A stretch of 64,000 nucleotides of DNA, taken from a bacterium (GTDB lineage Bacteria > UBA8248). Shown here piece after piece: positions 1 through 64,000 of this stretch. The notes beneath the pieces were generated by a model. That model did no database searches. It was given only the letters and a program-made list of their open reading frames with translations, and was not told the DNA's origin. Every line of letters begins with the position of its first letter. Position 1 is the first letter of the stretch. The position numbers were made by a program, and so were the translations under genes. The stretch lies in NCBI GenBank assembly GCA_965204535.1, contig CBDBEV010000001.1, forward strand, positions 224,001 to 288,000, given 5' to 3'.

Positions 1-465
1 AGGAACGTCGAGTTCGGCCTCGAGATGAAAGGCCTGAGCAAGGAGGAACGCACGCAGAAAGCGCAGCAATTTCTCGAACTCGTCCACCTCGAAAAGTTCA
101 CCCACCTCTATCCCCACAACTTATCGGGCGGCATGAAGCAGCGCGTGGCCGTGGCGCGGGCGTACGCCTACGAGCCCCAGTTCATGCTGATGGACGAGCC
201 CTTCGGCGCGCTCGACGCGCAGACGCGCGAGAACCTCCAGTCGCTGACGGTCGAGGTGTGGGAGAAAACGAAAAAGACCATCTTCTACGTCACGCACAAC
301 CTGAGCGAAGCGGTCTACCTCGCCGACAGGATCGTCGTTCTCGCGGGCCAGCCGGGGGTGATTCACAAGGAGATCATCGTGGACGTGCCGCGCCCCCGGG
401 ACCCCTTCGACCCGAGGGTGATCGAACTCGAACACATGGCGACCGAAGCGGTGCGCGGCAACTAG
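1..465 (+). CDS. NitT/TauT-family ABC transporter ATP-binding protein (5' truncated by window edge)
   Basis: Frame open from base 1 (RNVEFGLEMKG...); signature LSGGMKQRVAVARA, Walker B MLMDEPFGALD, H-loop VTHN. Confidence 0.9.
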   Translation, partial: RNVEFGLEMKGLSKEERTQKAQQFLELVHLEKFTHLYPHNLSGGMKQRVAVARAYAYEPQFMLMDEPFGALDAQTRENLQSLTVEVWEKTKKTIFYVTHNLSEAVYLADRIVVLAGQPGVIHKEIIVDVPRPRDPFDPRVIELEHMATEAVRGN

Positions 466-493
466 CACCGCCTCCGCATTAGAAACCACAAAC

Positions 494-533
494 AAAAAAG
501 GCCGGCCCCAGGCGGGAGCCGGCCTTATCTTTT
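494..533. terminator. Bidirectional intrinsic terminator between convergent genes
   Basis: A-run, then AAGGCCGGC...GCCGGCCTT stem, then T-rich tail. Confidence 0.7.
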
Positions 534-552
534 GGTCTGTCGGTTTTAACCG

Positions 553-1425
553 TTACTGGCGCTGGCCGCCGACCTCTTCCATCATGCCCCACTTGACGAC
601 GGTCACCTTTTCGAACTTCTCGAAGATGAACTTCTCCATCACGAAGCCGACCAGGGCGATGGCCGCGATTCCCACCAGCATGAAGGCGGTGTCCAAATCC
701 TCGCGGCTGTCGAAGATGGCGTAGCCCAGGCCCCAGTCACTCGCGGCCACCATCTCACCTGCGATACCGGCGCGCCATGCGCGCGCCAGGCCGATGCGGA
801 TGCCCGAGAGGATGAAGGGCAGCGAACCGGGGAAAATCACCTTCCAGAACAGGGTCATCCCCTCGGCGTTCATCGACTGCGCCGCGCGTATCCATATCGG
901 ATTGATGGTCTTCACCCCCGTCCAGGTGGAGGAGATGGCCGGAAGTGCGGCGGCGAACGCGGTGATGAAGATCATGGTCGTGTTGCCGAGGCCGAACCAC
1001 AGAACGAGAATCGGGCTCCAGGCCAGGGCCGGAATGGGCAGGAGCATGCTCAGGATGGGGATCATGAACTTCTCGAACCATCCGATGCGGCCCATGGCGA
1101 TGCCGATGGCGATTCCCACGAAGCCGGCGATGATCATTCCCACCATGATCCGCCAGGCGGTGTGGTAGGAGTGCACGCACAAGACGCACATGGTCTCGCC
1201 GGACTTCAGGAAGGTGACCTCATAAAAACGGTGGACTATGGGAAAGACGCGCGGAAACAGCGCGGGTTCGCTCACGTACCAGGCGATGCACTCCCATATC
1301 ACGAGCACCGCAATAAAACTCGGGACGTTGTCCTTGATCCACATCCAGAATCTTTCCTGCTTCGTGTACTCGTCAGGCAGTTTTACGTCATCTCTTCTGA
1401 CTTCATCCGTTGCCGTGGCCATCAA
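553..1425 (-). CDS. NitT/TauT-family ABC transporter permease
   Basis: Multiple TM segments; EAA-like loop RAAQSMNA; PIPALAWSP and LARAWRAGIAGEM typical of SsuC/TauC. Confidence 0.88.
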   Translation of the reverse strand: MMATATDEVRRDDVKLPDEYTKQERFWMWIKDNVPSFIAVLVIWECIAWYVSEPALFPRVFPIVHRFYEVTFLKSGETMCVLCVHSYHTAWRIMVGMIIAGFVGIAIGIAMGRIGWFEKFMIPILSMLLPIPALAWSPILVLWFGLGNTTMIFITAFAAALPAISSTWTGVKTINPIWIRAAQSMNAEGMTLFWKVIFPGSLPFILSGIRIGLARAWRAGIAGEMVAASDWGLGYAIFDSREDLDTAFMLVGIAAIALVGFVMEKFIFEKFEKVTVVKWGMMEEVGGQRQ

Positions 1426-1668
1426 CAGCCTCCCAAATCATGCGAATTTCAAAACATAGCGTATGCAATGCGCCCATGGCCGAAACCATGGAATTATCCG
1501 TCTATTCTAAGTGGTTCATTGCGGCTTAGGTCTAATTTGCGGGCATTCTTGCAAAATTGCTTTCTCAAGTCAAAATCATCGGGCAAAGATTTTCTCGTTT
1601 TCGAATCATGGAATTTCTCGCGCGCTCATCGACTCGAACTGCTTTGCCTGCCAAGGCCGATTATCGCT

Positions 1669-2103
1669 TTATTCGGGGCCTTTTTCTGCAATATCACGGA
1701 ACCGGGCGGCCACACCCGCATCCGCGCCCTCGCCGATGTAGGCGCCATAAGAGGAATCGTCCTCGGCGACGCCCTCGATCTGCCAGGTCGTATCCTTCGC
1801 CACGATGAAGATGACGTCCTCATCGTCCGTGGCCACCATGCTGTGGAGGGAATTCGCCGGTATGTGGATAATGCCTCCCGCTCCGACCGTTTTCCGCTCG
1901 CCGTCGATCATCGCCTGCAGGCTGCCCTGCTGAACGAAGATGAACTGCTCGTTGGGGTGGCGGTGCGGCCTGCTCCCCGTGCCGGCGGGCTTGTTGATGA
2001 CGCCGAAAATGACGCGCTCACCGTCCACCCACACGCCCTCGGAGGTGCTGTAGCTCGCCCCCGCCAGTTTTTGCTCCATCGTCTTGGGATCGTAAAAAGG
2101 CAT
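1669..2103 (-). CDS. Cupin-domain protein
   Basis: Cupin motif 1 PHRHPNEQ and motif 2 GGIIHIPANSLH. Confidence 0.85.
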   Translation of the reverse strand: MPFYDPKTMEQKLAGASYSTSEGVWVDGERVIFGVINKPAGTGSRPHRHPNEQFIFVQQGSLQAMIDGERKTVGAGGIIHIPANSLHSMVATDDEDVIFIVAKDTTWQIEGVAEDDSSYGAYIGEGADAGVAARFRDIAEKGPE

Positions 2104-2171
2104 CTTCTTGCGTTTCCTCCAATCTGTCCTTCAAAGGTTCATAGATAAATTCCACGCTTACGCGCGCTTGA

Positions 2172-3191
2172 TCATATCTCCCGGTATTCGGTGGCGACGG
2201 CGAAACCCTTGTTGCCAACCTCGAACGGCCCGCTGCACCTGCTGAAAAAGAGCACGCCGTCGGCGGGGCTGCGAAGCTCCTCGACCACTTCGAGGCTGAA
2301 AGGGTCGAGCATCTCGCCCAGAAGCTCCCCTTCGCTCACCTTGGCGCCCAGGTCTGCGAAATGCGTTTTCCGCGAGATGAGGTATCCGCCACTGGAGGGA
2401 TTCGCCTCGGCGCGGTGGGCGAAATCGAAATAGGTGATTTTCTCTCTCTTCTCTTCCCCCGGGAGCATCCCCAGATGAACGAGGAGGTTCAAGAAACCTT
2501 GTTCGAGATCGTTGCGATAAAGGTTCTCCTCGCATTCGGGCAGATAGGCGCCGCCAATCTCCACGCTGATGGTCGGTATCTTCTGCGTCAGCGCATAGCC
2601 CGAAGCGCTCGACGTGCTGAAGGGCACGCCGTGCACCAGCGCAGCGCCCCCGCTGGCAAAAGCAATCGCCATCTCGCGCGATTTTTCGCCGAGCGCGCCC
2701 TCATAGTCCGGGTCCATATCGACGCGCCTCTGGATTCTCCCGGCCGCCCCGCCGGAATGAAACTCCACGAGATAATCCGCGCGTTCGATCAGGGTTTCAC
2801 GTATCTTGTGCGCGTAGCGCTGCGTGAGCGTCCCCTTGGCGGAACCCGGAAAAGCGCCCCAAAGGTTCGTCTGCTCGTGCTGATCCGGCGATTGGCGCGA
2901 AAAATTCGCAAAGGCGAAAGGATTCGCCACCGGAACGAGAAGAAGAGCGCCGCTCAACTGCGCGCGATCGATTTGCGCCAGCACGTTTTGAAACGCGCGA
3001 ATGGGCTGCGGCTCATCCCCATGGACGCAAGCCAAAACGGAGAGAGTGGGGCCGGGCTTCGCCCCTCTCACGCAATGAATGGGCAGACCCGTCTCCGAGC
3101 CGGTGAGCATCCGCGCCACCGGGATTTTCACGTATTCATAGGAGCCTGCGGCTATCGCCACGCCCCCGATTTCCCAAGAATCCGTGCTCAC
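2172..3191 (-). CDS. Succinylglutamate desuccinylase/aspartoacylase (M14-like) family protein
   Basis: Zn motif HGDE, LLLVPVANP, FHSG, ISVE, C-terminal barrel-sandwich. Likely GTG start at 3191, right after the upstream stop. Confidence 0.82.
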   Translation of the reverse strand: MSTDSWEIGGVAIAAGSYEYVKIPVARMLTGSETGLPIHCVRGAKPGPTLSVLACVHGDEPQPIRAFQNVLAQIDRAQLSGALLLVPVANPFAFANFSRQSPDQHEQTNLWGAFPGSAKGTLTQRYAHKIRETLIERADYLVEFHSGGAAGRIQRRVDMDPDYEGALGEKSREMAIAFASGGAALVHGVPFSTSSASGYALTQKIPTISVEIGGAYLPECEENLYRNDLEQGFLNLLVHLGMLPGEEKREKITYFDFAHRAEANPSSGGYLISRKTHFADLGAKVSEGELLGEMLDPFSLEVVEELRSPADGVLFFSRCSGPFEVGNKGFAVATEYREI

Positions 3192-3193
3192 CC

Positions 3194-4195
3194 TCAGTGC
3201 CCCCTGATCTCGGAAACATCCACCACGCGCCCGCTTTTGGCGCTCTCGACGATCGATTCCAGAACGGCCACGACTTCCCGCGCTGCCGCCCCGTCCGTCT
3301 CGGGTGTGGCCTCGCCCCGGATGCACTTGCCGAATTCCTGTATCTCTTCTGCGAGCGCATCTCCGCCGTCCACGGAAAGCTCGTTCCTCTGGTTTTCGTC
3401 TTTTTTCTGGAGATACAGCCGCTCGCCCTCGTCTTCGCTCCATGCGGAGGCTTCGGTGCCGTGGGCCGACGTCGTGCATTGCTTGGAGGTGACGTAGCAG
3501 GTGGTGATGTAGCCGAGCGGGCCGCTCTCGTATTCGAGGATGATGTTCGTCACGTCATCCAGATTGCCCGCGGCGAACAGTTGTTTGCTGAACGCGCTCA
3601 CCCGCTTCGCGGGGCCGGCCAGGTACTGGAGATTGTCCACCATGTGGACGCCCAGCCCCGTCATGCCCCCCGCCGGGCATTCCGCCGGGTCGTTCCGCCA
3701 GCCGCTTCTCGGGTTTTGGCCGTTGGGATTCGAGAGGTTCGCCTCCAGCGCGTGAACCATCCCGAGCGCGCCTTCGTCTATCATCGCGCGTATCCGGCGG
3801 TTCGCGCCCTGTCGCCTCCTGTGGTGTCCGATCAGGAGCGTAACGCCCGCTTTTTCAGTGGCGTCGATGCACTTGTCCGCATCGGCCACCGTCAGGGTGA
3901 GCGGCTTTTCGACGAAGACGTGCTTGCCCGCCGATGCCGCCTGCGTGATCAGGTCCGTATGCGTGGAATGGGGCGTGGCGATGAGAATGCCCTCTACCTC
4001 GTCATCTTTCAGCACTTCTTCAAAAGACGCCGCCGGGCGGCAACCGAATTTCTCCGCAAACTCCTCGCGCGAGGACTCGGTTCTCGTGAAACACCGGGTA
4101 ATTTCCACGTTCCCCGCTCTTTTCGCGGCATTCGCCAGCATGGTTCCCCAGTTGGCCAGGCCGATGGACGCCAACCGTACTTTTTCATTCGCCAT
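3194..4195 (-). CDS. Gfo/Idh/MocA-family oxidoreductase
   Basis: Rossmann N-terminus, ATPHSTH, GKHVFVEKP, GVHMVD. Confidence 0.9.
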   Translation of the reverse strand: MANEKVRLASIGLANWGTMLANAAKRAGNVEITRCFTRTESSREEFAEKFGCRPAASFEEVLKDDEVEGILIATPHSTHTDLITQAASAGKHVFVEKPLTLTVADADKCIDATEKAGVTLLIGHHRRRQGANRRIRAMIDEGALGMVHALEANLSNPNGQNPRSGWRNDPAECPAGGMTGLGVHMVDNLQYLAGPAKRVSAFSKQLFAAGNLDDVTNIILEYESGPLGYITTCYVTSKQCTTSAHGTEASAWSEDEGERLYLQKKDENQRNELSVDGGDALAEEIQEFGKCIRGEATPETDGAAAREVVAVLESIVESAKSGRVVDVSEIRGH

Positions 4196-4294
4196 AACAA
4201 CCCCCAGTAAGTTTGATATACGCCGTTAAGAATCCACGTTTGCGCCCACCGCCAGCAAACGCCGGGAGACGCGTCATTTTTTATCGATCATAAA

Positions 4295-4323
4295 TTGTCA
4301 GACGCGACGGGAAAGGGTAACAT
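4295..4323 (+). promoter_or_regulatory. Putative sigma70 promoter for the cupin-Rieske-enolase operon
   Basis: TTGTCA-N17-TAACAT in an AT-rich divergent intergenic region. Confidence 0.5.
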
Positions 4324-4440
4324 TCGCGCCTTGGGTTCAACAAACCTGACAACAATAATTTTTTGATTCCAGGCGACGCATTGCCTTGAATCACCAAAAC
4401 CCCTGAACGGATTATTTCGTCAAAAAAAGGAGTTTATCGG

Positions 4441-5268
4441 ATGTCGTTTCATCGTTTCGAGGAAATCGAGAAAAAAGCCCTCTCGCCCCATCTCTCCTCA
4501 GGACAAGGCGCCATCGTCGAGGGGGAATTCATGTATTTCTGCCGTGTAAGCAAGGTGGCCGGCACGGGATCCCAGATCCATTACCACCCCAACGAACTCA
4601 TGATTTTCCCCGTCAGCGGAAAAATCAACGCGCTCGTCGGAAAGGACAGAAGGGTCGTCACTCCGGGCACCTTCGTTCACGTGCCCGCGTTTGCGCAACA
4701 CCAGATGATCGCCACCGAAGACGGCGATATGGAATACCTCTACGTGAAGGATCGCTCCTGGACGGTCGTGGGTCTGGACAGGGACCAGGTCGTGCCGGAC
4801 AAGGCGCCCAGCGTCGATGAAATCAACGAAATGTACGAGGACGGCTCCACCGAAGAGTTCGAAAAAGACGCCTCCAAGGCGCAGATCATCGTCGATGGCC
4901 TGAACAACTCCTATTACCCGATACTCCCCTCTCTCGACGCTCCCGCCTCTTCGGGACGCCACACCGTGTGGATCGAAGGCGGGCGCCTCGCGTTCGGCTA
5001 CGGCGAAATACCCGAGGGCTTCGAAGGTGAAACCACCGAGAACGCGCACGAGCAGTTCATCTACGTCCTGAAGGGAGTCATCGACGCCCAGGTGGATGAT
5101 GAGCGGCAAGCGTCGGGCCCCGGCTCCATCATCCACATCCCCAAAGGCTCGAAGCAAAACCTCTCCACGCAAAGCGGCCAGCATGCGCGCTACGCGTCGG
5201 TGCGGGCCATGCCGAAGCTCGAGGAAATGCTGAGAGAACAGGCGGCGGCCTCGGCCGCGCAAGGCTAA
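4441..5268 (+). CDS. Bicupin protein
   Basis: N-terminal cupin HYHPNE...HVPAFAQH; second degenerate cupin AHEQFIY...HIPKGSKQ; RBS AGGAG. Confidence 0.82.
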   Translation: MSFHRFEEIEKKALSPHLSSGQGAIVEGEFMYFCRVSKVAGTGSQIHYHPNELMIFPVSGKINALVGKDRRVVTPGTFVHVPAFAQHQMIATEDGDMEYLYVKDRSWTVVGLDRDQVVPDKAPSVDEINEMYEDGSTEEFEKDASKAQIIVDGLNNSYYPILPSLDAPASSGRHTVWIEGGRLAFGYGEIPEGFEGETTENAHEQFIYVLKGVIDAQVDDERQASGPGSIIHIPKGSKQNLSTQSGQHARYASVRAMPKLEEMLREQAAASAAQG

Positions 5269-5285
5269 AACGGGGCGAATCCTGG

Positions 5286-5684
5286 ATGGCGAAACACCTG
5301 GTGTGCAAAATATCGGACTTGCCCCCCGGCGCGCGGAAGATAGTCGAGGTCGAGGGCCGCTCCATCGGTGTGTTCAACATCAAGGATTCCCTGTACGCGG
5401 TCAGGAACTCCTGCCCGCACCAGGGCGCGCCGCTTTGCCTGGGCAAGGTCAAGGGGACGATGAAGTCCTCCAGGCCCCACAGCTACGAATACGTGATGGA
5501 CGAGCAGGTTCTCGTGTGCCCATGGCACTGCTGGGAGTTCGACATCACGAACGGGCGCTCGGTCTTCAACCCCCACAGGATGCGCGTCAAAACCTATGAG
5601 GTGACGCTCGAGGCGGAAGAAGACCCCTCCATCGAAACGTATGAGGTCACGCTCGAAAAAGACCTGGTGATGCTGCACGTGTGA
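5286..5684 (+). CDS. Rieske [2Fe-2S] ferredoxin
   Basis: CPHQG and CPWH Rieske ligand boxes. Confidence 0.92.
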   Translation: MAKHLVCKISDLPPGARKIVEVEGRSIGVFNIKDSLYAVRNSCPHQGAPLCLGKVKGTMKSSRPHSYEYVMDEQVLVCPWHCWEFDITNGRSVFNPHRMRVKTYEVTLEAEEDPSIETYEVTLEKDLVMLHV

Positions 5685-5712
5685 TCCCCCGCCATTGGAG
5701 CCGAGAGCACGA

Positions 5713-6810
5713 ATGAGAAAAATCGAGAAAATAGAACTCTTCCCCGTCGCCATCCCGCTCAACCATCCCTACAAGAGCGCCACGCGCACCGCGACGCATT
5801 CAGAAGACATCGTCGTAAAAATCACCTGCGAGGGCGTTTCGGGCTGGGGCGGGGCGCCGCTGCGCTCGTTTCCGACCGGGGAGACGCTCAAGAGCGCGTA
5901 TCAGATACTCGATGAATACCTGGTTCCCGCCGTCGCCGATTGCAACCCCTTCGACAGGGAACGCATCGTCCACAGGATGGAAAAGGCCATCCCCTTCCAT
6001 TATTCGCCAAAGGCCGCGATAGATTGCGCGGTGCACGATCTTATCGGGCGCATGCTGGGTTGTCCGGTCTACGATCTCCTGGGCGGAAAAATCAGGGACG
6101 AGATGCCCGCCTTCGACATCCTGCCCCTAGAATCGCCCGAAAGAACCGCAGAACTCGCGGCGGAATCCATGGCTTTGGGCATCACCTCGTTCAAGGTGAA
6201 GATGAACCGCGACACGAAGACGAGCATCGCGCGCGTGGCGGCGGCCCGGGAGGCGGCGGGAGATGAGGCGCACATCGTCGTCGACGCGAACATGAGTTGG
6301 ACACCCAAGCTCGCCGTGCAGATGTGCGCGCGCATCGAGGAGTTCGGGGTCACCATGCTGGAGCAGCCCGTGCCCGGCAACGATCTGGACGGCCTGGAGT
6401 TCGTCAACAAGAACACGCGCATCCCCATCTGCGCGGACGAATCGTTCCGGCCCGATTATCTGGCCCAGATCGCCCGCAGGCGCGCCGCCGACATCGTGAA
6501 CCTGAAGGTCAACCGCGAGGGCGGGCTGCTCCATGCGAAAAAAGCCGCCGCCCTCATCGAGATTCACGGCATCGAGGGCATCTGCGGCAGCGTGATCCAC
6601 AGCGCGCTGAACGACGCCGCCTGCGCGCACCTTTTCGCCTCGACCCCCGCCATCGTCTACAACGAATCGGGCAAGGCCCCCGCCTGGCACGATGAGGACA
6701 TCGTCACCGGCTTCGTGGCGGAAGGCGGGGTCGTCAAGGTCCCCGAAGGTCCGGGGCTGGGCGTGGAAGTGAACGAGGAGGCGGTCCACAAATTCCGCCT
6801 CGATCTGTAA
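5713..6810 (+). CDS. Enolase superfamily, muconate-lactonizing/dipeptide-epimerase subgroup
   Basis: KVK, VDAN, EQP, ADES, NLK motifs; C-terminal PEGPGLG. Confidence 0.88.
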   Translation: MRKIEKIELFPVAIPLNHPYKSATRTATHSEDIVVKITCEGVSGWGGAPLRSFPTGETLKSAYQILDEYLVPAVADCNPFDRERIVHRMEKAIPFHYSPKAAIDCAVHDLIGRMLGCPVYDLLGGKIRDEMPAFDILPLESPERTAELAAESMALGITSFKVKMNRDTKTSIARVAAAREAAGDEAHIVVDANMSWTPKLAVQMCARIEEFGVTMLEQPVPGNDLDGLEFVNKNTRIPICADESFRPDYLAQIARRRAADIVNLKVNREGGLLHAKKAAALIEIHGIEGICGSVIHSALNDAACAHLFASTPAIVYNESGKAPAWHDEDIVTGFVAEGGVVKVPEGPGLGVEVNEEAVHKFRLDL

Positions 6811-6836
6811 TACGGGCGGGAATTCCAAGCGACCTC

Positions 6837-7048
6837 GGACAGGCACAGGGGCCTGTCCCTACAAAAACCGAACGTAACAATACGAACCCGTAGGGGCGGC
6901 CCCCCGTGGCCGCCCTGCCCCAGTAGCCGCACATGGTCCGTTATTGGCCGTCATTCCGGCGTCATTGTCGCTCCTGTTGTAGGGGTCGCATACATGCGAC
7001 CCGGCCTTTTTCTCCGCCCGTCATGGGCCGCATATATGCGGCCCCTAC
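6837..7048. repeat. Cluster of four GTAG-type REP palindromes
   Basis: GTAG/CTAC-flanked hairpins at 6837-6862, 6890-6915, 6979-7002 and 7025-7048; copies recur at 15927-16002 and 63103-63173. Confidence 0.85.
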
Positions 7049-7171
7049 AGGTGAAAACCCGATTGATGCGGGTGGACTTCCTCTTCCCCGTCGCCCGGCA
7101 AACCATCTCGCATCGGGGGTAGAAGCGATGCCCTCGACGAGGGGCTATTTCAAAAGCCCTATTACGATCTC

Positions 7172-8320
7172 CTAGTAGAGCTTGTGCCCATAAAGCTCCT
7201 CGGCGCTCTCGTGGTAGATGCGCCGCCTCATCTCATCCGAGACCTCCTGAAAAACCTGCCGGGGATTGTCGAAGTCCCAGTGCGGATAATCGGACGCGAA
7301 CAGCAGCGTCTTCTCCGCCTTCGCCATCCTGAGAATCTGGCGGTGGTCCTCGTTCGTGGGCGGCTCCGCGATGGGCTGCGTGGTCAGCCGGATGTGGTCG
7401 ACGACGTATTCACTCGGCGGACGCTCCAGCCAGGGCACCTCCGCGCGCAGCGAGCGCCATTCCTGATCGAAGCGCCACATGATGCTCGGCAGCCAGGCGT
7501 AACCCATCTCCTGAAAGACGACCTTGAGCTTCGGGAAGCGAACGAATACGCCCTCGCACACCAGGCTGATCACCTGCGCCTGCGCAATCGTCACCGCGCC
7601 CGTGTGGACCTCGATATAATAGGCAGGGATTCCCGTGGGGTTCATGGGCGTGTTCACCCCCGCCGCCTCTCCCGCGCCGTGCATCCCGATGGCCAGGCCC
7701 ATGGCTTCTGCGGCCTCGTAGATGGGGTAGTAGTGGCGGTTCCCCAACAAAACGTCCATCTGCGGGATCTGCACCTGCACCACGGCGGGATGCGCGCCGA
7801 TTCTCTCGATTTCCTTGACGGCGAGCCCGGGGTCGCGCGGGCCGACGTGTATCGCGAGCTTGAGCCGGGGCTCGGGTTCGCACCACTCGTGGAGCAGCCA
7901 GTCGTTGTTCGCCGAGATGAAGGCGGCCGCCATGTCGGCGTCCGGCAGTCCGCCGATGCCGAACAGGTCGCCTGCGATGAGAATGCCGGTGTCGACGCCA
8001 TATTTGTCCAGATGGTGGGAGCGCAGCATGTCGAGGTTCGAACCCGGCCTCCCGCCGTCGGGCGGCAGGGCGTCGGGGCGTTCCGCACCGTGGGGATGGT
8101 AGTACCAGCGCTTGGGTATCGAAAAGACGTTCCGCGCGGTGTTGGGGTCTTTCGCGGAACTGAGCGGCGCCACGCCCATGCGCTTGCGCCACGATTCGGA
8201 CAGATACGGATGAAGCTGGTGCATGCCGTTCATGCGCGGATGGATGTCCGCGTCGATGATCTTGAGCTTCACCGCATCCGTTGTTTCTTGTGCCGCTGTT
8301 TCAAGTCCGGTCTCGTTCAT
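7172..8320 (-). CDS. Amidohydrolase-2 family protein, AibH/PtmU3-like dinuclear oxygenase type
   Basis: IDADIH, GMH, VFQE, TTQP, SDYPHWD. Confidence 0.85.
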   Translation of the reverse strand: MNETGLETAAQETTDAVKLKIIDADIHPRMNGMHQLHPYLSESWRKRMGVAPLSSAKDPNTARNVFSIPKRWYYHPHGAERPDALPPDGGRPGSNLDMLRSHHLDKYGVDTGILIAGDLFGIGGLPDADMAAAFISANNDWLLHEWCEPEPRLKLAIHVGPRDPGLAVKEIERIGAHPAVVQVQIPQMDVLLGNRHYYPIYEAAEAMGLAIGMHGAGEAAGVNTPMNPTGIPAYYIEVHTGAVTIAQAQVISLVCEGVFVRFPKLKVVFQEMGYAWLPSIMWRFDQEWRSLRAEVPWLERPPSEYVVDHIRLTTQPIAEPPTNEDHRQILRMAKAEKTLLFASDYPHWDFDNPRQVFQEVSDEMRRRIYHESAEELYGHKLY

Positions 8321-8362
8321 TTCAGGCCCCTCTATGTCAAGAACTAAAGAATATATGCCGTT

Positions 8363-9706
8363 CTAAAATTCGGGAAACTCCGCCCGCCAGCCCATCTCCT
8401 CCTCGAACCACCTCGCCATCGCCAAAAGCTTCTCCTCCCCGCAGCGCACCGCACCGAACTGGATGCCCAGGGGAAGGTTCATGTCCCCGCGCCCCAGGGG
8501 CAGCGTGATCGCGGGTTGCCCTGAAAAGGTGAGCGGCTGCAAGAAGGCCGGCCCGCCGGTGGATTCCTCCCACGGCGGCGGTGCCGAATCGAAACTCGGC
8601 AGCATGAACAGATCGTAGCGCTCCATCAGATCGTCCATTTTCCGGGTGAAATTCGCACGAACGCGCATCGCCTTCACGTAATGGACGGCAGGCGTCATAT
8701 AGCCGATCGTCATGCTCCTGCGCACGAAAGGCGGGAGATCATCCCTGTGCGCCTCGTACAAATCCTGGTGACAGGAAGCCAAATCCACGCACCGGCCGAT
8801 GAAATGCGCCGCGTTTATCTCATCCATGCTCAGGGGCAGTTCCACCTCCTCGACTTCGATACCCTTTGATTTTGCTTGAGCTACGGTCCGTTCGGTCCAC
8901 TCCAGAACTTCCTCGCTCGCCAGATCGAGTAGATGCTTGAGATATGCGATTTTCTCCGGTTTCCGGGGCGTCTGGTTCGCGGCGGGCGGCGGGACGTTCA
9001 CCGTGCTGTGATCCGCGCCATCGGGGCCTGACACTACCTCCATGATTATCGCGATGTCCTCGACCGTGCGCGCGATGATTCCCAAATGATCGAAATTCCA
9101 CGAAACGCTCATCACGCCCGTCCTGGGAATGCGTCCATAGGTGGGTTTCAGGCCCGGTACGCCGCAATACGCGGCGGGGCGAAGCGTGGAGCCCGTCGTC
9201 TGGCTGCCGAACGCGACGGGCACCATCCCCGCGCCCACGGCGGCGGCGGAGCCGCTGCTCGACCCGCCCGGGCTTCGTTCGGTGTTCCAGGGGTTGCGGG
9301 TGATGGAGGGGTCTCCCTGCGCGAAAGGCGTCGTCACCGCCTTGCCCATGGCGATTGCGCCGGCGCTTCGCAGGCGCGCCACGCAAACGGCATCCTCGGG
9401 AGCCGTCTGTCCCTTGAAAATATCCGTTCCCGCTTCGAGCTTGAGACCTCGTATGGCAAAAATATCCTTGGCCGCATACGGCGCGCCCGCTAGAGGCCCT
9501 GGTTCCTCACCGGCGCTTCGGGCGTCATCGACAACCTTCGCCGCCTCGAGCGCGCCTTCGGCGTCCACCTGCACCCAGGCTTTCACCTGCGCTTCACACG
9601 CGTCGATGCGAGACAACAAAGAGCGCACCCACTCCGCCGCGGTGAGAGAGCCTTCTTCCAACTTGCTTAAGCCCTCGCTCAACGAGAGCCGCCAGTATTC
9701 ACTCAT
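8363..9706 (-). CDS. Amidase-signature family enzyme
   Basis: KD, PGGSSSGS, GSQTTGSTLRPAAYCG (Lys-cisSer-Ser triad). Confidence 0.9.
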   Translation of the reverse strand: MSEYWRLSLSEGLSKLEEGSLTAAEWVRSLLSRIDACEAQVKAWVQVDAEGALEAAKVVDDARSAGEEPGPLAGAPYAAKDIFAIRGLKLEAGTDIFKGQTAPEDAVCVARLRSAGAIAMGKAVTTPFAQGDPSITRNPWNTERSPGGSSSGSAAAVGAGMVPVAFGSQTTGSTLRPAAYCGVPGLKPTYGRIPRTGVMSVSWNFDHLGIIARTVEDIAIIMEVVSGPDGADHSTVNVPPPAANQTPRKPEKIAYLKHLLDLASEEVLEWTERTVAQAKSKGIEVEEVELPLSMDEINAAHFIGRCVDLASCHQDLYEAHRDDLPPFVRRSMTIGYMTPAVHYVKAMRVRANFTRKMDDLMERYDLFMLPSFDSAPPPWEESTGGPAFLQPLTFSGQPAITLPLGRGDMNLPLGIQFGAVRCGEEKLLAMARWFEEEMGWRAEFPEF

Positions 9707-9918
9707 TCTGCGCCCTCATCGGCCTTGAGATTTTCGAGCGGGGGGAGAAACGGCTCATCGGTGGATTCCACCGGCGTATCGGAGAGTATCTGGAGCATCT
9801 GCGCGCAATCATCCGCCGTCTTGTGGGCAATTTCATCCTGTGGCACGCCGAAGACGGTTTCGGCCATCTCCGCGATTCGCGCCGCTATTTTCTCATGATT
9901 CTCTTGCGGTTGTGGCAT
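9703..9918 (-). CDS. Small acidic protein, possible GatC/AtzG-like amidase accessory subunit
   Basis: 71 aa, helical, DEP motif near C-terminus; stop overlaps amidase start (ATGA); RBS GGAG. Confidence 0.6.
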   Translation of the reverse strand: MPQPQENHEKIAARIAEMAETVFGVPQDEIAHKTADDCAQMLQILSDTPVESTDEPFLPPLENLKADEGAE

Positions 9919-10037
9919 ATTCACTCTCCCGGCTGCACGGATATCACCCGATCCGGAATATCGTGTTAGGCATCCCGAATAAAAAGCATCATACTAAAAG
10001 AAGTCGCCGTGATTAAGGGCGATGAGAGGGATAGCGC

Positions 10038-10490
10038 ATGAAAATCTGGGTGGATGCCGACGCATGTCCGCAAGATATCAAGGAGATTCTCTACAAAACC
10101 GCCGATCGACTTGATATTCCAACAGTTCTGGTCGCCAACATGAAGCTGAGGACGCCGGATATCCCTTCCGTCTCCACGATTCAGGTCCCCGGCGGAGCGG
10201 ACGTAGCCGATGAATACATCATCGAGAACCTGAGCCCGGGCGATTTCGTCATCACCGCGGATGTCCCCTTCGCGGCGAAAGCGGTCGAAAAAGGCGCTTT
10301 GGGCATCGACCCGCGCGGTGAGGTCTATACCGAGGAAAACGTGGGCGAGCGGCTGTCTTTGAGAAACTTCATGATGGATATGCGCTCGGGCGGACTCGTC
10401 CAGGGCGGCCCGCCGCCCATGGCCGTAGCCGACCGCCACAAGTTCGCTGCGGCGCTCGACAGGGAGTTGACGAAAAAACGAAACGCCTAG
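10038..10490 (+). CDS. yaiI: YaiI/YqxD (DUF188) family protein
   Basis: MKIWVDADACP, ITADVPFA, DPRGE. Confidence 0.9.
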   Translation: MKIWVDADACPQDIKEILYKTADRLDIPTVLVANMKLRTPDIPSVSTIQVPGGADVADEYIIENLSPGDFVITADVPFAAKAVEKGALGIDPRGEVYTEENVGERLSLRNFMMDMRSGGLVQGGPPPMAVADRHKFAAALDRELTKKRNA

Positions 10491-11473
10491 GCGTTCACGT
10501 CCACGACAACGCGGCCCTTCACCTGCCCTTTCAGGATATCGCCGCTCAGTCCGGCCAGATCGGAAAGCGACGCCTGGGTGCTCACGGATTCGAGCTTGTC
10601 CATCGGCATCTGCTCCGCAAGCCGCGTCCACGCCTTTTGACGAGGCTCGAAGGGGCACATGACGGAATCGATACCCAAGAGATTCACGCCCCGCAGGAGG
10701 AACGGGATCACCGTCGTTTCGAGGGCGCTACCACCCGCCAGACCCACCGCCGCCACGGAACTTCGGTGTTTCATCTGCGTCAGCAGGCGTCCAAGCGTCG
10801 TACCGCCCACCGAATCGATGCAACCCGCCCAGCGTTCGCTCTCGAGCGGGCGTTTCGTGGGTTCGGCGAGTTCGCTCCGCGCGATGATGGCGGAAGCGCC
10901 GAGTGATTCGAGATAAGCGTGGGTTTCCTCTCTCCCCGTCGACGCGGTGACGGAATAGCCCAGATTCGCGAGAACGGCCACCGCGACGGAACCCACCCCG
11001 CCTGCGGCGCCCGTGACGAGCACTTCCCCGTCTTCGACGCCCAGGCCGTGGTCTTCGAGCGCCTGAACGGAGAGCATGGCCGTGAAGCCGGCCGTGCCGA
11101 GCGCCATCGCCTGCCTCGTGGACATATCTTCCGGCAGGTGAACCAGCCAATCCCCCTTGACGCGCGCTTTCTGGGCGTACCCCCCCCAGTGCGCCTCGCC
11201 GACCCGCCAGCCGGTGAGAATCACCTTGTCGCCGGCTTTGTAATCCGCGTGCGCGCTCTCCTCCACCGTGCCCGCAAAATCAATGCCCGGTACGTGAGGA
11301 TAATTGCGCACCAGACGTCCGATGCCCTTCAGGATCATCCCGTCCTTGTAGTTGAGCGTCGAATAATCGACAGCGACCGTCACGTCGCCATCCGGCAGGC
11401 TCGCCTCATCGAGTTCCTGAACGGATGAACTGACTTTTCCTTCATCTTCTTCTAAAACCAATGCACGAAACAT
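10487..11473 (-). CDS. acuI: Acryloyl-CoA reductase, AcuI/YhdH family
   Basis: YSTLNYKD, PGIDFAG, GTAGFTAML, VTGAAGGVGS, PFLLRGVNLLGIDSV. Confidence 0.9.
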   Translation of the reverse strand: MFRALVLEEDEGKVSSSVQELDEASLPDGDVTVAVDYSTLNYKDGMILKGIGRLVRNYPHVPGIDFAGTVEESAHADYKAGDKVILTGWRVGEAHWGGYAQKARVKGDWLVHLPEDMSTRQAMALGTAGFTAMLSVQALEDHGLGVEDGEVLVTGAAGGVGSVAVAVLANLGYSVTASTGREETHAYLESLGASAIIARSELAEPTKRPLESERWAGCIDSVGGTTLGRLLTQMKHRSSVAAVGLAGGSALETTVIPFLLRGVNLLGIDSVMCPFEPRQKAWTRLAEQMPMDKLESVSTQASLSDLAGLSGDILKGQVKGRVVVDVNA

Positions 11474-11492
11474 AACGCATCTCTCCATATGG

Positions 11493-11978
11493 TTAGCTTT
11501 GCTCGATTGCCTCTTTGAGGAGGCCAAGCGTCGCCTCGGCGAACGCCCACATGTTCGCCTCCCTGTCCGCGCTGCCCGTCTCCAGCGTCATCACCTTGTC
11601 CACCGGGCCGGAAACCGCCATGCACGAATGCCCGGGCGCATCTCCGTATCTGTTGCCCGAAGGGCCCGCGGCCCCCGTTTCGGAAACGCCCCATGTCGAC
11701 CCCAGCCTGTCCTTGATCGCCGCGGCCAGCTTCGCCGCGTAGGGTTCCGTGCTCGGCCGCATTCCCTCGAAGGCGTCCTCGGGAAGCCCCAGAAGAATGC
11801 TCCTCGAATCGTAGGTGTAGAGCACCCCGCCGCCCATGTAGTAGGCGGAAGCCCCCGGAACGGCGAGCAGAGCGGCCGACACCAGGCCGCCGGCGGACGT
11901 TTCCGAAACGGCGACCGTTTGTCCCTTATCCTTCAGCAATTGCCCGATTTCACCGGCCATTCGCGTGAGCACATCCAT
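11493..11978 (-). CDS. CinA C-terminal/PncC-family protein (non-canonical catalytic residues)
   Basis: VAVSETSAGG, PGASAYY, ETGAAGP. Confidence 0.82.
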   Translation of the reverse strand: MDVLTRMAGEIGQLLKDKGQTVAVSETSAGGLVSAALLAVPGASAYYMGGGVLYTYDSRSILLGLPEDAFEGMRPSTEPYAAKLAAAIKDRLGSTWGVSETGAAGPSGNRYGDAPGHSCMAVSGPVDKVMTLETGSADREANMWAFAEATLGLLKEAIEQS

Positions 11979-12160
11979 GAGCGTCTCCAGATGAGAAAAA
12001 TTGAACCCAGAAGGTGGAACAATGGCACATTCCGGCCCTAAAATCACCCCGCAACCTGTTTTGGACGCTTGAAACGCCAGGGCGGAGGGACTTGGCTCCC
12101 ACTCGTGATATACTCCGCCAAATCATGGGTTCGACTCAGAATCGTGGAGGAAATCATCTG

Positions 12161-14488
12161 ATGCCCGACGGGCGAGGTGAAATCGAAAAACGTCACCACA
12201 GTTCCCACTGGGGGGCATTCCGGGCGCACGTGCGTGATGGCCGCATGGTGGGTTTCGAGCCGTTCGCGAAGGACCCGGCGCCCTCTCCCATCCTGGAGTC
12301 CATCCAGGACGCCATTTATGATGAAACCCGCATCTCCCGGCCGATGATCCGCACGGGCTGGCTCGAGCACGGCCCCGGGAAAAACACCGAAGGACGCGGC
12401 GGCGAACCTTTCGTGCCCGTCTCCTGGGAGACGGCCCTAGGATTGGTCGCTGACGAGATAGAGCGCATCAAGACCGAACACGGCAACGAATCCATCTTCG
12501 CGGGTTCATACGGGTGGGCGAGCGCGGGCCGCTTCCACCATGCGAACACTCTGGTGAAAAGGTTTTTCAACTGTTACGGCGGCTTCACGGATCATGTGAC
12601 CACCTACAGCATCGCCGCCGGGTACGTCATCCTCCCCCACGTCATGGGGGATTTTATCTCCTGCGCCGGACACATCACGACCTGGGACAGCATCGCGCAA
12701 GACTCGGGGCTGTTCGTCATGTTCGGCGGCGTTCCCGTCAAGAACGCGCAGGTGGCGGCGGGAGGCGCGGGAGAACACTCCCTGGAGCTATGGCTGGAAA
12801 GGGCGAAGGCGAACGGGGTGGAATTCGTGAACGTAAGCCCCCTGAAAGACGATGCGCCCGATTTTCTGGACGCGCAGTGGATCGCCGTGCGGCCCAATAC
12901 GGACGTGGCGCTCATGCTCGGTCTCGCGCATACGCTTTGGGAGGAGAATCTGCACGACAAGGAATTTCTCGCGCGCTATTGCGTCGGTTTCAAGAAGTTC
13001 GAAGCCTATCTGACGGGCGAAACCGACGGGAGACCCAAGAGCGCGGACTGGGCGGCTCCCATCACGGGAATCGGGGCGGACGTCATTCGAAACCTCGCGC
13101 GACGCATGGCGGGCACACGAACCATGCTCAACACGAACTGGTCGCTCCAGCGCGGGGATCACGGCGAGCAGACGTTCTGGATGACCATCACGCTCGCCGC
13201 CATGCTCGGCCAAATCGGCCTTCCCGGCGGGGGGTTCGGCTTCGGCTACGGGAGCATGGGCGGACGCGGCGAACCGCGTGAGAACATCCCTTCGGTCAGA
13301 ATGAATTTGGGGAAAAACCCGACCGGCAGCTTCATCCCCGTCGCCCGCATCGCGGACATGTTGCTTCAGCCGAACGAGCAATACGACTTCAACGGTGAGC
13401 GCCGCACCTACCCGGACATCCGCATGGTGTACTGGTGCGGCGGCAATCCATTCCACCACCACCAGGATTTGAACCGGCTGGTGAAGGCGTGGCGGCGGCC
13501 CGAAACCATAGTCGTCCACGACCCCTGGTGGACGTCCACCGCGCGCCATGCGGACATCGTGCTGCCCGCCACCACCACGCTCGAGCGCAACGACATCGGC
13601 TCGAGTTCGAGGGATCGCTTCATCCTCGCCATGCACAAGGTGATCGAGCCGGTGGGCGACGCACGACACGATTTCGATATCTTCTCGGAACTGGCCGGGC
13701 GCCTCGGCTTTAAGAGCGCCTTCACCGAAGACCGCGGCGAGACGGAATGGCTCGGACATATCTACGAGGAGGCGCGCCGGAAAGCCGCCGCCCAGGGCGT
13801 GGTTCTCGACACGTTCGAGCATTTCTGGGAGACCGGGCACACCGAAGTCGCCCCGCCGGAGACGCCGCACGTCTATCTGGCCGAATTCCGGGAAGACCCT
13901 GAGAAAAACGCGCTCAAGACGCCTTCCGGGAAAATCGAGATATATTCCGAGCGCATCGCGAGCTTCGGCTACGCAGACTGCCCGCCCCACCCCGCCTGGC
14001 TCGAACCCGTAGAATGGCTGGGAAGCGCACTGGCGAACAAATTCCCGCTGCACCTCATCTCGAACCAGCCGCGCACGAGACTCCACGGCCAGATGGACAG
14101 CGGATCCACCAGCATCAAGAGCAAGATTCAGGGCAGGGAACCGGTGTGGATTCACCCCGAAGACGCCGCCGCGCGGGAGATTCGAGACGGAGATGTGGTG
14201 CGAATCTTCAACGAGCGCGGCGCGATTTTAGCGGGCGCCGTCATCACCGAGGGGCTGCTGCCCGGCGTCATCCAGCTCTCCACGGGCGCGTGGTACGACC
14301 CGCTGGAGCCGGGGAGAATCGGGGCGCTCGACAAGCACGGCAACCCCAACGTACTGACGCCCGACAAGGGAACCTCCAGCCTCGGCCAGGGCCCGAGCGC
14401 GCACAGCGCGCTGGTGGAGATGGAGCGCTACGAGGAAGAGCTTCCCGAGATCACGGCGTTTCAACCCCCATCCTTCATAGAGGCGTAA
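12161..14488 (+). CDS. Mo-bisPGD oxidoreductase, BisC/TorA/DorA (type III) family, no Tat leader
   Basis: SSHWG, SYGWASAG, Ser ligand TYSIAA, GGNPFHHHQD, RLHGQ, HGNPNVLT; RBS GGAGG at 12146. Confidence 0.92.
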   Translation: MPDGRGEIEKRHHSSHWGAFRAHVRDGRMVGFEPFAKDPAPSPILESIQDAIYDETRISRPMIRTGWLEHGPGKNTEGRGGEPFVPVSWETALGLVADEIERIKTEHGNESIFAGSYGWASAGRFHHANTLVKRFFNCYGGFTDHVTTYSIAAGYVILPHVMGDFISCAGHITTWDSIAQDSGLFVMFGGVPVKNAQVAAGGAGEHSLELWLERAKANGVEFVNVSPLKDDAPDFLDAQWIAVRPNTDVALMLGLAHTLWEENLHDKEFLARYCVGFKKFEAYLTGETDGRPKSADWAAPITGIGADVIRNLARRMAGTRTMLNTNWSLQRGDHGEQTFWMTITLAAMLGQIGLPGGGFGFGYGSMGGRGEPRENIPSVRMNLGKNPTGSFIPVARIADMLLQPNEQYDFNGERRTYPDIRMVYWCGGNPFHHHQDLNRLVKAWRRPETIVVHDPWWTSTARHADIVLPATTTLERNDIGSSSRDRFILAMHKVIEPVGDARHDFDIFSELAGRLGFKSAFTEDRGETEWLGHIYEEARRKAAAQGVVLDTFEHFWETGHTEVAPPETPHVYLAEFREDPEKNALKTPSGKIEIYSERIASFGYADCPPHPAWLEPVEWLGSALANKFPLHLISNQPRTRLHGQMDSGSTSIKSKIQGREPVWIHPEDAAAREIRDGDVVRIFNERGAILAGAVITEGLLPGVIQLSTGAWYDPLEPGRIGALDKHGNPNVLTPDKGTSSLGQGPSAHSALVEMERYEEELPEITAFQPPSFIEA

Positions 14489-15880
14489 ATGTCCAGAAAA
14501 TTCTTTGCAGACCATGCCAAGTGGCCCCGTTGCGTTTCGGGCGGGCCATTCCTGTTCTTCAGCGGACAGATGGGGATGCACCCGAAAACGGGGAACATCT
14601 GCACCAGGTACGCCGAAATCGGGGATAAAGGACCCGCCCGGACCAGGAATTACCCCTGGGTCGACAAGATCGAAGCGCCCATCGGCGCGCAGGCCGTCGC
14701 CACCTATGAGGGCGTAGGAGAAGCGCTGGAGGCCAACGGCGGGGGACTGGAAAACCTGCTCCGCTTCCATCTCTATCAGCTCGACAAGCGCTTTTTCCCG
14801 GTCTTCGACAGCATCAGGCGTCATTACGAACCGAAAGCGCCCACGCCGAGCACCGCCGTGGGCATGGGCGCGTTCGACCCGGAACTTACCGTGCGATTCA
14901 ACATCGACGCCATCGCCCTGAACCCCAAGGCGGCGAAAACTCTGGGACAAAGGAAGAAGCATGAAGGCTCGAAGGCGCATTCGGCCGCCGCTCATTTCTC
15001 CCACGTCGTGGGTGCTGGGCCGTATCTTTTCGTCGCCGGCCAGATTCCGACGGATACTTCGAAGCCCGGCTCTCCCCTCATCCGCAACTATCCCGACATT
15101 CCCAAGCGGGGGAGATTCCTCTCCGTCGGCCAGAGCCATGAGGACAGCAGGAACGGCCCCATCGCCGCGCAGACGTGGTTCGTCTACGACCTCATCCGCA
15201 AGCATCTGGAAGGCTCCGGGTCTTCGCTCGAAAACATCCTGAACCTGACCGTATATCTCGGGGACATGCGCGATTTTCCCACCTTCCACCGCATCCACGA
15301 GCGGTTTTTCCCAAAGGACCCGCCGGCTCTCACGGTGATGCAGGTGGCGGAAGTCGGCCACAAGGGGGAGAAGATCGAAATCGAACCCACGGCGCTGATG
15401 GATAAAAGCAAGATAAAGCGCGAGGTGATTCGCGGCGAAGATGGAGCAGGCGCTCAGATGAGTCTGGGCGTCGCTGCGGGCGGCGTGTTGTTCCTCTCGA
15501 ATCTCGTCGGCCTGAACGGAGACAGTGAGCCGATCAGCAAAAGAAGTGAATTGAGGGGGTCGCTTCGCCGGAGACTGCCGAAAGCGTCTTCGCCGGCTGA
15601 GAGAAATGTAGTCTTACAGGGGCTCGCGATTCTCGATCAGATGGAAGACGCGATGAAAGCCGCAGGCGCAGACATGGGCCGGGTGACGCACCTGACGTTG
15701 TTTCTCCAGAACATCGCTCACCTCTCGGCGCTCGAGCCCTTGTTCAGAAAGTATTTCCCGAAACGAAGGCCGGCCTGCACCGCCATTCAGATACCGGAAG
15801 TCTCGCCCGTCGCGGGTACGGAAGTCTCGATGACGGCCATCGGGTGGATAGGCGACGGCGATCCGGAGGTCGTCGCGTAA
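14489..15880 (+). CDS. Protein of three tandem Rid (YjgF/YER057c/UK114) domains
   Basis: Three repeats of (F/L)xxG(Q)...N/R-x-x-x-x-x-Y/F-L...F...P-x-x-T...I-E/D-x-x-A. Confidence 0.82.
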   Translation: MSRKFFADHAKWPRCVSGGPFLFFSGQMGMHPKTGNICTRYAEIGDKGPARTRNYPWVDKIEAPIGAQAVATYEGVGEALEANGGGLENLLRFHLYQLDKRFFPVFDSIRRHYEPKAPTPSTAVGMGAFDPELTVRFNIDAIALNPKAAKTLGQRKKHEGSKAHSAAAHFSHVVGAGPYLFVAGQIPTDTSKPGSPLIRNYPDIPKRGRFLSVGQSHEDSRNGPIAAQTWFVYDLIRKHLEGSGSSLENILNLTVYLGDMRDFPTFHRIHERFFPKDPPALTVMQVAEVGHKGEKIEIEPTALMDKSKIKREVIRGEDGAGAQMSLGVAAGGVLFLSNLVGLNGDSEPISKRSELRGSLRRRLPKASSPAERNVVLQGLAILDQMEDAMKAAGADMGRVTHLTLFLQNIAHLSALEPLFRKYFPKRRPACTAIQIPEVSPVAGTEVSMTAIGWIGDGDPEVVA

Positions 15881-15881
15881 A

Positions 15882-16314
15882 GGGGTTGTTGAAGAAGCAC
15901 TTGGTCAACTTTCGGGATCGTTCGCCGTAGGGACAGGCCCCCGTGCCTGTCCTGTATCGGGGTGAATATGACCAACGGGCGGCCACGGGGGGCCGCCCCT
16001 ACGGTCGTCATATATGGGGTTGTTGAAAAAACCCTGCAATGCCGGAATGATGGCCAAAACCCGAAACCGGGCGGCGGCGCAGGCTCTCGCCTTGAAAAGC
16101 AACCCCCCCTACCCCCCCTTGTCAGGGGGGCAAGAAAAAACAAAAGCCCCTCTACCGGTGGCGGGCGTCGCCTTTTCATACCCCCCTGACAAGGGGGGGT
16201 AGGGGGGGTTGCCTTTATCCCCTTAGGAGAGGGACTTTTTCAACAACCCCCCCAAGGGGGGAGTGAATCTTGCTCATTTATCGGACGAGTCATCCGGGGG
16301 TTTTCAACAGCCCC
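15882..16314. mobile_element. Nested MITE-like element (outer shell with REP pair, inner element 16016-16250)
   Basis: Outer GGGGTTGTTGAA (15882) / TTTTCAACAGCCCC (16301-16314); inner perfect 15 bp TIR at 16016-16030 and 16236-16250; perfect 32 bp inverted repeat at 16099-16130 and 16181-16212. Confidence 0.78.
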
Positions 16315-16320
16315 CCAAGA

Positions 16321-17220
16321 CTATTCCGTATCGCAAACCCTGTGGCCGGCGAGGTCTTCGATGAGCGTCGCGAAGCCGCTGTGATCCAACTCCCCCCGGT
16401 CCGCCGCCAGAAGCGCCGTGAACATCTGATAGAGCTGCCCCGCTGCCGGTATGGCAACCCCCAGGTCCGCTCCCGCCTCCATGGCGAGGCGCAGGTCCTT
16501 TCGGTGCAGACGAATCCGGAAACCGGGCGGATATTCGCCCTTCACCAGGTTCGGCCCGCGAAGCTCCAGCACGCGGGATTGCGCAAGCCCGCCGGTTAGG
16601 GCGGCGATCATTTTTTCGGGATTCACGCCCGCTTTTGCGCCCAGCACCAGCGCCTCGCTCATCGCGGCGATGTGCAGGCCCACCATAATCTGATTCGCGA
16701 TCTTCACGTACCCGCCGTCGCCCACGTTCTCGCCCACGTGGACGATGGTCTTCCCCATGGCCTCGAAGACGGGCAAAGCATCCTCGAAATCCGCCGCAGC
16801 CCCACCCACCATGATGGAGAGCGTGCCCTCCCTGGCGCCTACGTCTCCTCCGCTGACGGGAGCGTCGAGCATGCGCACGCCCCGCTCTCCCAAGGCGTGA
16901 GCCACCTTCCTGGAGACGCCGGGAGCGATGGTGCTCATGTCGATGAAAAGGGAACCCTCCTTCGCGCCTTCGATGATGCCCCCTTCGCCCAGGGCGACCA
17001 GTTCGACGTCCGGGGAATCGGGCAGGCAGGTAATGATGACGTCGGCCTTGGAAGCTGCCTCTGATGCGGACGTGCACACCACCGCTCCCGCCTCAGTAAG
17101 TTCTTCCAGAGGTGGCTTGCTGCGGTTGTGCGCGGCCACGGAATGGCCTGCTTTTAGCAAGTTCAATACCATGGGCTTGCCCATGATACCGGTTCCGATA
17201 AAAGCGACGGATCGGCTCAT
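16321..17220 (-). CDS. 2-hydroxy-3-oxopropionate reductase-like beta-hydroxyacid dehydrogenase
   Basis: FIGTGIMGKPM, DAPVSGG, KIANQ, GFRIRLHRKDL. Confidence 0.88.
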   Translation of the reverse strand: MSRSVAFIGTGIMGKPMVLNLLKAGHSVAAHNRSKPPLEELTEAGAVVCTSASEAASKADVIITCLPDSPDVELVALGEGGIIEGAKEGSLFIDMSTIAPGVSRKVAHALGERGVRMLDAPVSGGDVGAREGTLSIMVGGAAADFEDALPVFEAMGKTIVHVGENVGDGGYVKIANQIMVGLHIAAMSEALVLGAKAGVNPEKMIAALTGGLAQSRVLELRGPNLVKGEYPPGFRIRLHRKDLRLAMEAGADLGVAIPAAGQLYQMFTALLAADRGELDHSGFATLIEDLAGHRVCDTE

Positions 17221-17330
17221 CGTCTAAGCCTCCCTATTGGTAATTGATGTACGAAACAAGACGCGGGACGATTTTCCCGGAGCAATTATTTAAGCCATAC
17301 GGGCCTAAACGCTATTCACATCTCGGAAGA

Positions 17331-18668
17331 TTACCCGCCGAATCGGGACTCCAGCCATCTCGCCGTCCGGAGCAGCCTGGCGTCGTCTCCCCTGGGTCCC
17401 ACGAGCTGAACCCCAAGCGGCATCCCGTCCGCTCCTTCCAGCAGAGGAAGCGTTACGGCCGGCGTTCCGCACAGGGTCCAGATGGTGCAAAAAACCGGAT
17501 TCCCCGTCGCGCCGAGCCCGAGGGGCGCCTGCCCCGGCGCAGGCGGTGTGAGGATGGCGTCGAACCGCTCGAACGTCTCTCCCAGCAGAGCGTTCAGGGC
17601 GGGCACCTTCTCTACCGCCCGGGTGTAATCCACCGCGAGATATTTCTTGCCGCGTTCCATCATCTTGCGCAGAAGATCGCTCAGCTGGTCTTTTCCGCGT
17701 TCGTATTCCGTCTCGAAGTTCCGCGCGAGGTTCGATTCCAGGATGATCTGGTGCCATTCGATCGCGCTGTTGAAAGCATCGGGAAGTTCGACCTCCTCCA
17801 CGACCTCCGCGCCCAGACTCATCGCCAACTCCTCAAACGCCGCCTGCGCGTCCTCATCCGCCTGATCCCAGACGGGCGTTTTCACGAACGCGAACCGCGG
17901 AGTTACCGGAGGCTCCGAGGCGGCGGTTTCCAGCAGTCTCGGGGCCGCGCGATGCCGCATGTCCGGGTCGCGCGCGTCGAAAACCATCAGCTGATCGCCC
18001 AGGAAGGCGACGTCCTCGACCGAGCGCGCGAAAAGGCCCACGTGGTCGATCGGCCTCGACTGCGGAAGCATGCCGTAGCGTGAAATCGTTCCGTGGGTGG
18101 GCTTGAAGCCGCAGACGCCGCAAAAAGAGGCGGGCCGTATGACGGAGCCGTTCGTCTGGCTGCCCACCGCGGCGGGGACCATGCGGGAGGCGACGGCGGC
18201 GGCCGAACCGCTCGACGAACCGCCGGGCGTGCGATTCGGATCATGGGGATTCTTCGTCTTGCCGGGATGATAGACGGCGAACTCCGTCGTCACGGTCTTG
18301 CCCATGATGACGGCGCCCGCGTTCTTGAGCAGGGATACGAGCGCGGCGTCCTCGGTGGGCTGACGGCCCGCGTGAAGGGGCGAGCCGTTCTCGGTCGGCA
18401 GTTCAGCGGTGTCGATGATGTCCTTGATGCCTACAGGAACGCCGTGGAATGGGCCGAGCGCCTTCCCTTCCCCTCTGGCGAGGTCGGCTTCCCTCGCCTG
18501 CCTCAAGGCGAATTCCTCATCCAGATGCTCCCAGGCGCCGATTTGCTCCTCGCACTCCTCGATGCGGGCCAGGCACGCCCCCACGAGTTCCTCCGAGGTC
18601 AATTCGCCTTCTCGTATCGCTTCCGCAGCGCGAAGGGCGCTCAAGTGGGCCGGACTACTCTCTTCCAT
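17331..18668 (-). CDS. Amidase-signature family enzyme
   Basis: GIKDII, TPGGSSSGS, GSQTNGSVIRPASFCG; RBS GAGGAG before ATG 18668. Confidence 0.9.
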   Translation of the reverse strand: MEESSPAHLSALRAAEAIREGELTSEELVGACLARIEECEEQIGAWEHLDEEFALRQAREADLARGEGKALGPFHGVPVGIKDIIDTAELPTENGSPLHAGRQPTEDAALVSLLKNAGAVIMGKTVTTEFAVYHPGKTKNPHDPNRTPGGSSSGSAAAVASRMVPAAVGSQTNGSVIRPASFCGVCGFKPTHGTISRYGMLPQSRPIDHVGLFARSVEDVAFLGDQLMVFDARDPDMRHRAAPRLLETAASEPPVTPRFAFVKTPVWDQADEDAQAAFEELAMSLGAEVVEEVELPDAFNSAIEWHQIILESNLARNFETEYERGKDQLSDLLRKMMERGKKYLAVDYTRAVEKVPALNALLGETFERFDAILTPPAPGQAPLGLGATGNPVFCTIWTLCGTPAVTLPLLEGADGMPLGVQLVGPRGDDARLLRTARWLESRFGG

Positions 18669-18739
18669 TAAATGACTCCTCAAATCAGCCAATCAGCGCG
18701 CTTCGCGCTGTCAGGTGCATTCCTGGAATACGCCGCTCA

Positions 18740-19636
18740 TCAGGGACGCTCCGCCGCGCCCGTCAACATGGCCACCGCGGCGAAATCCAAATCCCCCAGA
18801 CCGTCACGTGAAGCCATGCGGTAGACCTGATTCGCCGCCGCGCCGGCAGGGCACGGAATCCCCAGGGACATGAGAGCCGAAACGGCCAGGGACATGTCCT
18901 TGAGCATCAAGTCCACCGTAAAGCCGGCCTCGAAATCCTTGCTCGAAGGCGCGCCCTCGATGAGATCGGGGCACGGCGGGTCTTTCTCCATCACCCAGCT
19001 TCCGCCGCTGCTCGTGCGGATCACCTCGTGGAGAATCTTCGTGTCCACGCCCGACGCCTTGCCCATGGCGAACGCCTCCGCCGCCGCCACCATGGTGACA
19101 CCCGCGATGAGATTGTTGCAGAGTTTGGCGACCTGCCCCGCGCCGTACCCCCCGACGTGGATGATGTTCTTCCCCATCAACGCCAGAACGGGCTGCACCG
19201 TATCGAACGCCTCTTTCGGCCCCCCGACCATGATGGTGAGGCTCGCCGCGTCCGCCCCCATCACCCCGCCCGATACGGGCGCATCGAGCATAACCGCCCC
19301 GCGCTCGGCCGCCTCGGCGGCGAGTTTGCGGCTCTGATCGGGATCGATCGTGGACAGGTCGACCAGCAAACCGCCCTCGCCGACGGCCTCCATGAGGCCG
19401 CCCTCGCCCAGGTAGACGTCTTCCACCTCGGCTCCCGTGGGCAGGGAGGTGAGAACGATTTCGCACGTAGAGGCGAGTTCCGCAGGACCAGACGCCTCGA
19501 CGGCGCCATTTGACACGGCGCGCTCCACGGATTCGCGGACGACGTCCACCACGCCCACTTCATGACCCGCCTTGATGAGATGCGGCACCATGCGGCCGCC
19601 CATCGCCCCGACTCCTACAAAACCCAAACGCTTCAT
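18740..19636 (-). CDS. mmsB: 3-hydroxyisobutyrate dehydrogenase-like protein
   Basis: GVGAMG, DAPVSGG, GAGQVAKLCNN, SSGGSW..P.P, GFTVDLMLKD. Confidence 0.8.
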   Translation of the reverse strand: MKRLGFVGVGAMGGRMVPHLIKAGHEVGVVDVVRESVERAVSNGAVEASGPAELASTCEIVLTSLPTGAEVEDVYLGEGGLMEAVGEGGLLVDLSTIDPDQSRKLAAEAAERGAVMLDAPVSGGVMGADAASLTIMVGGPKEAFDTVQPVLALMGKNIIHVGGYGAGQVAKLCNNLIAGVTMVAAAEAFAMGKASGVDTKILHEVIRTSSGGSWVMEKDPPCPDLIEGAPSSKDFEAGFTVDLMLKDMSLAVSALMSLGIPCPAGAAANQVYRMASRDGLGDLDFAAVAMLTGAAERP

Positions 19637-19676
19637 CAGATATCCTCCACAAAAAATTATCTCATTTTCATCTATC

Positions 19677-21059
19677 TTAACCTTCCCCCGATATAAATTC
19701 CTCCGCCACCGCGCACAGGAATCCCTCCCTGAAGGCGGGCGCAAGCAGGGTCATCCCGATGGGCAGCCCGTTCGCGTAAAACCCGTTCGGGACGGCGACA
19801 GCGCATAAATCCAGGAGATTCACAAAATTCGTATACATCCCCAGGTTCGCGTTCAAGTCGATGGGGTCGGCATTCACCTCGCCTATCGTGTAGGCCGTGG
19901 GCGTCGTGGGAACCATCATAAAATCAGTATCTTCCCATACTATTCTCGCTTGGCACTTCAACTCCTCCAGGCGATAGAAGGCCTTGAAGGCGTCGACCGC
20001 CGAGTACCCGGCGGCGCCGGAAATCAGCTCCCTCGTGACGGGATGAAGGGCGTCGGGCTTTTCTCCAATAAAATCCTCGATCGCCGCCAACCGCTCCGCC
20101 ACCCAGGGACCACCGTACAGGAGTTTCGCCGCCTCGAAAAAAGCGGAAAAATCAACCTCCTGAACAGTCGCGCCCATCTCAGAGATGCGCTCTATCCCCT
20201 TCTCATAGGCGCTTCTCGCCTCATCATCTCCCAGGAAATCCCTTTGTCCGGGCAGAGGAACACCCGCCTTCAGCCCACCCGGCAAGTCGGCGGCCATCTG
20301 CAGAGACTCTCCCGCCGGAAGAGCGCGGCTGTACGGGTCCTCATCGGGCACGGCCATCGTCTCGAGGGCGCAAAGCGCATCCGAAGCTTTGAGAGCAAAG
20401 ACCGAGACGCAATCGAGCGTGCGGCAGGCGGGAACCACACCCCGCGTGCTCACCAGCCCCCGTGAGGGTTTCAAGCCCACGATGTTGTTGAACCCCGCAG
20501 GCACCCGGCCCGAGCCCGCCGTGTCCGTGCCGAGGGCGAAACTCACCAGGCCCGATGCGACGGCCACGGCCGAGCCGGAACTCGAACCGCCCGGAATGTA
20601 GTCGGGATGATACGGATTCCGCGCCACGCCATAAGGCGTGCGCGTTCCCACGAGGCCGGTCGCGAACTGATCCAGATTCGTCTTTCCGACGAAAATCGCC
20701 CCGGCATCCAGCAGAAGCGCCACGCAGGGAGCGCTCACCTCGGGCGTATAGGCGTATTCGGGGCACGCCGCCGTCGTAGGGACCCCGGCCACGTCGATGT
20801 TGTCCTTCACCGCGAAGGGAACGCCGTAAAGGGGGAGTGCGTCCGCATCCGCCCTGCGGGCTTCGAGTTCTTGCGCACGCGCGAGCAACCTATATTCAGG
20901 TTCCAAGTGAATCCACACGCCGTCCTCACCGCGCGCGGCGATCCGCTCACAAACCTGATGCACCAAGCCTTTAGGCGTCTGATCGCCCGAGGCATACGCT
21001 GCCTGAAGCCGGGAGAATCCCATCTCCTCCGCGCCCGGTGCTGCGCCCGGCCTCATCAT
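19677..21059 (-). CDS. atzF: Allophanate hydrolase, amidase domain only
   Basis: PLYGVPFAVKDNIDV, GKTNLDQFATGLVGTR, GTDTAGSGRVPAG, LLYGGPWVAER, YTNFVNLLD. Confidence 0.88.
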   Translation of the reverse strand: MMRPGAAPGAEEMGFSRLQAAYASGDQTPKGLVHQVCERIAARGEDGVWIHLEPEYRLLARAQELEARRADADALPLYGVPFAVKDNIDVAGVPTTAACPEYAYTPEVSAPCVALLLDAGAIFVGKTNLDQFATGLVGTRTPYGVARNPYHPDYIPGGSSSGSAVAVASGLVSFALGTDTAGSGRVPAGFNNIVGLKPSRGLVSTRGVVPACRTLDCVSVFALKASDALCALETMAVPDEDPYSRALPAGESLQMAADLPGGLKAGVPLPGQRDFLGDDEARSAYEKGIERISEMGATVQEVDFSAFFEAAKLLYGGPWVAERLAAIEDFIGEKPDALHPVTRELISGAAGYSAVDAFKAFYRLEELKCQARIVWEDTDFMMVPTTPTAYTIGEVNADPIDLNANLGMYTNFVNLLDLCAVAVPNGFYANGLPIGMTLLAPAFREGFLCAVAEEFISGEG

Positions 21060-22603
21060 TCACCGTTTTCCCGGGATTCGCCCTCCGCCATCTCCCGAAG
21101 CGCCGTCTTGAGAACTTTTCCGTAATTGTTCTTGGGCAGGGCCTCGATGAAACGGTACGCCCGGGGGCGCTTGAAGCGCGCGATGTGTTCGAGGCACAAG
21201 CCGTCGAGGTCTTCTTCGCTCACCCCTCGCTCATCCCTGGGCACCACGAAGGCCATCACCTCCTCTCCCCAATCCGGGTGGGGACGCCCGATGACGGAGA
21301 CCTCCAGAACGCCCTCGTGACGCAGCAGCACTTCCTCCACTTCGCGGGGGTAGATGTTGCTGCCGCCGCTGATGATGAGGTCCTTGGAGCGATCCTTGAG
21401 GGTGAGGAAGCCGTCCTCATCCATCACGCCCACGTCGCCCGTGTGAAGCCACCCGCCCTTGAGCGCGCTCGCCGTGGCTTCGGGGTTGTTCCAGTAGCCT
21501 TTCATGACGACGTCGCCGCGAACGAGCACCTCGCCGGTCTCTCCGGGCGGCAGTGTGTTGTCCCCGGCGTCCACCACGCGCACTTCGACCACGGTATGCG
21601 GCACCCCGACGGATGCGAGCCGCTCCTCGAAGCGGGGGTGGTCCGTATCGACGTGCCGCTCTCTCGAAACGACGGTGATGGTCATGGGGCTTTCCCCCTG
21701 CCCGTACACCTGAACGAGTTTGTTCCCCAGAGCCTCCATCGCTTTTTTGAGGTCTTCCACGTACATCGGACCGCCGCCATAGGCGATGACCTTCAAATTC
21801 GTGGTATCCGCATCCCCTATCGCCTCGCTCTGAATCAGGCGCGTCACCATGGTGGGCGCGGCGAACATGGCGAGGCCCGGATAGGCCTCGATGAGCCGAA
21901 AAATCTCTTCAGGCTCGAACCCCCCGCTCTCGGGAACGATGTTGTTCGCGCCCTGATAGACGTGCGGTATCGCGTACAGCCCCGAGCCGTGGGACAGGGG
22001 CGCGGCGTGCAGTATGCAATCGTTTTCGGAGACCGGATCGACGTCGGCGAAATAACTCAGGCTCATGCTGTGGAGGTTCTCGTGCGTGAGCATCGCGCCC
22101 TTCGGCCTGCCCGTCGTGCCGCTCGTATAGAAGAGCCAGGCCAAATCATCCGGCTCTTGAGGTTCGATGGGGACGGCCTCTCGGGATTGAATCGCCCTAT
22201 ATTCGGGAGTATCAGCCTCCATCACGCTTTCGAGAGCCTCGATTTCATCGACGAGCGGCGCAATCGTCCCCATGAGGTCGGAAGTGGCGAAGCAACAGCG
22301 CGCGCCCGCATTCTCCAGGATGAAGGCCATCTCCTTCGGATGGAGCTTCGCGTTGACGGGCAAGGCGCAGCAGCCGGCATGCCATATGGCGTAGAGGACC
22401 TCCAGAAACGCCGGGCAATTCTTCATGGTGATGGCGACGCGATCCCCGGGCTTCATATCCAGATCTTCCCGAAGGAAACCCGCCATGGAACCCGCCCGGC
22501 GCGCGAACTCCTCATACGTGCAGTGGACCGCTTCACCATAAGATATGGCCGGCCGCTCCCCGCAGGCTCTGGCCGCGCGGGCCAAAAACTCCGCCATGTT
22601 CAT
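21056..22603 (-). CDS. AMP-dependent acyl-CoA synthetase
   Basis: YTSGTTGRPKG, YGQGE, TGD, RSKDLIISGG, PKNNYGK. Confidence 0.92.
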   Translation of the reverse strand: MNMAEFLARAARACGERPAISYGEAVHCTYEEFARRAGSMAGFLREDLDMKPGDRVAITMKNCPAFLEVLYAIWHAGCCALPVNAKLHPKEMAFILENAGARCCFATSDLMGTIAPLVDEIEALESVMEADTPEYRAIQSREAVPIEPQEPDDLAWLFYTSGTTGRPKGAMLTHENLHSMSLSYFADVDPVSENDCILHAAPLSHGSGLYAIPHVYQGANNIVPESGGFEPEEIFRLIEAYPGLAMFAAPTMVTRLIQSEAIGDADTTNLKVIAYGGGPMYVEDLKKAMEALGNKLVQVYGQGESPMTITVVSRERHVDTDHPRFEERLASVGVPHTVVEVRVVDAGDNTLPPGETGEVLVRGDVVMKGYWNNPEATASALKGGWLHTGDVGVMDEDGFLTLKDRSKDLIISGGSNIYPREVEEVLLRHEGVLEVSVIGRPHPDWGEEVMAFVVPRDERGVSEEDLDGLCLEHIARFKRPRAYRFIEALPKNNYGKVLKTALREMAEGESRENGE

Positions 22604-22846
22604 TCGAAACCACCTCCCGCAAGTCACGGCTCACGATTCGCGCGATCACGCGAGTTCCCGGGCGATTCATCGTTGGAAGACCGCCGCCTCATGGCTTGAT
22701 GATAAGCCATATCCGAATCCATGAATATGCGCTAGTATTAAAGCATACATCAGCGTTATGTGGAGCGCGGCTCCGGCCGAGAAAACCGCCTTGGCGAGAG
22801 GATCGCATCGAGCGTCCACTCTCGCGACCCCCATGGAGGCATTCCC

Positions 22847-24163
22847 ATGCGAAGCGAAAAAGACCTGCTCGATTCGGCAAAGAAATACAGTTTTCGCGGT
22901 CGGGTGGACAAGTCGGTTTTCTCGGGTCCCGTCTTCGTGCGCGGCGAGGGTTCCACCGTCGAGGACGTGAACGGCAAGCAGTACCTCGATTTCAACTCGG
23001 GCCAGATGTGCTCCGCCCTCGGACACAACCACCCCACCGTCACGGACGCCATCAAGAAAAGCTGCGATGAGCTGATTCACGCGCACAGCAGCTTCTTCAA
23101 CGACCAGGAAATCATCCTCGCCGAACGCCTCGGCGCGCTGCTGCCGCCCCCGCTCGAGAAAAGCCTCTTTCTGGGTTCGGGTGCGGACGCCAACGAGGCG
23201 GCGGTGACGATAGCCCGCAAATTCACGGACGGCTTCGAGGTGGCGAGCCCTCACATCAGCTTCCACGGCCTCTCCGACACGGCGCGCTCGCTCACCTTCG
23301 CGGGCTGGCACAGCGGACACGGGCCGCTATCGCCCGGGAGTATGGCGATGGTCGCGCCCTATTGCTACCGCTGCCCGCTCGCCCAGAAATTCCCCGATTG
23401 CGAGATCGCCTGTCTGGACACGAGCTTCGAGCTCATCGACGCGCAAACGACGAGCAAGCCGGCCGCCGTCATCACCGAACCCCTGTTCAGCGCGGGCGGG
23501 GTGGTGGAGCCGCCGCCCGGGTGGCTCAAGAAGCTCAAAGAAAGCTGCGAAGAGCGCGACATGCTCCTCATCGTGGACGACGAGCAGACGGGACTCGGCA
23601 AGCTGGGCACGATGTTCGGCTTCGAGAAGGACGAGGTGGTGCCCGACGTGGTGACGCTGGCGAAACATTTCGGCGGGGGCGTGAGCATCTCCTCGGTCTC
23701 GACGAGCGCCGAGGTGGAGGAGAAGATAGCGTCCACCGAGTTCGTCGTCACCCATTCGCACACGAACGACCCGCTCGCCTGCGCCGCGGGTGTGGCGAGC
23801 TTAGACGTCATCGAGGGAGAAGACGTTCCCGCCAAGGCGCGAAAAATCGGTGCTCACCTGAGAGAGCGCCTCACCTGGCTGGGCGAGCAGTATGAACTGG
23901 TGGGCGACATCCGGGGCCGGGGCCTCCTGCAGGGGATTGAACTGGTGGAAGACAGGCGCACGAAAACGCCCGCCACCAGACAGGGCAGCGAGATCAACCG
24001 TAGGTGCCTCGAGAACGGCCTCATCTTCAGCCAGCGGCGCGGGGGAAGCGTGCTCCGCTTCGTGCCGCCGGCCACCACGACGGAGGGGCAGATGGATCAG
24101 GCGATGGACATCCTCACCGACGCGGTAGACAAGGCGAGTGTTCGCGGCGCCGTCTCGGGATGA
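22847..24163 (+). CDS. Class III PLP aminotransferase, 2,2-dialkylglycine decarboxylase-like
   Basis: DFNSGQMCSALGH, EPLFSAGG, DDEQTG, TLAKH, HTNDP; RBS GGAGG. Confidence 0.82.
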   Translation: MRSEKDLLDSAKKYSFRGRVDKSVFSGPVFVRGEGSTVEDVNGKQYLDFNSGQMCSALGHNHPTVTDAIKKSCDELIHAHSSFFNDQEIILAERLGALLPPPLEKSLFLGSGADANEAAVTIARKFTDGFEVASPHISFHGLSDTARSLTFAGWHSGHGPLSPGSMAMVAPYCYRCPLAQKFPDCEIACLDTSFELIDAQTTSKPAAVITEPLFSAGGVVEPPPGWLKKLKESCEERDMLLIVDDEQTGLGKLGTMFGFEKDEVVPDVVTLAKHFGGGVSISSVSTSAEVEEKIASTEFVVTHSHTNDPLACAAGVASLDVIEGEDVPAKARKIGAHLRERLTWLGEQYELVGDIRGRGLLQGIELVEDRRTKTPATRQGSEINRRCLENGLIFSQRRGGSVLRFVPPATTTEGQMDQAMDILTDAVDKASVRGAVSG

Positions 24164-24201
24164 TGCTCGGCGTCGGGGCCCCAACTTTCGAATAGAATGA
24201 A

Positions 24202-24693
24202 ATGCTTCACGTCGCTCTCTATCATCCCGCGATTCCGCAGAATACCGGGAACATAGGCCGCTTGTGCGTCGGGATGGACGCGCATCTGCACATCATCGAA
24301 CCTGCGAAATTCGATTTTTCGGACAATTCCCTCAAAAGAGCAGGGCTTGATTACTGGCCGGACGTGAAGCTCACCATCCACGAGAACGAAGGCCAATTTC
24401 TCGAATGGCTGGGCGAGAGAACGCCCTGGCTCATCACGAAGTTCGGCGCGTCGCGCTTCGACCGGGTCTCATACCGGGACGAAGACGTGCTGTTGCTCGG
24501 GAACGAAAACACCGGCCTGCCCGATGCGTGGCATGCGCGCTGGCCCGAACGGCGGATTTACGTGCCCATGCCGGGGCCGATCCGCTCCTACAACCTCGCC
24601 AACACCGCCGCCATCGTCCTCGCGCAGGCGTTCGTTCAATTACATGATGAGGATGTTACGAATCTCGGCGGCGGGAACGACCCTATCGGCTGA
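24202..24693 (+). CDS. trmL: tRNA (cytidine/uridine-34 2'-O)-methyltransferase
   Basis: PAIPQNTGNIGRLC, RAGLDYW, GNENTGLP, RSYNLAN. Confidence 0.92.
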   Translation: MLHVALYHPAIPQNTGNIGRLCVGMDAHLHIIEPAKFDFSDNSLKRAGLDYWPDVKLTIHENEGQFLEWLGERTPWLITKFGASRFDRVSYRDEDVLLLGNENTGLPDAWHARWPERRIYVPMPGPIRSYNLANTAAIVLAQAFVQLHDEDVTNLGGGNDPIG

Positions 24694-24718
24694 AGCCCGA
24701 GATACCGGGCCATTATGA

Positions 24719-25873
24719 CTACGCCATATCCACCCAGCCGCCCTCTTGCGCGCTTTTGAGACACGCCTCGGCGAGTCGCACATCGCGGATGCCGGCGGAG
24801 AGATCGGCGTAGAATGGCTCATCGCCCGCCACGTGGCGGATGAAGCGCTCCCAGCCGTAGCGATAGGGATTTTTATATGGCGCGGTGTCGAGTTCTTCTT
24901 CCCAATTTTCGCGGTAATCCACCGAGACGTCCATCGTGTCCGCGTCGCGGCCCATCAGGAAACCGCGCACCATGGGCGTATCGCCCGCCGCCTGCTTCCA
25001 GCAGCGTCTGAGACCCGCCACCGCGGAGCCGCCCGTTCCATCCACCTGGAAGGTCACCAGATCCTCACGCCAAACCCGGGTGGACCATGAACTCAGGATC
25101 GCGCCGCGAGCCCCGCTTTCTAGTTCCAGAAGCGTGTGCGCGTTATCCTCTACGTCGACGCGGAAGCGCTCCCCCGCCTCGTCGGCGCGCTCGGTCTGGC
25201 CCGTCCAGGAGAGCGCCGCCACGCGCGCAATCGGCCCCAGAGTTCCCTCCACGACGTAGCGCCAGTGCGGGTGCATGTCCGAGATGAGCCCGCCGCCGCC
25301 CGCCTTCCGGTAGTTCCAGCTCGGGCGCTGGCATTCCGCCTCGACCCCGTCGAACACCCACCAGCCGAAGTTGATCTGAAAACCAATGACGCGGCCCAGA
25401 AAACCGCTCTCCACCACCCGGCGAAGTTTCAAAAACCCCGGCAGGAAGAGCTTGTCTTCCACCGCGCCGTGTTTGAGGCCCCCCGCCTGCGCGGCGCGAA
25501 GAAGCGCCATCCCTTCCTGAACGCTGGGTGCAACGGGTTTTTCGGTATAGATGTGTTTCCCGGCGGCGATGGCGCGTTTTAATACGCCCGCCCGCAAGTG
25601 CGTCGCCGCCGCGTCGAAGAAGACGGGATATGCAGCGTTCTCAAGCGCCGCATCGAGGTCGGTCGTCCAGTCGAGGCCGCCGTGTTCGGCCGCCAGCTTC
25701 GCGAGGCGCTCCTCGTTCCTGCCGACGAGCAGGGGCTTCGGGAGGATTCTCTCGCCCCTCAAGTCGAGGCCGCCCTCGGCGATGATAGGTACGAGCGAGT
25801 TTCTCAAATGCTGGAAGGAGGCGATGCCGCCCGTCGCCCCGTGTAGAATGATCCCCAACTCCCGCGTCGCCAT
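24719..25873 (-). CDS. Gfo/Idh/MocA-family oxidoreductase
   Basis: HGATG, GKHIYTEKP, DKLFLPG, RPSWNYR, DMHPHW. Confidence 0.88.
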   Translation of the reverse strand: MATRELGIILHGATGGIASFQHLRNSLVPIIAEGGLDLRGERILPKPLLVGRNEERLAKLAAEHGGLDWTTDLDAALENAAYPVFFDAAATHLRAGVLKRAIAAGKHIYTEKPVAPSVQEGMALLRAAQAGGLKHGAVEDKLFLPGFLKLRRVVESGFLGRVIGFQINFGWWVFDGVEAECQRPSWNYRKAGGGGLISDMHPHWRYVVEGTLGPIARVAALSWTGQTERADEAGERFRVDVEDNAHTLLELESGARGAILSSWSTRVWREDLVTFQVDGTGGSAVAGLRRCWKQAAGDTPMVRGFLMGRDADTMDVSVDYRENWEEELDTAPYKNPYRYGWERFIRHVAGDEPFYADLSAGIRDVRLAEACLKSAQEGGWVDMA

Positions 25874-25915
25874 GTTTTTGCTCAGCCCCACGCTCAAAAT
25901 GTATCGAGAACGTCC

Positions 25916-27046
25916 CTATGCCTCTAAACCCGCCATCAACTCCGCGGGATCGATGGGCAGCTTCAACTCCTCGCCGCGCTTGGCCGAGAGGTCCATCGCC
26001 ATGGTCAGCACCAGATTGCGGTGCCCCTCGGCGGCGGTCGCATGGGGGGTGCGCTTGTCCGAATAAATCCGCTGGAACCATGAATTGGTCTCCTCGCGCA
26101 TGGGGCCCCAGAGTTCTCCGTCATACATGTCGCCCGGCGGGAAGCTGGTGAGGAAGTCGACGTTCCGCCGCGCTTCCAGGTCAAGATCCTCCGGATTGTA
26201 GGCGGGTCCCTGCGAAAATTCAGACGCCATCACCACGTCGCGGTGCGTGTCCTCGATGTCCACCACGCCCTTCGTGCCCACGATGCCGATTTCGAGCCCG
26301 TACACCGCGCCGGGCCACTCCTTGGGCAGCGCCCAGCAGATGTTCATGCTCCAGATAGCGCCGCTATCCATCGTGAACACGCCGAAGGTGGCGTCCTTGG
26401 TGCCGAGATCGCTCAATATGCCCTCCGTCGAGCGCGCATAGAGGGAGACCGGCTTGGCGTCCCCCATCAGCCACAGGCACATGTCGAGGCTATGGGTGCC
26501 GGAGACGACCATGGGCGTCAGGAACCGGCGGTCCTGCGAGAGGCGGACTTCTCCGGTCGGCGCCATGCGGTTCATGAAGGCGCGCGTGACCGCCGCCGTG
26601 ACGTCGCCGATCTGGCCGTTATCGACGCGGTCCTTCACGGCGAGGAAACGCCTGCGAAAACGCTGTGTGTAGCCGACGACGGCGTCCACGCCGGCAGATT
26701 CTATCGCCGCGAGCACGGAGGCCGACTCGCGCGCGTCCGTCGCGAGCGGTTTTTCGATCAGCATGGGCAGGCCCCGCTCCACCGCGGCGAGCGTGGGTTC
26801 GACGTGCGCCCAGGTCGAGGTGGCGATGATCGCCGCATCCACCTCGGGCCGGGCGATAAGTTCGTGGAAATCGGCCGTGAAGTAATCGGCTCCGATGTCT
26901 TCTTTGAGATTCCGCCCGACCTTCTCGTTCATGTCGGAGAGGCCGATCCAGCCGATTCCGGGGAAATCTCTGGCCAGCGCGCCCCGCATGCGCCCCACGA
27001 CCCCGCAGCCGACGATGGCCAGCCCCAGTTCTTTTTTGTCCGCCAT
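25916..27046 (-). CDS. Gfo/Idh/MocA-family oxidoreductase
   Basis: IVGCGVVG, LIEKPLA, GYTQRF, GTHSLD. Confidence 0.88.
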   Translation of the reverse strand: MADKKELGLAIVGCGVVGRMRGALARDFPGIGWIGLSDMNEKVGRNLKEDIGADYFTADFHELIARPEVDAAIIATSTWAHVEPTLAAVERGLPMLIEKPLATDARESASVLAAIESAGVDAVVGYTQRFRRRFLAVKDRVDNGQIGDVTAAVTRAFMNRMAPTGEVRLSQDRRFLTPMVVSGTHSLDMCLWLMGDAKPVSLYARSTEGILSDLGTKDATFGVFTMDSGAIWSMNICWALPKEWPGAVYGLEIGIVGTKGVVDIEDTHRDVVMASEFSQGPAYNPEDLDLEARRNVDFLTSFPPGDMYDGELWGPMREETNSWFQRIYSDKRTPHATAAEGHRNLVLTMAMDLSAKRGEELKLPIDPAELMAGLEA

Positions 27047-27107
27047 TCCTGTTCCTTTCACTTTTGAAAATTATGTCTCTATGACTTCGCGTATGTAACT
27101 GACAAGT

Positions 27108-27132
27108 AAAAAGCCGCGGAGACCCCGCGGCC
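27108..27132 (-). terminator. Intrinsic terminator downstream of tRNA
   Basis: GCCGCGG/CCGCGGC stem followed by TTTTT on the minus strand. Confidence 0.7.
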
Positions 27133-27142
27133 GTTATTCGCT

Positions 27143-27219
<77 letters not shown>

Positions 27220-27323
27220 TCAATATGTGTTATCTACTCCCGCACGGGCATTCTGTCAAGGAGAGGGAGTTCTTCCAGGAATGCAAGGATGCTACTTGGC
27301 GCCAAGGAAACGATAATGATGAA

Positions 27324-27647
27324 TTATTTTTTCGAGGGAATGAACTCGTAGACGACTTCGCCTTTCTTCACGAGCCCTAAGTCTTCTCGCGCGATTTTCT
27401 CGATAGCGCGCTCATCGGAGCGCAAAGAGCGAATCTCCGCGCGCAACTCCTTGTTCTTCGCCTCGATTTCCGCGTTCTCTTTCTTGAGTTCGGACACGCG
27501 CTCTTTGTTCACGATGACGGCGAGATACCCGTCCCGGCCCAGCAAGGCGGAGCCGAGCAGCAAGACGATGACGCCCGCGCACATCCAGAAGAAGAGTCTG
27601 GCTTTCGGGGATTGGCCCTTGGTGGATGATCGTCCTGCTTTTCGCAT
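27324..27647 (-). CDS. ftsB: Septum formation initiator FtsB/DivIC
   Basis: One TM helix, GRDG, coiled coil, IEKIAREDLGLVKKGE. Confidence 0.9.
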   Translation of the reverse strand: MRKAGRSSTKGQSPKARLFFWMCAGVIVLLLGSALLGRDGYLAVIVNKERVSELKKENAEIEAKNKELRAEIRSLRSDERAIEKIAREDLGLVKKGEVVYEFIPSKK

Positions 27648-27682
27648 CGCGCTCAGACTCCGAGGCGCGCGAGCCTCATCGA

Positions 27683-28962
<1,280 letters not shown>

Positions 28963-28966
<4 letters not shown>

Positions 28967-29820
28967 GAGATGTATTTTCCAATCAGGTGGCTCAGGCGTT
29001 CTTTCGTCTCATCCGGCATGCGGGCCGGGTCGGTCATGAGGGCCGTCGCCAATGAGCCTGCGTAGGGGCTCTCACCGTCGATCTCGGGCACCGCTTCCTT
29101 GATGATCTCCTGCGCGAGGGCCGCGTTGCTCATCACCTGGGCGATCACGGCCTCCACGCTCACCGCCTCTTCCTCCTCGTGCCAGCAGTCATAATCGGTC
29201 GCCAGCGCGATGGTGGCGTAGCTCATCTCCGCCTCGCGCGCGAGCTTGGCCTCGGGCATGTTCGTCATCCCGATGACAGAAGCGCCCCAGGCGCGGTAGC
29301 GGAAACTCTCCGCCCGGCTGCTGAACTGGGGACCCTCCATGCAGACGTACGCCCCGCCCGCGTGCGCCGTCGCGCCCGCCCGGAGGGCCGCTCCCATCAG
29401 TACCCCGCTCAATGCCCCGCATACCGGGTCCGCCATGGAAACGTGGGCCACGACGCCGTCGCCGAAAAACGTGGCTATGCGCGTCCTGGTGAGGTCGATG
29501 AACTGGTCGGGAATCACGATGTCGCCCGGATGAATGTTTTCTTTCAGGCTGCCCACCGCGCTGACGGATATGAGCCACTCCACGCCCAGTTGCTTGAACC
29601 CGTGGATGTTGGCGCGGAAGGGGATCTCATGCGGCAGATATACGTGCCCGCGCCCATGCCGGGGCAGAAACGCGACCCGCTTGCCGGAGAGCGTCCCCAG
29701 AACGTAGGGGGCCGAGGGCGCGCCGTAGGGCGTATCGAGCGCGCGTTCTTCCACATCGCCCAGTTCCGCCATCTCGTAGAGGCCGCTGCCGCCGATGACT
29801 CCGATATTCACTTCAGACAC
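28963..29820 (-). CDS. mtnP: S-methyl-5'-thioadenosine phosphorylase
   Basis: [31 protein letters not shown]. Confidence 0.93.
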
Positions 29821-29840
29821 TTAAATAACCTCGTTCGACA

Positions 29841-30851
29841 TCATTTCACCGGGGCCGCCCGGAGCATTCCCTTCTCTATCAGCGCCTCGGCTATCTGCAC
29901 CGCGTTCAGCGCGGCGCCTTTCCTCAGGTTATCGGCCACCACCCACAGGTTGAGGGTGTTTTCGCGGGAATCATCCCGGCGGATGCGGCCGACATACACC
30001 GGGTCTTCTCCGTCCGCGTCCTTGGGCATGGGATAGGAGAACGATTCCACGTCGTCCACCACCTCCACGCCCGGCGCGCGCGCCAGAAGCGCCCGCGCCT
30101 CCTCGGGAGATACGGACCGCTCGAACTCGACGTTCACCGATTCCGAATGCGCGTTGTAAACGGGCACCCGCACGCACGTGGCGCTGACAGCCAGATGAGG
30201 CGCGCCCATGATCTTCCGCGTCTCATCGACCATCTTCTTCTCTTCTTTCGTATGCCCGCCCTCTAAAAAGACGTCGATATGGGGCAGGCAGTTGAAGGCG
30301 ATCTCATGGGGCATTTTCTCAGGCGCCGAGGCGTCGCCCTCGACTTGCGCCTGCATCTCGTCTATGGCGGCCTGCCCCGCCCCGCTCACCGCCTGGTAGG
30401 TGCTCACCACGACTCGCCTGATGCGGGCGGCGTCGTGCAGGGGCTTGAGCGCCACCACGAGCTGGATGGTGGAGCAGTTCGGGTTCGCGATGATCCCCTG
30501 GTGCGCGGCCATCGCGTCCGGGTTCACCTCCGGCACCACGAGGGGAACGCCCTCATCCATGCGGAAAGCGCTGGAATTATCCACCACCACCGCCCCCGCC
30601 TTGACGGCCGCGGGCGCAAATTCCAGAGACCGCGAAGCGCCGCAGGAGAAAAGCGCCAGGTCCACGCCACAGAACGCATCCTGCGTGAGCCGGCTCACCG
30701 CAAGCTCCGAGTCACGAAACGGGATTTTCCGGCCTTCACTGCGCTCGCTCGCGAGCAAATCGACCTCATCGGCGGGAAACTTGCGCTCCTCCAAAATCCT
30801 GAGCATCTCCCGGCCCACGGCGCCCGTGGCGCCGGCGACGGCGACACGCAT
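29841..30851 (-). CDS. asd: Aspartate-semialdehyde dehydrogenase
   Basis: GATGAVG, DNSSAFR, NPNCST, DNLRKGAALN. Confidence 0.96.
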   Translation of the reverse strand: MRVAVAGATGAVGREMLRILEERKFPADEVDLLASERSEGRKIPFRDSELAVSRLTQDAFCGVDLALFSCGASRSLEFAPAAVKAGAVVVDNSSAFRMDEGVPLVVPEVNPDAMAAHQGIIANPNCSTIQLVVALKPLHDAARIRRVVVSTYQAVSGAGQAAIDEMQAQVEGDASAPEKMPHEIAFNCLPHIDVFLEGGHTKEEKKMVDETRKIMGAPHLAVSATCVRVPVYNAHSESVNVEFERSVSPEEARALLARAPGVEVVDDVESFSYPMPKDADGEDPVYVGRIRRDDSRENTLNLWVVADNLRKGAALNAVQIAEALIEKGMLRAAPVK

Positions 30852-31939
30852 CACGAGGCTCCGCCCGCGAGAGCAGCGATTCGCTCGCCCATCTCGGCAC
30901 AACCCACCGCAGTGGCGCCCGGCGTGTGGATGTCGGACGTTCTGAGGCCCTCATCGAGCGCCCCGGCCACGGCCGCCTCGATGGCTTCGGCCACGTCCAC
31001 GCGCTTTAACGAATAGCGGCACAGCATGGCGGCCGACATGATGGCCGCAATCGGGTTCGCCTTGTCCTGGCCCGCGATGTCGGGCGCCGTGCCGTGCACC
31101 GGCTCGTACAAGCCGAAGCCCGTCTCGTTCACGTTCGCCGAGGCGAGCATGCCGATGGAGCCCGTGAGCATGGAGGCGCAGTCGCTCAGGATGTCGCCGA
31201 ACATGTTGCCCGTGACGATGACGTCGAATTGCAGCGGGTCGCGAATCAACTGCATCGCCGCGTTGTCGACGTACATGTGGCTGGTTTCGACTTCCGGGAA
31301 CTCACCGGCGACGTCCCCGGCGACCTTTCGCCACAGGCGGCCGTTATCGAGAACGTTCTCCTTGTCCACCGAGCAGAGTTTTTTCCCGCGTACGGAGGCC
31401 AACTCGTACGCGAGCCGAACGATTTGGCGAATCTCGCCCGTAGTGTACGTCATCGTGTCGACCGCTTTTTCCTCATCCGCTGAGAGCCGCTCGATGCCCC
31501 TCGGCTGGCCGAAATATATGCCGCTCACGCCCTCGCGCACGACGAGCATGTCGAGGCCGCGCACCACCTCGGGCTTGAGGGATGAGGCTTCCACCAGCGG
31601 GTCGAACATGACGGCGGGCCTCAGATTGGCGAAGAGGTTCAGCTCTTTCCGCAAACCCAGGATGGCCTGCTCGGGGCGTTTGTCGCGAGAAAGTTCATCC
31701 CACCGGGGACCTCCCACGGCGCCGAACAGCCCGGCGTCGCTCCTGCGGCAGAGGGCGAGGGTTTCCTCGGGCAGGGGTTCACCCGTCGCGTCATAAGCCG
31801 CGCCGCCGCAAAGGCCTTCTTCGAACTCGAAACTCACGCCGAAGCGAGCGCCCGCCGCCTCCAGGGCCGAACGCGCCTGCGCCGTCACTTCCTGGCCGAT
31901 GCCGTCGCCCGGCAATACGGCTATCTGGTAACTGCTCAC
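30851..31939 (-). CDS. leuB: 3-isopropylmalate dehydrogenase
   Basis: PGDGIG, GAVGGPRW, NMFGDILSD, EPVHGTAPDIAG. Confidence 0.95.
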   Translation of the reverse strand: MSSYQIAVLPGDGIGQEVTAQARSALEAAGARFGVSFEFEEGLCGGAAYDATGEPLPEETLALCRRSDAGLFGAVGGPRWDELSRDKRPEQAILGLRKELNLFANLRPAVMFDPLVEASSLKPEVVRGLDMLVVREGVSGIYFGQPRGIERLSADEEKAVDTMTYTTGEIRQIVRLAYELASVRGKKLCSVDKENVLDNGRLWRKVAGDVAGEFPEVETSHMYVDNAAMQLIRDPLQFDVIVTGNMFGDILSDCASMLTGSIGMLASANVNETGFGLYEPVHGTAPDIAGQDKANPIAAIMSAAMLCRYSLKRVDVAEAIEAAVAGALDEGLRTSDIHTPGATAVGCAEMGERIAALAGGAS

Positions 31940-31954
31940 TGAAAACTCCTCTCT

Positions 31955-32563
31955 TTATTGCGCTTCGCTCTCGAAATTCGTGACGTAAGGCAGACTCGCG
32001 GCCACTTCTTCGACCTGGGGCAGATTGGCCCGCAAATTGGCGAGCATGTCCCACGTGCCGGCCAAAAAGGCGGCCTTGCGCGTCTCCTGGATGTCGATGG
32101 GAATCACGCGGTCGCCGTAGCCGACCGTCGCATTCCGGATGTCCACGGTGAAGCGCGTCTCCGGCTCTTCCTGCGCCTGTTTGATCAGCTCATTCACGTC
32201 AACCGCCGACGCCACGCCGAGCGGCACACCGATGGCGAAACAGTTTCCCGCAAAAATCTCGGCGAACGATACCCCGACGAGAACGTCGACCCCGAAGCGC
32301 TTGAGCGCTTGGGGGGCGTGCTCTCGCGAGGAGCCCGAACCGAAGTTCTTGCCCACGAACATCATGTTCGCCCCCTTGTGGGCGGGGTTGTCGACGGGAT
32401 GATCGGGCGTGTTCTCGCGCTCATCGCAAAAAAGTGCTTTTTCGATGCCCTCGAAGGTGATCGACTTGAGAAAACGCGCCGGCGTGATCCTGTCGGTATC
32501 GATGTCGTCGCGCGGCATGGGAATGGCCTTGCCCACGATTTTTTCGATTCTTTTCGTGCTCAT
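31955..32563 (-). CDS. leuD: 3-isopropylmalate dehydratase small subunit
   Basis: [32 protein letters not shown]. Confidence 0.95.
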
Positions 32564-33972
32564 GCTTGTTCTCCCATCTCTCTGGGGTCCGCGATGCAGC
32601 CCGCAATCGCCGAAGAGACGACGACGGCCGGACTGCCCAGGTGGGTTCTTCCGCGCGGGCTGCCCTGCCGCCCGATGAAATTGCGGTTCGAGGTCGAAAT
32701 GCTTCTCTCCGCACCCACGAGCTTGTCCGGGTTCATGCCCAGACACATCGAGCACCCCGCTTCGCGCCACTCCGCGCCCGCTTCGTTGAAAATTTCGTGC
32801 AGGCCCTCTTCCTCGGCCTGCTGCTTCACCTGCTGGGAGCCGGGAACCACCAGCATCCTGACGCCGGGGTGCACCTTGTTGCCCTTCAGCAACCGCGCGC
32901 CCTCGCGCAAGTCGGAGATTCTCGAGTTCGTGCACGAACCCAGGAAGGCGACATCGACCTTCGTGCCCAGAATCGACTCGCCCGGCCTTAAGTCCATGAA
33001 ATCATAGCCGTGTTCCGCCGTCTTCCTGTCCTCGCCCGCGAAGCTGCCCACCTCGGGGAGCGGCTGTGAAATCCCGACCGAGTGCCCCGGATTGATGCCC
33101 CAGGTGACCATCGGCTCGATAGATTCGCCCGCAATCTCGTGGACGTCGTCGTATTCCGCGTCATCGCCCGAGGCGGTCTCCCGCCAGTACGCCACGCCCC
33201 TCTCCCAGGCTTCCCCCTCGGGGCTGAACTCGCGGCCTTCCAGATAATCGAACGTCGTCTCGTCCGGGTTCACGTAGCCGATGCGGGCGCCGCCCTCGAT
33301 GCTCATGTTGCAGACCGTCATGCGTCCTTCCATCGTCATGTTGTCGAAAACGTCGCCGCCGTATTCATAGGCGAATCCCAGTCCGCCCTTGATGCCCAGA
33401 TCGTGGATGACGCGCAAGGTCACGTCCTTGGGCGTCACGCCGGGGCCGAGAGCGCCCGTGACCTCGATTCGCTTCACCTTCAGACGGTTCAGCGCCAGGG
33501 TCTGCGTCGCGAGGACGTGGCCCACCTCGGTCGTACCGATGCCGAAGCCTAGAGAACCCATCGCGCCGTGCGTGCTCGTGTGGCTGTCGCCGCAGGCGAT
33601 GGTCATGCCGGGCTGGCTGAGCCCCAACTCCGGCCCGATGACGTGGACGATGCCCTGCTTGCCGGAACCCAAATGCAGAAAGCGGACGCCGAACTCGTTC
33701 ACGTTCTGCTCCAGGGCGGCCATCATTTTCTCGGCCTGCTCGTCCTCGTAGGGCCTTATCTGGCTGAGCGTGGGGATGATGTGGTCCACGGTCCCCATCG
33801 TGCGGTCGGGGAAAGCGACGCCGGACCCGATTTCCTTGAGCATCCCGAACGCCTGGGGCGTGGTGACCTCATGGATGAGATGCAGGCCGATGAATATCTG
33901 GTCCTGGCCCGAATCCAGCTTGGCCACGGTGTGGGAATCCCAAACCTTATCGTAGAGCGTGTTTTTCGACAT
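32560..33972 (-). CDS. leuC: 3-isopropylmalate dehydratase large subunit
   Basis: [41 protein letters not shown]. Confidence 0.96.
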
Positions 33973-34027
33973 GGCATTACCCTCGAAATAATCTACAGAT
34001 TCTTACGCATCATGTTGAAATTGAATG

Positions 34028-34846
34028 TCAAGAAACCGTCTTCGAGCGATCGAGACCTTCCCGCAAAGAGGCGATGTAATCGCAAGCCGCGCGCATCTTT
34101 TCCTCACGCGACGCTTCCGCCTCCATGACGTCTATCAGGGCGCTGCCCACGATGACCCCATCGGCGTGTCCGGCCACCTCCGCGGCCTGCTCGGGCGTCT
34201 TAATGCCGAACCCCACGAGAACGGGCCGGTTCTTCACACGGTTGATCCTCGCCAGGGTGGCGCCTAAATCCGAATCCAGGGCGTCGCGCGCGCCGGTGAC
34301 ACCCATCTGCCCGACGTAGTAGATGAAACCGCCACCCACGTCGTTCACCAACTCGACGCGCTCCTGCGTGCTCGTGGGCGCGAGCATGAAGACGGGCTCC
34401 AGCGGATAATCGTTCATGATCCCGACAAGAGCACCCGCTTCTTCAGGCGGCAGGTCGGGCACGATGACGGCGTCGGCCCCCACCTGCGATGCGCCGCGCA
34501 CGAATTCCGCCAGACCCACGGCGATGATGGGGTTGTAATACGTCATCAGAACCAAAGGCGTATCGGGTATATCCGCGCGGACCTCACCGACCATTTCCAG
34601 GACGCCGCTCAGGCGGGTTCCGCCCGTGAGCGAGCGCATGCTCGATCGCTGGATGGTGGGGCCGTCCGCCAGGGGATCGCTGAAGGGAACCCCGATTTCG
34701 AAGCCATCCGCTCCCGCCTCCGTCATGAGAGGCAACAGTTCACGGGTGAAGCCCAGGTCCGGGTCGCCCGCGGTGACAAACGGGAAAAGACCGGCCCGGC
34801 CCTCTGCGCGCAAACGGTCGAAACACGCTTCCAGTCTATGGCTCAT
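34028..34846 (-). CDS. trpA: Tryptophan synthase alpha
   Basis: EIGVPFSDPLADGPTIQ, PDLP, GVTG, GFGI, IVGSA. Confidence 0.96.
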   Translation of the reverse strand: MSHRLEACFDRLRAEGRAGLFPFVTAGDPDLGFTRELLPLMTEAGADGFEIGVPFSDPLADGPTIQRSSMRSLTGGTRLSGVLEMVGEVRADIPDTPLVLMTYYNPIIAVGLAEFVRGASQVGADAVIVPDLPPEEAGALVGIMNDYPLEPVFMLAPTSTQERVELVNDVGGGFIYYVGQMGVTGARDALDSDLGATLARINRVKNRPVLVGFGIKTPEQAAEVAGHADGVIVGSALIDVMEAEASREEKMRAACDYIASLREGLDRSKTVS

Positions 34847-36063
34847 CAGCGCACGTCCTCGTCATCGAGCATTTCCGTCAAAAGGCCCTCCGCCTGATGC
34901 ACGTCCTTGTCCCCCCGGCCGGAGAGGCAAAGCACCACGGTCTTCATCCCGCCCGCTTCTCTCGTCTCTTCGGCCAGGCGATCCAGATAGGAAATCGCGT
35001 GGGCGCTCTCGAACGCGGGAATGATGCCCTCCAGCACGGAGAGCTTCTGAAACGCCTTGAGCGCGTCGTGGTCTTCGACCGTCACGTAGCGCGCGCGCCC
35101 GGAATCCTTCAGATGCGAATGCTCGGGCCCCACGCCGGGATAATCGAGACCCGCAGACACCGAATGGGCCGGGATGATCTGGCCATCATCGTCATAGAGC
35201 AAAAACGTCTCGCAGCCGTGCAGAACACCCACGCGGCCAGCGGTCAGGGACGCACCGTGCTCCTCGGTGTCCAGGCCCCGGCCCCCGGCTTCCACGCCGA
35301 TGAGTTCGACGTCTTCATCATCCACGAAAGGGTGGAACAGGCCGATGGAATTGCTGCCGCCCCCCACGCAGGCCACACAGGCGTCGGGGAGCCGGCCTTC
35401 GGCCTCGAGAATCTGCGCGCGCGCCTCGCGCCCGATGACGGACTGGAAATCGCGTATCATCTCCGGAAACGGATGCGGCCCCACGACCGAGCCGATGATG
35501 TAGTGGGTCGTCCGCACCGAAGCCGTCCAGTCGCGAAGCGTCTCGTTGGTGGCGTCCTTTAAGGTCTTGCTGCCCGAGGTGACCGGAATCACCCGCGCAC
35601 CCAGAAGGCGCATGCGGAACACGTTGAGTGATTGCCTGCCGATGTCCTCCTCGCCCATATAGACGTCGCAATCCAGTCCGAACAACGCCGCCGCCGTGGC
35701 GGTGGCCACCCCGTGCTGGCCCGCTCCCGTCTCCGCGATGATGCGCGTCTTTCCCAACCTCCTGGCCAGAAGAACCTGGGCGAGCGTGTTGTTTATCTTG
35801 TGAGCGCCCGTGTGGCAGAGGTCCTCACGCTTGAGATAGACCCTGAGCACGCCCAGATCATCAGAAAGTCGCTCGGCCAGATAGAGCGGCGTGGGCCTGC
35901 CCACGAACTCTCTGAGATACGCGGCGAGTTCTTCGTGGTACGCCGGGTCGTCCCGGGCCTCCTCGTAGGCAACTTCCAGTTCCTCGAGAGCGGGCATGAG
36001 GGTTTCCGGGACGTAACGCCCCCCGAATCGACCGAACCTTCCCCTGGATACCAATTCGCTCAT
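34846..36063 (-). CDS. trpB: Tryptophan synthase beta
   Basis: [49 protein letters not shown]. Confidence 0.97.
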
Positions 36064-36710
36064 CTTCTCATTTCCTCAAATTCGGATATCGCCGCGCGCG
36101 CGTTTTGAATGAAACTTAAGGTCCGCCCGGGGTCTTTTCGGCCCAGAACGGCGCCCTCTACTCCGCTGCTCGAATCCACGCCGTAGGGCTGGACACTCCT
36201 CACGGCTTCGCCCACATTTTCGGGCTTGAGGCCCCCCGAGAGGATGATGGGCCTCGCGTCGGCCGCCTGCCGGGCCAATTCCCAATCGAAAGTCTCGCCC
36301 GTGCCCCCGAGCGCGCCCTTCACGTAGGCGTCCAGCAATATAGCGCAACCGGGAAAAGCGTCTATCTGCGCTATCGTTTCGGGCCCCTTGACCCGCAAGG
36401 CCCGAATGACGCGCAAGCCCCGTTCAATCAACCAACAACAATCTTCCGGCGTCTCATCGCCATGAAGCTGCGCCGCATCCAAACCGACGCGACGCGCAAT
36501 TTCCATCACGCGCTCGGGAGAATCGTTCACGAAAACGCCGACCCGCGTTCCGAATGGCGGGAGCGCCTCGCTGATCTCCCGCGCCTGCTCCATCTCCAGG
36601 CACCTGGGAGTGCCCGGAACGAAATTCAGCCCCAGGGCGTCGGCGCCTGCTTCTAACGCGAATTCCGCGTCCTCGACCGTCGTCACTCCACAAATCTTCA
36701 CGCGGATCAT
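36060..36710 (-). CDS. trpF: Phosphoribosylanthranilate isomerase
   Basis: [33 protein letters not shown]. Confidence 0.95.
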
Positions 36711-36778
36711 GTCGCGAAACCCTCCCGAGCGGAGCAAGCATTTATAGCATAGAGTCGAAGCGCAAGCCTAGCGCAAAG

Positions 36779-37155
36779 GGGGTTGTTGAAAAAGCCCTCG
36801 TGACGAACAGAGAATTGGTTTCTCCATCGACATAAGCTTCTGAATTGCTCCCCTCTTTTAGTGTCATTGCCAGCTGATTAGAGAGGAAGAACCACTCCCC
36901 CCTTGAGGGGGAGTCGAAGAGCTGAGGGCGTAAGCCCGAAAGCGATTCGGTGGGGGGTATAATCCGGAATGGCGATAAAACGCATTTTACCCCCCACCGA
37001 TTCAGCCTTCGCAAAAACCGCTCGGCTTCATCGACTCCCCCTCAAGGGGGGAGTGATTCTCTTCTCTCGTCGGTTGGCAATGAGTACAAAGGAGAATTCC
37101 GTAGCCGCGGCGGCGGTGGTCAATCTCGACCGAGGATGACTTTTTCAACAACCCC
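36779..37155. mobile_element. 377 bp MITE-like palindromic element
   Basis: Perfect 16 bp TIR GGGGTTGTTGAAAAAG / CTTTTTCAACAACCCC; internal perfect 25 bp IR at 36893-36917 and 37031-37055; 13 bp IR at 36947-36959 and 36988-37000; no credible ORF. Confidence 0.85.
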
Positions 37156-37269
37156 GAAGGATGCCGTTTGGGCGATACGGGTAACAAAGTGGAGAGATTT
37201 CACCGGACAGAGAGGCCGGAGAGCGTTTTAGACTTTGAGAGGATACGACTGCCGGGGGATGAGAGGGCG

Positions 37270-37983
37270 TTAGCCGCCGCCCAGGTACATCATCTTGACT
37301 TCCTGGTTGTTCAGGAGTTCGTGTCCGCCGCCCTCATAGCGGTTCCTGCCGAGTTCGAGCACGTAGCCCCGGTCTGAAATCTCCAGGGCGCGCGCGGCGT
37401 TCTGCTCGACGAGCATGATGGTCAGCCCTTCCTTGGCGAGGCTCACGATTTTCTCGAACACTTCCGTTACGAAACGAGGACTCAAGCCCAAGGAAGGCTC
37501 ATCGAGCATGATCATCTTGGGCCTCGTCATCAGAGCGCGGCCCATGGCCAGCATCTGCTGCTCGCCGCCGCTCATCGTGCCCCCCAACTGCTTTTGCCGT
37601 TCGCCGAGGCGCGGGAAGAGCGTGAAGACGTAATCCATCGCCTCGTCGATTTTCTTTTGATCGCGCTCAATGTAGGCGCCCATCTCAAGGTTTTCCTTGA
37701 CCGTCATCTGGTTGAAGACGATGCGGCCCTGCGGCACGTAGCCCAGCCCCCGGCCAAGAATCTGGTCGGGGCGAAAGCCCACGATGTTCTGGCTATCAAA
37801 CTCGATCTCGCCGCCGAGGTAGTTGATGAAGCCCATGATGATCTTGAAGGTCGTGGATTTTCCCGCGCCGTTCGGCCCGATGACGGCCACCACCTCGTCC
37901 TTGTTCACGTGGAGCGACACGTCGTGGAGTATCTGGATTCTGCCGTACCCCGCATTGATGTCCTTGAGTTCTAATAGCGCCAT
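37270..37983 (-). CDS. livF: Liv-type ABC transporter ATPase
   Basis: GPNGAGKST, MSGGEQQMLAMGRAL, LDEPSLGL, VEQNA. Confidence 0.92.
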   Translation of the reverse strand: MALLELKDINAGYGRIQILHDVSLHVNKDEVVAVIGPNGAGKSTTFKIIMGFINYLGGEIEFDSQNIVGFRPDQILGRGLGYVPQGRIVFNQMTVKENLEMGAYIERDQKKIDEAMDYVFTLFPRLGERQKQLGGTMSGGEQQMLAMGRALMTRPKMIMLDEPSLGLSPRFVTEVFEKIVSLAKEGLTIMLVEQNAARALEISDRGYVLELGRNRYEGGGHELLNNQEVKMMYLGGG

Positions 37984-38709
37984 TTATCTGTGTCCAAAAT
38001 ATGCTTCGATAACGTCTTCGTTCGTCTGGATATCTTCGGGCAGACCCTCGGCGATTTTCACGCCGTAGTCGAGCACGAACACCTTTTCGCAGTGGTTCAT
38101 GATGACGTTCATGTCGTGCTCGACGATGAGAATCGTCTTCCCCTGGTCTTCCTGTAGATGGTGAATGTGTTCCAGCAGGTTGTTGAGCAGGGTTCTGTTG
38201 ACGCCGGCGGCCGGCTCATCGAGGAGGATGAGATCGGGGTCCGTCATCAGGGCGCGCGCGAATTCGAGGAGCTTCTGCTGTCCGTAGGAGAGGTTCCCGC
38301 CATATTCGCCGCGAAGTTTCGTGAGCGTGACGAACTCCATCAACTGCTCCGCCCGCGCGCGCGCCTCGCGCACGGGCATCTTCATGCTCGAAGCGGAGAG
38401 CATGTTCTCGAACACCGTCATCTCGCGGTAGATACGGGTAATCTGGAAGGTGCGGCTGATACCCCTGTTGAAGACTTCATAGGGCCTCAAGCCGACGATA
38501 TTCTCCCCGTTATAAAACACCTCGCCGCTGTCCGCCTCGAGAACGCCCGTGAGCAGGTTGAACGTGGTGGTCTTGCCGGATCCGTTCGGTCCGATCAGGC
38601 CCGATATCTGGCCCTTGGGCACCTGGAAGGTGCATCCGTCCACCGCCTTGATGCCCCCGAAGTACTTCTTCAGGTTCTGAATGTCGAGGGCGATTTCCGC
38701 ATCTGCCAT
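37984..38709 (-). CDS. livG: Liv-type ABC transporter ATPase
   Basis: GPNGSGKTT, RTFQ, LSYGQQK, LDEPAAG, EHDM. Confidence 0.92.
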   Translation of the reverse strand: MADAEIALDIQNLKKYFGGIKAVDGCTFQVPKGQISGLIGPNGSGKTTTFNLLTGVLEADSGEVFYNGENIVGLRPYEVFNRGISRTFQITRIYREMTVFENMLSASSMKMPVREARARAEQLMEFVTLTKLRGEYGGNLSYGQQKLLEFARALMTDPDLILLDEPAAGVNRTLLNNLLEHIHHLQEDQGKTILIVEHDMNVIMNHCEKVFVLDYGVKIAEGLPEDIQTNEDVIEAYFGHR

Positions 38710-38730
38710 TTTCTTGCGCTACTCCGTTTC

Positions 38731-39669
38731 TTAGTGAACCATTCCCTTGCGCGCCCAGCCCTTGTCGATGGCGTATCCCATCAATCCGCGCGGCATGAAA
38801 CGGGCCACGAGGACGATGAAGATGCCGAAGGCGATGAGGTGAGCCGTGGGGAATTTCACCCAGGTAATTTCCTGAACGATATACAAGACGAACGTGCCCA
38901 GAATGGGGCCAATCACCGTTCCCTTGCCGCCGAACATGGCGAAGAGCTTCATATAGATGGTGACAAGGATGAAGAACTCGGTTTCGGGGTCTATGTAGAG
39001 AACCTTGTACGCCTGAATGCCGCCGGCCGCCGCCGGGAAAATGGCGGAAAGGGCGAAGGCGGAAAGCTTGTAGAACGTGGTGTTGATGCCCAGGCTCTCG
39101 GCTGCAATTTCGTCCTCGCGTATGGCGTTCAGGCGGATCCCGAACCTCGAATGCCCCACCCAGTAGGACACCACAATGGTGACCAGCATGACCACCAGCA
39201 TGGCGAAATACGTTTCAAAGGAGTTTTCGATGTTGGGCAGACCGATTCCCTCGCCGCCGTGGGTGAGGTCCTCCCACACCGTGGCCACCACGCGCGTGCC
39301 TTCTGCCGCGCCGAGCATGGCGATGGCGAAATACGGGCCTTTGAGACGCAAAACCGGAAACCCGATTATCAACGAGACCACAAAGGAGACGAACACGCCT
39401 ACGAAAAGGGTCGGTATCCAGTGCCAGCCGTAGTCCACGACCAGAATGGCCGTGGCGTAGGCGCCGATGCCATAGAACATCACGTGGCCGAACGACACAT
39501 AACCCGTATAGCCGCTGATGATGTTCCAACTCAAGGAGAGAACGACGTACATCATCGTGAACATAATCACCGAGCGCTGATACAGATTGATATTCGAGGG
39601 CAACGCGCACAGTACGATTATGAGTATGGCCAGCATTCCGAAATTGCGGAGGTGTTCATTTTGGGCCAT
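38731..39669 (-). CDS. livM: Liv-type ABC transporter permease
   Basis: GYTGYVSFGH, RLKGPYFA, AIREDEIAAESLG. Confidence 0.9.
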   Translation of the reverse strand: MAQNEHLRNFGMLAILIIVLCALPSNINLYQRSVIMFTMMYVVLSLSWNIISGYTGYVSFGHVMFYGIGAYATAILVVDYGWHWIPTLFVGVFVSFVVSLIIGFPVLRLKGPYFAIAMLGAAEGTRVVATVWEDLTHGGEGIGLPNIENSFETYFAMLVVMLVTIVVSYWVGHSRFGIRLNAIREDEIAAESLGINTTFYKLSAFALSAIFPAAAGGIQAYKVLYIDPETEFFILVTIYMKLFAMFGGKGTVIGPILGTFVLYIVQEITWVKFPTAHLIAFGIFIVLVARFMPRGLMGYAIDKGWARKGMVH

Positions 39670-39680
39670 TCAGATCTCTC

Positions 39681-40670
39681 CTAGTTTTCTTTCGGCCCCA
39701 TCAGACCGCGGGGCCTGATAAGCAGCACGAAAACCATCATCCCGTAGGACGCAATTTCCACCATGGCGGTGCCGTTGGGGATCATGAAGGATATGAGGCT
39801 CTCGATGACCGCGAGCATCACCCCTCCGATGAGCGCACCGATATAGTGGCCCCTGCCTCCGAGCACGATGATGGCGAAGGCTTGCAACGTATACAAGACA
39901 CCCGTTTCCGGGTTGAAGCCGAACTGAATCGACACCAGTGCGCCGCCCGCCACCGCAAGCGCCGCGGCCAGCCCCGAGGTAATCATATAGATATGGAAGA
40001 TGTTGATGCCGCAGACCATGGCGACGTCCGCATTTTGCGCCGTCGCGCGTATCGCCTTGCCGATGCGATGTATTTTGAGAAAAACGAATACGCTGATGGA
40101 GATAAAGGCGGCCATCGCGAAGCTGATGATCTTGCTTCTGCTCACCGCGATGGTCTCGGTGAGTTGGAACGCGTCGGGCGCGTAGGGGATGGTGCGGTAA
40201 TCCGTGGTGAAGATGGCTTCCACGATATGGATGATCGTGAGGCCCATACCGAAAGTTATCAGCAAGGGCGTCAGTTCCGGCCCACCCACCACGGCGTTCA
40301 GCAGCAGCTTCTGGATAAGGAGCCCGATGACAAAAGCGATAGGGAGCGTGAGGAACAGGGCGAGGAGCGGGTCGATTCCCACATAGAAGAAGAACATCCA
40401 GGTCAGGTAGGCGCCCAGCATCACCAACTCGCCGTGCGCCACGTTGATGATGCGCATGACGCCGAAGATGAGCGTGAGGCCCACGGCGAACATGGCGTAA
40501 ACGCCGCCCTGCATGATGCCGTTCAGGATGACGGTGGTCAGGTCCGCCAGCCACTGAAGATCAAAAAAGACGTTATCCGTATAAATACCGACGGCGAAGG
40601 GAACCGTGTACGCCGCTACCAAAAACAACGCCAGCCAGTATTTGCTACGGATTTCCGCTCTTTCCTGCAT
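39681..40670 (-). CDS. livH: Liv-type ABC transporter permease
   Basis: GLTLIFGVMRIINVAHGE, GKAIRATAQN, IVLGG. Confidence 0.9.
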   Translation of the reverse strand: MQERAEIRSKYWLALFLVAAYTVPFAVGIYTDNVFFDLQWLADLTTVILNGIMQGGVYAMFAVGLTLIFGVMRIINVAHGELVMLGAYLTWMFFFYVGIDPLLALFLTLPIAFVIGLLIQKLLLNAVVGGPELTPLLITFGMGLTIIHIVEAIFTTDYRTIPYAPDAFQLTETIAVSRSKIISFAMAAFISISVFVFLKIHRIGKAIRATAQNADVAMVCGINIFHIYMITSGLAAALAVAGGALVSIQFGFNPETGVLYTLQAFAIIVLGGRGHYIGALIGGVMLAVIESLISFMIPNGTAMVEIASYGMMVFVLLIRPRGLMGPKEN

Positions 40671-40797
40671 GAGAAAATATATCCTCGGTATACGAAACAA
40701 AAAATCCGGATACTTTCGTCTTCGCGCCGGGGCCGCTTTTAACAGCCCCGGCGCGAAAGTTCAAGTGTTTATTGCATTTTCGCGTTTCATGCAACCC

Positions 40798-41994
40798 CTA
40801 GTTCTTGCCTCTTTCCTTCCATTGGGGCATCGGCAGCTTGTAGGGGACTTCCGAAATCTTCTTGGGCCACACGATCTTGCGCTGGCCGTCGAGAATCTGG
40901 AAGGTCAATCCTTCATGCTGGTTCAGGTTGGTGTCGTCCACCTTCCAGGGACCGATGACGGTCATGGTCTTCATGGTGCGCAGCGCTTTCCACACCTTGA
41001 CCCGATCCGCGGAACCGGCTTTCGCCACCGCATCGCCGAAAATCTGCAGGGCCGCATAGGACTGGCCTGCGTGGTAGTTCGGCTTCACGCCGTAGCGCTT
41101 CTCGTACGCCGCGATGAACTCCTTCATGCCGGGCCGCTTGAGGATGGCCGGCTTGGGCTCCCACTGGCTGAAGCCGAGAACGTATTCCGCCGTGTCGCCG
41201 AGCTGCTTGGCGAACTTGGGCAGACCCGGGCCGACGGTTCCGGCGAAAATCTTGAGGTTGATATTCAGTTCGCGAAGCTGGCGAATCTGCGCCGCGGCGT
41301 CCGCGAAGTAACTGTTGGAAATCAGGGCTTCCGCCCGGCGCGCCTTGATTTTCTGAAGCAGCGCGGTGAAGTCGGTCTGCTTGCGGGGATAGTTCTCGTT
41401 CAACACCACTTTGATGCCGAGCTTTTTCGCCCAATCCACGGCGCCTTCCGCCGACTGGCGCGGGAAGAGACTGTCCTCGCCGACGATGGCGATGCGTTTC
41501 ACGCCGATTTCCTTGGCGAGGTGAATCGCGCCCTTCTGATAGTCCTGGGCGACGGCGATGATGTTGAACAGATACTTGCGGCCCTTCTTCCAGATGATGC
41601 CCGAGGAGGCGCCCGGCGCCATCGTGGGGTACTTGTACCTTTCCAGCACGTTGGCCACGGCGTCGGTGATGCCGCTCGAGTAGGGGCCGATGGTCAGGTT
41701 GACCTTGTCCTGCGTGATCAGCTTCTCATACAGCTTGATGCTCGTCTGCTTGTCCGATTTGTCGTCCAGGATGGTGAAGTCGATTTTCTTGCCGTTCCAT
41801 CCTTTGCCGGCGTTCACCTGATCAACATACAGCTTGTAGGAGTTCACCATACGGCCGGCGGGCTCAGCGTAGCGGCCCGTCTGTGAAATGGCGATCCCCA
41901 GGGTGACCTTGTCCATCGCGTGGCTTTTCTCCACGAAGGGAGCAGCCGTGAGAGCGAGAACAAAGCCGAGAACCAAAACAAGGCATTTCTTCAT
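40798..41994 (-). CDS. Liv/HAAT-family substrate-binding protein, copy 1
   Basis: Signal peptide; SQTG, DDKSD, GPYSS, type I periplasmic binding fold. Confidence 0.9.
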   Translation of the reverse strand: MKKCLVLVLGFVLALTAAPFVEKSHAMDKVTLGIAISQTGRYAEPAGRMVNSYKLYVDQVNAGKGWNGKKIDFTILDDKSDKQTSIKLYEKLITQDKVNLTIGPYSSGITDAVANVLERYKYPTMAPGASSGIIWKKGRKYLFNIIAVAQDYQKGAIHLAKEIGVKRIAIVGEDSLFPRQSAEGAVDWAKKLGIKVVLNENYPRKQTDFTALLQKIKARRAEALISNSYFADAAAQIRQLRELNINLKIFAGTVGPGLPKFAKQLGDTAEYVLGFSQWEPKPAILKRPGMKEFIAAYEKRYGVKPNYHAGQSYAALQIFGDAVAKAGSADRVKVWKALRTMKTMTVIGPWKVDDTNLNQHEGLTFQILDGQRKIVWPKKISEVPYKLPMPQWKERGKN

Positions 41995-42166
41995 TTCTTT
42001 ACACTCCTTTGATGGAAACAAAAACAAACTGCCTTACAACAGAAAACAAGATGAAATTGCTGCTCGTAAAATAACGGCGACATGCGGTAATTCAGACTAT
42101 TCCTTCGCGAGAAAATTCTACTTCTCGAAGTTCCGGATACGCATTTAAGCCATCAATAGGTGCGAT

Positions 42167-42194
42167 ATGATACGCATATTGTTTCATATGTCAA
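42167..42194 (-). promoter_or_regulatory. Putative sigma70 promoter for SBP copy 1 plus livHMGF
   Basis: TTGACA-N16-TATCAT on the minus strand in an AT-rich spacer. Confidence 0.55.
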
Positions 42195-42248
42195 AGGGTG
42201 TTTTACAAAGAATTTGCGAACAACCCTCAAATAGTTTTTGCTCCTGCG

Positions 42249-42288
42249 AAAATCCCGCCCCACGCGAAACCGGGCGCGGGGCGGGATC
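42249..42288 (-). terminator. Intrinsic terminator after SBP copy 2
   Basis: ATCCCGCCCC...GGGGCGGGAT stem followed by a T-run on the minus strand. Confidence 0.65.
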
Positions 42289-42331
42289 ATGCGATTACGC
42301 AGGAAAACCGGTTCTTATCCCTTAAGCCGCC

Positions 42332-43528
42332 CTAGTTCTTGGCCCTGTCCTTCCATTTGGGCATCGGCAGCTTGTAGGGCACTTCCGAAATCTTCTTGGG
42401 CCACACGATCTTGCGCTGCCCGTCGAGAATCTGGAAGGTCAAGCCCTCGTGATTGTTCATGTTGGTGTCATCCACTTTCCAGGGACCGATGATGGTCGTG
42501 GTGCTCATGGTGCGCATCGTCCTCCATACCTTGTCCCTGTCAATGGAGCCGGCTCGTTTCACCGCTTCGCCGAAAACCTGCATGGACGCATAGGACTGAC
42601 CCGCATGGTAGTTCGGATCCACGCCGTAGCGCTTCTTATACGCCGCGATGAAAGCCCTCATGCCGGGCCGCTTGAGGATTTCCGGCTTGGGCTCCCACTG
42701 GCTGAAGCCCAGAACGTACTCCGCCGTGTTGCCGAGCTGCTTCGCGAATTTGGGCAGGCCCGGGCCGACGGTTCCGGCGAAGATCTTCATGTTGATGTTG
42801 AGCTCGCGAAGCTGGCGAATCTGCGCCGCGGCGTCCGCGAAGTAACTGTTGGAAATCAGGGCTTCCGCCCGGCGCGCCTTGATCTTCTGAAGCAGCGCGG
42901 TGAAGTCGGTCTGTTTGCGCGGATAGTTCTCGTTCAACACCACCTTGAGGCCGAGCTTCTTCGCCCAGTCCACGGCGCCTTCCGCCGACTGGCGCGGGAA
43001 GAGGCTGTCCTCGCCGATGATGGCGATTCTCTTTACGCCGATGTCTTTGGCGATGTGGAGCGCGCCCTTCTGGTAGTCCTGGGCGACGGCGATGATGTCG
43101 AAGAGATACTTGCGGCCCTTCTTCCAGATGATGCCAGAAGCGGCGCCCGGCGCCAGCGTGGGGTACTTGTATCTTTCCAGCACGTTGGCCACCGCGTCGG
43201 TGATGCCGCTGGAGTAGGGGCCCATGGTCAGGTCCACCTTGTCCTGCGTGATCAGCTTCTCGTAGAGCTTGATGCTGGTCTGCTTGTCCGATTTGTCGTC
43301 CAGGATGATCATATCGATTTTCTTGCCGAGCCAACCACCCTTGGCGTTCATCTGATCCACATACAGATTATAGGAGTTCACCATACGTCCGGCGGGCTCG
43401 GCGTAACGGCCCGTCTGCGAAATGGCGATCCCCAGTGTGACCTTGTCCTTCGCGTGGCTTTTCTCCACGAAGGGAGCAGCCGTGAGGGCGAGAACAAAGC
43501 CGAGAACCAAAACAAGGCTTTTCTTCAT
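42332..43528 (-). CDS. Liv/HAAT-family substrate-binding protein, copy 2
   Basis: Near-identical to copy 1, including the signal peptide. Confidence 0.9.
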   Translation of the reverse strand: MKKSLVLVLGFVLALTAAPFVEKSHAKDKVTLGIAISQTGRYAEPAGRMVNSYNLYVDQMNAKGGWLGKKIDMIILDDKSDKQTSIKLYEKLITQDKVDLTMGPYSSGITDAVANVLERYKYPTLAPGAASGIIWKKGRKYLFDIIAVAQDYQKGALHIAKDIGVKRIAIIGEDSLFPRQSAEGAVDWAKKLGLKVVLNENYPRKQTDFTALLQKIKARRAEALISNSYFADAAAQIRQLRELNINMKIFAGTVGPGLPKFAKQLGNTAEYVLGFSQWEPKPEILKRPGMRAFIAAYKKRYGVDPNYHAGQSYASMQVFGEAVKRAGSIDRDKVWRTMRTMSTTTIIGPWKVDDTNMNNHEGLTFQILDGQRKIVWPKKISEVPYKLPMPKWKDRAKN

Positions 43529-43622
43529 CTCCTATACTCCTCTTATGGAAGTTCAAAGGTTGCGCCGCCATCACAATACGACGCGCTGCGGTTGAACAAC
43601 CTTCGCCATACAAGCCGCCTGC

Positions 43623-44816
43623 CTAGTTCTTGGCCCTGTCCTTCCACTTGGGCATCGGCAGCTTGTAGGGGACTTCCGCGATCTCCTTCGGCCAGACGAT
43701 CTTGCGCTGGCCGTCGAGAATCTGGAAGGTGAGGCCGTCATGATCGTTCAGGTTGTTCTCATCCACCTTCCATTTCCCCATGATGGTCTGGAACTGCGAG
43801 GTGCGAAGCGTCTTCCAGACCTTCTGGCGATCATGAGAACCCGCCTTCTCAATCGCCTGGGTCATAACCTGCATCGATACCCAGGCGATTCCGGCGTGGT
43901 AGTTCGGCTTCACTTTGTGACGCTTCACGTAGGAGTCGATGAAATGCTCCATGCCCGGGAACTTCAGAATCTCGGGCCGGGGCTCCCACTGGCTGAAGCC
44001 CAGCACGTATTCCGCCGTGTTGCCGAGCTGCTTGGCGAACTTGGGCAGGCCGGGGCCGACGGTTCCGGCGAAAATCTTGAGGTTGATGTTGAGCTCTCTG
44101 AGCTGGCGAATCTGGGCCACGGCATCCGCAAAATAGCTGTTCGAGATAAGCGCATCCGCGCGGCGCGCCTTGATCTTCTGGAGCAGCGCGGTGAAGTCGG
44201 TCTGTTTGCGCGGATAGTTCTCGTTCAGCACCACCTCAATGCCGAGATGCTTCGCCCAATGAACGGCGCCCTCGGCCGACTGCCTGGGGAAGAGGCTGTC
44301 CTCGCCGACGATGGCGATTCGCTTCACCCCGATGTCCTTGGCGAGAAATACGGCGCCCCTTTGATAGTTCTGGGCGATGGCGTTCTGGTTGAACAGGTAT
44401 TTTCTGCCCTTCTTCCAGATGATGCCGGAGGAGGCGCCCGGCGCCAGCGTGGGGTACTTGTACCGTTCCAGCACGTTGGCCACGGCGTCGGTGATGCCGC
44501 TCGAATAGGGACCGAGCGTGATATCGACCTTGTCCTGCGTGATTAGCTTCTCGTAGAGCTTGATGCTGGTCTGCTTGTCCGATTTGTCGTCCAGGAGAGT
44601 GACCTTAATCTTCTTTCCCAGCAGACCGCCCTTGGCGTTCAACTGATCGATATACAGCTTGTAGGCGTTCACGAACCTGCCGGCCGGCTCCGCATAACGG
44701 CCCGTCTGGGAGATGGCTCCGCCGAAGTGGATTTCGTCCGCCGCCAGTGCCGGGCTGGCGAAGAACGCCGTCGTCACCACAAATGCGATTGCAATGAAGA
44801 TGCGAACTGCTTTCAT
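43623..44816 (-). CDS. Liv/HAAT-family substrate-binding protein, copy 3
   Basis: Same core as copies 1 and 2; different signal peptide and several diverged patches. Confidence 0.9.
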   Translation of the reverse strand: MKAVRIFIAIAFVVTTAFFASPALAADEIHFGGAISQTGRYAEPAGRFVNAYKLYIDQLNAKGGLLGKKIKVTLLDDKSDKQTSIKLYEKLITQDKVDITLGPYSSGITDAVANVLERYKYPTLAPGASSGIIWKKGRKYLFNQNAIAQNYQRGAVFLAKDIGVKRIAIVGEDSLFPRQSAEGAVHWAKHLGIEVVLNENYPRKQTDFTALLQKIKARRADALISNSYFADAVAQIRQLRELNINLKIFAGTVGPGLPKFAKQLGNTAEYVLGFSQWEPRPEILKFPGMEHFIDSYVKRHKVKPNYHAGIAWVSMQVMTQAIEKAGSHDRQKVWKTLRTSQFQTIMGKWKVDENNLNDHDGLTFQILDGQRKIVWPKEIAEVPYKLPMPKWKDRAKN

Positions 44817-45032
44817 TTTCTATCCTCCTTTCAGGTGGGAAAAACATCTAATCTCACGGCGGAAAATCCGCCCTTTCTTCAAATGCTTCCAAAGCAGGAT
44901 GAAACGAAGCTCTATACGTGCGCATTCAGTTAAAGAAATAAAGCAAAAATACGTCAAAGACATCAAACGCCGCCGCCGAGCGGCGCGATTCATTAGAGGA
45001 TGAGGTAAATTCTAGCTTGAGGGGAAAAAAAG

Positions 45033-45494
45033 TCAAACGCGCTCGTTTTGCGCTTTCTGAGGTTCCGCTGTTTCCGCGTCCACCGCGCACCCTTCGACCC
45101 AGGCCACGCCGTCTTCGCCGTATTCCTTCTTCCATATCGGCACGATCTGCTTGATGCGGTCGATCGCGTAGCGGCACGCCTTGAAGGCCGCGTCCCGGTG
45201 GGCGGAGGCCGCCGCGATGCCCACCGCGATATCGCCGATGGCGAGGGTTCCCACCCGGTGGGCCATCGCCAGATGCGCGACGCCGAAGCGCTCTTCGATC
45301 TCCTCGGCCACCTGGCGCATCTTCTTCTCCGCCATCTCGGGGTAGGCGTGGTATTCGAGGTGCGTCACCCCCTGCCCCGCGCTGTGGTTGCGGACCTTGC
45401 CGACGAACGTGCAGAGCCCGCCCAACTCGGGAGAATCGAGGCTCTCCGTCAACTCGTCCATGTCGATGGCGGAATCGGTGATGCGGCAAATCAT
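45033..45494 (-). CDS. moaE: Molybdopterin synthase catalytic subunit
   Basis: FVGKVR, LEYHAY, HRVG, SAHR, PIWKKE. Confidence 0.93.
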   Translation of the reverse strand: MICRITDSAIDMDELTESLDSPELGGLCTFVGKVRNHSAGQGVTHLEYHAYPEMAEKKMRQVAEEIEERFGVAHLAMAHRVGTLAIGDIAVGIAAASAHRDAAFKACRYAIDRIKQIVPIWKKEYGEDGVAWVEGCAVDAETAEPQKAQNERV

Positions 45495-45742
45495 GCGCAA
45501 CCTCCGCTGATGGGTGGAATCAACGCGAGTTCGTCGCCCGCATCCACGGGCGTGCCCTCTCCCGCGAACTCCTGGTTGACGGAGACCGCGATGGACTCCA
45601 TGCGTCCGGAAAAAACCGGAAACCGCTCGGCGAGGCTATCCCTCAAATCGGCCACCGTGGCGCTCTCGGGCACTTCCAGGTCGATTTCGTCCTCGCCCGT
45701 CACCTCCTTGGCCCAGGCGAAGCATTTCACGCGGACTTTCAT
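45491..45742 (-). CDS. moaD: Molybdopterin synthase sulfur carrier (GG followed by Cys-Ala)
   Basis: VKCFA, SVNQE, GDELALIPPISGG-CA. Confidence 0.9.
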   Translation of the reverse strand: MKVRVKCFAWAKEVTGEDEIDLEVPESATVADLRDSLAERFPVFSGRMESIAVSVNQEFAGEGTPVDAGDELALIPPISGGCA

Positions 45743-45877
45743 GCGATTCCTCACTCTTGATGCTGCAATCCGTCATCTCTCTTCGGGATGATAGATATTA
45801 CACCCGGCGGAATCAAGGGGGGTGCTCCGGCCGGCTCGCACTTCTTGCCCGTCTTCTCCGAGTGTATACTCAGCGCC

Positions 45878-47038
45878 ATGAACATCGCCTCTCATCCCGA
45901 ACTCTCAAAAGCACTGGCGGATGCGCTCGAAGACGGCCCCATTCCCTTTCGGCGCTTCATGGAAATCGCCCTCTATCACCCGCAGGGCGGTTACTATTGC
46001 CGGGAAAGTTCGCGAATCGGCCCTGACGGAGATTTCTACACCTCCCCTCACCAGAGCCCCTGGCTCGGACGGATGATCGCGCCGTTGCTCGAGAAAATCC
46101 GGAGACGCATGGATGAACCGCTCTCGCTGCCCGTTTGGGAATACGGCCCGGGGGAGGGATGGCTCGCCTTGGACATCCTCGAGGCGACTCGCTCATCCCT
46201 TGCGGCCCTCCATCGGGCGCTCGCCTATACGTTCGTCGAACAAAGCGCGCAGGCGAAAAAACGGATACGGGAGAAATTCCAGGACTCCGATGAGGTTCGA
46301 TTCGCCGACGCTTCCCCATATCCGCCCGCAGGCTTCGAGGGCGTCGTGCTCGCCCATGAGTTCCTGGACGCCCTGCCCGTCCACGCCCTCATCCAGAAAG
46401 AAAGACATCTACAAGAGAAATACGTGGCGCGGCGCGGCGAGAGGCTTCAGTTTTGCGAAGGCCCGCCCTCGGATGAGCGCCTACGAGACTGGTTCTCTGA
46501 CTTGGAAATTCGGCTCTCCAGGGGCCAGATGGCGGAGGTGAACCTGTGCGCCTTCGATTGGGTGAACGAAGTGGCGCGCCGGATGGAGCGGGGCGCGGTC
46601 CTGATCTTCGACTACGGCTTCTCCGCGCGCGCCCTGTACGGCCCCACCCGCCCCGACGGCGCGCTCCGCGGCTACAGGAACCACACCCTCGTGAACGACG
46701 TTCTCTCACGTCCGGGGGAGACCGACCTCACCACCCACGTCGACTTCACTTCCATTCAGCGAGCGGCCGCCACTCACGGAATGAAACTCGCGGGCTTCAC
46801 CGATCAGGCGCACTTTCTCCTGGGCGCCGGCCTCTCACAGGCGCTGGAAAAAGCGGCGGTCGAGGACGATGACAAGACGAGGCGCGAGCGCCAGTCCGTC
46901 ATGGGCATCATGGGCCCCACGGGTCTGGGCGGGGCCATCAAGGTCATGATGTTATCGAAAAACCTGAAGCTCGATGATTTGAGCGAATTCTCGATGAAGC
47001 CCGACGACAGGGAGTCTCTCGAAACCCTATTCGGCTAG
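45878..47038 (+). CDS. SAM-dependent methyltransferase, MidA/NDUFAF7 family
   Basis: FMEIALY..GYY, GDFYTSP, EYGPGEG, HEFLDALP, DYG, DLTTHVDF. Confidence 0.88.
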   Translation: MNIASHPELSKALADALEDGPIPFRRFMEIALYHPQGGYYCRESSRIGPDGDFYTSPHQSPWLGRMIAPLLEKIRRRMDEPLSLPVWEYGPGEGWLALDILEATRSSLAALHRALAYTFVEQSAQAKKRIREKFQDSDEVRFADASPYPPAGFEGVVLAHEFLDALPVHALIQKERHLQEKYVARRGERLQFCEGPPSDERLRDWFSDLEIRLSRGQMAEVNLCAFDWVNEVARRMERGAVLIFDYGFSARALYGPTRPDGALRGYRNHTLVNDVLSRPGETDLTTHVDFTSIQRAAATHGMKLAGFTDQAHFLLGAGLSQALEKAAVEDDDKTRRERQSVMGIMGPTGLGGAIKVMMLSKNLKLDDLSEFSMKPDDRESLETLFG

Positions 47039-48894
47039 ACTTCCGCCGGGCGGATGGCGCGCAGTTCAAGCTGCACCGTGGTCTTGCCGCGCCAGCGGTT
47101 CAGGCCGGGGGAAAACGCCACGTCGAGCCTGCCCCTCAAACGCTCCGGCTCCTTGAGCAGCCCCCCCATACCGAAGCCGATGGCTTCTCTCTCCTCGCGG
47201 AACTGCCGCAAGTTCAGCTTCAGGTGCTCGCCCTCGCGGCCCACGGCGCCGGGACTTCCGGCCACCTCGACTCGTGAGGCGCAGAACACGGGCCGCGGGT
47301 TTTCTTCCCCGAAGGGCGCCATTTCTTCCAGTTGTTCGAGGAGCGGCGCGTCCATTTCGGAAAAATCGACACGGGCGTCGAGCAGGAGTTCACGCTCATC
47401 GTCTCCGGATTTCTTCATCCCGCGAATCACCTCCCGGAAACGCTCCCTGAAGGCGTCTATCTTCTCCTCCGCCACCTTGAGGCCCGCGGCGCCCTTGTGT
47501 CCGCCGAACTGGATCAAAAGGTCCGAACAATGCGCGAGCGCATCGTATACGTGAAAACCCATGGCGGAGCGAACCGAGCCCTTCCCCACCCCGTCTTTTA
47601 AGTGGATGAGAACCGAAGGCTGGTGATACTCCTCCGCGAGCTTCGCGGCCACGATGCCCACCACGCCGGGATGCCACTTGCCGCTCGCGAGAACGATGGC
47701 GTCATCACGAGCGTCCGCTCCCGACGAGGCCATCATGGCCATCGCCTCCTCCCAGGCTTGCTGCTGCAGATTCTGACGCTGTCGGTTCCACTCCTCGAGC
47801 ACCTCCGCGCGCGAGCGCGCCTCGCCCTCGTCATCGGCGGTGAGAAGCTCGACGCCCAGGGAGGCCTCCCCCACCCGCCCCGCCGCGTTGAGCCTCGGCG
47901 CTATCAAAAAGGAGATGTGGCCGACGTTGAGCGTGCCGGCTTTGAGGTTCGCAGCCGCTTGCAAGGCGCGGACACCCGCCTTGCGGCGATCCAGGGTCTC
48001 GAACCCGCCCTCGGCCACTTCGGGCGGGGAGAGAATCCCAAGCCCGTGGCGCACGAAAATGTGATTCTCATCCCGCAGGGGAACCACGTCGGCTACCGTA
48101 CCCAACGCCACCAGGTCGAGGTGCTGTTTGAGGTTCGGGAGCGGCGCCCCGAACCCGGCTTCATGCAAGCGTCTCCGGATTGCGGTGATGAGCTTGAACG
48201 CGACCCCGACCCCGCTGAGACCCCGAAAGGGGTATTCACAACCCGTCTGGCGGGGATTCAGGATGGCCAGGGCGGGCGGCAACTCATCGGGCGGGCGATG
48301 ATGATCGGTGATGATGAGGCGAACGCCCATCTCCTCGGCTTCCTTTGCGGCGGCGTGCGCGCTGATTCCGCAATCAACCGTCACCACCGTTTCGCAACCC
48401 GCTTCCTTGAGCTTTTCCAGACCCTTGCGATGCAGGCCGTACCCTTCATCCAGACGGCTCGGAATGTAGTAGGGAACCCTGACGCCGACCTGGGAGAAAA
48501 ACCGGCAAAGGAGCGCCGTGGCGGAGATGCCGTCCACGTCGTAATCCCCATAAACGCCGACGGGGCGGCGGTTTCTTATCCACCCCAGGAGGTGGGAAAC
48601 GGCGTCTTCCATCCCTTTCATCAGAAACGGATCGTGCAGGCCCGCCAGGGGGGCATCCAGGAACTTGCGCGCCTCATCGGGGTGCCGGATTCCCTTTTGC
48701 GCGAGGAGTTTCCCCAGAAGGGGGGGGACGTTCAATTCCCGGGAAAGTTTTTCGGCGGATTCTTCATCGACGGGGCGCAAGGTCCACTTGCGGGGAAAGG
48801 CGAGCGGGCCTGTGGAATCACTCATCGGCCCTTCATGCTCCCCTGCGCCGTCCGCAGGCGCAGCACCTGGAGAATCGACTCCGAACAAGCGCAT
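47035..48894 (-). CDS. recJ: ssDNA exonuclease RecJ (start may be 48825)
   Basis: GDYDVDG, TVDCG, TDHH, GTVADVVPL, PRLNAAGR, GGH. Confidence 0.95.
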   Translation of the reverse strand: MRLFGVDSPGAAPADGAGEHEGPMSDSTGPLAFPRKWTLRPVDEESAEKLSRELNVPPLLGKLLAQKGIRHPDEARKFLDAPLAGLHDPFLMKGMEDAVSHLLGWIRNRRPVGVYGDYDVDGISATALLCRFFSQVGVRVPYYIPSRLDEGYGLHRKGLEKLKEAGCETVVTVDCGISAHAAAKEAEEMGVRLIITDHHRPPDELPPALAILNPRQTGCEYPFRGLSGVGVAFKLITAIRRRLHEAGFGAPLPNLKQHLDLVALGTVADVVPLRDENHIFVRHGLGILSPPEVAEGGFETLDRRKAGVRALQAAANLKAGTLNVGHISFLIAPRLNAAGRVGEASLGVELLTADDEGEARSRAEVLEEWNRQRQNLQQQAWEEAMAMMASSGADARDDAIVLASGKWHPGVVGIVAAKLAEEYHQPSVLIHLKDGVGKGSVRSAMGFHVYDALAHCSDLLIQFGGHKGAAGLKVAEEKIDAFRERFREVIRGMKKSGDDERELLLDARVDFSEMDAPLLEQLEEMAPFGEENPRPVFCASRVEVAGSPGAVGREGEHLKLNLRQFREEREAIGFGMGGLLKEPERLRGRLDVAFSPGLNRWRGKTTVQLELRAIRPAEV

Positions 48895-48904
48895 CCCTCA
48901 TTTA

Positions 48905-50704
48905 TCACTCACGACTTCGCCCGCCCGGGTCGCGTTTCGAGGGCCACGCAGCGCCTCCTTCCGCCGGGATTGCTTCTTCGAAAATCCCCGCAGACGATTC
49001 ACCGGGGGAATCATCCTGCGGCGATTCGGCGATCGGGACGATCCCCGGACCCAGTTCCTCGAACTCGTCCTCTCCGGCCGGGTCCGGGCGCGGAGAGGAG
49101 CGCCTGCGCCATCCGTCTCTGATGGAAGGCTTCGGCATCGGACGCGCCATCATCTCTCGAGACCCTCTGAGATGAGCGTTCACGGGATTCGAAAAATTCC
49201 GGTCCAACGCAACCATCGAGCGCACCACCTCGCCCGTGAGGCTTTTGGGTCGGCAGGCGTTTCCGTTCATGAGGATAGAGAAAGCGAGAATTTCCCCGTT
49301 TCCGGCGGCCGCATATCCGCTAAAGGCGCGCACGCCGTTCAACACGCCCGTCTTCACCCGCACCCGGCGCGAATCAACCCCACGGCGGCGTCTTTTCTTC
49401 ACCGTCCCGTCTACGCCGAACACGGCCAGCGACGCCATAAACTCGGGCCGCAGCCTGAAATCGTTGTGCGCCGCTTCGAGCAGGGTCGCCAGAGCGCGCG
49501 GCGATGCGCGGTTCATCCTGCTCAGGCCCGAACCATCGGCGAGGGCTATCTCCTTCGCCGAGACGCCGGTGGAGATCAGGAAATCCCGCACAACGCGCAG
49601 GCCTTTTTCCGCGGTACCCGGCGCGCCGTGCGTTTCGGCGCCCATCGTCTTGAGAACCTGTTCGGCCACGAAATTGTTGCTGAACTTGTTGAGCCCGCTC
49701 ACCACCTCGCTCAGGGGCGGCGAGAGGTTTCTCGCGAGAAGCCTTGCATCGGGCGGCGTCGCGGCCCGCCGTATCCCGCCCTTCAAGGCGATTCCCTGCT
49801 TCTCGAACTCGGCGGCGACTGCCCCGGCGGTGAAGGAGGTGGGGTCCGTGACGGGCACCCGGTACAGCTTCATTCTGCTCCCCGCCGGAAACCAACCACT
49901 CACCTGAATGATGTCCTGTCCCTTGGACCGTCTGCGCCCGAGCCGGATTTTCAAGCTCCTGCGCGAGGTCTTCACCCTCGCCCGGAGGCGAAGCGCGCGC
50001 GAAGGCGGCTCGAGGTTCACCACGGCAGGCCTGCCGACTCCATCTCCCGGGGCCACGAGCACCTTCGCCAAGCCAAAATTCAGGGACAGCGCCCCGTGCG
50101 GCGCCAGATAGGGCCGGATGGATCGGCCCACGCGCCACCCCCGCCCATGTTTCTTGTCATCGAAAAACGTATCGTCCGCCACCAGGTCGCCCTCGATGCG
50201 CTTTACGCCTCGCAGTTTGAGCCGGCGCACGAAATCGCGCATCTTTTCATGCACAAAAAGCGGGTCGCCGTAACCCTTGAGATAAAGGTCGCCTCGGACG
50301 ACGCCGCCTCGTATCTTGCCCTTCACATAAAAATCGGTGGCGAAGCGGTAGTCCGGCCCCAGGCGCGCGAGCGCGGCGGCGGCCGTGAAGATTTTGACGT
50401 TCGATGCGGGTATACGACTTGTGGCGGCGTTATGGGAATAAAGCGTCTGCGATGTGGAAACCGAACGAATATAGAGACCCAGGCGTCCGGGGCGGACGCA
50501 CTGCCTTTTTATGGCGCGCCTCACCCTGGCCTGGAAGGCGGCCTTCGAGACAACCCCTTTTTTTGAAGCGATTCTCTTTTTCGGAGCGCGCCTTTTTTTC
50601 GCGGCGGAGGCGTCCGACACGCTCAAAGCGGTGAGGCACAGAATCATCGCCCAAAGGGAAAACCTCAAGAACCGGCCCGCTGAATCCTGCTCCTTTATCC
50701 TCAT
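48905..50704 (-). CDS. dacB: D-Ala-D-Ala carboxypeptidase/endopeptidase PBP4 (S13)
   Basis: PASNVK (SxxK), GYGDP, SNN, DGSGLSR, KTG. Confidence 0.92.
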   Translation of the reverse strand: MRIKEQDSAGRFLRFSLWAMILCLTALSVSDASAAKKRRAPKKRIASKKGVVSKAAFQARVRRAIKRQCVRPGRLGLYIRSVSTSQTLYSHNAATSRIPASNVKIFTAAAALARLGPDYRFATDFYVKGKIRGGVVRGDLYLKGYGDPLFVHEKMRDFVRRLKLRGVKRIEGDLVADDTFFDDKKHGRGWRVGRSIRPYLAPHGALSLNFGLAKVLVAPGDGVGRPAVVNLEPPSRALRLRARVKTSRRSLKIRLGRRRSKGQDIIQVSGWFPAGSRMKLYRVPVTDPTSFTAGAVAAEFEKQGIALKGGIRRAATPPDARLLARNLSPPLSEVVSGLNKFSNNFVAEQVLKTMGAETHGAPGTAEKGLRVVRDFLISTGVSAKEIALADGSGLSRMNRASPRALATLLEAAHNDFRLRPEFMASLAVFGVDGTVKKRRRRGVDSRRVRVKTGVLNGVRAFSGYAAAGNGEILAFSILMNGNACRPKSLTGEVVRSMVALDRNFSNPVNAHLRGSREMMARPMPKPSIRDGWRRRSSPRPDPAGEDEFEELGPGIVPIAESPQDDSPGESSAGIFEEAIPAEGGAAWPSKRDPGGRSRE

Positions 50705-50755
50705 ATTCGGTTTCCATCACGCTCCGGGCGGGGGCGGGAATACCGGGCATCATTC

Positions 50756-51304
50756 TCACAAAAAAGCGAGGGCCTGCATCACCTGCTGAACCGAGGGGCG
50801 GTCGCTGGGGTATTTACCCACGTGAACGTAGCGAACGACGCCGCTCTTGTCGATGATGATGGTGGCGGGCCGGGCGATCCCTTCTCTCGGATGCAGCACC
50901 CCGAAGTGTTGAATGATTCGCTTCTTCGGGTCCGAAATCAACAGATACCGGATGCTCAACTCCCGCGTCGTCTTGTTCATTTCAAGCGCATTGTCCGCGC
51001 TGATGGCGACGATTTCGGTCTGCAGCCGATGAATTTTTTCGGAAAATCTCTGGAACTCGACGAGTTGCCGCTGGCAGATCACTCAGAAGTGACCCCGATA
51101 GAAGACCAGCACGAGGTTTTTCCTACCCTTGAGGTCGGAGAGCTTGAAGCCCTGTATCTCGAAATCTCGCGCCTCCTCCCCCACCTTGGGACGGTTCTCA
51201 TCGAAAGGCGCCGCCGCCCCCATTCCCGCGCTCACGAGGAGGAAAGCGAACGCCAACGCCGCCAGACGCATGGTTCGCGCCAAATGATTCGTGCTCCATC
51301 TCAT
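50756..51304 (-). CDS. AhpC/TSA (peroxiredoxin-like) selenoprotein with UxxC; in-frame TGA at 51083-51085
   Basis: Two ORF-track pieces are in one frame: ...VLVFYRGHF-TGA-VICQRQL...AISAD...SDP...RPATIIIDKSG; SECIS-like hairpin downstream. Confidence 0.85.
51049..51082 (-). promoter_or_regulatory. Putative bacterial SECIS element
   Basis: AACTC-GTC-GAGTT apical stem-loop, G-first loop 21 nt after UGA; TCTG/CAGA lower stem. Confidence 0.6.
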
Positions 51305-51433
51305 CGGGGAAAACCTCCAAGCCGTTGAACCGGAAAATCACCGCTGAGGCGAATCTTAATCCGCCCGGTGCGGGCTGTAAACCACGAGGGTGCCCCGCGT
51401 TGACGATGAGACGCGGCGTATGCGAATCTCCAG

Positions 51434-53014
51434 ATGTCTCCCGCCCGCCGGTATGCTCAGGTGAGAAACAAATCGCTTGCTCTCGTGACCCTCATGCTAG
51501 CGTGCGCCGCTTTATCCGCCTGCGGGGAGAAGGGTGCAACCAAAGGCGACACCATCGTCGTCGGAATCGGAACCAACCCCACGCAACTCGACCCGAGGCT
51601 GTCGCAGGACGCCATCTCCTCCAAGGTGCAGCGCTTCATCTTCAGCCGACTGATATCGAAGGATCACGAGGGACGCGTCGTCCTGGAACTCGCCGAGAAA
51701 TGGGAGCGGCCCACGCCCCTCGTCCACCGCTTCGAGCTCAGGCGCGGGGTGCGGTTCCATAACGGCGAAGCCCTCACCGCATCGGACGTGAAATACACCT
51801 TCGACTCCATTCGAGACCCCTCTCTCGCCTCGCCCAAGGCGGCGGGACTCAAGGAACTCGCGCGCATCGAAACGCCCACGCCGCACAGTGTCGTCTTTCA
51901 TCTCACAGAACCCTCCGCCTCGTTCGCGGAATCGCTGATGGTCGGCATCCTCCCCAAAAGCGCGCGCGAAGCGGGGAGCCGTTTCGCCCAAAAACCCGTC
52001 GGCACCGGCCCGTTCGAGTTCGTGGAGTTCGCGCCGGACGTACGAATCGCACTCAAGGCGTTTCCCGGCCATTTCGCCGGCAAACCCGCTTATGAGACCC
52101 TTATCTTCCGGATTCTGCCGGAGGAGACCATCCGCGTCCTGGAACTCGAAAGCGGGGGAGTCGACTTCCTCCAGAACGCTTTTTCCCCCGACATTTTGCC
52201 GCGCTTCATCCAGAACAAGCGGCTCAAGATTCGAAAGCGTCTGGGCACGAACTTCACCTACATCGGCTTCAACCTGGAAGACCCGATTCTCTCCAAGCTC
52301 GAGGTGCGGCGCGCGATCGCCCACGCCATCGACAGACGGCCCATCGTGCGCTTCATCCAAAAGGGCCTGGTACAGGAGGCGGACAGCCTGCTGCCGCCGG
52401 ATCACTGGGCGCACCAAAAAGGTCTACCAAGCTATGCACACCGCCCCGCGTTGGCGATGAGACTTCTCGACGAGGCGGGTTTCCCCGACCCCGACGGGCC
52501 GGGGCCCGAGTCGCGCTTCACACTCGTCTACAAAACCTCGCAGAACGAGCTGGGCCGCCGCATCGCCACCGTGTTCGGCCACCAACTCGCCCGCGTGGGA
52601 ATCAAGATGAAAATACGCTCCTATGAATGGGGCACGTTTTTCGGCGACATCAGAAACGGGAACTTCCAGCTCTACAGCCTGACGTGGGTCGGCATATCGG
52701 ACCCCGACATCTACCGCTACATCTTTCACAGCCGCTTCACCCCGCCGGCCGGCTTGAACCGCGGCCGCTATAAAAACGCGCGCGTGGACGCGCTCCTGGA
52801 AGAGGCCCACCAGTCCGCCGAGCCCGAGATTCGCGCCCGCGCCTACGGCGAGATGCAGCGCATCCTGGGCCGCGAGCTTCCCTACATCAATCTTTGGCAC
52901 AGTGTGAACGTGGCCGTCTTCGACAAGCGCATATCGGGGTACCGGGTATATCCGGATGCGGATTTCATCTCGCTCGCGAAGGCCACGCTCTACCCAGCGG
53001 CGGGCGATAAGTGA
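51434..53014 (+). CDS. Peptide/nickel ABC substrate-binding lipoprotein (family 5)
   Basis: Lipobox LSAC, LDP, FHNGEALTASDV, GTGPF, VRRAIAHAIDR. Confidence 0.92.
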   Translation: MSPARRYAQVRNKSLALVTLMLACAALSACGEKGATKGDTIVVGIGTNPTQLDPRLSQDAISSKVQRFIFSRLISKDHEGRVVLELAEKWERPTPLVHRFELRRGVRFHNGEALTASDVKYTFDSIRDPSLASPKAAGLKELARIETPTPHSVVFHLTEPSASFAESLMVGILPKSAREAGSRFAQKPVGTGPFEFVEFAPDVRIALKAFPGHFAGKPAYETLIFRILPEETIRVLELESGGVDFLQNAFSPDILPRFIQNKRLKIRKRLGTNFTYIGFNLEDPILSKLEVRRAIAHAIDRRPIVRFIQKGLVQEADSLLPPDHWAHQKGLPSYAHRPALAMRLLDEAGFPDPDGPGPESRFTLVYKTSQNELGRRIATVFGHQLARVGIKMKIRSYEWGTFFGDIRNGNFQLYSLTWVGISDPDIYRYIFHSRFTPPAGLNRGRYKNARVDALLEEAHQSAEPEIRARAYGEMQRILGRELPYINLWHSVNVAVFDKRISGYRVYPDADFISLAKATLYPAAGDK

Positions 53015-53931
53015 GAAAATTCCTCTTAAGACGCGTTCTGCTCCTCATCCCCGTTCTGTGGGGGGTGACGACGCTCGTCTTCATCGTCACCCAGGTGCTG
53101 CCGGGCGACCCGGTGGACCTGATGCTGGGCGAAACCGCCCGCCCCGCCCAGCGCGAACAACTGCGAAAGACGTTGGGGCTGGACAGGCCGCTGGGCGTTC
53201 AATACGCCGATTACATGGGCGGGCTGCTGCGGGGAGACTTGGGGAATTCGCTCCACCAGAAAAGAGCGGTATCGGCCATCATCTTCGAGCGCACCTATGC
53301 CTCGGCGGAACTCACGCTCGCTTCGATGGCCGTCGCGCTGCTCATCTCGCTCCCGCTGGGAATCGCGGCGGCGCGAAGACAGGGCACGGTGCTCGACCTG
53401 GGCGCAGGCTTTCTCGCCGTCGCGGGCGCGAGCATGCCCGTCTTCTGGCTCGGGCCGCTGCTCATCATCGTTTTCTCGATCGGGCTGGGCTGGTTCCCCG
53501 TCTCGGGCCGGGAGGGAGTTTTGAGCCTCATCCTCCCCGCCGTGACGCTCGGCGCGGCGCTCTCCCCCATATTGATGCGCATGGCGCGCTCGAGCCTGCT
53601 GGACGTGCTGCCGCAAGACTACATCAGCACGGCGCGCGCGAAGGGTATTTCGGAAAAAAGGGTGCTCTGGCTCCATGCGCTCAAGAACGCGTGCCTGCCG
53701 CTCATCACGATCCTGAGCCTCCAGCTCGGCGCCCTGCTCTCGGGCGCTATCATCACCGAGACCGTCTTCGCCTGGCCCGGCGTGGGCCGCCTGGTGATTC
53801 AGGCCATCGCGTCTCGCGACTACCCCCTCGTGCAGGGCTGTGTGCTGTTCATCGCCGCCGTCTACGTGAGCGCGAACTTTCTGGCTGACATCGCCTACGC
53901 CTGGCTCGACCCGCGCGTGAGGCTCACATGA
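53011..53931 (+). CDS. Peptide ABC permease, DppB/NikB type
   Basis: PGDP, GLDRP, TARAKG, ITETVFAWPG, RDYP, DPRVR. Confidence 0.92.
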   Translation: MRKFLLRRVLLLIPVLWGVTTLVFIVTQVLPGDPVDLMLGETARPAQREQLRKTLGLDRPLGVQYADYMGGLLRGDLGNSLHQKRAVSAIIFERTYASAELTLASMAVALLISLPLGIAAARRQGTVLDLGAGFLAVAGASMPVFWLGPLLIIVFSIGLGWFPVSGREGVLSLILPAVTLGAALSPILMRMARSSLLDVLPQDYISTARAKGISEKRVLWLHALKNACLPLITILSLQLGALLSGAIITETVFAWPGVGRLVIQAIASRDYPLVQGCVLFIAAVYVSANFLADIAYAWLDPRVRLT

Positions 53932-54737
53932 GGCGCGGCCTGTCCTTCTATCTGGGCGGGGGCATCATCGCCCTCTTGCTGGCCGCCACCCTGGCCGCTC
54001 CCCTTCTCTCGCCCCAAAACCCCTACGAGATGGAGCTGGCGCAAGGCCTTTCGGCTCCCGAGGCGGCGCACCCCTTCGGGCGCGACAAGCTCGGCCGAGA
54101 CATCCTGAGCCGCGTCTTACACGGCGGGAGAACCTCGCTCACCGTGGGTTTCGCCGCCGTGTCGGTATCCGTTTTCCTGGGCGTCATCATCGGAGGAATC
54201 GCGGGTTATCTCGGCGGGGTGTGGGATGAGGCGATCATGCGCGTCACCGACGTGTTCCTGGCCTTTCCGGGCATTCTGCTCGCCATCGCGCTCATGTCCG
54301 TGCTCGCGCCGAGTCTGTGGAACATCGTCATATCGCTCTCGGTGTTCGGATGGGTGGGCTACGCGCGCCTCGTCCGCGCGCAGGTGCTGGCGTTGCGTGA
54401 GCGTGAATTCGTGACCGCCGCCCTGGCCGCGGGCGCCACGCCCGGGCGAATCCTCACCCGCCACCTGCTCGCGAACATCATCTCGCCGGTCATCGTGGAG
54501 GCGAGCATCGGCATGGCGGGGGCGATTCTCGCCGAATCGGGGCTATCGTTCCTGGGACTGGGCATACAGCCGCCCGAGCCGAGTTGGGGGGCGATGCTGG
54601 CCGAGGGACGAGATTTTCTGCTCGTCGCCCCGCACCTGACGATTTATCCGGGAATCGCCATCGCCCTCACCGTCATGGGCCTGAACGTCCTGGGCGACGG
54701 GCTGAGAGACCTACTCGACCCGACTCAGAAGAGATAG
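53928..54737 (+). CDS. Peptide ABC permease, DppC/NikC type
   Basis: HPFGRDKLGRD, ESGLSFLGLG, PSWG, GDGLRD. Confidence 0.92.
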   Translation: MRRGLSFYLGGGIIALLLAATLAAPLLSPQNPYEMELAQGLSAPEAAHPFGRDKLGRDILSRVLHGGRTSLTVGFAAVSVSVFLGVIIGGIAGYLGGVWDEAIMRVTDVFLAFPGILLAIALMSVLAPSLWNIVISLSVFGWVGYARLVRAQVLALREREFVTAALAAGATPGRILTRHLLANIISPVIVEASIGMAGAILAESGLSFLGLGIQPPEPSWGAMLAEGRDFLLVAPHLTIYPGIAIALTVMGLNVLGDGLRDLLDPTQKR

Positions 54738-55195
54738 AGGAAATACCAGCGCTTTTTCTTCTTCGCGGGTTCTTTCTTCTTGACTTCGGGGGGAGCTTCC
54801 TGCTTCGGCGCAGGCGCCTCGCCTTTCTCTCTTTTCAGGCGGGGCGCAGCCTTCGGCTTGGGGATCTTGGCGATGTCGACCAACGCGCCGTGCGGAAATT
54901 TGGTGCTGCGTAGTTCTTCTTTGAAAAACGTCTCGGGACGAACGAGGTGGCAAGCGAGGCACCGGGTGGCGGCGCGCAGCGGGCTCTTTTCGTCATAGCG
55001 AAGCTGTTGCTTCTCGACGTGGGGGTCTGCCTGGAAACTCGCGTGCAGATGACAGCTCTGGCAGTAGGACGTGACGACCACGTTCTCCTCTGCCTTGGGA
55101 AGAGAGCCGCGCACGGCCCTTTCGATGGGCTTGCGCTGACAGGCGGAAACAAGCAACAGACAGACCGCCAGCGACATCAGGCATACGTTCTTCAT
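54725..55195 (-). CDS. Putative diheme c-type cytochrome lipoprotein
   Basis: Lipobox VSAC; two CxxCH motifs (CQSCH, CLACH); RBS GGAG. Confidence 0.7.
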   Translation of the reverse strand: MKNVCLMSLAVCLLLVSACQRKPIERAVRGSLPKAEENVVVTSYCQSCHLHASFQADPHVEKQQLRYDEKSPLRAATRCLACHLVRPETFFKEELRSTKFPHGALVDIAKIPKPKAAPRLKREKGEAPAPKQEAPPEVKKKEPAKKKKRWYFLYLF

Positions 55196-55296
55196 CCAGC
55201 CGCTCCGATAATTTTCATCCCGAATCTTGCGCCTCGTCCTGCTCATGAGCGCGCAGTATACGAACTGCGCCTTCGCGCCGCAACGAAGCAGCGACT

Positions 55297-55710
55297 TCAG
55301 GCGCTCTGCCTGCGCCGGGCCACCGTTTCACGCACGTAGGCGACGATATCCTCCATCGTCGCGCCGGGGGTGAAAATCTCGTCCACCCCCTTCTCCTTGA
55401 GAAAGGGAATGTCATCATCCGGCACGATGCCGCCGCCAAAGAGCAGGACGTCGTCCATGCCGTGCCCGTCGAGCAATTCACGAATTTTGGGGAAAAGATG
55501 GTTGTGCGCGCCCGAAAGTATCGAGAGACCCACGCAGTCAACGTCTTCTTGCATGGCGGTCGAGGCGATCTGTTCGGGCGTCTGGCGGATGCCGGTGTAA
55601 ATCACCTCCATGCCGGCGTCCCTGAGCGCGCGCGCGACCACCTTCGCTCCCCTGTCGTGACCGTCGAGACCCGGCTTGCCCACCAGCACCCGTATTTTTC
55701 TCTCGTTCAT
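55297..55710 (-). CDS. Acyl-CoA mutase small (B12-binding) subunit
   Basis: GLDGHDRG (DxHxxG), [19 protein letters not shown]. Confidence 0.92.
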
Positions 55711-55881
55711 CCGCCGCCTCCTTCTCGATGCACTTCTGAAGGTTCTAGGAATGATTATCAAGTAAAGAAGACCACGATTCAAATGAACTCAGGCGTGTGT
55801 CGACTTTTCGGCCGAGTTTGCGTAACCTCAAAAAATCAGTAATGAACGAAAACGCAACGAATCGCCCCACAGGATTCTTAC

Positions 55882-57918
55882 ATGACGCCCACTCGGGAAA
55901 TCTACTGGAACATCGTCTTCGGCCCCCTGGTATATCTTTTCGCCGCGGCGGCGATCGGCGTGATGTCCTACGGCATCTACCAGCGCGTGCGCCTGTGGCG
56001 TCTGGGCGGCGGGGAACTCAGAACCGATAATCCGGCAAAGCGTCTCTGGGGCGTGGTGGATGAGCTGGTGCTCCACCGGCGGATGCTGCGGGACACCTAC
56101 CCCGGCCTCATGCACCTGTTCATATTCTACGGCTTTTTCGCCGAACTCATCGCCACCTCCATGATAGCCGTTCAGGAATGGACGGGAATCCACTATCTCA
56201 AGGGAAACCTCTACCTGGGCTACTCGCTTTTGAGCGACGGGTTCGGGCTGCTTGGGATCGTCGGCATCGTGATGGCCCTGTGGCGGCGCCTGGTGGTGAA
56301 GCCAGAGCGCATGAACTCCGTGCTCGATGACTACCTTGCGCTCTGGCTGCTGCTGCTCGTCTTCGTGCAGGGTTTCGTCGTGGAAGGGCTGCGCATCGCG
56401 GCGACCGAGCTCAGGGACAACCCGTCCCTGGCCCCCTGGTCGCCGGGCGGCTACGCGGTCGCCCTGACCCTCCAGGGGCTGAGCGTGGAGACGCTCCGGT
56501 TTCTCCACCGCATCAACTGGTGGTTCCACGCCATTTCCGCATTCGTGTTGCTCGGCTACATGGGTTTCGGCAAATTCAACCACATCTGGTACGGCCTGTT
56601 GAACATGTTCTGCAGAAATCTGGCCCCCAGCGGCAAGCTGAGCTTCATCGACATCGAGGCGACGATGGAAGCCGACCCCGAGGCCATCGAAACCCTGGGC
56701 GTGGAGAAGATCGAGGGATACACCTGGAAGAACCTGCTCGATCTGGACGCGTGCACGAACTGCGGCCGCTGCCAGGACGTCTGCCCTGCCTACATGAGCG
56801 GCGTGCCGCTCAACCCCAAGAAGCTGATTCAGGACATGAAGGCGCACCTGAGCGAAGCGGGCCCGGCGGCGCTTGCGGAAAACGGTGAGGCGGGCGAGAG
56901 GCCGCCCCTGTTCGGCGAGCCTGCGGACGAACCCGCCGTTCTCGAGGAAGAACTCTGGGGCTGCCGCACCTGCGGTGCCTGCCAACAGGAGTGCCCCGTC
57001 TTCATCGAGCACATCCCCAAGATGGTGGACATGCGCCGCTATCTGGTGATGATGGAATCGAAGACGAGCGAGGACGCGCGCCAGTTCTTAAAATCCATGG
57101 ACGAGCGCCTCCACCCCTGGGTGGGCGCGCAGCACAACCGCGAGGAATGGTACGAGGGCCTCGACGTAAAGGTCCTCGCAAGCGGCGAGAAGGCGGAATA
57201 CCTCTACTGGGTGGGCTGCACGGGTTCGATGATCGACCGCAACATCGAGGTATCAAGGGCGATGGTGAAGATTCTGGGTGCAGCGGGCGTGGACTTCGCC
57301 ATCCTGGGCGCGGAGGAAGTCTGCACGGGCGACCCGGCCCGGCGCGTAGGGGGCGAGTTCACCTTCCAGATCTGCGCGAAGCAGAACATCGAGACGCTGA
57401 ACGGCTACGAGGTCAAGAAAATCATCACCACCTGCCCGCATTGTTTCAACACGTACAAGAACGAATACCCCGATTTCGGGGGAAACTACGAGGTGGTGCA
57501 CCACACGCAACTCATCGCGGAACTCATCAAATCAGGAAAGCTCAAGCTCAAGAAATCGCTCGGCTCCCTCACCTATCACGACCCCTGCTACCTGGGCCGC
57601 CACAACGGCGTATACGACGCCCCCCGCGAGGTTTTACACCAGATATCAGACGGCGGCTTCACCGAACTTAAGCGCAACCGCTCGCGCTCGCTGTGCTGCG
57701 GCGCGGGCGGCGGCTACGCATGGATGGACGATGAGCCGCAAAAGCGCATCAACCACGAGCGGCTGGACGACGTGAAGGCCTGCGGCGCCCAAACCGCCGC
57801 CGTATCGTGTCCCTTCTGCATGCAGATGTTCGACGACGCGCTCAAGGCGCTCGACCCGGAGAAGAACATCCGCGCCGCCGACATCGCCGAACTCGTTGCC
57901 GAGGCGATCGAGGAGTAG
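55882..57918 (+). CDS. FadF-like membrane Fe-S oxidoreductase (NarI-like TM, 2x[4Fe-4S], CCG domains)
   Basis: TM region with His residues; CTNCGRCQDVCP; CRTCGACQQECP; YHDPCYLGR; CCGAGGG. Confidence 0.9.
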   Translation: MTPTREIYWNIVFGPLVYLFAAAAIGVMSYGIYQRVRLWRLGGGELRTDNPAKRLWGVVDELVLHRRMLRDTYPGLMHLFIFYGFFAELIATSMIAVQEWTGIHYLKGNLYLGYSLLSDGFGLLGIVGIVMALWRRLVVKPERMNSVLDDYLALWLLLLVFVQGFVVEGLRIAATELRDNPSLAPWSPGGYAVALTLQGLSVETLRFLHRINWWFHAISAFVLLGYMGFGKFNHIWYGLLNMFCRNLAPSGKLSFIDIEATMEADPEAIETLGVEKIEGYTWKNLLDLDACTNCGRCQDVCPAYMSGVPLNPKKLIQDMKAHLSEAGPAALAENGEAGERPPLFGEPADEPAVLEEELWGCRTCGACQQECPVFIEHIPKMVDMRRYLVMMESKTSEDARQFLKSMDERLHPWVGAQHNREEWYEGLDVKVLASGEKAEYLYWVGCTGSMIDRNIEVSRAMVKILGAAGVDFAILGAEEVCTGDPARRVGGEFTFQICAKQNIETLNGYEVKKIITTCPHCFNTYKNEYPDFGGNYEVVHHTQLIAELIKSGKLKLKKSLGSLTYHDPCYLGRHNGVYDAPREVLHQISDGGFTELKRNRSRSLCCGAGGGYAWMDDEPQKRINHERLDDVKACGAQTAAVSCPFCMQMFDDALKALDPEKNIRAADIAELVAEAIEE

Positions 57919-57944
57919 AAACCGCGCCAGTTCCTTGCCCTGCG

Positions 57945-57980
57945 CCGGATACGGCGTCGGCCGTCGGTTTTCGTTTTTTT
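57945..57980 (+). terminator. Intrinsic terminator
   Basis: ACGGC-GTCG-GCCGT hairpin followed by a long T-tract. Confidence 0.6.
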
Positions 57981-58176
57981 CCGTTCTACTGCGTCATTCT
58001 CGTGGCGGTGTCCGAAACTTCAGGGCTGGAGTGCTTAATTTATTGCAATGCAAAGTAAATGCGAAGATAATGATCCGTACCAAGATGGTTTGAAGCGACG
58101 TTCATGATATCAATCCCGTGGAAAGACCACTCGGGCTTGAGAAGAACGCTCCCGTACCAGATAGGCGAGGAGCCGG

Positions 58177-58995
58177 ATGAGAAACATACTCCGGAGCTTG
58201 ATGCGATTTCTGGGGGGTTCGCGCGAAGCGGAGGAAAAGGCGCCAGCCTCTTTCTTGCCCGAAAGCGCGGAAATCCGGGAGGAGACGCCCGAGGCCGAAA
58301 ACGCCCGATTCCTCAGCGAGATCGTCAACCGCTCCATTCATCTGAGTCAACTCGCCGGATCACAGGCGAGGGCGGGGGATATCGACGCCGCCATTGAGAC
58401 CGCGCGAGGCATCGGCAACGCTCTTTTTTACGCCTCCGCCTTGCAGGAAATCGCCATCGCGCAGGCAAGGGCGGGACAAATCAGCGAGGCCATCGAAACG
58501 ATACGCCGCATCGACGACCCCGACGATCGAATGGAGGCGCTCAAGCACTTCTCCGCCATCAAGAGTGGCTTCGGCGCTACGATTTCCACCCATACGTTGA
58601 ACGCCGCTCTGGAGACGATCGAGGAGATCCGCGACGAAAAAAGCCTTTCCGAAAAAGCGTGGCTAAGCGTCATGGACATGGCCGAGGCGGGAGATTTCAC
58701 CGCCGCCGTTCAGAGCGCGCGTGAAATCGGCGACCCCGCCTGGCGCTCCTGGGCCTTGCAGGAAATCGCCACAGCCCAGGGACAGGAGAGAGATTTCCCC
58801 GCCGCCCTCAACTCCGCAAGCGGCATCAGCAAGGCGCTTTACCGTTCCTGGGCCTATCGGGACATCGCCGTGGCGCAGGCCGAAGCCGGGCAAATCGAGG
58901 CTGCTCTCGACACCGCGCGCCGCGTGGAAGACCCCGAAGACCGCGAGCAGGCGATGGCGGCCATCGAAAAGCACAAGGAACAACCCGGCGAGTAG
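58177..58995 (+). CDS. Alpha-helical (TPR-like) repeat protein
   Basis: About 33-aa repeats ALxEIAxAQAxAGxxxxAxxxARxIxD. Confidence 0.75.
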   Translation: MRNILRSLMRFLGGSREAEEKAPASFLPESAEIREETPEAENARFLSEIVNRSIHLSQLAGSQARAGDIDAAIETARGIGNALFYASALQEIAIAQARAGQISEAIETIRRIDDPDDRMEALKHFSAIKSGFGATISTHTLNAALETIEEIRDEKSLSEKAWLSVMDMAEAGDFTAAVQSAREIGDPAWRSWALQEIATAQGQERDFPAALNSASGISKALYRSWAYRDIAVAQAEAGQIEAALDTARRVEDPEDREQAMAAIEKHKEQPGE

Positions 58996-59152
58996 CGCGC
59001 GTCTCCGCGCCGACCGAAAACACACTCCGACGCCAAACGTCAGACGGTACACACGGCTGAAAGATAATCCCGACAATTCAAGGCGCTCTGTGGGATTCAC
59101 CATGCAGACATTCCCCAACCTCGAACGCCGAGGTCAATCAGCGAGAAGCGCC

Positions 59153-59833
59153 TTACGGCTTTGCGGGGGCGACGCGGATATCGCCGTACCAGCCGCGGGC
59201 AGAGAGCTTGCTGTTGTCGGTGTCGGTCATGATGGCGATGTGGGTGATCCCGGTGATGTCGCGGCCGAAATACCGCTTGAAATCCTCACGCATGTTCCGG
59301 CGATGGGTGCGCCACTGCCCGGCGTGTTTCGCGCCCGAATCCACAGCGACCATGTGGGCCTTTTTAGTGTAGGGGTTCGGCCAGGCGGAGCCTTCCGGCT
59401 GATTGCTGGCCCAGACGTAGACCACCGAATCCGGGAAAGAGAGCCAGCCTGCGCCGGGCGCCAGGAAATAGACGCGAACGGCGAAGTCGTCTCCTTCTTT
59501 CGAGAGCTCATCCGGCGGGTTAACGGGGCGCTCGATCCGCCAGCGCCAGATGAGGATCGGCGTTTTCGTGACGTCTATCTTCCGCTCGTACACGAGGCCG
59601 GACGCAGCCGCGTTGCTCACCGCCTCGAGGACGGTTTCACCGCCGCCGTCTTTGGTCAGGCGGTAGCGGGTTTCGCCCTCGAAACTCTTGGGCTCCCAAC
59701 CCGTGAGATCGCCCGCCGAGAAACGGCCGAGCACTAGCTCCTGCGCGTGGAGAGCGCCGGGTGCGAGGGCGAAAAGCGCGATCAAAAAACCGAAGACAAT
59801 TATGGGAAAACTACGAAAACGGTAAGAAAACAT
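59153..59833 (-). CDS. DUF3047-family exported protein
   Basis: Signal peptide; AASGL, TPILIWRW, GDDFAVRVY, YVWAS, NPYT, AIMTDTDN. Confidence 0.82.
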   Translation of the reverse strand: MFSYRFRSFPIIVFGFLIALFALAPGALHAQELVLGRFSAGDLTGWEPKSFEGETRYRLTKDGGGETVLEAVSNAAASGLVYERKIDVTKTPILIWRWRIERPVNPPDELSKEGDDFAVRVYFLAPGAGWLSFPDSVVYVWASNQPEGSAWPNPYTKKAHMVAVDSGAKHAGQWRTHRRNMREDFKRYFGRDITGITHIAIMTDTDNSKLSARGWYGDIRVAPAKP

Positions 59834-59843
59834 TCAGAACACC

Positions 59844-60521
59844 TCAGCGGCAAAAGGGCCAGATCTGATACCAGGAATCGCACCGAAACCTCGACTCGCA
59901 CCGCGCGAGCTGGGCCTTGTAGCGCCGGGCGGTCTGGGCCACGCGCTGCGCGGCGCGCCGCAGCTTCGGTTTTTTCTTCCAGGTGCCGCGGCGGTAACCG
60001 CCCCTTCCCTCGTGATAGGCGAGGTAGAGCCTGTGCGCGTCGTTCAGGGAGATGCCCAGTTCGCGCCGTGTCTTGGCGTTGTACCAGCCGATGAAATCGA
60101 GCGCGTCTTTCATACGCGTGCGGCTGCTCAACCAACTGCCGCGCTCCGCCTTGTAGTCCCCCCAGGTCGGGTTCAGGGGCTGCGCATAGCCAAGCGCCGT
60201 GGAGGGGCGGCCGAGCGGAATGAACAGGAACCACCGCATGGGCGGCCTCGCATGGCTCTGGAAGCTCGACTCCTTCCACACGAACGCCATCTGCACGTGC
60301 ACCGGCGTGCCCCAGCGCTTCTCGGAGGCGCGGGCGTAGTCGTACCAGTCGGGCTGCTGCTCGAACACCTCGCAGATGTTCCCCTGCCGCCTCGGTGTGG
60401 GGGTAACGCAGCCGCTCACGAGGAAAGCGAGAGCGAAAACAAGCAAAAAACGGCGGCGCCAATGCGCACGAGGCGCCCGCTTTTTCGAAGAATCATTCAA
60501 GTGAACGAGTGAATCCGACAT
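59844..60521 (-). CDS. Lysozyme-like/SLT transglycosylase lipoprotein (start uncertain)
   Basis: Lipobox VSGC; ESSF catalytic Glu; ALGYAQ; LAYHEG. Confidence 0.8.
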   Translation of the reverse strand: MSDSLVHLNDSSKKRAPRAHWRRRFLLVFALAFLVSGCVTPTPRRQGNICEVFEQQPDWYDYARASEKRWGTPVHVQMAFVWKESSFQSHARPPMRWFLFIPLGRPSTALGYAQPLNPTWGDYKAERGSWLSSRTRMKDALDFIGWYNAKTRRELGISLNDAHRLYLAYHEGRGGYRRGTWKKKPKLRRAAQRVAQTARRYKAQLARCESRFRCDSWYQIWPFCR

Positions 60522-60705
60522 CGGCTCATCCATCTCCATTTGGGGCGGAGATGCGTTTGTCGTTAATAAATGCACGGCAAGAGGTTTTGTCAATCACTTT
60601 CGCCCAAAAGTGAGCGGCAAATGGCTTTGTTGTTAATCTGTGAACGATAAAACAGCTTTTCTCTTCCGTGATACTCCAAAATATGGGCGGTGGGCGGATT
60701 TCGTA

Positions 60706-61851
60706 TCAGTTGAGCAGGTGCTTGGCGATGACCTGGCGGAGGATCTCGTTCGTCCCCTCGTATATCTGCGTCACCTTCGAAGCCCGGTAGAAGCGTTCCA
60801 CGGGATACTCGCGCATGTAGCCGTTGCCCCCGTGGAGTTGCACGCCCTCTTCGGCGTTTCGCTGGGCGGCGTCGGTGGCGAAGACCTTGGCGATGGCGGA
60901 TTCGGCCGAATAGGGCGCGCCCGCCGCCTTGAGCCGCGCCGCCTTCAAGGTAAGCAGCCGCGCGCCGTGGACGCGCACGGCCATGTCGGCGAGTTTCCAC
61001 GCAACAGGCTGGTGATCCTTGATCGGGACGCCGAACGTCTCGCGCTCGCGCGCATAGGCCACTGAGGCGTCGAGGCATGCGCGCGCGAAGCCGAGCCCCT
61101 GGGCCGCGACGATGATGCGCCCCGAATCGAGGATGCGCATCGCAAGCTCGAACCCCTGCCCCTCCTCCCCCATGCGGTTCGCCTCGGGCAATTCCACGGC
61201 GTCGAAGCGAAGCTCCGATATCGAACACCCGTGCATCCCCATCTTGTCCTCGCTGCGCACGACCTCGAAACCCTGGGCGTCGCGCGGCACCAGGAAAGCG
61301 CTCAGCCCCTTGTGGCGCATGGCGCGATCCGTCACCGCGAAGAGAAGGCACAGGCCCGACTGCTTGCCGCTGGTGATGAAGCGCTTGACGCCGTTGATGC
61401 GGTAAACGTCTCCCTCGCGCACGGCGGTGGTGGTGAGCGAGGCGGCGTCCGAACCCGCTCCGGGCTCCGTCAGGGCGAAGGCGCCGATGCACTCCCCGCT
61501 CGCCAGACCGCGCAGGAACTTTTTCTTTTGCCCCTCGCTCCCGAAGCGATGGACCGGCTCGCAGACCAGGGAATTGTGCGCGGCGAAAATCGCGCTCGTC
61601 GAAGGACACGCGGCGGCGACTTCTTCTGTCGCCAGCGCCATCGAGACCGGGTCCGCACCCCCTCCGCCGTAGGAATCCGGCACGGTGAGGCCCATCAGCC
61701 CAAGCTCGCCCATGCTCTTCACGACCTCCGCCGGGAAGCGGCCCTCGTCTATATCCGCCGCCTGTGGAGCGATTTCGCGCTCGCAGAAATCGCGCACCAT
61801 ATCGCGCACCATCTTCTGCTCTTCGTTCAAAAAACCATTTTCCTGCATCAC
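60706..61851 (-). CDS. Acyl-CoA dehydrogenase (short/branched-chain type)
   Basis: FALTEPGAGSD, GVKRFIT, RETFG, QLHGGNGY, IYEGTNEI. Confidence 0.93.
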   Translation of the reverse strand: MMQENGFLNEEQKMVRDMVRDFCEREIAPQAADIDEGRFPAEVVKSMGELGLMGLTVPDSYGGGGADPVSMALATEEVAAACPSTSAIFAAHNSLVCEPVHRFGSEGQKKKFLRGLASGECIGAFALTEPGAGSDAASLTTTAVREGDVYRINGVKRFITSGKQSGLCLLFAVTDRAMRHKGLSAFLVPRDAQGFEVVRSEDKMGMHGCSISELRFDAVELPEANRMGEEGQGFELAMRILDSGRIIVAAQGLGFARACLDASVAYARERETFGVPIKDHQPVAWKLADMAVRVHGARLLTLKAARLKAAGAPYSAESAIAKVFATDAAQRNAEEGVQLHGGNGYMREYPVERFYRASKVTQIYEGTNEILRQVIAKHLLN

Positions 61852-62029
61852 CCGTCTCTCCTGCAGCGCACGCGCCCGTCAGCACTTTCTCAGGACGACA
61901 ATGTAGCAGGCCCTTGCCGGAAAATCACCCAAGCGGCATCATGCGGATGAAATCGAACGAAATACGGATTCACCACCTGGATGACTCCCTGAAGTTCCAG
62001 GGAATAGATGCGACAAATAGGAGAAGAAC

Positions 62030-63010
62030 ATGGCGGAAACCATTGGCGTGCTCACGAGAGAGGACGTACTCGATAACCTCAAGAACCTGCGCGAGACGCA
62101 GGAGGTCGATTTTTCAGCCTTTTATTCGAGCCACCTGGGCGGCGTGGTGACGGACCCCGCCCTCATGGTCATCCCCTTCGACGACCACATGGTCCACCGG
62201 GGCCACGGTATCTTCGACACGGCGGCCATCATCGAGGGGAAGATATACGACCTCGAAAACCACCTGGACCGCTTCATCCGCTCGGCGGAGGCGTCGAAAC
62301 TCGAACTGCCGAGCCGCGAGGAGATGCGCGAGATCGTCATCCGCACGAGCGCCCTCTCGGGCCGCCGCGAAGGGTCGATCCGCTATTGGGCCTCATCGGG
62401 AACGGGCAACCTGGGGCTGATACCGGCAGGCGACGCCAAGCCCGCCTTTTTCGTGATGATCTTCGGCGGCCTCGACTATCCCGAGCGCTACTACGCCGAG
62501 GGCATGAAGGTGATGACAACCACCTACCCCATCAAGCCGCCGCTCTACGCCGTCACGAAGAGCACGAACTACCTGCCCAACACTCTCATGCAGATGGAGG
62601 CGAAAGAACACGGGCTCGACAACGGCATCTTCGTGGACGAGGCCGGCAACGTGGGCGAGGGTTCAAACATGAACTGCGCCTTCGTGACGAACGATCGCGT
62701 GCTGCGGCATCCCAGGTTCGAGAACATCCTCTCCGGCTGCACCGTGAAGCGGCTTCTCGAACTCGCGAGCCGCCTCGTGGATGTGGGCGTCATCGCCGAC
62801 GTGGTGGTGGACGACATTCCGGTGGCCGAGGCCAAGGCGTCCGCCGAGATGATGCTCATCGGAAGCTCGATATACGTCGCCCCTGTCGTGCAGTGGGACG
62901 ATCAAATCATCGGGGACGGCAAGCCCGGTCCGGTGACGAAGGCGATGCGCGAGTTGCTGGAGGAGGACATGCGCTCGGGCGAGGGGATGCTCATCGACGT
63001 GCCGTATTAG
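62030..63010 (+). CDS. Class IV PLP aminotransferase, plant DAT1/ADC-lyase-like
   Basis: DDHMVHRGHGIFDT, HLDR, KSTNYLPN, EGSNMN, ILSGCT. Confidence 0.88.
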   Translation: MAETIGVLTREDVLDNLKNLRETQEVDFSAFYSSHLGGVVTDPALMVIPFDDHMVHRGHGIFDTAAIIEGKIYDLENHLDRFIRSAEASKLELPSREEMREIVIRTSALSGRREGSIRYWASSGTGNLGLIPAGDAKPAFFVMIFGGLDYPERYYAEGMKVMTTTYPIKPPLYAVTKSTNYLPNTLMQMEAKEHGLDNGIFVDEAGNVGEGSNMNCAFVTNDRVLRHPRFENILSGCTVKRLLELASRLVDVGVIADVVVDDIPVAEAKASAEMMLIGSSIYVAPVVQWDDQIIGDGKPGPVTKAMRELLEEDMRSGEGMLIDVPY

Positions 63011-63050
63011 TTCTTCCGAAATCCGCAAGGCTGTTTCGATGACCTCTTTG

Positions 63051-63173
63051 GGGGTTGTTGGAAAGCCCGAATTTCGTTATTCGGTTCGACAGATGTGAAG
63101 TTGTAGGGGTCGCATATATGCGACCCGGCTTTTTACGCCTGCCGACCATGGGCCGCATATATGCGGCCACTAC
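63051..63173. repeat. Lone TIR-like end plus REP doublet
   Basis: GGGGTTGTTGGAAAG at 63051; GTAG-REP doublet at 63103-63173 nearly identical to 6979-7048. Confidence 0.8.
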
Positions 63174-63231
63174 ACAACCAATCATACCTGCTCGCATCGG
63201 GCCGGGTGCGTGCGATCCGGGGATTTTTCGT

Positions 63232-64000
63232 TCAACCTCGCCTTCCTTTCGCAAGGGTTTTAAAAATCTCAAAAAATTTCGCCAGGGAGTTTCGCCCCCT
63301 GGAGTCCCGAGGCAAAGAGGTAAGGATTCGGGGAGCGAGCGTCCGGGCGACTCGAAACCCGATGGTGGTGTTCCGTCCCGCAGCACTCCAGAAGCGAAAC
63401 GCGGAGCGGAGGTGCCACGGTTCGAGAACCCAGGAACCGCCGCGCACGACGCGGCGACTGCAATCACCGCTCCTCCTGGCACTCCCGTCCACCGGCGCGC
63501 CCACATAACGCTCGTTCCAGCAGTCCTCCACCCACTCCATTACGTTGCCAAGCACGTCGTGGAGACCGAACGGGTTCGCCGAAAAAGAACCCACAGGAGC
63601 GGTATTCACGAAACCATCACGGCAGGGCGCCACCTCCCCGATTTTGCTGATTCGCGCCTTGAGCGTCCCGTCGGCCCCGTTCGCGTGCGCGCACTGCGCA
63701 AATCCAAATGCATCGTCCCCCCAATAGCGAGACGCGCGGGTACCCCCGCGCGCCGCGTATTCCCACTCCGCCTCGCTCAGCAGGCGATACCGCTTCCCCG
63801 TCTTCTCCGAAAGCCAATTCACGTAGGCCTGCGCGGCATGCCAACCCACGTTGATGACGGGGCGTCGCCCACGTCCCCAGCCATGATCACGCGGCCGGTG
63901 ACCGCCGCAGCCTCCGTCCGTCACGCAAGCGTCCCACTCCGCGAACGTCACCTCGTACTTGCCCACGGCGAAGGGTTTGGGGAGCGTGACGCGATGGCGG
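63232..64000 (-). CDS. FGE/SUMF1 (CLec-fold) domain protein, 5' truncated by window edge
   Basis: KYEVT, RPVINV, RLLSEAEWEYAAR, NPFGLHDVLGNVMEW, RGGSW, GFRVAR; frame open to the window end. Confidence 0.9.
   Translation of the reverse strand, partial: RHRVTLPKPFAVGKYEVTFAEWDACVTDGGCGGHRPRDHGWGRGRRPVINVGWHAAQAYVNWLSEKTGKRYRLLSEAEWEYAARGGTRASRYWGDDAFGFAQCAHANGADGTLKARISKIGEVAPCRDGFVNTAPVGSFSANPFGLHDVLGNVMEWVEDCWNERYVGAPVDGSARRSGDCSRRVVRGGSWVLEPWHLRSAFRFWSAAGRNTTIGFRVARTLAPRILTSLPRDSRGRNSLAKFFEIFKTLAKGRRG

What the first reader, a model, noticed from the sequence alone, without database searches (positions are those of the whole stretch)
12161..15880. Cytoplasmic BisC-type Mo enzyme coupled to a single-chain, Arg-less triple-Rid protein
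Seen: the Mo-bisPGD gene stop (TAA 14488) directly abuts the next ATG (14489). The Mo enzyme has the Ser ligand and SYGW motif but no Tat leader. The 463-aa partner has three Rid domains, and the canonical P-A-R site reads TPST, PALT and PACT. Known: Rid proteins are homotrimers with inter-subunit active sites, and this Arg (Arg105 in RidA) is essential for enamine/imine deaminase activity. Inference: this is a fused pseudo-trimer with three non-equivalent pockets and no RidA activity. It may be a ligand-binding, substrate-delivering or product-handling partner of an S-/N-oxide reductase. I know of no described pairing of this kind.
Basis: partly seen in the sequence, partly recalled or inferred. 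Interest (0 to 1): 0.72.

Follow-up and report, generated by a model that had tools for sequence, protein, structure and literature searches.

The report
Triple-Rid enzyme with relocated arginine
The two genes are real and touch each other, but they sit together in only one genus, so the three-domain Rid protein is likely a separate catabolic enzyme whose 'missing' arginine is predicted to come from a neighbouring helix, not a partner of the molybdenum reductase.

Summary
Observation confirmed. A leaderless BisC-family Mo-bisPGD gene (TIGR00509 over cut-off) abuts a 463-aa protein with three PF01042 domains. Ser, Leu and Cys stand at the RidA Arg105 site.

The partnership is not supported. The genes are adjacent in 22 of 22 genomes of this genus that hold both, but three upstream genes are equally conserved (20 of 20 loci). 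Outside the genus, 0 of 69 loci of close relatives have the Mo gene nearby. The usual neighbours there are an Arg105-less single Rid, an M20 hydrolase resembling 5-nitroanthranilate aminohydrolase, and TctC.

'Arg-less' is misleading. An invariant helix Arg110 aligns with chorismatase FkbO Arg162, and Glu297 aligns with the catalytic Glu. The predicted model overlays whole chorismatases (Z 27). The helix Arg occurs in 20 of 22 Ser-type Rid domains and 0 of 15 Arg105-type.

Most likely this is a one-pocket enzyme of unknown substrate that a rearrangement placed behind a housekeeping S/N-oxide reductase. Fused triple Rids are already described, and this scan noted similar proteins on three other genomes.

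The parts
12161..14488 (+). BisC-family cytoplasmic Mo-bisPGD S/N-oxide reductase gene, 775 aa, no Tat leader
   Evidence: TIGR00509 1081 bits, cut-off 1017.55; PF18364, PF00384, PF01568; Y117/W119/S150 match DMSO reductase Y114/W116/S147
12608..12610 (+). Codon of Ser150, the predicted Mo ligand
   Evidence: Aligns with DMSO reductase S147; invariant in 26 of 26 aligned homologues
14480..14491 (+). Gene junction: GAGG ribosome-binding-like site inside the Mo gene end, stop codon, then start codon; suggests translational coupling (inferred)
   Evidence: Sequence; GAGG and an abutting or nearly abutting start kept in 20 of 20 genus loci
14489..15880 (+). Single-chain triple-Rid (YjgF/UK114 fold) protein, 463 aa
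   Evidence: PF01042 x3; model pTM 0.92; Z 27 to chorismatases
14489..14926 (+). Rid domain 1 (aa 1-146): Ser121 at the Arg105 site, helix Arg110; no Glu at the Glu120 site
14816..14818 (+). Codon of Arg110, the predicted carboxylate-binding arginine (aligns with FkbO Arg162 and Hyg5-type Arg154)
   Evidence: 120 of 120 close homologues; 33 of 35 distant same-register relatives; motif match
14945..15406 (+). Rid domain 2 (aa 153-306), the most conserved: F170, G184, SHEDxRNGP lid, H267/H270, EVGHKG, Glu297
   Evidence: best solved single-domain match PDB 3LYB, E 1.8e-18
15377..15379 (+). Codon of Glu297 (RidA Glu120 site; Hyg5 Glu334/FkbO Glu338 site), the predicted catalytic acid
   Evidence: 120 of 120; 31 of 35 distant relatives; Hyg5 Glu334 described as the essential acid in PMC7170507
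15407..15877 (+). Rid domain 3 (aa 307-463), degenerate, probably structural (inferred)
   Evidence: 15 of 157 columns conserved at 95% or more

Best explanation
The 463-aa protein is a single chain of three Rid domains that is predicted to fold like a chorismatase and likely works as a stand-alone enzyme with one main pocket, while its place behind the BisC-type reductase is likely an inherited, genus-specific gene rearrangement rather than a partnership. Shown: three domains; no Arg105; invariant Arg110 and Glu297; linkage to the Mo gene only in this genus. Inferred mechanism: the pocket lies between domains 1 and 2. Arg110, from the domain-1 helix, holds a substrate carboxylate in place of RidA Arg105. 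Glu297 protonates an enamine, imine or enol-ether carbon, and water or elimination then releases ammonia or another leaving group. The SHEDxRNGP loop closes the site, and domain 3 completes the barrel. Inferred role: a step in the breakdown of an imported amino-aromatic or N-heterocyclic carboxylic acid, with an M20 aminohydrolase and a Ser-type single Rid. The Mo enzyme is likely the family's housekeeping cytoplasmic S/N-oxide reductase. The substrate is not identified.
For: Linkage. The Mo gene is near the Rid gene in 23 of 23 genus loci, 0 of 69 loci at 45-70% identity (0 of 42 with at least 1.5 kb upstream) and 0 of 10 below 45%. Of 51 phylum genomes, 36 have BisC and 26 have the triple-Rid orthologue. 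Ten have BisC without it, and the 4 non-genus genomes with both carry them unlinked. In 13 non-genus BisC loci with at least 1 kb downstream, none has a Rid downstream. As a synteny control, the upstream amidase, yhdH and pncC genes are kept in 20 of 20 genus loci, the same as the Mo gene. Other neighbours, in 23 distant loci with at least 3 kb on each side: M20 17, single Ser-type Rid 20, TctC 20. After reduction to 11 loci at under 75% identity the counts are 8, 10 and 10. The M20's nearest solved relative is 5-nitroanthranilate aminohydrolase, E 1.5e-39 against 1.6e-18 for the next family. The single Rid has a 75%-identical orthologue in this genome, about 1.8 kb from such an M20, and occurs in 24 of the 26 triple-Rid genomes. 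Pocket. The model superposes on 5A3K, 4BPS and 5AG3 at Z 27, rmsd 2.8-3.0, with 283-285 residues aligned. FDSIR110 matches FCVGR162 of FkbO, and E297 matches E338/E334. The helix Arg is in 20 of 22 Ser-type and 0 of 15 Arg105-type domains. R110 (33 of 35) and E297 (31 of 35) outlast H267 (8 of 35) in distant relatives.
Against: All 26 phylum genomes with the orthologue also encode BisC. The abutting junction is kept down to 78% identity, so co-expression in this genus is likely. A close orthologue of the partner M20 was not found in the phylum: best matches are 42-44% and lie beside a different triple Rid. The 3 marine-relative loci with long flanks (L039, L041, L101) have none of the three partners. 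TctC genes are very common in Burkholderiales (recalled), so that link is weak. Which domain faces which is inferred from the colinear overlay on chorismatases, and the ligand role of FkbO Arg162 is recalled, not read. A profile comparison with a chorismatase-like sequence found nothing (probability 0.8%). Thirteen of the 22 Ser-type domains are domain 1 of this family; among the other 9, 7 have the helix Arg. In 25 relatives that align in the domain 2-3 register, R110 is kept in only 12. H267 and H270 (120 of 120) hint at a second site. No activity was tested.
Confidence: 0.5

Rival explanations
1. The protein keeps RidA-like imine/enamine deaminase activity through the relocated Arg110 and is a general metabolite-damage enzyme. 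In this genus it is co-expressed with BisC as a small repair operon, with no physical contact and no shared substrate.
For: Y17-, G31- and E120-equivalent residues (F170, G184, E297) are intact in domain 2, and Arg110 is invariant. TIGR00004 scores 104.2, just under the 106.25 cut-off. The coupled junction is conserved in 20 of 20 genus loci. The divergent neighbour resembles PncC, below cut-off.
Against: PMC4433059 and PMC5619798 (passages) treat Arg105 as the determinant of deaminase activity. The genome has separate Arg105-type Rid domains. Large invariant lid insertions and catabolic neighbours point to a specific, bulkier substrate.
Confidence: 0.2
2. One reading: the triple Rid is a dedicated partner of the Mo enzyme that delivers substrate or handles product. 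On present evidence this could only be a recruitment confined to this genus.
For: The genes are adjacent in 22 of 22 genus genomes that hold both. The stop-start junction with GAGG is conserved. All 26 orthologue-bearing phylum genomes encode BisC. In one sister genus a single Rid lies about 4 kb upstream of BisC (3 of 18 BisC stretches).
Against: 0 of 69 distant loci carry the Mo gene. The genes are unlinked in 4 of 4 sister-genus genomes with both, and 10 family genomes have BisC without the orthologue. 2 of 5 Betaproteobacterial triple-Rid genomes gave no BisC match (these assemblies may be incomplete). Background synteny is equally high.
Confidence: 0.12
3. The protein is non-catalytic: a small-molecule or metal binder (for example through H267/H270 with M324) that buffers or senses an intermediate of the M20/TctC pathway.
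For: No Arg105 in any domain. H267 and H270 are in 120 of 120 and M324 in 119 of 120 sequences, at the domain 2/3 interface, which lacks an acid (S447).
Against: The Arg/Glu pair of the domain 1/2 cleft is the most durable feature in distant relatives and matches the catalytic arrangement of chorismatases.
Confidence: 0.15

Closest known systems
3x-RidA proteins (Niehaus et al. 2015, PMC4433059; example EF_0115)
   Same: Three Rid domains fused in tandem, presumed a covalent trimer (passage read).
   Different: No domain here has Arg105 (S121, L281, C430). The domains are strongly unequal, domains 1 and 2 carry long lid insertions, and TIGR00004 is below cut-off.
FkbO/Hyg5 chorismatases (PDB 4BPS, 5A3K, 5AG3; TIGR04444)
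   Same: Single-chain pseudo-trimer with the same domain order (Z 27). A helix Arg on one domain pairs with the Glu120-site acid on the next (R110/E297 against R162/E338).
   Different: 16-17% identity and no TIGR04444 match. The complete pocket is predicted at domains 1/2, not 2/3. FkbO Arg228 is His172 here. No biosynthetic gene-cluster context.
Ser-type and Rid4-Rid7 non-Arg105 Rid proteins, e.g. KP1_3112 (PDB 3LYB)
   Same: 3LYB is the best solved sequence match (E 1.8e-18; rmsd 1.3 over 134 residues). It shares the domain-2 insertion and has Ser at the Arg105 site with a helix Arg.
   Different: 3LYB is a single domain of unknown function. Here the two faces of the pocket come from different domains of one chain.
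BisC/TorZ-type S/N-oxide reductases (TIGR00509); Rhodobacter DMSO reductase
   Same: Above the family cut-off, with the Ser ligand and Tyr/Trp pair, and no leader, as for cytoplasmic BisC.
   Different: Nothing unusual was found in the enzyme. Only the downstream gene is peculiar to this genus.
Cyanuric acid hydrolase AtzD, Toblerone fold (PMC3758960)
   Same: Another enzyme thought to have arisen by joining three YjgF units (passages); Z 10.1 to 4NQ3.
   Different: AtzD uses Ser-Lys dyads in the central barrel. Here the conserved residues map to inter-domain clefts, and the overlay is much poorer (rmsd 5.0).

Membership tests
3x-RidA | Three Rid (PF01042) domains in one chain | tested here: met
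3x-RidA | RidA-type domains with Arg105 | tested here: not met
   S121, L281, C430; no Arg at these columns among the top residues of 120 sequences; TIGR00004 104.2, below cut-off 106.25
3x-RidA | Enamine/imine deaminase activity | not testable with these tools
   Needs an assay
FkbO/Hyg5 chorismatase | Single-chain pseudo-trimeric YjgF fold | tested here: met
   Z 27.1, 284 aligned residues, model range 19-453
FkbO/Hyg5 chorismatase | Family profile TIGR04444 | tested here: not met
   Not among NCBIfam matches at E up to 0.1; profile comparison with a chorismatase-like protein gave probability 0.8%
FkbO/Hyg5 chorismatase | Catalytic Glu in domain 3 and helix Arg in domain 2 | tested here: not met
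   Those sites are S447 and H270; the Arg/Glu pair is one domain earlier, R110/E297
Rid4-Rid7 subfamilies | Assignment by CDD subfamily footprints | not testable with these tools
   No CDD library available; only the absence of Arg105 was checked
BisC-family S/N-oxide reductase | TIGR00509 above cut-off | tested here: met
   1081.1 against 1017.55
BisC-family S/N-oxide reductase | Ser Mo ligand with Tyr114/Trp116 equivalents | tested here: met
   S150, Y117, W119
BisC-family S/N-oxide reductase | Cytoplasmic, no Tat leader | tested here: met
   No [ST]RRxF motif; the DMSO reductase match starts at residue 14. Motif check only
BisC-family S/N-oxide reductase | Reduces biotin/methionine sulfoxide or N-oxides | not testable with these tools
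   Needs an assay
Conserved Mo-enzyme/Rid two-gene system (proposed) | Linkage conserved beyond one lineage | tested here: not met
   0 of 69 distant loci; 0 of 4 sister-genus genomes with both genes
AtzD/Toblerone hydrolases | Three Ser-Lys dyads in the central barrel | not tested
   No coordinates available; only the overall overlay, Z 10.1

The most novel reading that the evidence does not exclude
Ser-type 'arginine-less' Rid proteins are active enzymes that moved the substrate-binding arginine from strand position 105 to the helix, as chorismatases did. This triple-Rid family is then the founding member of an undescribed catabolic module (triple Rid, single Ser-type Rid, NaaA-like aminohydrolase, TctC) for an amino-aromatic or N-heterocyclic acid. 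That would give a function to a class of Rid proteins now assumed inactive. An added functional tie to the S/N-oxide reductase in this genus is not excluded but has only about 0.1 probability.
Probability: 0.35. Interest if true: 0.6.

Novelty: new variant of a known kind. Interest (0 to 1): 0.33.

Why it matters
The Mo-Rid pairing itself matters little, since it looks like local gene order. The useful result is a testable rule for Rid proteins without Arg105, whose functions PMC4433059 calls completely unknown for Rid4-Rid7. Ser at position 105 goes with a helix Arg at the site chorismatases use. If correct, many 'inactive' Rids have a complete pocket, and this family, with its aminohydrolase and transporter neighbours, offers a defined place to look for the substrate.

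Tried and rejected
Complex prediction of Mo enzyme residues 12-560 with Rid residues 8-455 gave no answer (score 0.00, controls not folded). It is no evidence either way, and Mo domain IV was cut off to fit the size limit.

Search for longer fused forms (812-2315 aa): none among 7985 candidates scored, which the tool rates as weak evidence.

ESM Atlas gave no result.

Profile comparison of alignment A2 with the chorismatase-like protein of L195 was not significant.

The promoter scan found 1 site against 0.8 expected; terminator-like hits cluster in a repeat downstream. Neither was used.

P0102 (domains 1-2 followed by an M20-like tail, one short contig) was left out of the alignments as a possible chimera.

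Literature: searches for 3LYB + YjgF, acetylornithine deacetylase + endoribonuclease L-PSP + degradation + gene cluster and non-Arg/RidA/Rid proteins/R105S returned 0 papers. In biotin sulfoxide reductase + RidA/YjgF, 1 of the 20 listed papers (of 83) held both terms, a general review (PMC5270733) seen as a listing only. The chorismatase residue search returned only irrelevant papers. The FkbO structure paper is not held.

Rejected: a Tat-exported DMSO/TMAO reductase (no leader, TorA below cut-off), and chorismatase membership.
Full report
Observation. Both reading frames are as described: 12161-14488 (775 aa) and 14489-15880 (463 aa), with TAA then ATG and a GAGG at 14480. The first passes the curated cut-off of TIGR00509, the BisC family of S/N-oxide reductases (1081 against 1017.55), and fails TorA. 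Y117, W119 and S150 align with Y114, W116 and S147 of Rhodobacter DMSO reductase, and no twin-arginine motif was found. The second has three PF01042 stretches. AlphaFold2 on a 120-sequence alignment gives pLDDT 92.3 and pTM 0.92. That alignment is the query plus 119 of the 120 listed hits, which found 232; P0102 was left out. The Arg105 column reads S121, L281, C430.

Linkage inside the genus. Titles of close records name Nitrospinota or simply 'bacterium'. Among the 23 genomes of the genus, 22 hold both genes and all 22 have them adjacent; G017 (79% complete) has neither. This is not special: in 20 genus loci the upstream amidase, yhdH and pncC genes are also present in 20 of 20, and the downstream amidase in 19 of 20.

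Linkage outside the genus. I fetched 157 loci (77 from genomes, 80 from metagenomes) and dropped 55 with only single-domain matches. The Mo gene was found in 23 of 23 genus loci, 0 of 69 loci at 45-70% identity (0 of 42 with at least 1.5 kb upstream) and 0 of 10 below 45%. These loci include duplicates. Of 51 phylum genomes, 36 encode BisC and 26 the triple-Rid orthologue. Ten genomes (90-98% complete) have BisC with no orthologue found. The four non-genus genomes with both (G041, G050, G051, G053) carry them on different contigs, with other genes next to each. Of 18 non-genus BisC stretches, 13 have at least 1 kb downstream and none has a Rid there; three, from one genus, have a single Rid about 4 kb upstream. 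Of five Betaproteobacterial triple-Rid genomes, three have a BisC elsewhere and two gave no match. Points in favour of a link: all 26 orthologue-bearing phylum genomes encode BisC, and the coupled junction persists to 78% identity, so co-expression in this genus is likely.

Usual neighbours. In the 23 distant loci with at least 3 kb on both sides, an M20 hydrolase occurs in 17, a 143-aa Ser-type single Rid in 20 and TctC in 20. After removing redundancy the counts are 13, 16, 16 of 18 loci (90% identity) or 8, 10, 10 of 11 (75%). The M20's closest solved relative is 5-nitroanthranilate aminohydrolase (E 1.5e-39). That enzyme removes an aromatic amino group hydrolytically (PMC10306065, passages). 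The window's genome holds a 75%-identical orthologue of the single Rid about 1.8 kb from such an M20, on the same contig but 1.5 Mb away. Two of its four M20s of this type lie within about 2 kb of a Rid gene. The single Rid is found in 24 of the 26 triple-Rid genomes and in one other. Against this: the best phylum matches to the partner M20 are only 42-44% identical, three long-flank marine loci lack all three partners, and TctC is abundant in Burkholderiales (recalled).

Anatomy. The model's best structural matches are chorismatases 5A3K, 4BPS and 5AG3 over the whole chain (Z 27, rmsd about 2.9). These are single-chain pseudo-trimers with the same domain order. Rid clefts are built from one face of a subunit and the opposite face of the next (PMC6742747, passages). 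In chorismatases the helix motif FCVGR162 of the middle domain and Glu338 (Hyg5 Glu334) of the last domain occupy these two faces (sequences). Hyg5 Glu334 is the essential acid (PMC7170507, passages). That Arg162 binds the substrate carboxylate is recalled; the paper was not held.

Predicted pockets. By the same directionality, the domain 1/2 cleft has F103, D107, R110 and S121 facing F170, H172, G184 and E297. D107 is in 119 and H172 in 117 of 120 sequences, position 170 is always Phe or Tyr, and the rest are invariant. The domain 2/3 cleft has H267, H270 and M324 but no acid. The domain 3/1 cleft is degenerate. Among 35 distant same-register relatives from a profile search (6577 hits at E up to 0.001, best 150 listed), R110 is kept in 33, E297 in 31 and H267 in only 8. 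Among 25 that align in the domain 2-3 register, R110 is kept in 12 and E297 in 22.

Covariation. Across 74 Rid domains at under 60% identity, drawn from this genome and the loci, the helix Arg is present in 20 of 22 Ser-type, 0 of 15 Arg105-type and 2 of 37 other domains. Thirteen of the 22 are domain 1 of this family; 7 of the other 9 also have it. These domains are related, so the P-values are not independent tests. No distance was measured.

Mechanism. The most likely reading is one catalytic pocket: Arg110 anchors a carboxylate and Glu297 protonates an enamine, imine or enol ether. It would act in the breakdown of an amino-aromatic or N-heterocyclic acid, with the Mo enzyme an unrelated housekeeping reductase (0.5). 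Rivals are a RidA-like repair deaminase co-expressed with BisC (0.2), a non-catalytic binder (0.15) and a true Mo partner recruited in this genus (0.12).

Comparison. Fused triple Rids are described as 3x-RidA, and about 10% of RidA proteins have Ser for Arg (PMC4433059, passages). Arg105 is held to determine deaminase activity (PMC5619798, passages). AtzD is another concatenated YjgF enzyme (PMC3758960, passages). Triple Rids are common: this genome has four. Three earlier scan notes on other genomes reached similar conclusions. I found no paper on this family, on a BisC-Rid pairing or on the helix-Arg swap in searches. No supplements or figures were seen; the sequence logos of PMC4433059 may already show the helix Arg.

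Verdict. The feature is real and the proposed pairing is unsupported. The protein is a new variant of a known design. Interest 0.33.

Noticed in passing
window 15881-16260: The spacer after the Rid gene is made of dispersed palindromic repeats. Positions 16086-16260 give 496 blastn hits and 15881-16085 give 175 hits in the genome, resembling a REP/MITE-type element. Spacer length varies among genus loci.
   Followed up: partly
G000:C1:1242478-1243797 (L180): A second, 39%-identical triple-Rid paralogue that keeps the helix Arg, Ser, the H-x-x-H and EVGHRG motifs. It lies beside a branched-chain-type ABC transporter, an SDR and a hydrolase, and is present in most genus genomes.
   Followed up: partly
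G000:C2:720527-721796 and C2:739198-740436 (L179, L181): Two further triple-Rid genes. One lies next to an aminohydrolase-like M20 and an SsuA-type ABC transporter, and each has one Arg105-type domain. The genome has 20 PF01042 matches.
   Followed up: partly
L178:8463-14884 (G000:C2 about 1770-1777 kb): Cluster of an SsuA-type transporter, an aminohydrolase-like M20, the Ser-type single Rid orthologue and two genes with no NCBIfam match at 1e-20. It is a candidate home of the pathway the triple Rid serves.
   Followed up: partly
L185:745-1137, L186, L189: In one sister genus a single-domain Ser-type Rid lies about 4 kb upstream of bisC with five or six genes between; probably coincidence.
   Followed up: partly
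P0102: Database protein with Rid domains 1-2 followed by an M20-like C-terminal fragment in place of domain 3; one short contig, possibly an assembly chimera.
   Followed up: no
L024:7533-7539 (G014:C3): One of two copies of the Mo gene in G014 has a frameshift near residue 621, possibly an assembly error.
   Followed up: no
window 3194-24163: The surroundings hold three amidase-like genes, three 3-hydroxyacid-dehydrogenase or oxidoreductase genes, an amidohydrolase, a Rieske-type protein and a class-III aminotransferase. This is a region rich in nitrogen-compound catabolism; most labels are from inspection.
   Followed up: no
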